Shown here: in pieces, positions 1 through 64,000 of the stretch
How the letters are laid out: each line of letters starts with the position of its first letter
How positions within the stretch are numbered: position 1 is the first letter of the stretch
Assembly (NCBI RefSeq): GCF_000002075.1
Contig: NW_004797445.1
Location: forward strand, 446,507 to 510,506
Reading direction: 5' to 3'
Source of the DNA: Aplysia californica
Taxonomy: Eukaryota
DNA: 64,000 nt
The notes under the pieces: model-generated
Databases searched by the model: none
Told to the model about the DNA's origin: nothing
Seen by the model: only the letters and a program-made list of their open reading frames with translations
Position numbers and translations under genes: made by a program

Positions 1-34
<34 letters not shown>

Positions 35-68
35 CAACAACAACAACAACAACAACAATAACAACAAA
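1..68. repeat. (CA)n followed by (CAA)n microsatellite
   Basis: Directly visible simple repeats at the window start. Confidence 0.95.
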
Positions 69-512
69 ACCACACAAAAATCACTGGAAAGCTTTACGAA
101 TAATAATTAGTTTCCCGGTTTGTTCCCTCGTTCGTTCTGTTCTTGTATCTTCCAGGCCAACCACTGTGAGTGTGATCTTCGAGATTAAAACTTAAAATCA
201 TCCCGTTCTCTGACATAATTATGAAGAAATCAACAGGCGTGTGTGGTTTTAGCCAGTTCCATGCCTTGACGTTGAGATGTCAATGAAATATTCTCCAATT
301 TTTGGATAAAATGCGAATGCACATTCTGTACCCTTGTTCCGCTAAGTCGATAGTTGAATACACCGTACACGTTTGCAATGACCCAACATTTTTCCATAGG
401 ATCGCATAAGGTTTTCATGCCTTCCTAAATCTTTATCACCAACAGATACATGTATAGGAATGCTGCCAGCTCCCATTCCAGGTAAAGGATTTTTGGTAGC
501 TGCAAGTCATTA

Positions 513-551
513 CAGGGGAACTCGGAATCAACGAACTCGGATTCTACGTTC
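513..551 (+). mobile_element. Isolated Tigger/pogo-type terminal repeat remnant
   Basis: TA followed by caggggaactcggaatcaacgaactcggattc, similar to the left end of the element at 57657 (cagtggagctcagattcaacgagaactcggattc). No partner end found. Confidence 0.45.
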
Positions 552-905
552 TTTTTATTTTAAATTTAAAAATATTTTAAGAGCCTACACGACAGGTCAC
601 ACGAAATTGCCATAGACTGCCTCAAGGCACTTGAACTGGCAGCAGTAAATTATATTGTTGCTCTATCTCCTGCGACGCAGCGAGTTGTGAACTTGGTTTA
701 TGAAATCTGAGATTCAATGGAAGTGTGGTGGGTGGACTGTCTTAAAAAAGTTATTACAGAGATCGATCTATCATACGATTCGCTTGTTGCTATAGATCTG
801 TCCTAATATAATTATGTAATATCAATGATGTTTTGTCATAATTACTACGGCATTTTACAGACATGCTCTTGGGTGTATTATTAAGGGCCAAACATTAACA
901 TAATA

Positions 906-914
<9 letters not shown>

Positions 915-951
<37 letters not shown>

Positions 952-975
952 CATCACATACACACACACACACAG
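915..975. repeat. (CT)n and (CA)n microsatellites
   Basis: Directly visible. Confidence 0.9.
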
Positions 976-1390
976 AGGACAATAGCACAATCACTCTAGT
1001 GGTCATTTGTCATGCAATTTGATTATATTTAAGAGTATGAGGGTTACGTATGCCTGCGTGTGCAATAGATCAGTCTGGGGAATCGTGAGACTTGAAGCAA
1101 GATATTATATTCAATGAAAGGACTAATTAAGTACTGGTATCATAGTTTGTCAACTCGAGACAGCATTCTTCAACTACTGGTACTTGTTTCCTTCTTTAGA
1201 AGGCATGCCTTTACAAATTACATAGTAGTAGGCCTGTTTTTTTTAAATTCTATTATGTTTCTATTGAGCCCCCTTGATCAGGTACGTGCATGTTATAAAA
1301 GAATATTTTTAGATTTTTATAATTTTATACAACGGAGTCCGCTGAAGCATGTACCGGTATAAAAGTCTATGTTTGTATAATGTATTATTA

Positions 1391-1530
1391 CAGTCAAACT
1401 CCACAATGATAAGAGAGATGCATAAATGTACACCGTGAAGTACGCTATGGTAACTCGTTATTGCCGGATTGCCGTGTCTCGGTTATTGCATAAAAAAGGG
1501 AGACAACAGCCAAGTGCCTTGTATTGAAGG
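1391..1530 (-). mobile_element. Degenerate 3' terminal region of the Tigger/pogo element ancestral to the 1685-2611 ORF
   Basis: TA|cagtcaaactcc at 1389-1402 plus a subterminal ctcgttattgccgga motif resemble a decayed Tigger-type end about 290 bp downstream of the ORF stop. No clean matching 5' TIR found. Confidence 0.4.
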
Positions 1531-1684
1531 CTTTAAAAACGTTTACCTCCCTTTGATTTTAAGACCGTCATTCGGACTCTGTTCCCTCCCTGTGCCTAAA
1601 TTGATCTGTGGTGGGGAGGGGGAGGCCGTAAAGGGGTCGGGGAAGAACGTGAACAGTGAGGGTGGCGGTAGAGGGTTCCTGGAC

Positions 1685-2611
1685 TCAATCATCTTTGTTT
1701 TTGAAGGCGAAGAACGACATAATTGTCGGTTGACTTTTCCTATTTTTGGCGTCTGTAGCGATGGTTTGGATGCATGTTTCGTACGTTTCAAGGCCTTTTA
1801 TGAGAGAAGCACAGTCTTCCTGTTGCAGTAGAAAGTGACGTAGCGTTGCAACGGCTTCCAAGGCACTTCTGCTTGTGACGGGTTGAATAATGGGGTCGTT
1901 CTCTTCGTTTTGATGTTCATGTAATCGATCAGATCCACTGGTCGCAACGAAAAGGGTTCTTCTATCATTTGGTTCTTCGTACTCAGTTGAGCAACTTTCC
2001 CACTCCCTTGTCAGCGTGCGAGAAGGCTGGCATGTGTACAGATCCTGATCAGTTGAAATTCTGTCGACGTTGGGGATGTCACAGGGTTGGTTGTCTTCTT
2101 CGTGGGGAGCTTTCTTCACACACATCTCCTTTCGGTTCTTGGTTGTTTCGGTAATGTAACTGATGGATGCAGACTCACCACTGACACTTGTACCGCTACT
2201 TTTAAAAAGGATTCCGTGACGAGACTTGAACCTATTTAACCATCCCGTGCTTGCAGAGAAATTGGATGTTCCGAGGCCTTTTGCTATCACCTTGGCTTTC
2301 TCTATCAATACTGGTCCTGAGATGGGCTCTTCTTGACTCCTTGCTTGCTTGAACCATTTCAACAAAGCTCTGTCCACGTCGACGAAGTCAGAGGTCCTCA
2401 ACTTTTTGCGGTTACCGTCAAAATCGCCTTGTTCATAAGCCTTCATAATCTTCTCTCTGTTGTTCAAAATCGTGTACAAAGTACTGGATTGTAGATCAAA
2501 ATCTCGACATAATTGAGCATTTGTGCTATTGCTCCGATCGGCAGCCTCGATAATGGCCACTTTCGTTTCAAGTGCAATGCGTTTTCTTCTCTGCGTAGAT
2601 CTAGTTGCCAT
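1685..2611 (-). CDS. Tigger/pogo transposase-derived (TIGD/CENP-B-like) DNA-binding protein lacking the DDE domain, 308 aa
   Basis: Uninterrupted ORF with strong start context (caaaATGG). N-terminal CENP-B_N/psq-type HTH (RKRIALETKVAIIEA...STLYTILNNREKI), then HTH_Tnp_Tc5 (DVDRALLKWFKQAR...PISGPVLIEKAK...FSASTGWLNRFKSRHGI...SGES). It then passes directly to the pogo C-terminal segment (ISTDQDLYTC; PVTSRSALEAVATLRHFL) and a terminal QPTIMSFF motif. Confidence 0.85.
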   Translation of the reverse strand: MATRSTQRRKRIALETKVAIIEAADRSNSTNAQLCRDFDLQSSTLYTILNNREKIMKAYEQGDFDGNRKKLRTSDFVDVDRALLKWFKQARSQEEPISGPVLIEKAKVIAKGLGTSNFSASTGWLNRFKSRHGILFKSSGTSVSGESASISYITETTKNRKEMCVKKAPHEEDNQPCDIPNVDRISTDQDLYTCQPSRTLTREWESCSTEYEEPNDRRTLFVATSGSDRLHEHQNEENDPIIQPVTSRSALEAVATLRHFLLQQEDCASLIKGLETYETCIQTIATDAKNRKSQPTIMSFFAFKNKDD

Positions 2612-3133
2612 TTTGAATTCTCGATGAGAACGACGATTTGGAGCTGGGAGATATTATCGTGTCTAGATCTATCAGACGAAGAGTAGGCTAGAATGAATTC
2701 GTCAGACCTTGGCCAGGGCTATGACTTTAGTCACTTTACTGATACTATCGAGACAATAGAGAGTAGAGCGATCTATGAGACCGTGCCACACATTAGACGC
2801 GAATTGTACTAACAGTAACACACTACAACAGTACACACCAGCCGCTTTAACCCTTTCTTCGAAAACCTGGGTCTACTCAAGTCTACTGTGCTACGAAACT
2901 ACGAACGAACTTGGCTACACACACTAGCCCCCTCATTCCAACCTCAATGCCCGCCCGCGTGACGTGTGCTGCGGCGCGGCTTGTGTTCCCCCGCTGGTTG
3001 ACGATTGATGACATTCTACTAGATCTAGGCCTAGTGGGGCAGACTGAATGGGCGCGCGCAAACCTGGGCCTCTCTCAACTGTGGGCTCAGAATGTGATAG
3101 TCTGCTCTTGCGTGCGCGGGTTACATAGAGCGA

Positions 3134-3136
<3 letters not shown>

Positions 3137-3179
<43 letters not shown>

Positions 3180-3197
3180 GTGTGTGTGTGTGTGTGT
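3137..3197. repeat. (TG)n microsatellite
   Basis: Directly visible; source of the spurious CVCV/HTHT ORFs. Confidence 0.95.
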
Positions 3198-3311
3198 TGG
3201 GTGGGTGAGGGGGGGGGGGGTAGTTTCTTTGTTTGGGAAAGAGAGAGGGGAAGGGAGAGAGAGAATGCCTGCGGGTGAGAGAGAGTCGAGTGTGTGTGGT
3301 ATTAACCACTA

Positions 3312-4208
3312 CAGTGGGCCCCCACAATTGCAGTCTCGGTTATAACAGGATTCCGGATATAGAGCTAGCGGGCTTATTATTTATATATATATATATATAC
3401 AAAACCCCGAGTCTGATATTTTATTATATAATATACATGTATGTAAATACTATTTTATAGCAGGCATTCGGATAAACATGTTCAGCTAAGAAAGCGGTCG
3501 AATTCTCGACTAAATCGTAAAACAAAAGGACAAGCATGTGCGTTCCCGGAAGGGATATATAATATATGGGAAAAGCTGGATGCACTTCGGTGTTGATGCA
3601 TTCCTCCAGTCAATGACAATGACCAGGGCCGCGTTAACTAAGGGCGGGGCCCTAGGCTGTCCATGAGCCGCGGGGCCGGGGCCCCTCGATGACGTTGATG
3701 CTGCTACTACCGCATTGTAGCCCCATACTGATGGAAAGCTATACTGTAAAACGTGATTAGATGTAGGCCTACCGGTATCCACCAATAATGTGGATTAAGA
3801 CGACGACAAGCACATTTATCTATTTCTGTTACAAAGTATGAGGCAGCCGAAACCTATCAACAGCAGCCCCAACAACAGCAACAGCGGTAGCATCAACATC
3901 CTTCTCATTAACATCAATAACAACAACAACTGTAAAAACAACAAACAACAACAACAATTCAACAAGAGGACAATTTTTTTTGTTGAAAAACATTTTTTAA
4001 ACGTCGTGTTTGCAAGCGCGGGGCCCCCTGAGGCGCGGGGCCCTAGGCTACAGCCTAAACAGCCAACGCGGCCCTGACAATGACCCGGCGTGGCCTTGAT
4101 CTGGCACTATAGACATCATAATCGTCAGCATGATATTGCCTCTGGATCGGTGGCTCGTCGTGTGGTGGCGAGTGGCGAGACAAAATTGATTGAATGGGGA
4201 GTGCACTG
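3312..4208. mobile_element. Degenerate Tigger-like MITE interrupted by a hAT MITE
   Basis: Left end TA|cagtgggccccc...ggttataacaggattccggatat resembles the left end of the 7769 element. The possible right end gaatggggagtgcactg at 4208 is only a loose inverted match. Confidence 0.4.
3624..4076. mobile_element. hAT-type MITE
   Basis: Perfect 12-bp TIR cagggccgcgtt/aacgcggccctg, exact 8-bp TSD acaatgac (3616-3623 and 4077-4084), subterminal gggccc repeats. Confidence 0.9.
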
Positions 4209-5097
4209 AGCACAAGACCTACCTGTAGATCATAGATCAGTGCTGTTCTTTTTTCCTACCGCTTGTCTCCCCTCCTCCTATTTCTTCCTCACACAAACAC
4301 GCACGCATGCATTTGTTTGAATAAAGAGCACATCGACACTAGATCTATAAATATGCCATTAATTTTATATATAATTTATTATTTACATTTATATATATTA
4401 TTGCAGCTGTAGTCCACGGAAGAAACTAGATAGTCACAGAACGGGAGAGAAGTATAGGACCTGCTACTGCTACTACTACCATGGGCCCTCCAACCACCTG
4501 CGTATCCCCACAAAGATTTACTTTAATCTAATTACTAGGCCTAAGTGTAATTATAATCTATAACATGTAGTATTATTAGCGGACCAAATGTTAACCTTCT
4601 GAATTATGATGAATACATGTAATATAAATGATTCCCTATATTTTGTGCCTGCCAGAGTAAGGATAAGCAGAACAACTTCCAGGGGAGTTGTTACAATTCT
4701 GGAACATGTAGATATCTACTTTATTTTACAGAGAGTAATTTAATGTTACATACTCGCCAAACCTCGTGAATTTAATGAGAAAGTCCAAAAGACAAAGAAA
4801 ATGTTTCAATTAATCTTCCGTTTTTTTTTAAATTTCAAGTTTTATGGCACGTGCAACACAATTTATAGTCGGTACGGTAATAAAAATGCTGAACAAGGTG
4901 TTACAAGGAAGTAACATATTTAAGAAAAGGAGGGGGATGAGATCTTCTTTACTAATGAAACTCAGGAGCTTGATTGCAGGCTCTTCAACTAGTTCAACCT
5001 GTAATGCAATATAGGCCTATAATATTACATGATGATGTAGGTCATACTATGATCAGATTATCTTCAGTTTTGGTATGAATTGATTATGAATTTTCTA

Positions 5098-5638
5098 AGG
5101 GTGACAGCCGAAGCCTACTCTTGATATATATATATAATAGTAAAAATATTAGGACCACCTACAGAACTTGGGCACTGGAACTTGAACGCGCGCAATTTGC
5201 ACACTGGACCTCGGAAATGTTCTGTTCTTTTGAGAAGGCTAGGCGTGAGATTGAGATTTTAACTACATACCGGTACCCTGGGATTAGGGGTAAGGCTGAA
5301 AGACGGCAGTAATTTGAAGAAGCCAGGAATAGCAGTAGGGAAGAAAGAGTCAAGAGTAACACTTGGTAACAGAAGGAGAAGCACAGAGGAGGCCAGGATG
5401 GCAGAGGGGAAAAATGGTGATGAAAGCAGAGAGATACATTATAAATATATATGACAGTGACAGAACAGGACTACAGAACATTAGAGAAAGACAAAAGAGA
5501 GAAAATTTTAGAAGATAACTTTTCTGCTCCTGGCAGGGTTTGATCCCCGAATCTTTTGACAGAGAAGAGTAAGAGTAAGAGTAAGAGGCAAGCACCGTTT
5601 TTTTTGGTGTACCTCTAGACCATGGGCATGAGAGCCCC
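5098..5638 (-). mobile_element. tRNA-headed SINE family B copy
   Basis: Shares the head (ggggctctc...) and body motifs (cagccgaagcct, cgcgcgcaatttgcacac) with copies at 7222-8869, 25685-25891 and 59224-59760. Confidence 0.6.
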
Positions 5639-5652
5639 TTGGAGGAGATTAA

Positions 5653-5909
5653 CCCTATCCGTACGTTGTTTTACTCTATCGTATCCATACCGTGTGGGGA
5701 ACTATGTGCCACCACTTTCCAAAAAGAGGAATTTTACTTGTTAATCCTTACTTGTTAATCCGATCTGTACGCTTTACAGCAGTCTGTCAAAATGATTTTT
5801 TAAAAGAAATACTGAAAGTTTCAAAGAGATCTTGGTCTGGCAGCATTAAAAAATAAGAAGAATACAACCCAGGGGGTACACAAAATGACACAATGGCGTA
5901 CAAATAGGG
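5653..5909. mobile_element. piggyBac-type MITE
   Basis: TTAA on both sides, TIR ccctatccgtacg/cgtacaaataggg; inverted homologue at 58980-59219. Confidence 0.85.
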
Positions 5910-5982
5910 TTAAGGACGATAGATGTTAAAGGAGCAAGCCATGATTATATCAGAGTGCCCACCAACCACTCTAAAATAAATC

Positions 5983-6158
5983 TTTTTTTTTAGTAGAGGT
6001 TTACGGGGCTTGCAGCTGCTTAAAGGTGAGCGCCAGAAGATAAGAGGTGTTACAAGAGAGTAACAAACACAAAAAAGAAGAAGGGGAGATAAGGACGATA
6101 GATGTGTGAATAGGAAAGAAGAAGCAAACCACACCAGTGCACCCGCCACCCACCCACA
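5983..6158 (-). mobile_element. Retroposon 3'-tail family A (short 5'-truncated SINE/LINE)
   Basis: About 170-bp unit (gggtggttggcgggtgc...gttactctcttgtaac...gccgtaaaacctctactaaaa) ending in an A-rich tail. Recurs at 29092, 35857, 42959, 56232, 61463 and 63577, with a partial copy at 5911-5969. Confidence 0.8.
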
Positions 6159-7617
6159 TAAATCTTCAACACATCACTTTGCTTTCAAGGTAGCAAATAA
6201 AAATGTTCTTTATTTTACAGAAACACTCTCCAAACTCCAATAATATAGCATCAATTATGACCACCTGGGTCAAAATGCTCACAGCTCAGAAGGAAACAAT
6301 ATCTGCAGAAAAATGAAACTTCTCAGTTTAAACAAAATTACATGGTCACTGGCTCCGACTTTTGACACAAGAGACCTGGGGTGTATTATTATCCCATGAT
6401 ACTTGGAAACAAAATGTCTCATCTGGTGACATACCGATGTACTTTACCCTGCCTCCTTACCTTCCCAACAACACTGTCACTGGACAACTTCAAAGAACAC
6501 ATAGATCTATTATGTTATGCGCAAAGACTCTTTGCTTATAGGGTAAGGTTGCAAAATTTTATTATTATAAGACTGATTGTCTCCTTAGTCTCAATAAAAT
6601 GATGCTCACTATTGTGAAGACAACAAAAACAGCATATAAAATATCAGCATTGAGTTTACAATATAACAGTATACATGACATTATAATCAAACAAAAAGCA
6701 TGATCCAAAATACAGTAGTATAACAAGGATAGGTCGAACACAGAAGAATCACACATCTGTTAAACTGTGCATGTAGTCTCGTTTTTCCTCTTCTTTATCT
6801 TTGTAAAACATCCTTTGAACTACGGATCCCTCAAACTACCGAGGTTGGTCCCGACGAATTAGAGCTATCCGTGTTATACTGTATTTTCAGTCATATCTGC
6901 TATTACAGATTTTTTGTAGGAACTTGCACTCTCAGAGCAACCATTTCAGTTTTTTTCTCTCAAATTATACAACTTTTACTTTTTGCCGACAATCATCCAG
7001 AACTGCCCAGGAGCAACACTGAAATTGCCGTCCAGCGGAAACAACAGATTTTTTTGTGGAACCAGTATTTGATCTGAAATTACCCTAAGCAAAGATGAAA
7101 CAGTCGCTGTGTCGTGTTGACTCATTATAAAGGTGTGTTCAGATTTTACAATTTAGACATCATGTCAACGACAACTTTGGACAATTTGATGTTGAAACTA
7201 CTCCTTTTTTGAGGTGGTAATTTTTTTTTTTTATGGCCCTTGCAACTGCGTAAAGTCATATATGAGGGCGCGGGACACATTAAACATTTTCAGTTGGTAG
7301 AAAATTTTGAATTTTGTCCAGGTGGCAGCCGAAGCCTTCTCTTAATAACGATTTTGGACCACCATGGAATCTTTAACGCGCGCAACTTGCACACGGGACC
7401 TCCGAGATTTTTCGCCCTTATCCGACAAGAATACAATCTACCATAAGATCAGGGGTGTGGCTGAAAGACAGCAGTAAGAAGGAGCCAAGGAGTGGCACTA
7501 GCAGTACAAAAGCTGCAGAGAGAGAGAGTCAGAAGCCCAGAGGAGGGGGGGGCAAAGGCAAAGGAGGTAAGGGGGAGGGGGCAGAAAAAGGAGTCGAAAG
7601 CAGACGACAGAACGTTG

Positions 7618-8757
7618 CAGTGATGCCACTCAATTTTTTTGAAAATAGATGAAAATCCATGCGTCACGGCTGAGATTAGCGCAAATCCTCCGGTTTTTTT
7701 TTCTCCCCGTTATTTGGATTTATGGCGAAGTCTTTGTTTTTGCGTTATTTGAACATTTGGCGCAAGTACAGTGGAAACCATATATAACAGGCCCGGTAAT
7801 AACAGGGATCCGGTTATAGCAGGGATTTTAAAAATCCCCGTTTTTTCCTACTCTTTGTCTCTTTTAAAAGTTATCGGCAATAACGGCCTCATCGGAGCCC
7901 AACCGGTTATAGCAGGAACAAAGGCTCGTTAACAATGTGTAAAAAGAGAGAGAGAGAGAGAGNNNNNNNNNNNNNNNNNNNNNNNNNNNNNNNNNNNNNN
8001 NNNNNNNNNNNNNNNNNNNNNNNNNNNNNNNNNNNNNNNNNNNNNNNNNNNNNNNNNNNNNNNNNNNNNNNNNNNNNNNNNNNNNNNNNNNNNNNNNNNN
8101 NNNNNAGAGAGGGCTGCGGTGTGCTGTAGACCTCGATCTAGCCCGAAACCTAGCAACACGCACGCGTAATGTCACCAACGATGTCAAGCGGAAGAGAAAG
8201 TGACTTTCAATTGACAAAAAATAAGAAATAATCCAGGCAGTTGACAAAAAGCAAGCTCCACTGGCAGAGATTTGTCGTCAGTTCGACATTCCACAAGGGT
8301 CAATTCACATCATTATAAAGGATAGAGAGAAGATAGTGGCAGCATACTCCAATTGAAAGTTTGCTCTGGATCGAAAGAAGATGAGACTACCCGATGAAGA
8401 TGCTGTGGACCAATCTCTTCTGATGTGGTTTAAAGAGGCAAGGAGAAAGTTGGTGCCAAAACCCCAGTTTGTGGGTACTTGTGGCAAGGGAAACTACCCC
8501 TGAATAATATGTGCAGCTGGATTAGTCCACAAATGCTTACTTTCCTTGCATTTCTGATGTAACAGGGATCGGATATAACAGGACATTTTCTCTACTCCCA
8601 CCATCCCTGTTATATCAGGTTTCCACTGTAGTTGTGTGTGTGTGTGTGTGTGTTTTTTTTTCTTTTTTTCCAACTAGGCCTATAGATTCTATCTTGATCT
8701 CAATAACGGAATAGCGGATCAGAATATCAGAAAAAAAGCGGAAAAGTGGCATCCCTG
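7618..8757. mobile_element. hAT-like MITE nested in SINE B
   Basis: TIR cagtgatgccact/agtggcatccctg (12 of 13 match). Flanks acgttg/acattg suggest a 6-bp TSD with one mismatch. Confidence 0.7.
7769..8628 (+). mobile_element. Non-autonomous Tigger/pogo element with a decayed transposase N-terminus
   Basis: TA TSD, TIR cagtggaaaccatatataacagg/cctgttatatcaggtttccactg. About 8182-8448 translates to VKRKRK*LSIDKK*EIIQAVDKKQAPLAEICRQFDIPQGSIHIIIKDREKIVAAYSN*KFALDRKKMRLPDEDAVDQSLLMWFKEARRK (CENP-B-type HTH with stops). Confidence 0.9.
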
Positions 8758-9176
8758 ACATTGTTAGAGAGCACAACAGGATGTGAAAGGAGATAATTTT
8801 CCTTATCTCGATTCGAACCTGGGACTACTGAAAGAGAGGCGACCTTAACCTCTAGGCTACGAGAGCCCCTAATAAACTACTCCAAAAACATGTAAGAGAG
8901 GCAGTAGCACATTAAAACAACTGCTTCCTAGAAGGACATGCATTGTATGCGATCTGTACAGCACAAGGCACGGTCATTATTTTGGTACTGTAGCCATTAC
9001 AATTGGAAATACTTTCAGGGTTGCTGGCAGACAGCACAGTCATATAAACAAATGCCATCTCTGATCTCTATGCTGTCATAAACAGTTGATATATATGGCA
9101 CCATACTTTCTCAGAGTCTCACAAAACTACAGAAAGTGTGGAACCACCATTTCTTTTCTTCCACAGATCAGTGAAG

Positions 9177-12100
9177 TCAGCCATGGCCAGAACTCTTTTT
9201 ATGTTTCACATGAGCACGTCTTAGCTGTCGAAACAGAGCAGACTGCTTTCTTTTCTTTCTAGCATTGAGCATAGCAGACCGGCTTTCATAATTTGTCTCA
9301 CTACTATCTGAAGTCACAGAAGATTGACTTCCATCACCATTGTCGCCACTGTCATCGTTACCATCATTGTCATTTTTACTATAACCACCGTCATCATCTT
9401 TATTTTTATCCTTTACATCATCGTCATCACCACCCTTCTCCTTTGTATCATCCTCACTATCATCATCACTCCTAAGTATGGAACAGTTCTTGCTTGTGTT
9501 GTGTGTCTTTGAGCACACTGGGTCATCATCACTTTCTTCAGAGGGCTGAGTTTCCCCCTGAGAGAATGGTGCATCAATGTTCCTGACTGAAGATTCCAGT
9601 TTCTCCTCAGTCACTGATGAACCAGCTACACAGGCTTTTTCCCTTTCTTCTTTTTCTTCTTCACTAGAGCTTGACTGCAACTTGATCCTTTTGTGATAAT
9701 TCTTAATCCGATGTTTTCTGGTCTGAAAGAGCACAAAATACAAAGTAATTAAAAAAACAATGACAACATTGCAACAATATTATTTTTTTCCCCATAAAAG
9801 TAAAAAAAAAAGGGTGACTTTATTTAGGCCACATATATACGGCCTAAATAAGCTCAAGCCCCCTTCCTAACCTTATTTAGGCCACATACGGGGTGTATCG
9901 AGGCAGATTCGCCCTGCCGCGTGCACGTTCACTAAACTACCTACTATTACGACAGTCGGAGGAGGGCCCTCCGGTCCGGGCACTTTGTGTACACGCTTTT
10001 ATGCAACAAATTTAACCCAAAAGTCCATTCGGAGAATTTGACCTGTTCACTTACACAAAGTATGCCAAAATGGTAGCCTAGCTTTTGCTCCTATATATGA
10101 AAGAAAAACTATGGCCCTCATTTCAAACCATTGGGATTGAGCAAAATTTTACGCACTGTGCGTTGCTCTTACTGTTTTCATTATTATGATTTATTTAAAG
10201 GTATTCACTTGAGACAAAATTGAACTGAATTACGAGAAAGGTGCAACGTTGTGAAAGCGGGACAAACTCAATTCCTGTGAAAAGGGTAGTTTGAGCTTTG
10301 GCCTAAATAAGTCTACCTGGGGGTCTTCACAGTATATAGGCCTAGCATCTCTGTTTGTCGCTAATCGCGGCCGCGATTTTTGCATTTTCCAACAAAAAAC
10401 AAAACCAAAAAACCCCCCAAAAAACCCAACCCCCCCCCTCCCACCCAACAACAACAAAACACCGCCCGGGAATAAGAAAAGCGGGGACAAAAACCTGAGA
10501 AATATACAAAGAAAAAAAGGAACCAAACCTCTTTACTTTTAGAAAAAAAGTTTGTTTTCACTCCTGCTTCACTTCGTCTCTTTCAGTCACTTGTTGACAT
10601 CATGTTGATTTGTTATTTTCATGTGAAGAGTATACATTACATACTATTAATATTGCTGCTTCTTTTATTTTTCCCTCTTTGTCATGTTTTAATTTGTTGG
10701 TGTGTTAATTTTTTTGTTATTGTTCTGATGTGTTGGTTTTTTATTTTTTATTTCTGTGTTCATATAACGAAACGTAATTTCAGTTAAGTTGTTCCTACCT
10801 TTTTTTTTATACATAATGTGTTATGTTAGAGCCAGTTTCCACCAAAACCAAATACTGACACTGGCACGACCCTTGAGTGTGATTCCATAATTTACATGTA
10901 ATATCCTGTACTTTTTCTTGAATTACACACGCTTAGGGTTAAAACGGCCAATCTTCGGATAGGTCGACATACGCCCTCCTTTTCTAGTTATGATTTCTTT
11001 CTCTTGTGAAACCTTTATTTTTCATATTTTTACACTCTGTGTGGCTACAAATGATATTCACGATGCTTAAAACTAGCACAAGAGGTTACCTCTATCAACA
11101 TATTGCTATACGTCGTCACAGAGAGTTGAAAACCTGAAAATTAATGGCAACTTTTGGCATTTTTGTGGCAACTTTTGAACAAAAAATTGGCAACAAACGC
11201 AGATGCTAGATAGGCAGTATGTGGCCTAAATAAGGTTACCTGGGGGCCTGCATGGTATATAGGCCAGCCATATGTGGCTTAAATAAGCACCACCCCCCCC
11301 CCAATAACAACAACAAAAAATGAACTGAAATACTGTAGTGAAATTATATAAAAAATAAAAATAGAAGAAAAAACAAAACATAAGGGGGAAATGGAAAGTG
11401 GCCATTTGTACAGGTGGCCTTCATGGCAGGTTTGAGTGTACAGTGCCAGTCTTTATGATTGAAATCAGGTTTGTCAAGTTGAGCCCATTCTTAATCTTAA
11501 CTCTAACATTTTAACATTTTGGAAACAAAAATAGTCCATTTCAAAGTGACAACTTTCTGCATGCTATTACAAAGTTGGAAATGTACAAAAAAAGTCTTCA
11601 TAAAATCTTTTTTCTTTTTGTCTTTGAGATTGTGAACAATGCCCATTTGGTCCTAGATCTTTTATCATAAGAAAAATTATGAAGCAGCATGATTTGAATC
11701 ACATTTTAGGAGATTTATCAACACTCATGACTTGAACAACAGTTTGAACACTAAGCCTCTACTCTATGCCGTGCATAGTTAAAAATACAAAATCTAGGAG
11801 AAGTTTGATGACCAATTACTTACTACATAATGAGTACTGTATGTTATTCAGCATGAAAGTATGGCACCAATGTGAAAATCACTTGTTCAAGTTCAATGGA
11901 ATTAGGTGAAATAGTGTGTACATTCAATCTATTAAAACTGAATAAAAGAAGTTGTACCATGATGTAAAGGTGAAATGTTGTAAGACAAGACTTACAGTAC
12001 ATAAAAGAATGAAAAACAGTATCATAAAATAAGGTTACACTCACTATGTTTCATTTTGACTTTCTCAATTTTTAAAACTCTGATTGTCCATATTTTATGC

Positions 12101-15100
12101 CCCTATGACACAATTTAGATCATTTAGGAGGCGGACTGCTTTAACCCTGCCATTCAGGGCCAGCCTGGGCAGAGAACATTAAAACGTCCCAGTAAAAAGA
12201 TGGAGCTACATGATACAAAGTTCTTCCTGCATGGGAATCCAACTCATATATTCCGTTTGCAGCAGCAAAGTGCCTAACTGCTATATCACAGCTACCCATT
12301 CGTACAATGTTTTCCTGCTTATATAAATATATTAATTATAAAGAAAGCGATCTAGCATTCACATGGCAAACAAATTTTCAGGTCCACAAGTTTTTCTCAT
12401 TTAACATACATACTCATCATGTATTCTTTTTTCAAAAGACATAGGGCTTACATAATAACAAAACTTGTACATTATCATAATGAAAACATTTCCGTGTCCG
12501 GCTGATTTTCCTATCCACACAATAGACTGTAAAATGAACCACCTTTTCTTGCTTGGAATCATCAGAGTTTGAGTTATCTGAGGCCAAAGAGACATCATCA
12601 CTTGTATCCTCATAGTCATCAAAGTTATAGTTGTTGTACCTGAGGTATTGAAAAATGAGCAAATGAAAGGAATGATTTCAAATCATTACACTTGTCAAAC
12701 CTCGCTACACCGCTTACCTTGGGTTGGGCATGAAGTTGGTGGTACAGCGGGGCTAGCAGTACAACAGGATAGCACTGGTTGTCATCTTGATCAGTGGTAG
12801 ACTGGTAGAGACTAGAGAAACCAATGTGGCCAGTCTTGACTCTTCCAGATCTGTCTTTATACAAAATGCGATTGCCATGCGCAGGGGAAAAGCGAATAGC
12901 AACCAATTACATTATGTACAGCTCCATTTTCTGCAGGATCAGAGGCTCAGCTATGCGCCAAGGACCTTGTAGACGTACAGTTTTTTTAAAATAACAAGAT
13001 ACTCATCAGTTGTTGTGCCGCCTCAAACCTATCAAGTCGATTTGAGCGCGAGTCCTCACGAAACAAAAGCCTCATNNNNNNNNNNNNNNNNNNNNNNNNN
13101 NNNNNNNNNNNNNNNNNNNNNNNNNNNNNNNNNNNNNNNNNNNNNNNNNNNNNNNNNNNNNNNNNNNNNNNNNNNNNNNNNNNNNNNNNNNNNNNNNNNN
13201 NNNNNNNNNNNNNNNNNNNNNNNNNNNNNNNNNNNNNNNNNNNNNNNNNNNNNNNNNNNNNNNNNNNNNNNNNNNNNNNNNNNNNNNNNNNNNNNNNNNN
13301 NNNNNNNNNNNNNNNNNNNNNNNNNNNNNNNNNNNNNNNNNNNNNNNNNNNNNNNNNNNNNNNNNNNNNNNNNNNNNNNNNNNNNNNNNNNNNNNNNNNN
13401 NNNNNNNNNNNNNNNNNNNNNNNNNNNNNNNNNNNNNNNNNNNNNNNNNNNNNNNNNNNNNNNNNNNNNNNNNNNNNNNNNNNNNNNNNNNNNNNNNNNN
13501 NNNNNNNNNNNNNNNNNNNNNNNNNNNNNNNNNNNNNNNNNNNNNNNNNNNNNNNNNNNNNNNNNNNNNNNNNNNNNNNNNNNNNNNNNNNNNNNNNNNN
13601 NNNNNNNNNNNNNNNNNNNNNNNNNNNNNNNNNNNNNNNNNNNNNNNNNNNNNNNNNNNNNNNNNNNNNNNNNNNNNNNNNNNNNNNNNNNNNNNNNNNN
13701 NNNNNNNNNNNNNNNNNNNNNNNNNNNNNNNNNNNNNNNNNNNNNNNNNNNNNNNNNNNNNNNNNNNNNNNNNNNNNNNNNNNNNNNNNNNNNNNNNNNN
13801 NNNNNNNNNNNNNNNNNNNNNNNNNNNNNNNNNNNNNNNNNNNNNNNNNNNNNNNNNNNNNNNNNNNNNNNNNNNNNNNNNNNNNNNNNNNNNNNNNNNN
13901 NNNNNNNNNNNNGGGGGGGGGTCATTGATCTCTTAGAATTTGACTTATCCATGGAAGCGAACTGAGCTGCATTGAAAAAAGTTGTAAAACTAAGTACTGC
14001 TGACAACTCTAAAATGGTGATCTAAGTGCATTGTTGCACAACCGCATCGTTTAAAAATAAAGCATAGGCCTACTTAGTCTCTTGTTCACGCATTCATCAA
14101 AGATTACCTACCAAAAAATTAAATCTTACTTATCAATAGACCTACATTAGAACAGAAGACAACATCAGAAAGTTTTACGGCCAAAGTGTAATCAATGAGG
14201 TGGGAATTACTCTTTAACTTCAAAATTACTCACAATTTCGTAAAATTATTCACAGTTTTCTTTGGAGTAATACGTTTCAGACTTTTATTGGGTGAAGCTT
14301 CATCCGGAATTTGGTTCCAAACAGAGTCTCGTGTTGGAAGAACAAAACCTGGTTTGTGTTGTTTCCGCAAAATCCGAAACGACTGCCTCTTTGCATTTGA
14401 TGGAGTGACCTGTCAGAAAAAAATTAATAAACATTACAAAATTATTATATTATTTAATCAAACTCAAACAGCAAAAATGACTCCTAAAAACTTTCAATTT
14501 CAACATCACTTTCTAAGGCGAACATTATAACATATTAATAATAAAAATATTAAAAAATATTTTTTATAATGTGGACTGAAGCCACCAGAAACCAAACTGA
14601 ACAAAACGGAACCGATCCTCAAATGGGCATCATCTATTAGTATTAACTTTCACTTTCGCCTAACCATGTAAAATTTTTTTTAGCACACTGAGAAATTTAC
14701 ATTGCGTGCTCATGAAACTTCTACAGGCCAGCGACCAAACAAAAATATTTAAAAAAAATCTTGATCCAGTAATAAACAAGTTTTTCCATTTGGAGCCTTA
14801 TACAGTGGATACCTGATATAACAGGAATGGTGGGACCAGAGAAAAAATCCTGAAAATTTATATATATCAGATCCCTGTTAAATAAGAAATACAAGGGAAG
14901 TAAGCATTTGTGGACTAATCCAGCTGTGTTTATTCATGGGTAGTTTCCCTTGCCACAAGCACCCCGTGCATGACACATTAGGCATGCGTGTAGCTAGGCT
15001 CAGGGCTAGATCGAAGTCTGCAGCCCTCTCTCGCTTCACCCGCAGTGTGAGCTTGCAGTGGGGTGGCTTGCGTGGGCTTCCTCCATCACTGCAATACTCT

Positions 15101-18100
15101 CTCTCTCTTACTTTTTCCACTTTGTTATCGAGCCTTTGTCCCTGCTATAACCGATTGGGCTCGGATGAGGCGCCGGCCCTGTTATTGCCGATAACTTTTA
15201 ATAGAGATAAAGAGAAAGAAAAAACAGGGATTTAACTGTCATTACTGGACCCCGGTTACCACCATGTCTTGGTTTCCACAGTAATATTAAAACGGGCACC
15301 TTGTCTCAAAATCTACATACACGGTAAACCGGAATGAAAATAAATCAATATTTTGTCCTTTGCTGTCATTTGCTGAAAAAAAAAGAAAGTCATACAAGCG
15401 TCTTGTCGGGCTCGCCATTGTGACCGGTCAGTGAACCTGTGCGTGTGCATCACATTGTGAGTACCGGTTGGGGGTCACCAAAGTTCATTCAAAGCCTGTG
15501 CGCTGCGAAGTATAGGGCTCCGGAATAGGGGGATTATTTATTTTTTTTAAAAGTACAGTCGGGGGAGGGGTGGGGATGAAGGAAACACCGGATGACAAAA
15601 ACTGAACTTGGAGTTCTGAACTGCCCCGTTACCGTGTACGTGACACTGAGACTACGGGCCCGATTGCCAGTTACCGTGTACATTATTGAGGCTACATGCC
15701 CGGTTTCCGTGTACATGACACTGAGACTACGTGCCCGGTTGCCGGTTACTCATACTGTGTACGTAGACACTGAGGCTAGGTGCCTGGTTACCGTGTACGT
15801 AGACAATCCGATATTAAAAACCACTCTTTGGATGCATGCATACACAGGATCACTAAAATTTAAAATGACTTTCAGTACTTACACTTACAGTAGCCTTGTT
15901 TACATAAATTGCTCATTTTGAGACAGCTACATCACCCTGCCCCCACATTTCAGTGTGTAAGCTAGTCGGCTTCATCCCCCCGCTGTCTAGATGTCTCCGC
16001 ATGAGTTTAGAAAATTATTCATCCCTTCTCTTGAATTGTGTTTCTTAATGTATGTGCGGTAAATCCTTTATCATCTTTTTGATCTGCTAAACACTGTGCA
16101 GTCACTTGGCGCAATAATGCGCCGGTGAAAATTGTCCGTTCTGGGCACCTGGCGCAATTACGGCGCCAGTCCCGAGAAGTCTGTTGCAGTCGCTCTCCTG
16201 GCCGGGTGACCAGATGGGGTATTTTGTACAGCTGGCTGTGAAACTCTGCAAAGTGTTTTTTAAGGCTTACATCAAAGAAAACATGTTGGAACCATAGTTG
16301 CAAGTGACTTTTATTCCAGATCTATTTTTATGAATGGGCTTTTTTTAGATTCTGTTGGCCATCCAACTTTTAGACCGTATGCAAAGATCTGAGAAGACTA
16401 TACAGATTGATTTCATATTACTACGGAAAAAGCACCGATAAGTTAAAGCAAAGATAGTACAAAATGGTCCACTCAGCCATAAAAATGTCCGCCGAAAGTC
16501 CGCTCTTTGCTTCAGATGGCGCTGCAGTCTGTTTTGAAGCTCTCTTTCGTTTCTCCAGAAGAAGAATAGGAATAGCACTTCCTTGCGAGCGCAGATCGAC
16601 TGCTGTTCATCAGCTGTTCAGGTTCGTTCAGAGCGGAGTTTTAGTTGTTTTTTATTTCAATGACCTCTCGTTTCTCATTCTTAAGTTAAATTAAACGAAG
16701 AAAACAGTCGCCCCTTCTTCCAAAACAGGTTTTTTGTCAGCGTAATCATTTTTAAAAAGCGTTCTTCCGAAATTTGAATTCTTATTTTTATTAAAAAACT
16801 TGTTAGTTTCACTTTGATTTTTTAAAACACAAGTAGGGTAACTCTGTTCGCAAAGGGTGCGCATTTGTGAAGAGGGTGCCACCGAATTTTGAGGACACTT
16901 TTTTAATTGGCTCAAAGAGAGAAGTACGTGGACCCTCTTGTTATGTAGACTCTTTGGTTAAAGTTATAAAGTGTAGATCTAGATATCTAGATCTAGGCTA
17001 ATAAAGACAAGCAAGTGGCTATTCTCCGGCGTCACGCCGGTCAATAGATCGGAAGCTATTCTCCGGCGTCACGTCGCCGGTCTATTACTTAAATGAATTA
17101 CAATGTATTTGTCGTGAGAAAAAATTCCCATAACTTCACCACTTCGATTGATACAGATGATACATTTTCAGACACAAACTCCCTCAATTCCTCCAATTTA
17201 GAATTAAGAAGAAGTTACATTTTCACTGTTTACAAAAACGGAGATACGACAAGAAAGCACTGAAGTCGCGGAATATCAGTTAAATTTATCGAAAATTATA
17301 ACAACAAGAGATACGTTAAACAGCAAGCTATACTATGACTAGACAAGATTTTAGACACAAAATAAATTTTGTTCGTTTAAAGAAACAGAATCGTTATTTT
17401 AATGAATAAAGTTACGTTTTTAGACAATTATCATAGATAAAACATAATGAAAGGTAGGTTTACTAGGCTTTAGAGATCTAATTATTGTAGATCTCAAAAT
17501 CCGCGCCGACAAATACATGGTAATTCATAAGTAATAGACCGGCGGCGTGACACCGGAGAATAGCTTCTGATCTATTGACCGGCGCGACGCCGATGAATAG
17601 CCACTTGCTAAAGACAAAGTCGCAAATTTATGAGCGGCTATAAAGGGCAAGCCGTCTTTGAGTCCGAATAACATTTTTTCATATTCGGACTCGAGTCCGA
17701 ATAAAAAAATTCATATTCGGACTCGAGTCCGAATATGAAAAAATGTTATTCGGACTCGGGTCCGGAAAAAAGGAAGTGTATTCGTTCTATAGATCTATCG
17801 TTCAGTGCTTCCTATTTTCCGCAATTTTTTAGTTTCCCCCACACCTTTTCTGCCGATCCGATGCCCGGCGCCTCATTGATACACCCCCCAACCCCCCATG
17901 TTTCCCACTTTCTTTGTTGTAGAAAAAGGTAAAATTGAAGATTAGCAGACCACCTTGCACCTGCATATTATGAGCTGTGTAAAAAAATAAAAAGACCGAT
18001 TCATTCAAATACACAAGCCTGTGTCATCTTGATTGTTTACCAAGAAAAAGTTGAGCTGCTGTGTAGAGCTGAGCATAATATAATGACAACTTTTGATTCC

Positions 18101-19667
18101 ATAGACCAGCGCACAATTCATTACATAGATATCTACGTCAAGACTAGCTTATTATTGTATTGTAATAAAATAATGATTAGTTGCCGGGGGAAAAAAGACT
18201 GACGCGTATGCGACGTTCAACGCTCGGACCGATAGTGCCCCCCCCACCCCCCTCCCCGACACGCACACAGCCACACGTGTGCAGGCCGCCCATCTGACCG
18301 CGACACACGCTAACGAGCCATCTTTAATTGCTTCTGAAATATTTATTAGAAGCGCTATAACTTTTCAGGCCGGCCTCAAATTCATCATAAGATAAAAACT
18401 CGGCTCCTGCACAAAACGCCATTTTTGCCCGAAGTGATCCCGGTCTCTACCCAGCCTGAGGCGAGTCACGAGTGAGGCAGGACAGGAAAGCCGGAGTCAC
18501 CAGTCACAGGAAGTCGGAAGTGCAGTGGCGGTGGGTAGTGAAGGGCTCACGGGCTTGAGCCCCTCCCCCCTCCCCAACCACCACCCCCAACTCTGTCCCA
18601 AAGTAAATGAAAGTTTCTCCATAATGAAATAAACAGTTGAAACCGTTATGACCGCACGCAATGAACACAGAGTGATCAACCTGGCGGCTTGCTCGCTTAT
18701 CCAATCACTGTTGTCCCCGCTTACAACTATACTAACCAAGCAGCCAATCAAATGTCTTTAGTGGCTCAGCAAAGATGAGCCCTTTTCCCACAGTCCGTCC
18801 TTAATGAAACTCTTCTTGTAAAAAGGTAGAAGACAGGGAAAAAATAACACTGTACCGAGGGCTCACGCTCTCCTAGCCCTGACAATGGCCTCAATGGGGT
18901 GAAAGTTTACGACACACTTTCCCGTACTGACACGGATACCTATGCGCTCATTGGTTCTTTGTTGGGTGCGTTCAACTTTCTTGACTACACGGCCTAATCC
19001 AGCTCATAGAAGTATTATTACTATTATGTTTGAAGTGCTGTGTGTGCATGTTTGTGTTTGTGCTGCTGAGATTTAACAGTTATAACTTTTTCATTACACG
19101 AAAACTAATTAGAGGAAATTTGGAGGTGAATCGGTTTTGTCTCCACCATCAACAAGAATTTAACTAAGAACAAAGAGATTGAAAACAAAAGCAACTCTTC
19201 TCGTTTGAATGGTTCTCTAACTGCCGTGGCTCACCCTGAGTATAGAAAAATCATCACTGTTTAATTCTTATTGCTTGCTATTTGGTGGTAAAAAACTGAA
19301 AGCAACCTAAGCCCCACCCAAATTTTGGTCCACCCACCGCCACTGCGGAAGTGATGTCATGCTGGACAAGAATCAGAGTCCGAATAACATTTTTTCATGA
19401 TATTCGGACTCGAGTCCGAATAGTCACTTCGAAAGGGCAATGGCAACGGCACTGGGCATTGTTGAAGCATTCCATCAACTGCGCAAAGAGTAAATTTCTT
19501 GTCTCTTAATCTTTAAGTGTTACCTCGACGTCATCGTTATTCCGCGACTGATGACGGCGGCTGCTGGGAAGCCTACTGTTGTTGTTATTGTTGTCCTCAG
19601 AATCAGAGCCTGACGACGATGATATCGATCTAGCGTTCTTCCTTCTGCGTTTGGTACTTGCGCTCAT
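9177..19667 (-). CDS. Uncharacterised multi-exon gene for a low-complexity Ser/Asp-rich, Lys/Arg-rich probable nuclear protein
   Basis: GT-AG exons: 19667-19524 (MSASTKRRRKNARS...NDDVE, phase 0), 14409-14234 (VTPSNAKRQSF...TPKKTVNNFTK), probable microexon 14141-14130, unresolved exon(s) around the 13076-13912 gap and one ending at donor 12718, 12639-12543 (YNNYNFDDYEDTSDD...KQEK) and terminal exon 9722-9177 (TRKHRIKN...ARKKRKQSALFRQLRR...HG*). The central phases cannot be fully closed because of the gap. Confidence 0.7.
9812..11295. mobile_element. DNA element with long imperfect TIRs built from ttatttaggcc/ggcctaaataa dyads (MULE-like architecture)
   Basis: Left gggtgactttatttaggccacata, right tatgtggcttaaataagcaccaccc, with repeated ggcctaaataag motifs at both ends. 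TSD not resolvable. Confidence 0.65.
10343..11208. mobile_element. TAG-ended hAT-like MITE nested in the 9812-11295 element
   Basis: TIR tagcatctctgtttgtcgctaat/attggcaacaaacgcagatgcta; 8-bp flanks tataggcc/gataggca (6 of 8 match). Confidence 0.7.
13076..13912. other. Assembly gap inside the minus-strand gene (other gaps: 7963-8105, 26135-26234)
   Basis: Run of N. Confidence 1.
14803..15281 (-). mobile_element. Tigger/pogo MITE, shorter deletion derivative of the 7769-8628 family
   Basis: TA TSD, ends cagtggatacctgatataacagg and ggtttccacag. Reverse-complement homology to both ends of 7769-8628, but the transposase remnant is absent. Confidence 0.85.
15622..15805. repeat. Degenerate minisatellite (about 36-42 bp unit, gttaccgtgtacgtgacactgagactacg...)
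   Basis: About five tandem copies of ccgtgtac...cactgag...gccc visible. Confidence 0.8.
16449..16956. mobile_element. P-superfamily-like MITE, copy 1
   Basis: CAAAGA...TCTTTG termini, perfect 7-bp TSD gttaaag (16442-16448, 16957-16963), highly similar direct copy at 21317-21812. Confidence 0.85.
17011..17608. mobile_element. MULE-like MITE
   Basis: About 80-bp TIR starting gcaagtggctattc with an internal gctattctccggcgtcac repeat; perfect 9-bp TSD taaagacaa (17002-17010, 17609-17617). Confidence 0.9.
17651..19431 (-). mobile_element. MULE-like non-autonomous element with palindromic subterminal arrays
   Basis: Perfect 9-bp direct repeat aaagggcaa (17642-17650, 19432-19440). gagtccgaata-N-tattcggactc dyads at both ends; termini gccgtc... 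and ...aatagtcacttcg. Confidence 0.75.
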
Positions 19668-20251
19668 ATTAAAACTTCAATGTTTCAAAAATATTGAATA
19701 ACCAATGCACGACATGAAAATATTCCAATTCCTATGCTTTCGGGGAAACAACAATGTACGAAGTATTGGAGTTAATGTTGACTTTCGTTTTGATTATCGC
19801 TTCTCCTGCACTTGGCTCTTGTGCACTGTCCTCGCAGTTGGGTTTGGCGTTTATTGTTGTATCACTGTATGCCTAAATGCACACATATTTCTATTACAAT
19901 GTTTTTGAAGATAACTTCACTAGCCTATATATTTACAGAGAAAATTTTGTAAATTAATATTAATTTATTTGAATATTTCCCCCTTCTCTTTTATGCTTTC
20001 TTTTGTTCTAAATAGTAAATTCTACAAGCAGTCATTATTTGGACACTGTTTGTTGATGATTATTAGTCTAAAGCGCTGGTCAAATATCTGGCTTTGTTTT
20101 GCTTCTATCCTACAATCACTTCCGCTTTCACTTTCGTGAGGGCTGAAATTCAGGTCAGGCTCAACTCGATCGACACGTGCTAGCAAGCTAAGTCGTGTTT
20201 TGAGGACCCAACTATCTTTTACTGTGATTGATGGTGAATTGACTCATTGAC
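19668..20251. promoter_or_regulatory. Bidirectional promoter/5'UTR region shared by POLR1B and the minus-strand gene
   Basis: Lies between two divergent first coding exons; contains ETS-type cacttccg (20117-20124) and canonical E-box cacgtg (20174-20179). Confidence 0.6.
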
Positions 20252-22730
20252 ATGGAAACGACAACAGATACCAGCGAAAATGGAAATGATGAACAGCACG
20301 CGGTAAGTCTTTATATTTTGTGGAGCCAACAAATTGCGACGAAACACGGAATTTCCCTCCAACGCCGACGCACCGCACAGCAACGACCACATAAACAAAC
20401 ATTATAAACGTCTGACCTCAAACACCTTTTAAAATCTTCAGTTGAGTAGTTACTTAAAGACTAGTCTAGATTCTAGATCTAAATCTAAATCTAGCCCTAT
20501 AAATTGCTATCTGTTTTCTGCTTAGTGGTTATACGGGGTGCCCACTCAACTGCCACAAATCGGGCCAATCGCCTGAAACTGAAGAGTTTGTTTTTTAGGC
20601 GATCGAGTTGGGCGATCGGCCAATCCCATCCATAGTGGGCACCCCGAATTAGGCTACCGGACTCGTAATCGTGGGGTCGGGGGTTCGAGCCGCGGGCCCG
20701 ACGTTAGTGTCTTTGGGAAAGGCACTTTACTTTTACACGAATTTTGGTATTTTTTCACTTTTCCCTCCCGTCTCACACTCAGCTAGATCTACCAGTTGTC
20801 TAATTTCTACTAAATATTGATGCGCTGAACACGAATATCAACTTCATTTCCGTCGCAAATTAATAGTTTTTGAAATATTTGATTGTTTTTAACCGAGATC
20901 GTCATGCTTTGGACCAATCGGGGGGTTCCAGGGGGGCCTGCCCCACTGGGGTAAAAGAAAATCTGGGGGGTTACAGGGGGGCATGCCCCCCTGTTTTTAC
21001 CCATAATTTGATATTTTACAGTTAGATTTGAAATTGTCTTGAAAATAATTGATTTGCGACAGTATTAGTGGCTCTATGTGTGATTTGCAGCAAACATTAC
21101 TGCAATTTGACCCCTGAAACAGTGCATCTGTGTGCGGGAGTGAAAGTCAAAATTTACCCGAATTTTCCTCACTTCACCCCGTTGGGAATGGGTACCCGGC
21201 CATAGACAGTGAAAGATCTTGTCCGTATCTTAGTGTTTTAGACAGCGAAAAATCTTGTCCGTATGTTAGTGTTTTAGTTTTAGCGCCTTGATAATAAATG
21301 GCCGCTTGCACGGTATCAAAGATAGTGTATAACAAGATGGGCCACTCAGCCAAAAAAGTGTCCGCCGGAAGTTCGCTCTTTGATTCAGATGGCGCTGCAG
21401 TCTGTTTTGAAGCTCTCTTTCGTTTTTCCAGAAGAAAAATAGGAATAGCACCTCCTTGCGTGCGCAGATCGACTGCTGTTCATCAGCAGTTCGGGTCTGT
21501 TCAGTGCGGAGTATTACGTTTAAAAAAATTTTAATGACCTCTCGCCTTTCATTCTAAAGTCCAATTAAACGAAGAAAACAATCACCCTTTCCTCTGGAAG
21601 AGGTTTTTTGTCAGCGTAACCATTTTAAAAAATGCATTCTTCCGAAATTTATTCAAAAACTTGCTAGTTTCACTTTGATTTTTTAAACTCAAGTAGGGTA
21701 ACTCTGTTCGCAAAGGGTGCGCATTTGTGAAGAGGGCGCCACCGAATTTTGAGTACACTTTTTTAATTGGCTCAAAGAGAGAAGTGGCCCCTCTTGTTAT
21801 GTAGACTCTTTGACTGTATTCTGTATGCTTCCAAGGAAGTTGAGGTTGTTTCAGAATGCTCTCATATAGAGTCTGCTGGGGTAATAGTATAGATCTAGGT
21901 TGTGAAACGCATAGAGCCTGCTGTTGAGCAGGGATTTGCGCTATACAGTTGCTAGATCTAGATTCTAGATTATCTATTATTATTACGAAGTGACTATTTC
22001 TCCGAAAGTTTGGAGAAATAATGCCGATCTTTATTTCTCCGAACGGTTTCCGGCTTCCGGTCTCGTGATTTTTGGCCTATTTATTGCGAGAGTTCGGCGC
22101 CAACTTTCATTCTGCCTCTGGTCTGGGAAGGAACACCGCATGGCAAGCCCGCCTACAGACAACCTTCAGTAACACCCACCACCATCATGCACATGTACAC
22201 ACACTAACTAAACATGACCAGTGGGCAACTTTTGAACGTATGACGAGCTGAGCTGTGGATGGAGAGACAGTGTGGCTGAAAGAGCGTGTGAAAGGAAAAA
22301 TGTGCGAGTGTATCCACAGGCGACAGCAACTACAAGACGACACTGACCCCCCTGGCCTGGTCCACAGCTCACGAACGAAAGGAATGCAGCTCAGGCAGTG
22401 TTTTGCCTATATTATTGTCCATGGTTCGCAGGGTGCAAGGGAATGAGTGAGATTTTCTTTGTGTGTGCCTGGAGGGAGGGGGTGGGGTATGAAAGTCATG
22501 CAGACGGGGATCAGCCGCGGGAGAGAACAGGGGAATTAAATGAATGATTGAAACTGAAAGAGATGAACGGCTCATGAGCCATGGAGTGAATGGATCCTGT
22601 GTTTCTATTTTTGTATACTTTGAACTGTTACTGAATAAAGGCTGAAATAAAGCCCGAAAAACAAACACACACACACACTCCTCACTCTCCTCACTCTCCA
22701 CTTACAACCACACACAGACACACTCATACA

Positions 22731-22770
<40 letters not shown>

Positions 22771-25700
22771 AGCAAATTTTTGGGTCTATATCTATTTCAA
22801 TTTTCAAGAGCTAGTCTAGAGATTTTTAGATGAGTGTAAAAACGTAAAAAAGAAAGGTTTCACAACAGAAAGAAATCAAAATTAGAACAGCCCATAAACA
22901 ACAAACATTAATAAATAAGGGCGTGTGTCCACCTGTCCGAAGAAGATTGGCTGTTTTAACCTTAAATGTGCGTAATTTTAAAAAAAAGTACAGGATATTA
23001 CATGTAAATTATGGAATCACACACATTAAGGGGCTTGCCAGTGTCAGTACATTGGTTGCAGCAGTGACAAACGCAGATGCCAGTTCTATGTGTCGTTATC
23101 AATAACCCTCCGTAGATCTAGATCTAGATCTAGACAGCACACGAGTGAACACAACACATTACGTTTAAGTTTAAGAGCAGCACCCTTCATAGGCAACACG
23201 TCATATCTGTAGCGAAAAACTGTTTGGAGTTGTAGCATTTCTTTATATAAATATTTACTGCGGATATTTTTTGGACCGATTGAACCATATTGTATACGAA
23301 CAATCTTTGGTAGGCCTATACTATAATTATAGATCTTTATAATATCCGAAATTTTAGGGAAAGGATGAGATTTCAGAGTTTTCGGAGAAATAATGCCCAG
23401 CTTTATTTTCCCGAACGTTCGGAGAAATAGTGCCTAGCTTTATTTTCCCGAAGGTTCGGAGAAATAGTGCCCAGCTTTATTTTCCCGAACGTTCGGAGAA
23501 ATAGTGCCGGCCTTATTATTATTACTTGATAAAAATAGCACGTGTTGAATCGATTACTGTGTGGCATCGCTTCTTCTAGCTGCGTCTTCTAGCCGTGGCT
23601 ATCACTAGATCACACTAGGCTACAAGCGGATAGCTAGAGGATGACAACTAGATGTAAATGCCATTGGTTGATATTAATAGTTATAGCCATCTTGTTTGAC
23701 GTCATTTAGGGATTCCCACTTTGTCAGTTATGAACTGGTAGCAACACGACAGCTCAATGGCAGCCTGCTGACTGGTATTTTAATTTTGGAAGTGACTATT
23801 TCTCCGAAAGCTCGTCGAGTGAAAATAAACTTGATCTATAGATTTTCTAGGTGTATTTCTCCGAATGGTTTCCATTCTCGAGATTTTTTTTATCTTTTCG
23901 AGAGTTGAGCGCCATCTTCCATTCTGCCATTCTGCGTGGACTGGGAAGAAGCATTTTTGGATCGACAAATTGAAACATAGCTTGATATGAACGGAGTAAG
24001 GAAGGGGGAGATAAGAGAATCCGAAAGACAGACAGAGAGAGAGAGGGAGCAAAGCAAAGTGAAAAATAAAGAGATAAGTACTTGTGCAGTGGACGGCTTG
24101 AGTTGACAGGAGCCATGAACGGGGGGGGGGGGGGGGGGGGGGGGGGTGAAGAAATAAAGACGTAGAACAAGATAAAAACAGGGAAAGAAAGAGACAGACA
24201 GAGAGAAAGATAGTGGGGGTAGGGAGGGAGAGAGAGAAAGCGACAGTGAGTGAGAAAGAAAGGAAACGAGATAGAGAATCAGAGAGAAAATAGGAAAGAG
24301 AGAGACAAACAAACAGACAGGCAGGCAGACAGATGGAGACAGTCAGTCAAATAGACAGCCAGACAGAGAAACCTAGAGAAGGAACCAGTAGAGATGGAGA
24401 CAAAGAAGTAAAAGCTGCCAGAGACAAGCAAGCATAATCAGCGTCCTTTGGGATCACTTGATCCGCCTATTCATGACACCAGACCGGTTTTATCATGAAT
24501 TAGTACCCGAATTGCTCACATTTCCCGCCTGTTTCCACTGGCTCTCCGCAGTTTTTTCGTTTCTTTTTTGTACATGTGCCTTTGCCCCCCTACATGTTTT
24601 CAAACAAGCTGAGGATTCCCCCCCCCCCCTTCCTTTTATGCCTTTCCCCCAGGCATTCGGAGAAATGGGGTTCAAGTTTATTTTCCCGGGCGTTCGGAGA
24701 AATAGAGCTGGTCTATAATTTTTCTTTGCAACTTGCAGAACTGTTTGGTTCGGTTGTCTGTGAATGTGCAGCACCCTTCTTCCGCCCAGATTGATTCTGA
24801 TGCTGTACACTACGTAAACTGAGAAGAAGAAGAAGACTAAGAGTAGACATACGTCAATTTGGATACGGAAGCAAGTTCAAACAAAGTTCAATGATGCAGT
24901 GCAAATGATGGACCGTTAAGAACCGGATCGTTTTTAAAAAAAATTCTGTGAGCACAAGAAATGAAGCACTTACAAGAGATTGGACTCAATGGGACGCTGA
25001 GCTGCAAATGGAGTAGAACTGTAAGGGGAGGGAGCTTGGAAACCACCAGTCAGTGCAAACTGCGCTCTGCAAAACCATCCCTATTTTTCTAATCACGATC
25101 AGATGATGCGGTGGGCACCCCCCTTGCGAGGTCAAACAGGATGGCTGTTACTATAAATATCGGCCAATGGCGTTTTGTTGTTGTTCTAGCTATCCGCTTG
25201 TCTGTCAGATCTTGCTCGATAGTCGCAGTCGGCAGGAAAAAAATGATTTTAGTTTAACAAGAGTGCTCATTTCTAACCAAAACACAATGCTTTGTTGAAA
25301 TTCACAGCATTATAATTCATGTACTACTGGTCTGTCCTTAATTTAAAAAAGACAAAGTCGAAGCCTTGGGTATTAATGTTCTTTCAATCTTGTCTCATAT
25401 GCTTAGGATATTATTGTGTTTAGTACTTTAAAAATTTCGTGTTCATTTTTTAAATGCAGGGTTTTTTATTAATGGTCATGTTAAGATGGTTTTCGGGGCT
25501 GTTTTTACGGTGAAAACGCTGTTCTGTACTGAAGTCAAGGACCTTACAACAAACGAACCCACCTCTATCTCTTTGCGACACCGCCTGCTGCACGCCCAGT
25601 TAAACATACAAAATGGCCGCTAAGCGTGGTCACCTAGCGCGAACTGCGGCCTTTTCTTTACAAAGGATACAAAGCAGTACTTAGAAAGGCTGAAGAAGAA

Positions 25701-28568
25701 GCACAGAGGATGGGGCAAAGGAGGTGAGGGGGTGGGGGCAGAAAGTGGAGATGAAAGCAGACCTGCTAGAGAGCAGGAAAGGATGTGAAAGGAGACCATT
25801 TTAGAGAAGAAAATTTTTCTGTCGCTACCCAGATTCGATCCTGGGACCTTTGAATGAGAGAACACCTTAACCTCTAGGTCATGAGAGCCCCCATACCGTT
25901 CTACCTTTGTTTTATTTATTTTTTTTGTGCACCCGTGTCACGGTAAGGGATGAAGAGGGAAAAACCCAAATCCATTTCATTTCGCACGTCTTTTTAACAG
26001 AAGAAAAAAAAAGCGGGGAAAGAAAGACTTTGACCAAACTGCACTGAAAAAAAACCCCCAAAACTTACCCTAATTACAGTCTAACTACTAACTACTGACT
26101 TATAATCACAAAAAGTACAGAAATTACCCCCCCCNNNNNNNNNNNNNNNNNNNNNNNNNNNNNNNNNNNNNNNNNNNNNNNNNNNNNNNNNNNNNNNNNN
26201 NNNNNNNNNNNNNNNNNNNNNNNNNNNNNNNNNNCCCTTTCAATCTCATAACAATAGTAAGCACTTCCAAAACAAGCGACCACCTCAACAAACATAATAG
26301 AGAAGAGACCTTACCCTCTAACCCTGTCCCAAACTTTACCCCTACCTTTACCCCCACATCCTAGCTCTAACCCTCAACAAACACAATAAAGAAGAGACCC
26401 AACCCCTAGCCATCTCCCAACCCTGACCCTAACTTTATGCCTAAAAATGGGCAAACCACTGTAATTTTGTCATGACTAGGTTGGGTGTAATCTCTGGTTC
26501 CTAATAGCATCAAGTGATTAATGAGGGTCGACTCCTAATAAAGACAAAAGATTAAGAAATCAAGTGATAGGAGTACAAAGCTGAATCATATAAATGAAAA
26601 GCGTTTTTATGGTTCTAAACATGTACGTGCTGCTTACAAATCAGAATAGCTCCCAACTAAAATGACCAAGTTTTAAAACATTTAGATCCAATAAAATCCG
26701 GTTCTTACTAGATCTAAAATCCAGATTTCACATTTGAACTACAGCAGTACTTCTAATAAAACAACAATAAACAATAATAACAACAACAACATCAGATCTA
26801 AGTTAACATAAATTGTTCATGTAATCTAATGACAGTAAAAATGGCTCCGAACACCATCTTCACATGACCGTAAAAATTACTTAGAAATATTTGATGGTTT
26901 TTGTTTGGAACTTTTTCATAAGCTTAATTGCAATATTTTTTGCCTATAAGGGAAATGACCTCGCCTCCTGTATTTCCCTTTATTTGATGTTTTGTAGAGT
27001 ATTTGATTTGAGACTTTTGAAAACAATTATTATTATTGATTTGCAATTGTTTTCGTGGACATATATATGTGTGATATATGAAAAAATATATGATGACTTT
27101 GCCCCCAAAGCGGTTCGTCTGCAAAAAGGAGTGAATTAAAAATTTACTGAAGTCTGACAAAACAAGATGTTTCGCAAAGTTTTTGTCCTTGGCGCAAACT
27201 GGGCTCTTTAATTCTAAGTAACAGAAGAAGGATTTGGCTTCAACTGCAGTAGTTACCATCTGAGAAGTGGCTGCCCGTGATCTGCTGACTTTTCGCCAAC
27301 ATGATGAGATCTGCTCAATGAACCTGATGTTTCATTATGCACTCCCAAAAATTCCCTCTTCACTCAAGGAATGTCTCGGTTTTTGGATCGTTCATTAAAC
27401 TCAAAGACTGGGTGGTGGAGGTCTTTAGTGTCCACACATGAAGAAGCTCGTCACCTTTTTCTAACTGCTCAGCACATATGGAGTCAACTTCATTTAAGAC
27501 ACGTTAACTGGTGTCATAAAGTTTGGAAGAAAGTGTTCTGCATACTCATAGGATAAAAGAGCCAATTTTATGTAGTGTGGATCCTTTGAATGATCGGGTC
27601 ACGAACGTGATCAATGTTTACTGAAGAGAGAATGAGGAACTATATGCTTTAGATGTCAACCTTGAAGAGGGGAACTCGATGATGATGATAGGGTCACTGT
27701 CTGGAGTGCAACTGAACTCTGTCAGTATGTATCTTGGACCTGTAATCTTATCTTTCAATCATAGAATATTAGCCACAAGTCAATTCCATTTGTTACTTGG
27801 GAAATTCTTCTTTGGCTTCTAGTTTTGTGGTGTAGACTACTTTTTGTGTCCCCCTGATTCATGTTTCAACAAGATCAGTACCAGATTATTATCTTCTGCT
27901 GCATATGAGACACACACCATTGTCATGGTAATGAAAGGTTTAACAGGTGCCTTTTTTTTTACCCAGATGCTCCAAGATGTCACACGGGCTCATGTTGATT
28001 CTTTCAATTATTTCTACAATGTTGGTATCCACAAAATTGTCAAGGTAAGTGATTTAATCTTTTTTTTTTCCGCCCATAGCTTTAGCTTTGTTTATAACTT
28101 GATCTTCCTATTTTGAAAAGAGGTTTACAATGATTTTGGACAAGTTTCAAATTTTATGTCATAGCTGCCAACCAGTATGTAAAAACACTTAGTACATTCA
28201 TTAGGGTCTGAGTACATTAGTACGTTTTTGTGTCCTAAAATACGTATTATCTGTTTTCTAGTTTTGCTCCTCACAGACCAGCAAATGTTTGAAGAAGAAA
28301 AATTATGAACTTTCTACACATGATTTGCAAATGTTAATATGAACGAAGACCATATAAGTCAAAATCAATTGGCGAGACCTTTGCTCAAACATTTCTGACA
28401 TTGTGTGTTTCAGGTTTGGCTGGAGTAGTTTGAATTTATTGCATGCAGAAAATTTTGTGTGAAGGGTTTGGAGGTGGTTACTCGTCCAGTGCCCACCATC
28501 TTGATCTACTGTGTACATAGAGTTTTATTTTTGGTTCTGAAAAGTTGACAGCCATGTATGTCATTAGG

Positions 28569-28607
<39 letters not shown>

Positions 28608-31600
28608 GTTATCATTAATTCAGTACTGAAATTTTTTCAGTGTTTATTTCTTTTCCTTACATGATATGAATAACTTTATATGCATTGTATTTTGTATGAT
28701 ATATTCTATCTTGCTGATGTAGCATTAATTCCTTATCTTCTGTCTAAGTTCTTTTGCTGTCATCGTCCATGGGGATAAGCAAGGCCTGTGTTGAGCTGTA
28801 ATAAAACATTTTAAGTGGCTCTATGTTGCTCCAATATTGTAGTTTACCTCGCATGTTATGTTTTGAAATGCTTTATTTTATTATTTTTTTTCTCCATTTT
28901 ACTTTCCTTTTATTCCCTGCAGCACATGGATCCAGTGGAATTTTATCTTACTGATGAACAAGAAGGACGACAGAGGCTTAAGATGAGAATTGGGATTTCT
29001 GTAAGTTATGGGAAATTGTTGTTTCCACTTTAATTAAACTTGTTTTTCCCTTGTCCATATTGGATGCCCACTTTTGTACTAAAAGGCTGATGTGTGGGTG
29101 GTTGGCGGATGCTTTGGTGTGGCTTGCTCCTTCTTTCCTATCAAACATATATCGTCCTTATCTCCCCTTCTTATTTTTTGTTTGTTACTCTCTTGTAGCA
29201 TCTCTAATCTTCTGGCGCTCATATGACCTTATACAGTTGCGAGCGCCGTAAAACCTCTACTAAAAACTAGACACATTGATGTTTAATGATTTATTTTATT
29301 TTACCACTGTGTCATTATTATTTTCTTTGTTTATTAGTGAAATATTCTAGGGGTTCCAGAGTATTATTTGTACTTTTTATACCTTATATGATAGTGTTTG
29401 TTCAATTATTGTTTTTATCAAAATTTTTTCATTCTAACTCAATTCACCTTTGTTTAGTTCTGAGACTTAATCTTTTTGCGCTCAAACTCAATACCCAAGT
29501 TTTTTTATTGTTTACATTTCTAAAGATCAACTCTGAAAAAATAAAATTAATGTTAACCCTGGACATAATGAGACATGAAAATATGACAGCTACCTGCATC
29601 AAACTTTGAAGAACCGCCTATCAAGAGACCCTGCTTGTGATGATAGTGTAGTTCAGACCGAAGGGCTAGAACCCAAATGGCCGCTGGATCGGAAAAGTAA
29701 AGTAAAGTATGATAGTGTAGTTAAGACTTGCCATGGAACTTAATGAGAGACTTCCATTTTCACTGTCATGGTTTTTGATTTTGTTCCTCAGAAAGTGAAC
29801 ATATTTCCTCCCAGGGTCCATGTTGGAAATAAACATGCTGTGAACTCTAGGGTCTACCCTGCAGAGGTGAGATTAAACACAGGAGCAGTTATTAATAAGT
29901 TGAACCCTGGTTAAGAACTTTTTCATAGTAGTTTTATATTTGTTGTCATCACGTTACCACCATAGTTTCAAAAACAACGTTTTCCACTTTTTGCAGTCTT
30001 ACCATTAATTCAAGAATTTGACCCACCTACGTTTTTAACCTTTTGCCATTAGTTTATGGGTTATATAAAAAATGATATTGATTCCATGATTTGTCATAAT
30101 AATGGACAGGTACTAAGAATATTTGTTTTAAAAAAAACTACATTAGTTGCTTATGTAAGTGGCAAATGATAATTCTGCTTGTATTTTTTTTTTTCACTAA
30201 TATGTAAGGCTCAAATGAAATACATCTTTTCATAATTAATGCATATAATGTGTATAGTGTAAAGCGCATAGACCTTGCTGTTGAGCGGGGGTATACGCTA
30301 TATAAATACTATTTATTATTATTACTATTACTTTTCCAATGTGCCAATGTTTTGAAGCTTTTTGAAAAGTTTTCAGTGTATTTCTAGTAGTTTGTGAAAC
30401 TTTTCAAGGTTTCATTAAAATGGTTCTGGCTGCTCTGTTCTAAGCTGTATAGGCCCCTTTTCCCATTCATTGTTATCTTTCTTTTGTTTTGTTATTATTT
30501 TATTTCATTTATTTATTTAATTATAAAAAAAAAAATCCCATCCTCTTTCTAGAAAGATGACCTCTATAACTGTAAAAAACTGTTTATTGGCTGTAAAGAA
30601 AAGATGAACAGATTCATTAGGTGTGTTTACGGGCTCCATACTTGTGCCAGTCTCTTAAAATACAGCTGCTGAACATTTTCTCTTTTGTAATTTGTTCCCC
30701 ATTTCATGAACTTAATAAAATGTCCTCATTATATTAAAATGTTTCTTTAAATGTGTTGTCTTATGAAAAAATTGCTCTTCTGTTAATGTTAGGAATATTT
30801 TTAAAGTCTATCTACATGTGTACTGTTTAGTTTTTCACTAATGGTATCCGTGCATCCTCAGTGCCGAGAGAGAAGAACGTCCTATCTAGGGGAGGTTCAA
30901 ACCATCATATCCTATTCCTTGAGCAATGGGAAATCAGGCTCAGTGGAGAAAGTTGCAGGCCAAATACCGATCATGGTAAAGGTACGGGAAAATATTTATT
31001 TTTTTGTTTTTGTTTTTTTTGCCTTCGTGGAATCTAATGGTTTGGAAAAAAAGTTGGTTTTTGTATTTCTGATTCAAATGAAAAGGTTATTTACAGTTTC
31101 AGCAAAGTGGATGCCTTTTTTGTGGTCCATAGTGATGGTGCCCTTTATTTAAAAAAAGAAATATATATATATATATATATCAGCACGCTCTTTGTTTTGT
31201 GATGATTGTGCTGCTCAAAACTACTAATTGTAGATATTTGACCTATTACTTTGTTGATAGTACTATAAACTATGCCATACACAGTAAAAGCCGACAATTT
31301 AGATTGTTTGGTTTTTTTTCCTTTTTTTGGGGGGTAGCTTGCACACTCGGTTATGACAAATAGTTTTTTTTAAACTGACTGATACTTAAAATTTGACTTT
31401 TGCTTCATTTACAGTCAGATGCTTGCAATCTTGCGAACCTCAAGCCCAGTGCACTGATCGCGCATGGGGAAGAAGAGGAGGTAAGTAACAGTGTGATTGA
31501 TTGTGCTTATTTAAGTCACACAGTTGTTAATATATGGATCGGATAAAGGCATTATTTTCTGAAATGCATTAAGAAAACAACTCGCCACTGTGCTCCCCGT

Positions 31601-34600
31601 TCCAGGAAAATAAATGTTATAGTATATAACTGTTCTTTCAGAAAATACTGTAAGATATCTATATCGCCTGCTTAGAGTAAGACGCCACAATATTCTTTTT
31701 TGAAAGGTGATGTAAAAGTCTTACACTGAGCAGTCAATATGTTTTTGATGTATCTTGAGAATTCCAGTTCTTATGTATTTATATTTGATATTTGACTACA
31801 GATTTCAATTTTTTTTTCTTTTTCAAAGGAAATGGGTGGCTATTTTATCATTGGAGGAAATGAAAAAGTCATTCGTCTTCTCATTCAACAAAGAAGAAAC
31901 TATGTAAGTATCGCATTCTTGTTGTAAACACTGCCTCGTATATAATTATATTATTATATTTGTGGCCTTTTTTTTTTTTTAACCGATGTTTATTTTACTT
32001 AATGAGCTTATGGCTGTATTATGCAAGTGTTACTCCAGGCATACGTAGCTGGTTCTCTTAGGTTTGGTTTGTAGGGTAAGCCTAAAAATGGTTACCCATT
32101 TGGTATATATTTTGAGTCTTGCATCCTCTACAGAGAGCAGCTTTGATGTAGTCGGGAATTATGTAGGCTGCATTGAGAGTCTTGTGTTAAAGCTGCTTCA
32201 CCGGGAAAAGTGGTCAAACTATTAAAGTTCAATTATGTTGCAACCTGTCTAATACAGATGGTATTTTATGCCTGTCCTTTATTTTTAAAGTTTGATGCCA
32301 GTTGTTGTCAGTTAGCTCTTTGCATCTTTTTTTTACCTTGTGTGTTTATTTTTAAGTTCTTAAATCACCCAAAAGTGTTTGTTGAGAATTGTGTAAAACT
32401 CCACTCTTCTTTATTCCTCAGCCCTTGTGCCTTTGTCGGTCCTCATGGAAGAAGCGAGGTCCAGAGTACACAGAATATGGTATCTCTATACGCTGCGTCC
32501 AGGAAGACCAGACTTCAAATGTACGAGCCGTTTACTTGAATAAATAAATGTTCATTTTTTTTTTTCAAAGAATAATTTACCTATAAATCATAATCGCCTG
32601 TGATACATGTTTGCTAACACTATACGCTGAATTTTTTAAAAGAATTACTTTTCAAAGGAAGAATAGATATGATTAAAGAAAATGTAGCGATGTATTCAAT
32701 AATTTGTATGTTGTGAGAATTAGATGCATTTTTATGGTAATCCGAGGTAGTTTTGCCTTTGATGTGATTATACAATAGCTTATCAAAAGACTTTTTTTTT
32801 TTTGGTTTCTATCTTTGCACTACTAGTATATTAATATATGGCCATTTTTTTCCATTCACAGACGCTCACACTTCACTATTTGCAAGGGGGATCTGCAAAA
32901 TTGGCCTTTGGTCTCAACAAAGAAGTATTTTTTGTACCAATTGTTCTTGTATTGAAGGTAACATCAGTGAAGCTAAGAAACTCTTTCTTTTGTTTTCTCT
33001 CGCTCGCTTTTTAATTTCCTGTGGAGTATATGCCACTAACGTTTCTCTCAAAAGCTGTATATTGTGCTTTTCATCTTTATCTGTGCAAGTTATGATGTTT
33101 CTTAGTATCTGTCTCCTCTCTCTGTCATTTTGTTCCTTAACACTTTGCCATCACAAGGCTCAAATTGTAAAAACTCTTGCCATCAAAGGCAAAGGCATTT
33201 TGGGGAAAATCCAAAGAAACTGAGTGGTAAACTTCGCCGATCTGTGAGATGAGGCGGCAAAGTGTTAAGCCATGGGGTACCCTGGGGATTCTATTTCAGC
33301 TTCTTTTTTTTTCTCCGAAAGAAAGTAACGTAAAGGCTGAATGTACCTCTATTTCACATTTGGTGGTGTTGAAAGCTTTGTTTACAATTCTGACAATTTT
33401 CTGTTACCCATGACTGTTTCAGACTGCATGTCAGTAATGCCATAGCAAAATCTAATCAGGTGTGTCATTGAGGTACTCTTGCTTCATGGAGGTAAATTCA
33501 AAAGGGGGTGTGGCCTCTGGCCTGCAGACTGTCTGAAACTAAAACAGTGTGTTTTGTTTGTTAATTTGACTTTTTCTGGTCTTTTCTTTGTGTCTGACCG
33601 CTTGTGATAGCCCATCTTGGCTTTTTTATAATGCATTTGTTGAATATTGTTATTTGACCTGCCGACAAATATTTTCCAGATACCTTCCAGCTTTTCACAA
33701 TATTGTTGTAGAGAAATACAAACTACTTGTGTATTTATGATTTTGTCTCTTGTATTGGGTTTGTAATGTAAGCAGGTTATCTTCCTCTAATGTACATGAC
33801 CTTCTTTGCTGAGGATGAGTGGGTATTAGGATTTGCTGGACAGGTTATTTAGTGAAACCTGTTGTAACTTGATTATTTCCATAGGGTCTCCTGGATGTGA
33901 CAGACAAGTACATTTATGACGAGCTGACAAGGGGCAAAGAAAATGACACATTCTACAAAGGGTAAGAATCGCATCTCTTATGGAGATCAGTTACGGGTCT
34001 ACTTTTGTCAGTTGCAGCCTTTTTAAAGTTTTAGATTAATGTGGACCATACTATAAATTTCCTGATACTGTTTTGATCCAATTCACAGTTACAGTAGAAG
34101 AATGATAATCACAGATACTGTGTGTCAAAAATGGTAACAAATTTATGATTATGTGGTTTTATGTCTCACTGGCACCTAATAAAGTAAGAGCATTTTTGTC
34201 TTTATTTGCGCTGCCAAGAGCGAAATGCCCGCAGCCTTAAGGGATTTGAAAACAACAACAACATTGTCTTTATTTAGTTAGATTTGGAAGACATTGGGCT
34301 GTTTTTTCTCCTGCTTCCTTGTTTGGCAATATTCTATTCTATATATTTTTTTGGGTAAATCATAAGTTTGTTTTATTTTGACAAATAAATCTTTTTTACA
34401 CGCTGATCAGTTAGCTGGTTCTTACTTTTCAATCTTATAGAGTTTAGTTATAAAATATATGTTGTTGCAAGACAGTATTGATTATTATTTCTTTGTAGTT
34501 CCTCTCTTTTCTCCAAGCTCCTTTTGGTCCAGAGATGGCTTTTGCAACTATGATTCTATGGTTTGTATCCTGTGTCATGTAGTTTGTCTTTTATGTTGTT

Positions 34601-37600
34601 GTTATGAATTGTTTGAAATAAGTGACCTGACTGGATCCACAGCTGTGTGATTTTCATGTTGAGACAAGTCATGTCCGAGAGGCTGTTCTCCCAGGCTGCT
34701 GTGCTGAAATTCATCGGGGAAAAGTTCCGGGTCAAGCTGTCCTTGCCTGAGTGGTACTCTGATGAGGAGTGTGGCAGATACCTGTTCAAGTGAGTTGGGG
34801 TGTAGGGAAAAAACCATTCTAGAAGATTTGTCATCATTTCACAGTTACAGGGCTCTTTTCTTTTATTATGCCATTCCTGCCTTTTGAATGAGCTTAATTT
34901 TGTCTGTGATAGCGTAATACAATTTGAGTCAATTACGATCTAATACTGTTTACCTGCGTTCACTTCCTTGGGACTCGTGTGGTAAATTAGCATGAACTGA
35001 CCTACCTAGGGAGTTATCGTGAAGTTGTGTTGGCTTATGATCCACAACTTTTACTTTAAAGTTTTAATGTAGATTCAATTTTTTAAAATGTAAAATAGAT
35101 TATACTTTCAACACTACAACAGTAAGATTATTTTTCCTGTAACCTGTTGATTATGACACATTGAATCTTTGTTGTGGTCACTTAGGGGGTGCTAAATTTT
35201 TGTCTAAGGGATCCAATACCATTCCTCACTTGCATGACTGATATGTGTGTTTCAACCCTTTTTCAGGAGGAGCATTGCGATCCATTTAGACAAAGATGTT
35301 GACAAGTTTAACTTATTAGTGTAAGTATTTTGAAAATATGTCTATGACTCATTTTAGTGAACAAATTTTGGTTGTTATATGGATTGTTATTAAGATTTTT
35401 CTCTTTTTGACATCACTGTGAATGGGGCACTATACCCAGCACCGGAAAGTGACCATATGGCTTGCGTTTGTCTTGAAACTCTTAAAATCTTGAATTTTAT
35501 TTTAAAATCAACGAGACTGTGCCACTGACTGAAGTGTCTAGGCCATTCCTAAAGGGGGGACATTAACATTATGAGTTCTTATGCACAGTAGAATTGTAAT
35601 TGTAAATGGGCTGATTCATCAATGTCATGCTCATAACTGTGCCTGACCTGCAACAGGGAACTGCTTCTTTTTCTTTCGTAATCCTTACTATCTTCATTTT
35701 TTCCTTCTATTTCTTTTTTATGTATGTCACACTCTTGTGACCCGCTATTTCCGAGGTGCCTTGAAAGTCGAAGCAGACTTTGTGCTGTTGACGCTAGAGA
35801 GGTGAGCAGAGTAAGTCTGATTCCCTCTAAGGACTTCTCTGTTGACATCCACCCCTTGACGCTCATATGATCTTATGCAGTTGCGAGTGCGGTAAAGCCT
35901 CTACTAAAACAAAGATAAAAAATCAAGGTGTTTTAAATACAAACAGTTAAAACGTGAATTCACATTAAAAATTTTGCTGCAGATCTTCTAATCTGTTTCG
36001 ATGAGAACAGGGGGGATTTGAAAGTACATGATTAGATATTGGTTGTTTATTTTGTTTCCCAAAGATATGTTTCTGTGATAAAGCCTTGAAAGGAGAGATG
36101 CTTGAAAAGGAATGTACTGTGTAGTATATTGTATAGTTGATTGCTCATGAGATACAATATATGTATTATTGTGTGGTTGTTATTGATTTCAGGTATATGA
36201 CCAGAAAACTGTTTGCTTTTGTGAATGGAGAGTGTGCTGCTGAGAATCCAGACAACCCAATGTTTCAAGAAGTACTGTTGCCTGGTCATTTACTGCAGAT
36301 GGTGTTGAAGGTAATCTAAAGCTAGTCATGACATTAAAAATGCCTCTCATATTTTGTTTTTTGGACCAGGCCACTGCAAACTCTTCATTCTTTCACGATC
36401 AGATTTTTATTTCTCTGATTTATTTGTTCAATTATGTGGGAGTGCAGACCACAAACAAAGGTTGTCCGTTTACTTCTAGGCCCGGGACTATCATTATCAC
36501 CTATCTTGGGGAGTTTGATGAGGTGTCCTTTCTAGCCTGGTGGGAATTCTTTATCCAAGATCTTCTCAAAAAGTGGATGGAGGATGTCAACTGTTGTCCC
36601 GTTATCAGCTTTTTGTTCACCTGCAGTGATGTAGTCAGGTCCAGTTGGTTTTCCTTTTTGAAGATGAGAAAATAAAATAAAAAGATGTTCAGTGTAAATT
36701 TTTACCTGCTTTGTCTGTACGTCTCTTAATATTGCAAGTACTGAGCATGGTTTTGCAAGGAAAACAGATGTCTGATTATAGAAATTGCTCTCTGTGGAAT
36801 TAAAAAAAAATTATTTATTTACTACACACATGAAAAGTATTGAGTTGTTTGAATGGGCTGATTAATGACTAGGTTTCTAGTTGCTTACTGAGAGGATGCC
36901 ACTTATTCTTTTCAGGAAAAACTGGAAGGTGTCTTGCTTATGAGTAAAAAGATGTTTCAGGAAAAGATCAAGAGAAAGAAAGATGCCTTTCAAACTCCGG
37001 GTATGATACTTACACAAATTGTCTCTCTGCTTTATTCTTTCAACTTTATGTACAGTAAAGTCCTGTATGTATGTTACAGCAAAGTACTACAGTGCCTTGA
37101 GATATGAGCGCACTGACATACAACATTTTAGAGATATGAGCCTGTGTTAGGCTCCTTTTTATTATTTTTTTTTTTTTAGATGGACAGCTAAATTTTTAGA
37201 TGTGAGTAAAGTTCAATGATTTAAAAATCAGCTTTGATGAAAAGGAAGTTTAGAAAGGGCAGAACAATTTTGTTGAAACCTTTTTTTAAAAAAATGCAGT
37301 AATTACATCATTCTTCAATATCATAAACTAGATAGCAGTTGTTAGGTAAGCTCTTGTTGTCTTTCTCTCTTTGTCCTCTGCCATGTGGTCTATGACTCAT
37401 CTAAACTTCATGGTTTAGTACAGTTTGTTTTTGTTTCTAATTTGTTTTTTGTCTTATATTTTTTGTGTAGGCACATATTTTTGCTTGTAAGAAATCCACA
37501 AGTACAAAAATTGGGGTGAGTTTAAGGCAAATTAGGGTGATTTTTTTAGGCAAACTAGGGTGATTTTTAAGAGGCTTAGGGTAGATTGGAAAAATTATAT

Positions 37601-40600
37601 AAATTCAACGGGGGTAACTGCCAAAAACGTATCATATGCTTTCGTTGAAGAAGGAAAAACGAGTAATGCATTATCATTGTCTGAGGCCGTAATATTAACA
37701 GCATGAATGTGCATGGTCCTTGTGCAAGCAATTACTCCTGAATGTGTTTCGCCAAAGGGCATAAAAGTTGAGATTATATGTTGAAATAGTTTTTGTTTAA
37801 AACCTGTTTTTACTCCTGCATAATGTGTTTGTCTTGCAGCTGATATAAGACAGGTCATTCTGAGTTCTCCACTGATCACAAGAGCCATGGAGTATTTGCT
37901 GGCCACTGGAAATCTCATCTCAAAGACAGGACTTGGACTTATGCAGGTGAGAGTGTGCTTACCTTGTACATTTTGTCCCTCTTACTCGCTCAGCCTCACT
38001 GCTCATTATGTGTCATCAATTTTTATCCGTCAAACTCACTGTCTTCTTTATTTTCCCTCATCTGGAGCATGTCTGTCTTTGTTTTATAGTATTCGTAGAA
38101 TGTCTTTTTGATAAGTCGGTGAGGATAGGGAAGTTGATTACTGTGGGTGTCTTTAAAAAAAAAAGAGACCAATTTAAAGGGCAAAAACTCAACCAATCTC
38201 AACAAAATTCTAAGAAATATAATTCAAGCAAGGGGGTATCAAATTTTTCAAGGTAAAGAAAGTTAATCTGCGTGTTCAAGAAATATGAGGATTTAAAAAT
38301 GTTGGTTCTGTATATTCCTATTATTTTTTCCCTTGACTATATTATGACAGTTGTTGTCACAGTTCTTCTCCTTGCTCCACCCTTAAATTCACAAAATGTT
38401 TCTGTCTCTTTGTGTTACAGACCAGTGGATTTGCTGTGATTGCAGACAAGCTGAACTTCTATCGTTACATCTCCCACTTCCGGGCTGTGCATCGTGGTTC
38501 GTTCTTCACTGAGATGAGGACTACTTCCGTGAGAAAGCTGCTGCCAGAAGCTTGGGGTTTGTCTCTGCCAGTTTTATTCCACGTTATTTTTGTTTGTTTG
38601 TTTTATTTTGTTCTTTATAGTAAATGAACTCAAGATGGTATGGCGCCCTTTCAAAGGTGAAGAGGTTATAGTCGTGACTGGGTGTCAGACCAAGGGGAAA
38701 TTTTCCCAGAAGGACAAAATAGATTTTGCCTCATTACTCTTGTTTGAAGTTTTAACTTTTGTTGTTGGTCAATATACCTCCATGTCACAGTGGTTGTTGG
38801 TCTACCGTTTGTACTGCCATTTGCAATATTAATCGTACTTCTATAAGAATGTATATTTTTGAAAGTAAGGGTTTAATGTGTAACTTAACTTTTACTTTAC
38901 CTTTTTTCCTTCTGCTTGTAAAGATGGATATCTCGGGGGAAAATTGTTGTCTATTAACTCACCCACTACCTCAAAGTAGCTCCGACATCGTGATACCACA
39001 CCCACAACCCCTATGGTTTTGCACTTTGGAATTTTTTTTTCACGTTAAAACCCCACTGTTTGCGGTACTGATACGTCTTTTACTTAGCACATTCAATTAT
39101 CTTTCTTTAGAAAAAAAACCGAAGCCGAAATCGGACGAGCGCAAGTTGAGTTATTGACTTTTACGACAACCGCCATTAGAACTGAATTTACCTTTACGTT
39201 TCCCACAATGGCAGATCACTTGTCTTTGACAGTTTTCGAACGATAGGGACTCAGAAACCAATGAATTTGTCGAAGATTGTTATGACGAACTGGTTGAGGA
39301 AGTTATTGATCCTTCTTACGAACCACCAAAGTAGGCAAAGAAGAATAACGTTTAGTGGGGCCTGCAAAACTTAGATCTAGGGTTGCAGTAGTGGGGAAGG
39401 GCGTGAGTAAGAAAGGCAAAGGGAAAGTAGTTTTTTGACCAATTTTTGAAAACTTGTGGAAAAAAAAGTAACAATAAAACAAAGCTGTTATTTCATCATG
39501 GCATTCTTTATTATGTTCAAAAACAATTTTCTAAATTTCAAGTCTCTATGTTAATTAGCAAAAGCACAGTGATTAAAAAAAATTACCCTTAAAAAGGCTG
39601 GTACACAGGGAATAGCGACCCCGAAAATGGCTGGCAGTGGGTGAGTTAACTGTGCGACAATTGGCTTTGGGGCCCCTACAAGTCATGGCATGAAAGGATC
39701 ATTTTGTATAAAAGAAAATTCTCTTATCTGTGAACTTGTTGAACAATATTTATTGTCCTGAGAACTGGTTTGGGTTTTTCAGGAAAACAAAAATGTTTAT
39801 TGTGGTTACTCTCCCTATATCGTAGTAGCTGCTTAGGTTGCCTTCAAAAATAGTTCTAGACAAAGAGCACGGGTGTACAAATGGTAACCTTGCTAAAATC
39901 TTTTTTAAAAGAAAGGGAAAAGCGTCATTTTTGTTAACATTTGAAATAGGAAGATCTTGCGCACTATGAAGATGGAAAATGGAATGGCGTAGGCCAGTCC
40001 CTCACCATGAAAAAAAAAATTACTAGAAATTTTTTGTTTAGTAGGTGGTGCCAGGTTTGCAACAAGAAAAGGGAAAATGTTGTTTGTTTCTGTGAATAAG
40101 TATTTGTCAAAGAGAACAATCATAGAAGGGGAAGGTGGGAAAGCTGTTTCTGCTTTAAGTCCCATGTGTTTGTCTTTGGTACTGAGAGTAATGCCGTTCT
40201 TGTTCTATACTATTTATTGCAGGTTTCCTGTGTCCTGTGCACACTCCTGATGGAACGCCTTGTGGTTTACTCAATCACTTGACAGCTGGTTGCAAGGTAA
40301 ATTTTGGTTTCTTTTTATTTGTAAGTGTCAAGTTATTTTCTGTGGCCATGGGATAAATCATCCCATTTTTTCTTTGTGTATAACAACAAAGTGAAATGCT
40401 GATTGATTCAGCTGGGAGGTACTGGTTATGGAGAATGGGAGGGGCATAGGGAGTGCCAGGGAGGTTTCCTTTGCTCTACGTCTGCAGGTTATTTTTCTCT
40501 GCTGGGTTATTTAATATTTTTTAAAACTTTAAGTGAACAGGTATTTAAGGATGCCATTGGTAGGTCTTATTTCTTAACTTTCCTCATTTCATTTGTGTCT

Positions 40601-43600
40601 CTCTCTTTGTCTCTTTTCCCCATTACTATGATCGTTATTGTCTTGATCTGCCTATCTTTATTAAAAGTATTGTTATTGTGTTGGACCTGTTTCTAACTTG
40701 ACACAATTATCTCACAGTCAAAAGTTTGTTTCAGTTTTAGAATATAAATTTATTTTGTTCATGCTAAGTACCATTTCTGACTTAAAATGTTGTTGCTGTT
40801 TTTCAAGATTAATAGTAATGTCATGATTGGCATGGGTGAGCTCTTTTTGAGTCTTCGAGATTAAGATGATCTGAATGTATACCAACTGAAACACAACCTC
40901 AGTTCTGACGTGTTGATGACTGGAGAAACTTGCTGCTCTTCTATGGTAGTACTTTTTGCTATAAATTCTATTTGCTATTCATTTTTTCAGGAGGATATAG
41001 GAGTAATTTCCTGTGCCATATTTGTTCCTTGAGTATTTATAGTTGTCTGTCTCAACTAGACTGAATGTCCTCCTGGCTGGAGATGTTCAGAGGTATGACT
41101 TTTCCGAAAAATACGTTACTCTATTTCAGGTTGTGAATATTGAGTTTCCATTAGAGAAACTTAATCACATTTTGACGGAGCTGGGTATGTGTCCTGTGTC
41201 CTCACCAAACCCCTGGTCACCCTCAGACTGTTATACTGTCCTGCTGGATGGAAGAATTATGGGGTACATCAATGCCTGGTCAGCGGACACATTTATCTCT
41301 ACTCTGAGAGTTCTCAAAGTCAAGGGCAGAGGAGAGGTAGGTGTTATTAGGGTTTGTCTCAGGGTGTGCTTACAGTGCTTCTCTTAATATGACTTTAATC
41401 TGTGGATTAACTTCAGTTTGGATGTTGTTATTGTTACAAAATCACTCGTGTGTTAATGAGGTTTTTTTCTCACGCTGAATGACACCTGTTCTCAGTACAT
41501 AATTCATGTTCTGTCTCTATTCTTAATGAAAGGTGCTGAAAATCTGTCCTCTATCTCTATTTCTTGACTGTGGTTTGATTTGTCAGTTTTTTTCTTTCAT
41601 GTGCTAATTGTCATTCCATATTTATGTTTCCATTAAAGTTTTAGAAAAGAAAACAAAAATATGATAATGGAATTTTGTTTCATGCACATTTTTAGTTTCT
41701 ATAAAGAATTCTTTGTCTCTTTTTTAATATTGTTTTTACTGTAACAATTCTCATTTTCTTGGTCAGTTCTTGTGACAAATACCGGTACTTTGTCTTGCAG
41801 GTGCCCTTTACTCTTGAAATCTGCCTTGTGACCCACTCGGAAGTTGCCAGTCAGTATCCTGGAGTGTACTTGTTCTCCTCTGTGGCTCGGATGGTTCGAC
41901 CTGTGCTCAACGTCAATGCAAATGCTGTTGAGATGATTGGTTCCTTTGAGCAGGTGTACCTGGATGTGGCCGTGAATCAGGATGAAGCTTATGATGGGGT
42001 ATGAATTGCATATTTTTCTCAAGTCATGTCCCTGTCTTCTGATTACTTACTTGCCTGCTGTCTTATTTCATCTTTCGCAGTTTGTTTATTTGTTTATATC
42101 CTCCTGCCGTTCCCATAGGGCACAACTCCCATGTTAATGTGTGCTTCTCTAACAAAGAAAAACAGACTGTGTTGTGTAAGCTGGTATTTCTTCTTCATAT
42201 TTGCTCTGTCCTCTGATTAGCTCTTCCTTGTCAAGAAAAGAAACTTATCTTCTTACTCCACAGTGGAGGGCCGGCCTTTACTCACATAAACAGTGTGCCC
42301 TGAGGAGTACATTTTACACTATTGTCCTCACACCACCCAGTTATATCCTGTGTTAGGTGCATGGGACAGTTGTGTATAGCTTTTTTTTTTCAAATCCTTC
42401 TGTACAGTGCTCCATTCATGTAGCAATGAATGAAAATGGTTCTCTCGGGTACTTGACTTCATGTGTGTAGCACGTTTTTGACCTATACGATTGAGCACAT
42501 TTTTGTACCCCTTTGACTAGCAACCTTTCGAGGAAGAAGTGGCATATTCACAGCTCCATTTCTATCTCAAACAGGAATAAGCTCTCAATTTGTGTCTTGG
42601 AAAAACGCTCAAAAGAATGTTACTTTTTTTTTTTTTTAACCTTATTCTGACTCTGCTGTTTTGTTCCCCTCCTGTACAGGTGACCACCCACCAGGAGCTT
42701 AGTGAGCAGCATATGCTGAGTATTCTGGCCAACATGACACCCTTCTCAGACTTCAACCAGAGTCCACGTAACATGTATCAGTGTCAGGTAAGAGAGGAGC
42801 TTCCTAAAATCTGCTCCGTCCGTGTATCATTTTCTTCTTGTTTGTTACATGGCTTTTCTGTTCGGGAAAATTCCATTGGCCAGCTTTGTTTCAAATTGGT
42901 CTGTTGACTGAGTCTTGTGAAGCAAAGAAAGAGGCTCTCTAACTCCACAATGTAGGTTTGGGTGGTTGGTGGTTGCTATGGTGTGTGGTTTGCTCCTTTC
43001 CTATCAAGTGTCTGTCGTCCTTATCTCTCTCCTTCTTTTTCGTTACTCTCTTGTAGCCCCTCTAATCTTTGGCACTTATATGACCTTATTGCAAATGATG
43101 AAAAACACTAAAAACAGTGTAGGTTCCACCATTACCCATACAAACGCTGTGCTCGGTTTTCCTAGGCGGATGTCGGTATGTGCTTGGAGTCTGTCAGGGG
43201 TGGTGGAGTCTCCAGCAGTACCTCCTATGGGATGTAGACTTTGAATGTAGAAGGAGATGTTTGGAATACCATTGGACGTCATCTCTGACACATAGCTTTA
43301 ACTGATTAGTTAAATTTTTGTTACCCCTTTCTTTTCTGGTGCCCTTTGGCAGTTCAAAAAAGGTCACTGTTGTCTCAAATGAACACTGAGTGTGGATTTG
43401 AGCAGTTTATATAATTATGTTATAGTCCATCTTTATGTATGGCAGCTTTGCCTCTCCGGAGGGGTTTTTCCCGCTATGTAGTGGGCCCTCTTTTGCATCT
43501 GATGTGAAACCCGATAGTCACTAAATTGGTCATTAATAAATCAAAACAAATGAACCTATTTTGATAGTTCTTCATCTAAAGAAGGAACTCCCGGTTAAAG

Positions 43601-46600
43601 AGACTCATTTTCAGCAATTGCTGAAAATAAACATGTTGAAGTTGTTGTAAACGAATGTGCCCAAACTGCTGCCAAGCGGCTCACCGGCACTGCCGTTCTG
43701 ACCGCGAGCCGCTAGGACCAGTTTGCCGGATGTAAGGAGTTGAACAGTTACGCTTTTGCCCTCTGTCCATCTATTGAATAATATGTACTGTGTATATTTT
43801 TTCCCCAACATTTACAAAAAATAGTGATATTTGGTAATCACAATTAACTTGATCTTGAGACGTGTATTTACTAATGTCCTGTCTTGTTGTGCATGTGCGT
43901 GAGTGCACCTAAGCTTTGTAACATCTACTGCCATTGTAAACTACCAAGACAAATTTCTCCCTGTGAGATGAATAAAGATTGTCATTGTCATTGTAAGAGT
44001 CTTTTTAAAGGCTGCCCCTCTTTGGTCATCGCTACTACCTGAAAAAAGCTCTCAGAATAATGACCTTACCACGGAAAAGGGTAAGATGGCCAGCACTGTC
44101 TCAGCTCTGTGATATCATGAAGATTCATGCCTTATGTATCAAGATCCTTCTTTGTTCATCATTGTCAGATGGGAAAGCAGACGATGGGTACTCCCCTGCA
44201 CGCATACCCTCACCGCTCAGACAACAAACTGTACAGGCTGCAGACTCCCCAGAGTCCTTTGGTCCGACCAAAGATGTACGACGCGTACAAGTTTGATGAG
44301 TACCCACTGGGCACCAACACTGTTGTGGCTGTCATATCATACACTGTAAGTATCCTCAAAGAAAATTCTCTTTCAAATCAAGACATAAGAACAAAAAAAA
44401 TAAATAAAATAACCCAACCTTAAACAAAGACGAGACCAATTGGAATTCGACTACCTATGTCACATTGTCACTCAGGTGAGAATTTCATTTTGAAGAGACC
44501 AAAATATAATGTCTCAAAAATCATTTCCAGAGAACCAAAAGAAACCATGTTAAAGTTTACTCATATACTATCTCTCACATTTGATACTTGTATTTCCCAT
44601 AAAGAAAACTTTCTCTGTTGCTAACATAGCTACAAACTTCCCATTTGAAACAAGACAGGCCTAGTGAGGGTACTATGACGTAGGTTTCAAGGAGAAAATG
44701 TTGGTGCTCAAGTCAAGATAGTTTGGTCCCCTGCCTGTGGGGCAACATTAATTAATTCACATTTAAAGTTTTGGAAGAATTTTAACAGTATGTGAGCACA
44801 ATTTCAAAAGTGTGTGTTCTTTTATTCAGTTCATTTTCTGTGAGATTGATCATTCTTTTTGAATTGTTTTTTTTTTTTTAGACATGTTATTTTTTTTTCT
44901 ACCTATTATTTAAGAGAGTTTATAAATCTCATTTATAACAAGGTGTGTGTCTGTGAGTGTGTGTGTGTGTGTGTGTTTGTCTTCTTGAATGTACACTTGC
45001 ATGTGTATGTGTTTGTGAAGATTGTGTGTTATGTAGAACTCACTTCAAGGCATAAGCAACTGTCATTTATTACAGCTGCTTAAATATTGTATTTTGTCAG
45101 ATTTTGGATACTGATTAATTTTGGAAGTTCTTTTTTGTGATTTGGCCTTATTGATTTAAAACTCTTATGCGATTTGATTTTTGGAAGCCGTATCACATGG
45201 GAATTTTTTGAATGGTGAGTGAGTGTATTTGATGGATATTTTATTTTCCTAGGGGTATGACATGGAAGATGCAATGATCCTGAACAAGTCGTCCTATGAA
45301 AGAGGCTTTGGCCATGGTTCCATCGTCAAATCTGATGTAAGTTAGGTTTTTCTATTAGTGTCAGACTTTGGACCATTGCAGCTTGAAAGGCTTTATGGAA
45401 ATAACTGGATTTTTAAAAGTGTTATCAATGTTAAAAAAATAACAATACTTTTGAATGTGTGATTGTATGCATGACTTCTTTGATATAAAATACAATACTT
45501 TAATTTTTTGGGAATTTTTTAAAAGTGTGATTAGTGTGCCCCATTTCATATTCTATTGCTACCCTTTTTCTCTTTTTGTAGGGTTAGAATCTAGAAATAT
45601 GTGAAAGGGGAACTTTCAAATGTCATGCTGACAGGGTCCTGTCCTCTCTATATTGTTCAGAATGAAAATTGAGAAATGATGACCCTGCAATTATTGGGAG
45701 TGCCTTTTGTCAAGAAATTCCCAGAATTCTTCTTGAATGTTAAATTCGTTAGACTTTGTTTCTTTTTTGTATACAGTTTTTATCTCCTAGTTTATATGTT
45801 GTGTCAGATATATTTTTATTTATATTTAGGAAGTTTCAGAAGTTATCTGCTGTATGGGTGGTACCTGGAAGAAGTTATTCCATGGTGCAGTGGGAAATTA
45901 TTTCAAACTGTTTGCTGTAAAAAGTTGCTCATTGTTTATAGAAAATTTTGTTTCTGTTACAACAGGTGGTTGATTTGAGAGAGCGGAGCAGTGAGCATGG
46001 ACGCCATTCTTTTGTCTTTAGTGAGTCTTTTGTGTTATCTTGTTAAACCAGAAACGGGATTGGCAACTGTATTGTTCTTTTTGTTCTTTTTTTTTTGGAA
46101 AGGAGGGAAGAGGTCGCTGCTTATTTTGGCCCCCAAGAGTTAACACATTTTTTGTCTTTGCAGTGTTAACATTTTGAATATTGTTTGCTCGGAGAGTAAC
46201 CTTGACACCTGGTTCCAGGCAACTTATATATTAGAAACCACAGCCTAATCATTTCTTACTCAAAGACCATCCTGAATGACCTATTGTCTAAGACCAATAG
46301 TACAGATATTGTTTTACAATTTTTAAGTATATTTTTTAATATAGTGTAAAGCGCATAGAGCCTGCTGTTGAGCGGGGATATGCGCTATACAAATGCTATC
46401 TATTATTATTATTATTATTATTATTAAGTGAACTCTGGTTCTCTAGCCACTTAATTATCAGTCAAAAGAATTAATGATTCTATAGTCCCTAGACTTCTCA
46501 TTTTACAGCAAAACAATAGAGTTATTGCACTGTCCCTAGACTCTTGAAGGGAATACTTCTAGTCTCCCTACTTCAAGGCTTGTTGCTAGTTGAATCCTTT

Positions 46601-49600
46601 AGACGGAAACACATAGATAGATCATAATTACGTACAAATGAGAGATCAGAGCGCCTTGTCGTTTCTGTGCAAGAAAAGTGAATAATTTTTTCACTGTGAA
46701 TGTGAAAAACATGAGTTTTTCCTTTTTCTTGTGTCATTGACAATGTGAGGAATTTGGACCTCGATTTGTTTACCTGATTGCTCGACTGAATAAACTTAAG
46801 TTCAGTTTATGCTTCAATGTTCGTTTGGTTTCAACAGGCTGCATCCCCAGTGAAAAAACTGGAAGTCTTGATGTAGATGGACTGCCCCATGTTGGAGCCA
46901 AGCTTACAGATGGAACCCCTTACTACTGGTACAGATTCCTTTGTCACCTTTTCTGAAACAATTCTTCAGTTATTGAAATTTCTTTTTAGCCTCAAAATCA
47001 TTTAACTAAAGCAGATAAGCATTTCACTGTGTCACTGTTATGCAGTGCTCAGTAAATTAGGGGTATGCTTTTAGTGCGACCATATGCAGATTGCAAGCTT
47101 TTGTATGTTGTAGTTTTTTTTATGCAATAGCTACTTGGATTGTAGTAAGTTGTATGCATTATGTGTTCTTTGACATGGATGCTGTACTTGCTTAGTAAAA
47201 TCACATTGTATGGTAATCTGTGAAATGAAAGTAAAGATGTATATTTTGTGCGAAATTCCATGTTTTCCATACTTTAAGGTTTCGTAGTGTTTGAATGTAA
47301 AATGAAATGATGCTATATTTAGCCAACTTTTGTGACAGTTTCGCAAGGCAAAGTAAAGTAAAGTTCCCTATTGTGGAATGATTGATCTAATAGGCTACAT
47401 CCAAGGCCACAGTGTGGTTACTGCTGTCTTACAGGAACAGGGAACAGCAGGTTATGATCATCACGATGCGTGAAGACGTTGAGGGTTATACTTTACTTTT
47501 ATCACCTCCTAAACACTTGCAACTTGCAGCTGTTGGTGATATTGTTTTCACCGTCTGTTTTCAGCTTCAAGAATATCCACACAGGAGAGTACAGGACAGT
47601 GAACTACCGAGGTCTGGAGGATGCCACAGTCGAGCAGATCAAAGTTCTAGGCGATGACCTGGGCACTGGGGAACTCAACTGTGTCTGCTTTGTGTTGAGA
47701 GTGGCGGTAAGTGTGTCAAGTCAAGTCATTATAACAGTGGTTGTTATACTCAAACGGTGTGAGTGGCAAGAAGTAGGTCTACTCCTTTTTTATTGTAAAG
47801 TCTTTGCTAAGGTCAGTCTTGGGTCCTCAAAAAAAAAAAAATCGCCATGCTCTATCAACTCATTTGAGTTTGATCTATTTTTAGTCAAACAGACATGAGT
47901 TTTTATCCACTTCCAAAGTGACAGGTATTTGCTTCACTTCAAAGAGCTCTATTGCAATGCTGAGGAGACTCTGGCTAAAAAAGAATCTCATAAAACTTCA
48001 CCAAACTTGCAATAAAATGAATGAAGTGTTTTAAATGCTGGTTCGCCATTTCTTGTAGCTTGTACCCGAATAACACTAGAGATATTGATTGACAATGCTC
48101 TTTCCAGAAGTACATAGGATTTGGCTACTGGATGTGCAGTGGATCACATGTATTCTCTCAAAATTTATAAAGGGAAAATTTGTTTGCATGCTGAAAAATT
48201 GTAAAGAAAGCTGTCTCAAAGTTAGAGCATAACACCATTGATATATAATTTCACGTTTTTAAACATATAAAAAAAACTGTTGTCAGGATCATGTTTTCAC
48301 TTCAGTGCTTATTTGTGGTTGTGAGATCAAATATCTTGTTATTGTGAATACGAATTACTTTGCTCCATCTGAAGTGGTGATCTTTATTTTGTAGGGGTAT
48401 TGTTGAAGTTGTCGACTCTTGTCATGTGAGTAACATTTGTGATCTATTTTACCTCATAATTTTAATAAAAGATACAGCTTTATGACCATTGTGCTTTGCA
48501 TTTGGAGCTGAACATTCTACCTCCAAAAGTTAGGGGTCTTGAGCTCTCATGCATTCATTGCCTATGTCTAGCCAAAACACTGGACATACAGTTGCAACAC
48601 ATGCCAGGGAGGTGGTATTTACTTTTCTGCAGTCAGAATTCAGATGTATAATTCTGAGAATAGGAAAAGCGCATTGTTATCCTAAGAGCATGACAAATAT
48701 TCTGATAGCACTTCTCTGTGCTGGTTCACACGTTGATGACATGATGTTGTAATTTTGGAGTTCTCTTTTTCTCATTTTTCTCACAATCAACCTGTATAGT
48801 TCCTTTTAGTTGTATGGTGAGCTTTTGTTTCTTGTTCTTCAGAGAAACCCAACTATTGGAGATAAATTTTCCAGCAGACATGGACAGAAAGGAATCTGCA
48901 GGTAAATTCTTAATCTTCAGCTTTAGAGGCCATGACACGCTTCATATTTCTGTTGTATCGAGAGGATGTGTTAAAAAGAATGATGAGGTGTGCTTGGTGA
49001 TTTTTATTCTTTTCGATTTGAAGGGTTCCTTTTGTACAGTGTTCTTTCCTTAATTAAGCCTGATTTTGATGCACACATATTTTTGTATGGGCTTCTTTTT
49101 TGTCATGTGAAATAGCTTTTTGCTAATAGAAGTATTAAATAGGCAATGAAAAACAAAGGAGATATTGTTTATTTACAAGTCAAGCAGTGCATAGATGTAA
49201 CCATAGTTGCTAAGGTGTGTTCTGGAACTTTTAAAAAAAAGTAAAGAGGTATTAGAAGCTAAATTTACACAACCTTTTTAAAAAAAATTCAATTTCCTGT
49301 GATTATTTCTTACTTTTTGTCCATTCTTGCAGTATGTTGTGGCCAGCGGTGGACATGCCTTTCACAGAAAGTGGCATGGTTCCAGACATCATATTCAACC
49401 CTCACGGTTTCCCATCTCGTATGACCATTGGTATGTTTGATGAAATTTTAAAGTTCCATATGTGTTTCTAATAGCGACTTGTATAAAGCAGGAAGATTGA
49501 AGATGAATAAAGCTGATTTGGATGAAACACGGAAGGGGGAATGTCTATTGTTTTTGCTTCACAGAATGGAAAAAAAATTCATGAATGTTGTCTTATTCAT

Positions 49601-52576
49601 CTTCGAGGTCTGGGCCTGGGGCTTATGTTTTGGGTTTTGTAAATACCATTCAACATTGGATGTGACTTTCCTCATCAAGAAGCAGGGGACAGGGATTCTA
49701 GAGGGCATTAACTTTTGGATAAAAAAAAAAAAGACTTTATGAACCCGTCTCTTTTTACCCCATTGGAAATTTGAAGTTGGTAAACAAGGAATATGTAGGC
49801 TAAGTTTGAATTGACAATAAGATTTAACAAAATCGCTAATCTATTTTTCCTCCTTCAGGAATGATGATTGAGAGTATGGCAGGCAAAGCTGGAGCCTTGC
49901 ATGGTCTGAACCTGGATGCCACACCCTTCACCTTTTCAGAGAACCAGCCTGCCGTGGACTACTTTGGCCAGATGCTTACTGCTGGTAAGGGATTCAACCC
50001 TGGCTCTTAATCTTTCTGTGATGAGCTGCATGGAATTTTATACAGATTGAAAAATGTTGACTTGAGCCATGATATAGCAGTATAGTTGTGAAATCATTAC
50101 TTTTATTTTTCTTGGCTGACAGATTGTGCTGCATTGTGATACAAGGTGGCCATCTAATATGTAAATGTTTATAGTGAAGCTTTCTTTTGACATGCCTGTG
50201 GCAAAATTTTTGTATTCATTAGCTTTTGATTAATGTTTATATCAATAATAGTAGTCGTGTGTTTGGTTAATGAAAGATGAAAGTAGGTTTTCTGTTATAG
50301 TCTCTTATAATGGTGGCCCATATCATGTGGCTCCTTGGTTCAGGATATCAGTTGCAGTTAGGATAAAGAAGATGATTTGTTTGTCCTCTACTGTTTCATA
50401 TTGTTTCTTCATGGGTTACATCATGTAACCCTTCACTGCTATGTTTTTTCTTTCACTGCGGCATTGGTCCTGGCTTAACCCTTCCATTTGCTATGATTTT
50501 CTTCCGACTGTTTCCAGGTCTCAAATAATACTCAGTTGAGGTCATATCCCTCATAGCTGATAATGCATCATGGAATAATGTTTGTGAGCCTTGACATGTC
50601 TTGAGGACAACAGCTCATGTTGTGAAAGGAGGGACCTTGTATTAAATATGTTTGAATCTTCTGATGAAAGCTGATGGCAATGTTCAAATTTAGAGACAGA
50701 AATAGCACAGGTTTATAAAGGAAAAAGTTTTGTTCATGAAAGTACTGTCATTTTTTTGTCAGGTGGGTACAACTACTTTGGCACCGAGCGCATGTACAGT
50801 GGGATCACAGGCCAGGAGATGGAGGCAGATATCTATTTTGGCATTGTTTACTATCAGCGCCTGCGACACATGGTGTCAGACAAATTCCAGGTAACTTTGT
50901 AGCTGAACTCTTCACTGCCTCTGAGCAGTGCATCATGCATCATATATTGGATTGATTTTTCCTTTCTGACCTATTAAGACACCTCGCCTGTCATGGCAGC
51001 AAGGTTAAAAGGGATACTATGTCTCAGTAGAAAGATCAAGATAATAATAATAATAATACAATATTACATTTGTATAGCACATTTCCAGTAGGAAAGTGCT
51101 CAATGAATATTGATGTGTGTGTTAAACATGATTAGATGCAGAGAATTGCACTTTGCTGTATTGTGTCAGAAATGCTTATTTCAGGACCCAGACTAGAGTA
51201 ATTTGCTCCTTATTGATGGTATGTCTACTGTTTAATAAATTGCATGCAGAAAGAAATTGTATCATCTGCAGCTTAGTTATGCATATTGATTTTTGGTAGT
51301 GAACTTTGTTGTTTTCCTTTTTCCTTTTAAAAAAACAAACTTAGTTCAAATTATGTATTGATGGTGGGTATGCACTTATTTTTTAAGGTTCGAACGACTG
51401 GCCCTGTTGATCAAGTTACTCATCAGCCAGTCAAAGGTCGCAAAAGAGCTGGTGGAGTTCGTTTTGGAGAGATGGAAAGGGATGCCCTCATTTCTCATGG
51501 CACAAGTTTCTTACTGCAGGACAGATTGTTCAATTGCTCTGACAAATCAAAGGTATTTCTTTCTGACTTTTTCAATTTTGCCTATGCTGTATAACTCAGT
51601 TGCTTAAAATTTTAACTTTCCAGTTTGAATGACATCGGCATGTCATCTGTAACGTTAGTTTGTGTGTCAATCACTGATACCGAAAGTTACTTTTGGGGCT
51701 GAACTTTCCTCAGGAGGCATGCTCTTGTTTTTAAAAAATTTTTTAAAATGAGTGTTGTCATTTCCAAATACCTTTTTTAAAAATGTGTGTGTGGTCAATT
51801 TATTTTCTTTCTTTTTCTTATTCTTTCGTGTTTAAGATTGTGAATGTAGTTCGGCATAGTAATGGCTTATTTATATAGGTCTGAATTTATTTAAGTGTAT
51901 GCACAACACAGGGATGCCATTTCTCAGTTATTTCCTTTTTTCTCCATTGTTTTGGGCATCGTCTGTTCTTAAAATACTTATATCCATTTTCTGTTCATCG
52001 GATCCGTTCTCCGTTAACCATACAAAAATGGTTGTGCAGGAAGCCGATGTTCCATATATGAAGTGGCACGAGGATCCATTTTTTAAATCAAAGGAAGTAC
52101 ACTGTTGAGCTGATATGATGTTGTTTTGTTGCATTTATTACTTCGTCGCATGCTAAATCTAGTCTAAAAAAATGTTCAGTCATTTTTACAAAAGTCCAGT
52201 GGCATCCTTGACTACAGCACTGCTTGAGTATTGTTTGCGTTTTTAAAAATTCAACAAGATAATAAACCGAGCAATAAATTTTTGCTGTAGAGTTCAGTAC
52301 GGAGGGAGTGTGTGCGACTTTGACTCTTTTTATTTCTTTTTTCAGGCTTCAGTCTGCGGCAGATGTCACACAGTACTCTCTCCCCTGTTAGTCCAGCAAG
52401 CAGAAGAAGGAGGGGGCAATACCAAGTTTAAACATCAGATCATCTGCCAGCATTGTCAGCAGCGAGATGATATCCATCAGATCTCTGTGCCGTATGTGTT
52501 CCGCTACCTCGCCGCTGAGCTGGCCAGTGTTGGTGTTAAAATCAACTTGGATATCAAGTCTGAAATATCCGCATGA
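20252..52576 (+). CDS. POLR1B: DNA-directed RNA polymerase I subunit RPA2 (second-largest subunit), 31 coding exons, 1134 aa
   Basis: All-GT-AG, phase-consistent exons: 20252-20302, 27967-28044, 28923-29000, 29792-29866, 30862-30981, 31415-31480, 31829-31903, 32422-32520, 32862-32957, 33885-33961, 34643-34789, 35267-35320, 36193-36310, 36916-37000, 37840-37946, 38421-38556, 40223-40296, 41130-41336, 41801-41998, 42680-42787, 44169-44345, 45253-45336, 45966-46020, 46838-46928, 47565-47706, 48843-48901, 49333-49430, 49859-49984, 50763-50890, 51388-51552, 52346-52576 (3405 nt). Motifs: [46 protein letters not shown], Pol I-type [54 protein letters not shown]-terminal CGRC..CQHC zinc site. Exon 1 is the least certain. 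Confidence 0.97.
20519..20730 (+). mobile_element. tRNA-derived SINE head with CORE-like segment, interrupted by a 113-bp MITE (20534-20646)
   Basis: A-box-like gcttagtggtta, B-box-like ggttcgagcc, then gtgtctttgggaaaggcactt. The insert has TIR cggggtgcccact/agtgggcaccccg. A related head occurs near 55088-55160. Confidence 0.6.
21317..21812. mobile_element. P-superfamily-like MITE, copy 2
   Basis: TIR caaagatagtgtataacaagatgggccac/gtggcccctcttgttatgtagactctttg; 7-bp TSD acggtat/actgtat. Confidence 0.85.
21900..21985 (+). mobile_element. Retroposon 3'-tail family C (L2/CR1-like end with (TAT)n tail)
   Basis: cgcatagagcctgctgttgagc...gcgctata...ctattattatta, shared with 30254-30330 and 46341-46426. 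Confidence 0.7.
21986..23512 (+). mobile_element. MULE-like element with asymmetric termini, copy 1
   Basis: Starts cgaagtgactatttctccgaa, ends ttcggagaaatagtgccggcc; 3.5 tandem 37-bp units at 23381-23508; 9-bp flanks ttattatta on both sides (within a TAT tract). Confidence 0.7.
23788..24713 (+). mobile_element. MULE-like element with asymmetric termini, copy 2
   Basis: Starts ggaagtgactatttctccgaa, ends ttcggagaaatagagctggtc; 9-bp flanks tttaatttt/tataatttt; first about 160 bp homologous to copy 1. Confidence 0.7.
25685..25891 (-). mobile_element. tRNA-headed SINE family B, 5' portion
   Basis: Minus-strand ggggctctcatgacctagaggttaagg...ccaggatcgaatc, collinear with 8764-8869. Confidence 0.65.
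27250..27720 (+). mobile_element. Heavily decayed Tc1/mariner-like transposase relic
   Basis: Fragmentary translations RSGCP and [16 protein letters not shown] resemble the RSGRP and W..W.KVLFSDE regions of Tc1 transposases. Many stops, no TIRs. Confidence 0.35.
29092..29266 (+). mobile_element. Retroposon 3'-tail family A copy
   Basis: Homologous to 5983-6158 (reverse complement). Confidence 0.8.
29654..29708 (+). mobile_element. 55-bp 5'-truncated non-LTR retroelement end with (AAAGT)n tail
   Basis: Perfect 14-bp TSD atgatagtgtagtt (29640-29653, 29709-29722). Confidence 0.8.
30254..30330 (+). mobile_element. Retroposon 3'-tail family C copy
   Basis: atagtgtaaagcgcatagaccttgctgttgagcgggg...ttattattac. 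Confidence 0.7.
33141..33264. mobile_element. Small piggyBac-type MITE
   Basis: TTAA|cactttgcc...ggcaaagtg|TTAA. Confidence 0.7.
38958..39645 (+). mobile_element. Non-autonomous piggyBac element in POLR1B intron 16
   Basis: TTAA TSD, TIR ctcacccactacc/ggcagtgggtgag; internal acidic remnant [27 protein letters not shown] resembling a transposase N-terminus. Confidence 0.85.
42959..43092 (+). mobile_element. Retroposon 3'-tail family A copy
   Basis: Homologous to 29092-29240. Confidence 0.75.
46341..46426 (+). mobile_element. Retroposon 3'-tail family C copy
   Basis: atagtgtaaagcgcatagagcctgctgttgagcggggatatgcgctatacaaatgctatc(tat)n. Confidence 0.75.
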
Positions 52577-52920
52577 AGATGCTTGTGATTTTGTTGTGAA
52601 TGTGTTACCTTGTGTTAGATTGACAATGTGTTATGCTGTGTAAAATTACAATTCATGTGAAAATGTTTTTATCTGGGAGGGATGAATGAAGGGATGGTTG
52701 ATTCCATTTTGCAAGGTGAGGGCTGTGAATGGTTATTGGAAAGAAAGTATGAATGGGAGAAAACTGAATGTACTTGTTATCTTTTGTGGAGAAGCCTAAG
52801 TCTTTCTGAGCTCAAGTTTTTTTGGGCATTAATTTGTCTTATGGGTGACTTCACAGAGTTTTGAGTAATGATGTAAATTCTATGCTGTAATTTGTACAAC
52901 CCTGTAAATTAAGAAACAAC

Positions 52921-52926
52921 ATTAAA
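52921..52926 (+). terminator. Candidate POLR1B polyadenylation signal (ATTAAA)
   Basis: 345 nt after the stop, followed by a T/GT-rich tract. An alternative AATAAA lies near 56104. Confidence 0.5.
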
Positions 52927-53421
52927 TTTGCAATTTGTTTTTATATTGAAGTTAGTCATCAAGTCACAAGTTTCAGTAGTTGTGATTATTTAAGTTAACC
53001 TGTTCCTTGCCATGTTGATGTATGCTGTACATCCTGTGGACAGGGAGCTCTGTGCTGGACATCAGATGTAGTTTTGATTCCCTGAATATTGCTGGGAAAT
53101 GAAACTTGAATACTAAGAGTGATATCCATTAAAAGCTACTCTTGTTTTAGTGTCAATGTCTGTCTAATTTTGGCATGTAACAATATCAGTCATGTTGATG
53201 TGTGAATTTGAATGAAATTCCTAAAAATGGCTCATATTTGAAAATTACCTGAATTGAATATAGATTTCTGTTTTTTCATTTGTTTTTTGATATAAGAAGG
53301 GCTCAAGGAGTACGCTCAGAGATGTCAGGTTTGTGCCAATCTCTGATACTTGAAAATTAAGCTTTAACACTTTTATTCCAAAAAGGGATATAGAGAAAAA
53401 ATCTTTGCCTCCATCTGGTCC

Positions 53422-53540
53422 TTGTTTGTTTGAGTAAAGAGAAGAACATCGACACAATAATGGTAATTTAGTGGTGGGAAAAAGTAAGACAGACAGAAAC
53501 AATAGAGGGACAGTAAAGAAGTAGGACCTACCAGTGGCAC
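53422..53540. repeat. Dispersed about 120-bp repeat, inverted partner at 57483-57600
   Basis: tgtttgtttgagtaaagagaagaacatcgaca...ggacctaccagtgg matches the reverse complement of 57483-57600. Confidence 0.8.
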
Positions 53541-56231
53541 CCTCCAACCACCCACGCATAGTTCTTGGTGAATTTGAAAGGATCTGGGTTTAGAAAAGGA
53601 ATCTCGTGCAGTAGCATTGGTCATATGTCTGTTGCAGGCAAATTATGTCATACTGTGTACATTTACAAACAAATAGCATTTCCGTTTAGTTTTTTGTACT
53701 TACACACCATCTTCTTTCCAAAGGAAATAATCAACTGGTTCCTCCCTTCTTTTAATGCTACTCACCTCTTTCTTATGTCACAAGGAGACAGCACTGGCTC
53801 ATTGCCCACCTACCTCTTGTTCTTCTTCGTATTTACACTCGGGGGACCTTGTGTCGTGGTTTGATGGTGAGTGCACTGAGGGGTGGAAGCAGCCAGGCTG
53901 TGAACAATAGGAGCCCACATTTGTTTGTTTAGGTGTACATTGGTCATATGTCTCCACTCTTGTTTTGGCTGCCCAGACTTACGCTTGACCATGAGTGAGG
54001 GGGGTGGGTTGACCACCATTGGTTGTGTTAACAGTACAGGAGCCTTTTTTCTCTTTTTGCCCAGAATGATATAATATAGCTGGCCCTCCCTTCCTTCCTC
54101 GTTTACCTGGGCTTAACTTAGGGGGTACATCGAAAGTGTAAACACTGTTTCTGCCTGTCAGTTGAAAGAGTTTTAACATGGCGGAACTGTTGGAAAGGAG
54201 GACAACGGAGAACATTTTTTCGTCATTGGCAGGTTTTGACCCATGGGAAATGACTTGAGAGGTGAACACCATACTTCTTAGATTCTTAACCACAAGAACT
54301 CCCTGCAGCCTTCTTTCACAGTGGGTTTCAGGGGTTTGAGTCTGATGGTGCGCTGCTTTCCCTCTAGCTTTGACGTGACTCTGAAGTGTCAAAAGGACCA
54401 CTCCAGCTTTCTTTGTGTTTGAAAAAGATCTCATACAGAGGTTAACTAGGAATGAGACAGGAGACAAGGTAGTTTGAACTGACATTATTTTAACATATTC
54501 AGATGTATGGCCTGTGTCATCTCAGCTACCTGTCAGGGCAAGGGTCTCTGGCGAGCTACCTTGACTGCTCCAGCCAGCCAGACAGGTATTTTAACTCTGG
54601 CCTTCTGGCTCACCACTGCTATGTCTGTCACATTTCATGTTACAGTGTGAGTGACCTCTGGTTAGAAAAGAGATTTTAGCTTTCTGGTGCACAACAAAAT
54701 GGTGAAGAACCCAGATTGCTTTCCAGTTTTTTTTCTGTCCTGCGCATGTGTCACAGAATGGTCGTGAGTGGATCACATCAGCCTGCAGAAAGCAGAAAAT
54801 AGTAGAATGACGTGCTTGCCACATTGTCGCCACCTGTTTTTCTGACTATCTCATCGAGCTTACATTAAAAACAAAAATTTAGGGCCCGCTTTTTCCAACG
54901 CAAGGTTCATACTGTTTTGGTGGTCTTTGCTTGAAGCGCATTGAAGTTGAAGGTCCATCAGGTACTGTCTCTCTTCCTCAGAAGCCTACCTCCTAAATGA
55001 TCTAAATTGTGTTGAGGGCGTAAAACGTCTACATTTAAAAAATGTTTATCAAACTTCCTCCCTTTCTCAATGTATCTATATCTTGAGAGCCTAGTAGTAG
55101 TTAGGCTACTGGACCCATAATCATTAGATTGCGAGTTCAGGGGTTCGAGCCTCAGCTCAGTCTGACATGAATTTTTTATTTGGTTCGTTCCTTTCAGAGG
55201 TTCCTCCTCTTAAATAACTTAATATTAATAATGTTGATAGGGGTGTTAAACCTATGTTATTTCACCATTTGTAACTTCAAGATACTGCATAGCTTCTGCC
55301 ATTTTATTATCTTTGCAGTTGTCACATGACGTAAAGATTGTCACTGATTTGTTTCAGGGGGAGGTATTACAGAACAATTTCTTGACATTACTGGTTTTCT
55401 GTGACAACTCAACTTCCACTGTGGGCTATATTTTCTTACTCTCAGAGTAGAGAGACTTACAGTGCTGGTTTTTCCACTTAATTTGGAAGGGATTAAAGCA
55501 GATCCAGCCAGGTGTAAGGCACGGACAATAAACCAGAAAAGAGAAATACTGAGATCTCCTGTTTTTCCCTCCTGCCCTTCATATGATGCATGCATTTATT
55601 TGGGTATCTCCTATTCTTTCTGGGCAAGAAATTTAATGCGACATGACAGATTATTTATATAGTTAACAGATGGCAAGGAATTGATTATGATCCCTTGAAT
55701 TCTAGAATGTCTTTGTTTCATACTACTACAACTGAACCACAGTGGGCCATGGTGTTTTTTTTAAAAACTATTAATTAAAATAATTTTTTCTTCAGGCACC
55801 TTGCAAGGTTTTTATATTATTTTTTAAAAAGTGCTTTATCGTTTTGCTTTTTAAGTCTTTTCTTACAACAAAATTCCTGGTGCACTAATTGTTATATTTT
55901 TTTTAGTCAGATGCCTGAAGATGTGATGTCTTGTTTTAATTATAAAACATGTGAAATTAAAAACAACTTTATGATCCATTCTAGCACATGCACTGTATTG
56001 GAGCTGTCATCTATCAGTTTTACTCTTTCATTTGTTTCTGTCATTTTGGTCAGTTACCTTGCTTTTTTCGCTGCTTGCAAGTTATAAATGATCATTAGTT
56101 TGTAAATAAACATTCTTCAGATTTATCTATATTTTTTTGTTTTCGAGTTTGTTGTTTTTGCCTGCATCAGTTGTCCAGAAAATGAAAAGATTAGAATTTA
56201 TGTTACTCCGTTTGCCAGCTCTGTTTAGTAA

Positions 56232-56390
56232 GCGTTTTATGGCTCTTGTAACACAAAAAGGTCATTTAAGTGCCAAAGATTAGAGGTGTTACAAGAGAGT
56301 AACATACCACAAAAGAGATGGGGAGATAAGGACAATAGATGTTTGAAAAGAAAGAAGGAGCAAATCACACCAGAGCACCCGCCAACCACT
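56232..56390 (-). mobile_element. Retroposon 3'-tail family A copy
   Basis: Same orientation as, and homologous to, 5983-6158. Confidence 0.75.
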
Positions 56391-57009
56391 CGCATTTTTG
56401 CCAGTTCATTCCTTGTTGACGAAAGTAAAAGAAAACTAACGAATAATACCATCTTGGGATCATTTTATTTCTTTAAAGAGATACGTATGTGTAAAACATA
56501 TTAAAACAAAGTGGACTTACAGGTTTCATTTCTTTAATACTGCAAGGAAATGTCACAGCCGTTACAAAAAAAAAAAAAAACTTTGAAAGACTTTGATTCA
56601 CACAGCATGCACTCATATATATGTTGCATTTATAGAGGTTCACAGCAGCTGCTTTTAAACTGAGTAGCAGAAAGGGAGATAATATATTCAGGGTTTAACA
56701 AAGAAACTTGTGTAAATTTTTTGTGCTTTATCAGTCATCCAGAGCTCATCGGACTTTCTACTTGTTAGCCAACTTGGCAAGACATCATGGGCACTCACAA
56801 ATAAAATACAAAGGATTGGTAAATGTACGAGCAGTCTGAGCAGTAAGTTGGTACTCAGTTTAAAATATAGCTTGAACAAAATACATATAGATTAAGTTCT
56901 TGCTTAAAATAAAGAGCTTGATATTTAGAAAGTACAAAAATTGTTATGTGCAGTCCCTAACAAAGTGTGAAGTGTAGTCAAATGCACTGCGGTTATGGCA
57001 AGGGATAAA

Positions 57010-60000
57010 TTAGTAGACTCCTCCTCCCAAGTCACAGTCCACATCACGATGGACTTGTCGACAATAAAGAGAAGTCACCCTGGGAACGTCGAAAGGAGTT
57101 ATCCTCTCGTGAAGAGGCCTCAGTCTCTGACGCATGAATCGCTCCGATTCTATTGCCTCATGGTAATACCTGGGAATGAATATGTGAGATATAAAGATAA
57201 GGACTCTTCTTTTTCTAAAACAGTAGCCTTGCTATTGATTCCTTTTTTTTCATTTTAAAATTTAAAACTTTAAAAATTAAAATACGCACATCTTGAAACA
57301 TACATGTCAGTGGCCAATGTCAGTTTTATATTTATGTTAACATTGACTCAACAGCTGAATGGATTGTTCACTCATGCTATAACTAAGACTTTCATCTAAA
57401 AGCAAGTGAAGTATTCAAGGAAATTAATTGTGTTATTAGAAAAACGTGTCTCTTTAACTTTAAGTTTTCAGAGAAGTGCTAGCACCACTGGTTGGTCCTT
57501 CTTTATTTTTCCTCTGTTGTTTCTGTCTGTCTTATGTTTTCCCAGCACTAAATGGCCATTATTCTGTCGATGTGCTTCTCTTTACTCAAACAAATAAACA
57601 GTAATGTTCAAGTGAACACAGAACTAAGAAAATTCAAAGATGAGACTGAAGTAGTACAGTGGAGCTCAGATTCAACGAGAACTCGGATTCAATGAAAGGA
57701 GATGGGTTCCCTGTATTTTTTCTTCTTTAAAATCAATAAAAATAACCCGGATTCAATGAACACTTAAATCAGCAAGCTCGGATGCAACGAGGTTGCTTTC
57801 AGGGTGAACAGCCCCCTCAGACGGTTTTTCTCCCCTAACGAACTTTATCTCTTTCCCAGAAACCATCCATTGCACCATTATTCACTTAACTGATTGCATG
57901 CCACCAATCGGCGCCTTCTTTCATACCAACACACACATTGTTAGCAAGCGCATGTGTCCACTCTAGCGTGTGACTGTGTGTGCGTGCCGGGAGGTAGGGG
58001 GTACCCTCGGTCGGGGCGTGGAACGTCGCAGAAATAAACGCGTCCGTCTTTTTTCCCCCCCTGGAACTGGTCATTACTACAATTACAATAATAAGCTAGT
58101 CTTGACATAGATCTACGTGCACTGGTCAATGGAATCAAAAGTTACCGTATGCTAGGCTCTACACAGCAACACAACTTTTTGGCAAACAATCGAGATGATA
58201 TAGGCATGCATTTAAACGAATCTTTTTTTTTTTTTGCACAGCTCATAATATGCAGGCATTTCAGGCACCACTTGTTACATCTCTGTATACATTACTTGCT
58301 CAGTGCCTGTAATTATCTACACAAAACTTCATGTTTGCTATAACAAACACTCGGTTTCAGCGAGATTTTAGGTCAGGCCTGGTGTGAATCCGAGGTCCAC
58401 TGAAGTAGACTTGAAACATTAAAAGTAAAGAGGACAATATTCTATCAGCACAACGGTTTACCTGTTTGTTCCATTTCTGAGTTTTGAAACTAGTGCTGAT
58501 ATGGAATGATTCCAAATCACACCCCAACTTCTCCAATGGTTACAGGAACCACTTTTTTACCTCAAAATTTTAGGTTAAGATACAAATTTCTGTCTCTTTC
58601 GACTTGTTTTAATGTCATGTAAATTGACAATTGCTCATGAGGTCTGACAGTTCAATGAACCAGACAATTTCTTCTGTCTGAATGTCATCTCAACACACAC
58701 AAATCACTTACCCATAGTATTCTCCTCGTGGGGCACGAGCGGGCTGCATCCAGCTATCGGCTTTTGGCCATCGGTTCAAGAAAACATCTCTTGGAGGCAT
58801 GCCATTGATGTGACGAGTGTAACCATCCAGTCGCACAGCAGGCACGCCGGATGGTTGTGTGCCGATGGAGTGTCCGTAGTAGCCTGTGGCCAGAGGAGGA
58901 TATTTTTAGTATGTTCTTTTTTGTGATACACATACAGAACTTTCAGGTTTTAAAATGATTAGAGCCAAATTGTCTTTAACCCTATCCGTATGCCCTGGGG
59001 TCATTTTGTACCCCCGGAGTTGTATTCTTCTCATTTTAGAATACTTCTAGAGCGAAGATCTCTGTGAAACTTTCAGTATTTCTCAAAAAATCATTTGATA
59101 GTCTGCTATGCAAAGCGTACGGATCGGATTAACGAGTAAAATTCCTCTTTAGAAAGTGGTGGCACCGAGTTCCCCCACGTCGTATGGATATGATAGTAAA
59201 ACACGACGTATGGATAGGGTTAAGGGGCTCTTGGGGCACTGTGCTCATCTCTCATTCAAAAGGTCCAAATATTGAGACCTGACAGTGATGAAAAAACTTT
59301 CTTCTTTTAAAAATTTTATTCTAAAAATTTTCTCCTTTGACCTATTTTCCAGTTCTCTAGTCCTGTTCTATCATCTGCTTTCATCTTCCCTTTCTCCCTC
59401 TCATCCCTTGCTTCCTCTGGGCCCTCTACTTTACTCCTGATTCTTTTTACTGCCTCTCCTAGCTTCTTCTTTCTGCAGTCTTTCAACCACACCCCTGATC
59501 TTAGGGTAGGTAAGATTGAACACGTAGCCTTCTTGGATAAGGGCGAAAAATCATGGAGGTTCTGTGAGCAAATTGCACCTGCTAAGGATTCCTTGGTTGT
59601 CCTAAAATTGACAAGAGTAGGCATCGGCTGCAACACGGACAAAATTTGAACTATTCTTACCTAAATTGAAAATACTTTAGTCAATCTAAACAAAACGTAG
59701 AGTACCTTTGAAATTGGAAGGTGGCTACCTGAAACCAAGGGGCAATATAAAGTAAGAAAAATGGTCACTTATATATATATGCGTGTAGAAATTAGTTGCA
59801 CTGCCGCTTGAAGAACCCGCTGTCAACTACCTGTGAGATCATGTAAGGGAATGCCAAGAAGAAACATTATTTTTCTTGGCCTTTCTGAGTAAATGTCTGT
59901 CTCTATTGAGGGGGTTTCATTGACTTGCTGGGTGTCTACTGGAATTTTATTTCACCCTAAGAAAACAAAGTTAATTACAAAGTTCTATCTGACATTTTTG

Positions 60001-61377
60001 GTCGTTTTGAGTTACCAAGAGCATGAGGTCAGGAACCAAATGTGTCACAATGCAGTGGATTCAGGCACTCATCAGTTTGTGGGCAAGTGGAGTTATTGGT
60101 ATCATTTGAAAGCTTATTCGTATGCTTTGCTTTCCATGAAAAAATAATCATCTATCTTAAATGGAAGTCAAGATATTTTTGATTGAAAGAGTGGGGTTTC
60201 CTGGTTTCAGTGGTAAAATTAACAAAAAAATGGCTGCCAAAGTTTGGTGACTCCAATAGCTTGAGAGTCCTTGAAAATTGAAAAATTACACATTATTGTG
60301 TGCCGGTAAGCAACGTTTTTCACTTAAGTTCACATGGAAAAGTATTTTTAAAAAGGAAATATAGGTATGGAGCCCCCCCCCCCCCACCCCCCCCGAAAAA
60401 AAAAGGTAAAAATTGCCACGCTGGTGGGAAAAAAAATGCGTTTCTTCAATTTCATTACTTTGATGAGTGCCTGATTTCACCAAAATGCCTCACAAATGTT
60501 CTATCTGCTCTATAAAAATCACAAGATTATTCAGAGTCGTTATCAAGACATTCAAAGAACTGCATTTCAAAAAGCTTGATGTGTTGCGAAAATCAAAATT
60601 TTAAACTTCAAATTTGTCAAAACTTGGTACTGAGCAGATAGAACTTTGTAATTCTAGGGTAGTGAAGTGTCATTTCCTCATTCAAAGTTAAAGGTATAGA
60701 AATAAAGACCTCAAAGTGTGATTGCTCAGAAACAATTCCATGTGATCTTATCTGAAAAAAATCCAGGTATATGCCAAAAGTTGCCCTATCGAAAAAATGC
60801 TACTGCAATTAAAGGTTCAATAAGTCATTAGTTTGCAAAAGGAGACAACACGTTATTTACCAAGGTCTACAGACAGAAAGAAGCAAGCTCAGATACATGC
60901 ACATGTACATAAATCTCCTCAGAAAAAATATGAGGAATCAGTTTTTGATATTGTTTGACTGGCAAATTTCAACATACAGTAAATAGCAATACCTATAAGG
61001 GAAATCAATCAATTCGTCTGCAGACCTGTTCTTAAAAGTCCAGACATACTAACTGACATGCAGATATTCTATGCACGAATACACACAAGTATGTTTACTC
61101 AGAACAGGGATGAGGGTCAGTGTGAGATATTACCACTAGGCGTGTGCCTCTGACGATGATACTCTGTCCAGTTATCTTCCACATTAAAGCTGTTGCTGTT
61201 GGATCTGGTGAGACGAGGGTTGTAGCGAACAGACCTCAACTCTTGCCAGTCCGGGTAAACTGGGACATGATGGGGAGGGCTAGTCCATATGAGCGACTTG
61301 TCTTTGCCGTTGAGAAACACTTCTTTCTGTGGTAAATTCAGAGGCTTCTCGTACTTGGTGCCAAACTTGTCCGTCAT
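57010..61377 (-). CDS. Uncharacterised 191-aa Pro/Tyr/Arg-rich protein, three coding exons
   Basis: Exons 61377-61134 (acceptor at 61383 just upstream of the ATG, so an upstream exon exists), 58883-58712 and 57169-57010. All GT-AG, phases 1 and 2 match, 576 nt: MTDKFGTKYEKPLNLPQKEVFLNG...RHTPSG|YYGHSIGTQPSGVPAVRLDGYTRH...RAPRGEYYG|YYHEAIESERFMRQRL...DLGGGVY*. Confidence 0.85.
57657..58402. mobile_element. Tigger/pogo-type MITE in an intron of the 191-aa gene
   Basis: TA|cagtggagctcagattca...tgaatccgaggtccactg; subterminal cggattcaatga repeats. Confidence 0.8.
58980..59219. mobile_element. piggyBac-type MITE, inverted homologue of 5653-5909
   Basis: TTAA|ccctatccgtatg...cgtatggataggg|TTAA. 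Confidence 0.85.
59224..59760 (+). mobile_element. tRNA-headed SINE family B copy
   Basis: Starts ggggctc; body is reverse-complement homologous to 7290-7617; ends caaggggcaatataaag with an A-rich tail. Confidence 0.65.
59954..60660. mobile_element. Unclassified MITE with terminal and internal inverted repeats
   Basis: aattacaaagttctatctg (59973) versus cagatagaactttgtaatt (60635); internal tcaggcactcatca (60061) versus tgatgagtgcctga (60461). TSD unclear. Confidence 0.6.
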
Positions 61378-61462
61378 GATGCCTGAAAACCAACAATAAG
61401 AGGTTTGTTGAAAAATGTCAAATTTTGCATTTATTATTTCATGAAATTTTGAATTAAGATCT

Positions 61463-61640
61463 TGGGTGGTTGGCGGGTGCTCTGGTGCGGTTTGCTCCTT
61501 CTTTCCCATTAAACATCTATCCTCCTCATTACTTCTCTTTCGTTTTTGTGTTTGTTACTCTCTTGTAACACAATTTTTGGCACATGTTAAACGACCATAG
61601 GCCAATAGTGTTGCAAGCGCTATAAAACTCTTACTAAAAC
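61463..61640 (+). mobile_element. Retroposon 3'-tail family A copy
   Basis: Homologous to 29092-29266. Confidence 0.75.
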
Positions 61641-62132
61641 TAAACTGAATTAGGATCTTAAAAGTTTTGCTTCAGCTAAGTACTCAGAACTTGGATAATG
61701 CATCACTATTTGAATTTGTTTTAGTATTTATATAAGTAAGATCTGTTTCTGTTTCATATTCGTAATGTTTCCACTGACTAAAATTGATAATGATTGTGTT
61801 TTGTCACAAATCATTAGCTGCACAAAGTGGTGAGCTTTACACTATCCAAAGTAAGGCAACATATTTTCCTGTCCTCAGTTTTCCTTTTGACACTTTTTAA
61901 GCTTGTCAGTGACTGTTCAGTTCAGACCAGGAGAGTAACTGAATCGCAGGAGAAGCATCACAACATTTGAAGGATGTGATCAATATGATGTCATGCACCT
62001 TCTGGTTCTTTTATGAAATCAGTAAGAAGCTTGTAAAAATTAACAGAAAATATGTTTGATAGAGAAAATAGAGCAGTTCTTGAGATAGGTAAAAATATTC
62101 CCCCCCTCTCTGTAAAGGAGCAGTGTACAATA

Positions 62133-63338
62133 TACTCTTCAAAAAAAGAAACGCATAACCAAGTGCATGTGTTTTCGTGATAATAAAATGAGTAAAGACG
62201 AGGTTTTGTGCATGCTAGTTTTTTTCACACATATATAATTGTGATTTGTCATTTTGAACTTTTCCCAACAAATTTTATTGTCTACTCACAGGTAGGCGCA
62301 GCCTGAGCTGTTGAATTGTGTGATGGTTGAGTGTTAAAAAGCTCACAACTTGTCTAATTTTGTGAGCAGTCACACAAAATTTTGCGAGTGGGTTCATTCA
62401 CTGGGTGGGTATATAATGGGTGAAAAAAACTGGTTTCATCACTTGTCAGTTCAGCGATACACCATGCCACGACTAACGATAGAAGAGCAAAACCAGGCTA
62501 TCGGACGTTTGCAAGCCGGAGAAAGCCAAACTGATGTTGCCACACATTTCAACGTCTCACAGTCTAAAATCAGCCAACTTTTTGCAAGGTTTCAATTGTC
62601 CAACTCCACTTTCGATCAACTGAGAAGTGGACGACCAAAGGCAACAACTCGAGTCAAGGATCGCTTTATTCAGCTTCGCAACCTGTGGGATTGTTTTGTG
62701 CCTGCCCCTTCAACAGTACAAGTGCTTCGGAATGTCATCAGAATTTCCGACCAGACAGTACGCAACTAACTCCAAGAAAGAGGGCTCCCCGCATATCGAC
62801 CTGTTTTAAGGGACATAGTTGACGGACTGGCATCGCCAACAGCGACGACAATGAGACACTCAGCACATCAACTGGAGGCTAGGAACAATGTCCAGACACT
62901 CCCATGGCCTTCAAATTCACCGGACATGAATGCTATAGAACACATTTGGATAGACGTCTCCGGAACAGAGTTGTTGCCCCTGCCACTCCTGATGAACTGT
63001 TTGATGTTTGCCGCCTTGGATGAAGAGTGAAGGGCAATACCACTTCCCAACATTTGTCGTCTCATCGCCTCGATGCCTAGAAGATAACAAGCGGTACTCC
63101 AGTCCGCAGGAGGCCACACCCGGTACTGAATGGCCGTCCTTGGACGGACGGATTAGGCATCCAATTGTTTGTTCAAAATCAGTTCAACTTTGTTGATAAT
63201 CAATAAACAGTAATGAATAAAATTTCAAAATTTTATTTTCTTTCCTTCACTTATATCAAAAGCTATTCAGTGCTATAGATCTATATACGATTACACACGG
63301 TGGCCAATTTGGTTATGTGTTTCTTTTTTTGAACAGTA
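62133..63338 (+). mobile_element. Defective Tc1-family transposon with internal deletion
   Basis: TA TSD, TIR tactcttcaaaaaaagaaacgcataacc/ggttatgtgtttctttttttgaacagta. Transposase from ATG 62464 (MPRLTIEEQNQAIGRLQAG...RSGRPKATT...ISDQTVRN*), then a jump to LPWPSNSPDMNAIEHIW (the SPDLNPIE motif). Stops and frameshifts are present and the first two catalytic aspartate regions are missing. Confidence 0.92.
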
Positions 63339-64000
63339 TATTTGGAAATACGTCAGGATACACTGGAATTAAGTTTAACATCTTGAAACATTTTATTGAC
63401 TTGAAAAGGATACACTCTGTCTGTCTCTCTCTTATCTTTTGGACAAAAGAAGGTATAAGGCCTAGATCTAGATTCTAGATGAAGATTTACATTTTATTGC
63501 ATGCAGTAATTTCCATCAGACCCTATAAACTTAGCGAAAAAACCACCAGCTAAACTTAAACTCTATAATATTATTAATGGCGCTCAAATGACCTTATGCA
63601 GTTGAGAGTGCCGTAAAACCCTCTACTATAAAAAAAATAAATTAATATAATACCTAATAGAAATAATCAAATTGCTGACCTACTTTATTTTTGAAGAAGG
63701 GTTGATCGTAGTTTCTCCCACTTAAATTTTATATTAGAATCTATGCTGAAAACTGCCAGCAGTGTTGAACCTCCCCCCACCTGCAGAAAAAAATGATAGC
63801 CTACCCATAAAAGTGCTAAATACGTCATGCACATATGAGGACAATACGCAAAAAAAATAAATTCAACATGAATGTTAAGAATGAAAACAAACACTTGTGA
63901 AATTAGGAACTAGATCTAGATCTAGATCTAGAATCTGTATATTATTAATTTTACCTTCGCATTATTGGGCTTTTTGTTGGCTTCGGCGCACCGTTGCAAT

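Follow-up and report, generated by a model that had tools for sequence, protein, structure and literature searches.

Is a pogo-type reading frame that has lost the catalytic core of its transposase a gene kept by the host, a repressor of its former relatives, or a relic that happens to have stayed open? This question is raised by the open reading frame (ORF) at positions 1685-2611 of a 64,000-nucleotide stretch of Aplysia californica DNA, hereafter the window, for which the original prediction proposed either a domesticated gene or a transposition repressor. The first half of this proposal is supported by the single copy, transcription and region-specific constraint described below, so that of the four observations announced as refuting it three were looked for and not made; the second half is less well supported, none of the candidates scored in the host genome assembly (G000) being an intact copy of the parent family. 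With a probability of roughly 0.7, we read the gene, Ac_Cenpb3, as a domesticated, pogoR-derived host DNA-binding dimer that is likely tethered to PCNA; it is real, is probably functional, has already been catalogued and belongs to a known kind. Direct observation covers its domain anatomy, its deletion, its single copy, its sense transcription and its uneven conservation. Domestication was assessed along the six criteria applied in the accessible text of PMC4231638, namely sequence or domain similarity to pogo transposases, absence of a TIR pair in the flanks, expression, intact coding under constraint, an orthologue in synteny in related species, and a loss-of-function phenotype. The features concerned are the following, in window coordinates:

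2612-3178, minus strand: single-copy 5' leader, transcribed; GC-rich from 2900 to 3130; start provisional
1685-2611, minus strand: Ac_Cenpb3 ORF, intronless, 308 aa (P0001 = XP_005098271, LOC101845922); spanned by a single X17 contig (1345-3124) without gap or joint
2441-2581, minus strand: CENP-B_N helix-turn-helix (HTH), aa 11-57; Pfam E 2.1e-6, pLDDT >90
2204-2383, minus strand: HTH_Tnp_Tc5 helix-turn-helix, aa 77-136; Pfam E 1.5e-19
2087-2203, minus strand: linker, aa 137-175, carrying three in-frame insertions; pLDDT <50 across most of it
1922-2086, minus strand: N-terminal portion of the catalytic domain, eroded, aa 176-230, predicted disordered, with three in-frame indels
2063-2065, minus strand: D183, the position of the first catalytic Asp by alignment to full-length transposases
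1907-1921, minus strand: in-frame deletion junction, about 228 codons gone, second and third catalytic Asp absent
1733-1873, minus strand: two-helix hairpin at the C-terminus, aa 247-293, homodimer interface by prediction; pLDDT >90
1709-1732, minus strand: consensus PIP box, aa 294-301, putative PCNA binding by motif
1064-1684, minus strand: single-copy 3' region, transcribed; sites of internal oligo-dT priming at 1187 and 1743
1389-1416, plus strand: possible 3' TIR remnant (TA-CAGT), 296 nt beyond the stop, not above chance
7769-8628, plus strand: neighbouring non-autonomous pogo element with a TA-flanked TIR pair and an HTH remnant with three stops, which served as neutral control

Much of the predicted anatomy was borne out. 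The stop-free frame of 927 nt is present, its length including the stop codon, and it is read from 2611 to 1685 on the minus strand, the plus strand being closed across the interval; the start context is indeed strong, with A at -3 and G at +4 around the ATG, and three upstream ATGs in the 5' leader open short ORFs of 43, 17 and 6 codons. Both CENP-B-type HTHs were recovered as Pfam matches (CENP-B_N plus HTH_Tnp_Tc5), DDE_1 did not appear up to an E-value of 1, and aa 294-301 read Q-x-x-I-x-x-F-F, the canonical PIP box that had been announced, which fits the pattern Qxx[ILM]xxF[FY] near the C-terminus taken as the sign of a PIP partner. An AlphaFold2 model fed with a 71-sequence alignment places both HTHs and the hairpin at 247-293 above a pLDDT of 90 and most of 142-235 below 50, and the sole significant Foldseek match of the model is the CENP-B(1-129)-DNA structure 1hlv (E 2.8e-8). 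The recognition helices of HTH_Tnp_Tc5 are nearly identical to those of the closest transposases.

One part of the prediction was wrong, namely that only the pogo C-terminal segment follows the residues SGES. Residues 8-230 align unbroken, as one piece, with full-length transposases (57% identity over 225 columns), and residues 137-230 are an eroded linker together with the beginning of the catalytic domain, the motif DQDLYTC being the eroded GLFYxC motif of the catalytic N-terminus with a 3-residue insertion. The breakpoint lies between L230 and about residue 232-235, past which the protein resumes in the acidic stretch that precedes the C-terminal helices. The DDE_1 domain with DDD triad of an autonomous transposase is lacking: the second and third Asp are deleted and the motif around D183 is eroded. 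A search for the missing DDE core in the 64-kb window and in the preceding 20 kb did not find it, and contigs of three runs (X15, X17 and X20) cross the junction without gaps, so the deletion is neither an intron nor an assembly error. Compensated frameshifts within the remnant were also considered and rejected, off-frame tblastn giving nothing better than E 0.27.

In the host genome the ORF, its 3' flank and its 5' leader have one DNA match each; such match counts are lower bounds, and the same search does recover the neighbouring pogo family. With this single match and no TIR pair in its flanks, the locus is set apart from a young deletion family, for which many near-identical TIR-flanked copies would be expected. 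The TIRs had been described as eroded, and what was found is one weak TA-CAGT end at 1389-1391, its partner end being absent. Under a matrix derived from four TIR families this site ranks 68 of 125,622 positions, 0.57 TA-CAGT sites are expected by chance per 900 nt, no alignment of the 1391 end scored above shuffles, and no TIR partner was found in the flanks, in scans that do recover the pairs at 7769-8628 and at G000:C91. The TA-CAGT at 3310 was rejected as partner, as it has the same orientation and, with a score of 46 against a shuffle maximum of 22, corresponds to the left end of the young family next to it.

The transposase remnant at 8182-8448, which had been presented as a relative, does contain three stops (at about 8189-8452), but it is only 39% identical to Ac_Cenpb3 and belongs to a separate, young, TIR-flanked non-autonomous family. 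This family displays a mean pairwise distance of 6.5% among 11 copies, with 589 first-look candidates, and in the HTH region it is about 90% identical to G000:C7, not to Ac_Cenpb3. What its members retain of a transposase is codons 1-96 and the 3' end, and this transposase has its sole intact frame at G000:C7:3332936-3334630 (L003); further members lie at 14803-15281 and 3310-3362 of the window, and the family constitutes a natural, TA-flanked test set for binding by the C7 protein. A protein-level scan of the host genome, with 128 of 639 candidates scored, yielded nine open frames, 515-581 aa long and 32-44% identical, as well as more than 100 short HTH remnants, which like the one at 8189-8452 belong to the young family. 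A search started from a full-length relative scored 84 of 722 candidates in this gapped assembly, and none of the 84 was an intact member of the parent family; the nearest copy, at G000:C238, is broken, and no parent TIR was recovered there.

Other resident elements are informative in their own right. At G000:C91 (L038:2501-5495) lies a pogo element of 2,995 nt with TIRs 88% alike and an open frame of 565 aa, in which the residue following the second catalytic Asp is K rather than N; an intact pogo ORF in a single exon is therefore not always a domesticated one in this genome. Several full-length paralogues (L004, L006, L008, L009 and L010, corresponding to Ac_Cenpb1, 2, 4, 6 and 8) have open frames but altered catalytic-motif residues, and most are without TIR pairs. 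The paralogues in the assembly are identical to Aplysia californica RefSeq proteins, and RefSeq names them TIGD4.

These data bear on the possibility that the host keeps Ac_Cenpb3 as a transposition repressor, which would occupy pogo ends or form dead mixed dimers with active transposases. KP-type internally deleted P elements act as repressors, and Ac_Cenpb3 has retained exactly the DNA-binding and pairing modules in a genome where pogo was recently mobile, as judged from the young family and the intact C7 frame. We nevertheless regard this account as unlikely, for the 84 scored candidates hold no intact copy of its own family, the nearest being the broken one at G000:C238; moreover, the transposase of the young family is only 44% identical to it and agrees with the Ac_Cenpb3 clade at 12 of 52 C-terminal residues, values that make shared sites or mixed dimers unlikely.

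A domesticated gene should be expressed, and the locus is transcribed. Contigs of X15, X17 and X20, runs whose type is unrecorded, cover the ORF in sense orientation and unspliced, and the X17 contig reaches the TG repeat at 3124. The loose ends of the X15 and X20 contigs at 1187 and 1743 match an oligo-dT cDNA primer whose sequence appears in the accessible text of PMC2689275, in the orientation expected for minus-strand RNA, and are internal priming sites rather than transcript ends; expression is thus documented by the cDNA-primed X15 and X20 contigs together with the X17 bridge. In the poly(A) raw-read runs X22-X24, 8, 9 and 10 reads mapped over 3.3 kb and almost none of them on the ORF, counts that come without a positive control and from a mapping tool that dropped some reads. 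According to the accessible part of its record, the catalogued Ac_Cenpb3 cDNA starts inside the TG repeat near 3178, and its length is estimated at about 3.1 kb. Transcription may proceed by read-through from an upstream gene.

The closest relatives of Ac_Cenpb3 are full-length transposases in clusters of 6-38 members, which it joins with a support of 97. At the protein level no orthologue was found among 19 matches and then among the 150 best of 6,422 matches, residues 140-308 used as query gave no match, and no alignable DNA relative was found; runs labelled as organisms B and C were rejected as sources of orthologues, their sequences being over 99% identical. For future comparisons of synteny, markers are available in an RNA polymerase second-largest subunit gene, whose exons (Rpb2 domains 6 and 7) lie at about 28000-52600 on the plus strand of the window, and in an alpha/beta-hydrolase gene on the minus strand before it (L032:1790-5624). 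The surroundings also include a probable multi-exon gene at 9177-19670, upstream of Ac_Cenpb3 and on the same minus strand, which encodes an acidic low-complexity protein and whose last exon has no Pfam match, and short open frames at 230-490 on the minus strand that resemble a non-LTR retrotransposon endonuclease fragment.

As no orthologue was found, the decaying catalytic remnant was taken as an internal control. The identity of Ac_Cenpb3 to its five nearest full-length transposases is 65-71% in the HTHs and 60-62% in the C-terminus vs 41-47% in the remnant, a segment that is 79-89% identical among the relatives P0181, P0189 and P0003 (Fisher p = 0.0002 and 0.002). In pogo transposases the catalytic N-terminus is normally better conserved than the HTHs; the ratio of remnant to HTH conservation is 0.81 in Ac_Cenpb3, the lowest of 31, and 1.05-1.73 in the other 30, which include one duplicate. 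When a fixed 25-sequence tree was used, the terminal branch of Ac_Cenpb3, scaled to the remaining tree, was 0.025 for the HTHs, 0.013 for the C-terminus and 0.157 for the remnant, and all 100 of 100 bootstraps put the remnant above the other two. The loss seen in the remnant is reproduced by neutral change of about 0.3 substitutions per site; under such a simulation every region drops to about 53%, and the ORF stayed stop-free in 1 of 4,000 trials. The eight internal indels all keep the frame, six of them within linker and remnant, compared with 9 of 30 indels in multiples of three among 11 young neutral copies; a protein alignment reveals in-frame indels only, and no off-frame match was seen. 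Four variants were recorded in five contig runs, two silent and two amino-acid-changing, the latter both in the remnant; two of the four are known from one contig each, one of these two at a depth of 3.

Frame, HTHs and C-terminus have therefore been under past constraint, as region rates, simulation and in-frame indels concur, and the selective preservation postulated for this ORF is visible against the gene's own decaying remnant. This constraint is historical and could have lapsed recently. On another view, a once-selected gene, or an ordinary deletion derivative, is now drifting and transcribed only incidentally. The lack of an orthologue in protein-level searches and the near-zero reads in all three poly(A) runs would agree with it, pogo elements often carry internal deletions (35 of 44 copies in flies, in the accessible text of PMC4231638), and the ORF was chosen for being open. 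Drift, however, cannot spare the HTHs and the C-terminus and yet erode the segment that is normally best conserved, and of 10 further copies inspected in another deleted family, comparably diverged, 9 contain stops or frameshifts or match as fragments only. We consider this explanation quite improbable.

The possible dimerisation put forward in the original prediction was addressed by modelling aa 236-304 as a homodimer, with three runs and three controls. The hairpin dimer reached an ipSAE of 0.46 in the three runs vs 0.00 in the best control, with at least 96% of contacts shared between runs and a partner pLDDT of at least 67. In calibration on microbial proteins, 21 of 30 homodimers of solved structure and none of 23 monomers attained the mark applied to such models; on eukaryotic ones, 17 of 29 homodimers (7 of 16 in animals) and none of 30 monomers attained it, and among eukaryotic pairs without an older solved relative only 1 of 7 did, so that the model may be remembering the solved dimer of CENP-B. 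Interface residues are identical to P0179 at 19 of 24 positions, vs 11 of 21 elsewhere, and to the more distant P0003 at 9 of 24, vs 9 of 21. Pfam gave no CENP-B_dimeris match in Ac_Cenpb3, and fold searches with the 69-residue hairpin returned generic helical hairpins only (best E 1.4, best Z 5.9), the CENP-B dimer domain not being among the matches. That Ac_Cenpb3 is a functional CENP-B analogue on a centromeric or other satellite repeat is highly improbable: the HTH fold, the predicted two-helix dimer and the pogoR ancestry common to CENPB and TIGD4 would suit it, but besides the missing Pfam match CENP-B keeps its DDE domain (both points of comparison from the accessible text of PMC7386202) and nothing ties Ac_Cenpb3 to centromeres.

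The strict PIP pattern occurs 8 times in the 127,996 six-frame positions of the window. The box is ancestral, being present under a relaxed pattern in 36 of 64 full-length relatives, and by our own arithmetic its four anchor residues would survive equal drift about 8% of the time (0.53^4). A PIP box is known in pogo, its function being described as unclear in the accessible text of PMC5371812, and from this precedent and the consensus motif PCNA binding by Ac_Cenpb3 appears likely.

For Ac_Cenpb3 as a domesticated, PCNA-tethered dimer, the following sequence of events can be proposed. A pogoR-type transposase gene lost its catalytic core in frame and has probably been retained by host selection. 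Since the recognition helices differ very little from those of the parent clade, the two HTHs may still read the end sequence of the parent transposon or sites derived from it; the 90-residue remnant would now be a disordered spacer, the C-terminal hairpin dimer could bridge two sites, and the PIP box might load the protein onto replicating or repairing DNA. Its role would then resemble that of Drosophila Cag, as a factor of chromatin or transcription. The decay of the remnant shows which modules the host has kept, namely the DNA-binding part, the hairpin at the C-terminus and, perhaps, the PIP box, and a protein devoid of catalysis whose PIP box is intact offers a clean reagent for the host role of PCNA binding apart from transposition.

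A second DDE-less pogo ORF, of independent origin, is present at G000:C284:330963-331850 (L022; RefSeq LOC118477905). It encodes 295 aa, 25% identical to Ac_Cenpb3, in the same layout of two HTHs, C-terminal helix and PIP box, and it has 12 dispersed DNA relatives at 67-79% identity (62-79 bits and above). These relatives have no TIRs and share little outside the coding region, and are possibly retrocopies; with the sole other long open copy, G000:C256:288790-289544 (L046), dN/dS is 0.32 overall and 0.24 in the HTHs. Among 220 screened proteins, six others have a C-terminal PIP and no catalytic core, among them a tick family of multiple copies and gene models possibly owed to annotation error. 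An HTH plus C-terminal helix without catalytic core was also observed in P0147, P0145, P0129, P0140 and P0103, from a spider, the multi-copy tick family, Elysia marginata and others. As a tentative and rather doubtful generalisation, proteins of HTH-spacer-dimer-PIP layout could form a recurrent, unnamed class of PCNA-tethered factors, each carved from pogo by one in-frame deletion, twice independently here (Ac_Cenpb3 and LOC118477905) and again in the spider and others, that would guard or mark transposon-derived sites at replication forks.

As regards known systems, Ac_Cenpb3 is one of 14 Aplysia CENPB-family transposon-derived transcription factors in Supplementary Table 1 of Mukherjee and Moroz (2023; PMC10027918), where the accessible entry is the identical 308-aa protein (XP_005098271, LOC101845922). 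According to the accessible text, that study tested selection family-wide, in contrast to the region-by-region analysis of one gene presented here. The terms 'PCNA' and 'deletion' are absent from its main text and five supplements as accessible, as is 'inverted repeat' from the main text; a domain figure in it may already show the missing DDE. The searched literature, which comprised few subscription journals and was in part accessible, yielded no description of the deletion, the PIP box or the region-specific constraint of this gene, and its searched main texts no mention of LOC101845922.

Non-autonomous pogo derivatives and KP-type repressors resemble Ac_Cenpb3 in that the catalytic region is internally deleted and the DNA-binding part is left; unlike it, they are multi-copy and carry both TIRs, as does the element at 7769-8628. 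TIGD4, TIGD3, TIGD6 and CENPB share its double HTH and pogoR ancestry, whereas they keep the DDE domain and are not orthologous to it; in the accessible texts of PMC7386202 and PMC7325037, all twelve vertebrate pogo-derived genes retain this domain. A precedent in design is found in fruit flies, from which this route of domestication is already known. As given in the accessible text of PMC4231638, Drosophila cag (CG12346) is a pogo-derived host gene that lost its DDE domain by internal deletion and has no TIRs, its product being reported to self-dimerise and to bind PCNA; cag and CG4570 share with Ac_Cenpb3 the CENP-B_N as well as the HTH_Tnp_Tc5 domain, pogo descent, the deleted DDE and the absence of TIRs. 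Cag has 225 aa, no recognisable PIP sequence and orthologues with a dN/dS of 0.08, whereas Ac_Cenpb3 retains a consensus PIP box and the 90-residue remnant, and no orthologue of it was found. Because Ac_Cenpb3 groups with intact transposases in trees that do not include cag, we infer that the two genes originated independently. With the gene catalogued and the route known, the latter also named as 'DNA-binding module' in the accessible text of PMC13548663, the locus would not greatly surprise a specialist; what is added to these systems is evidence from a single gene on which transposase modules were kept.
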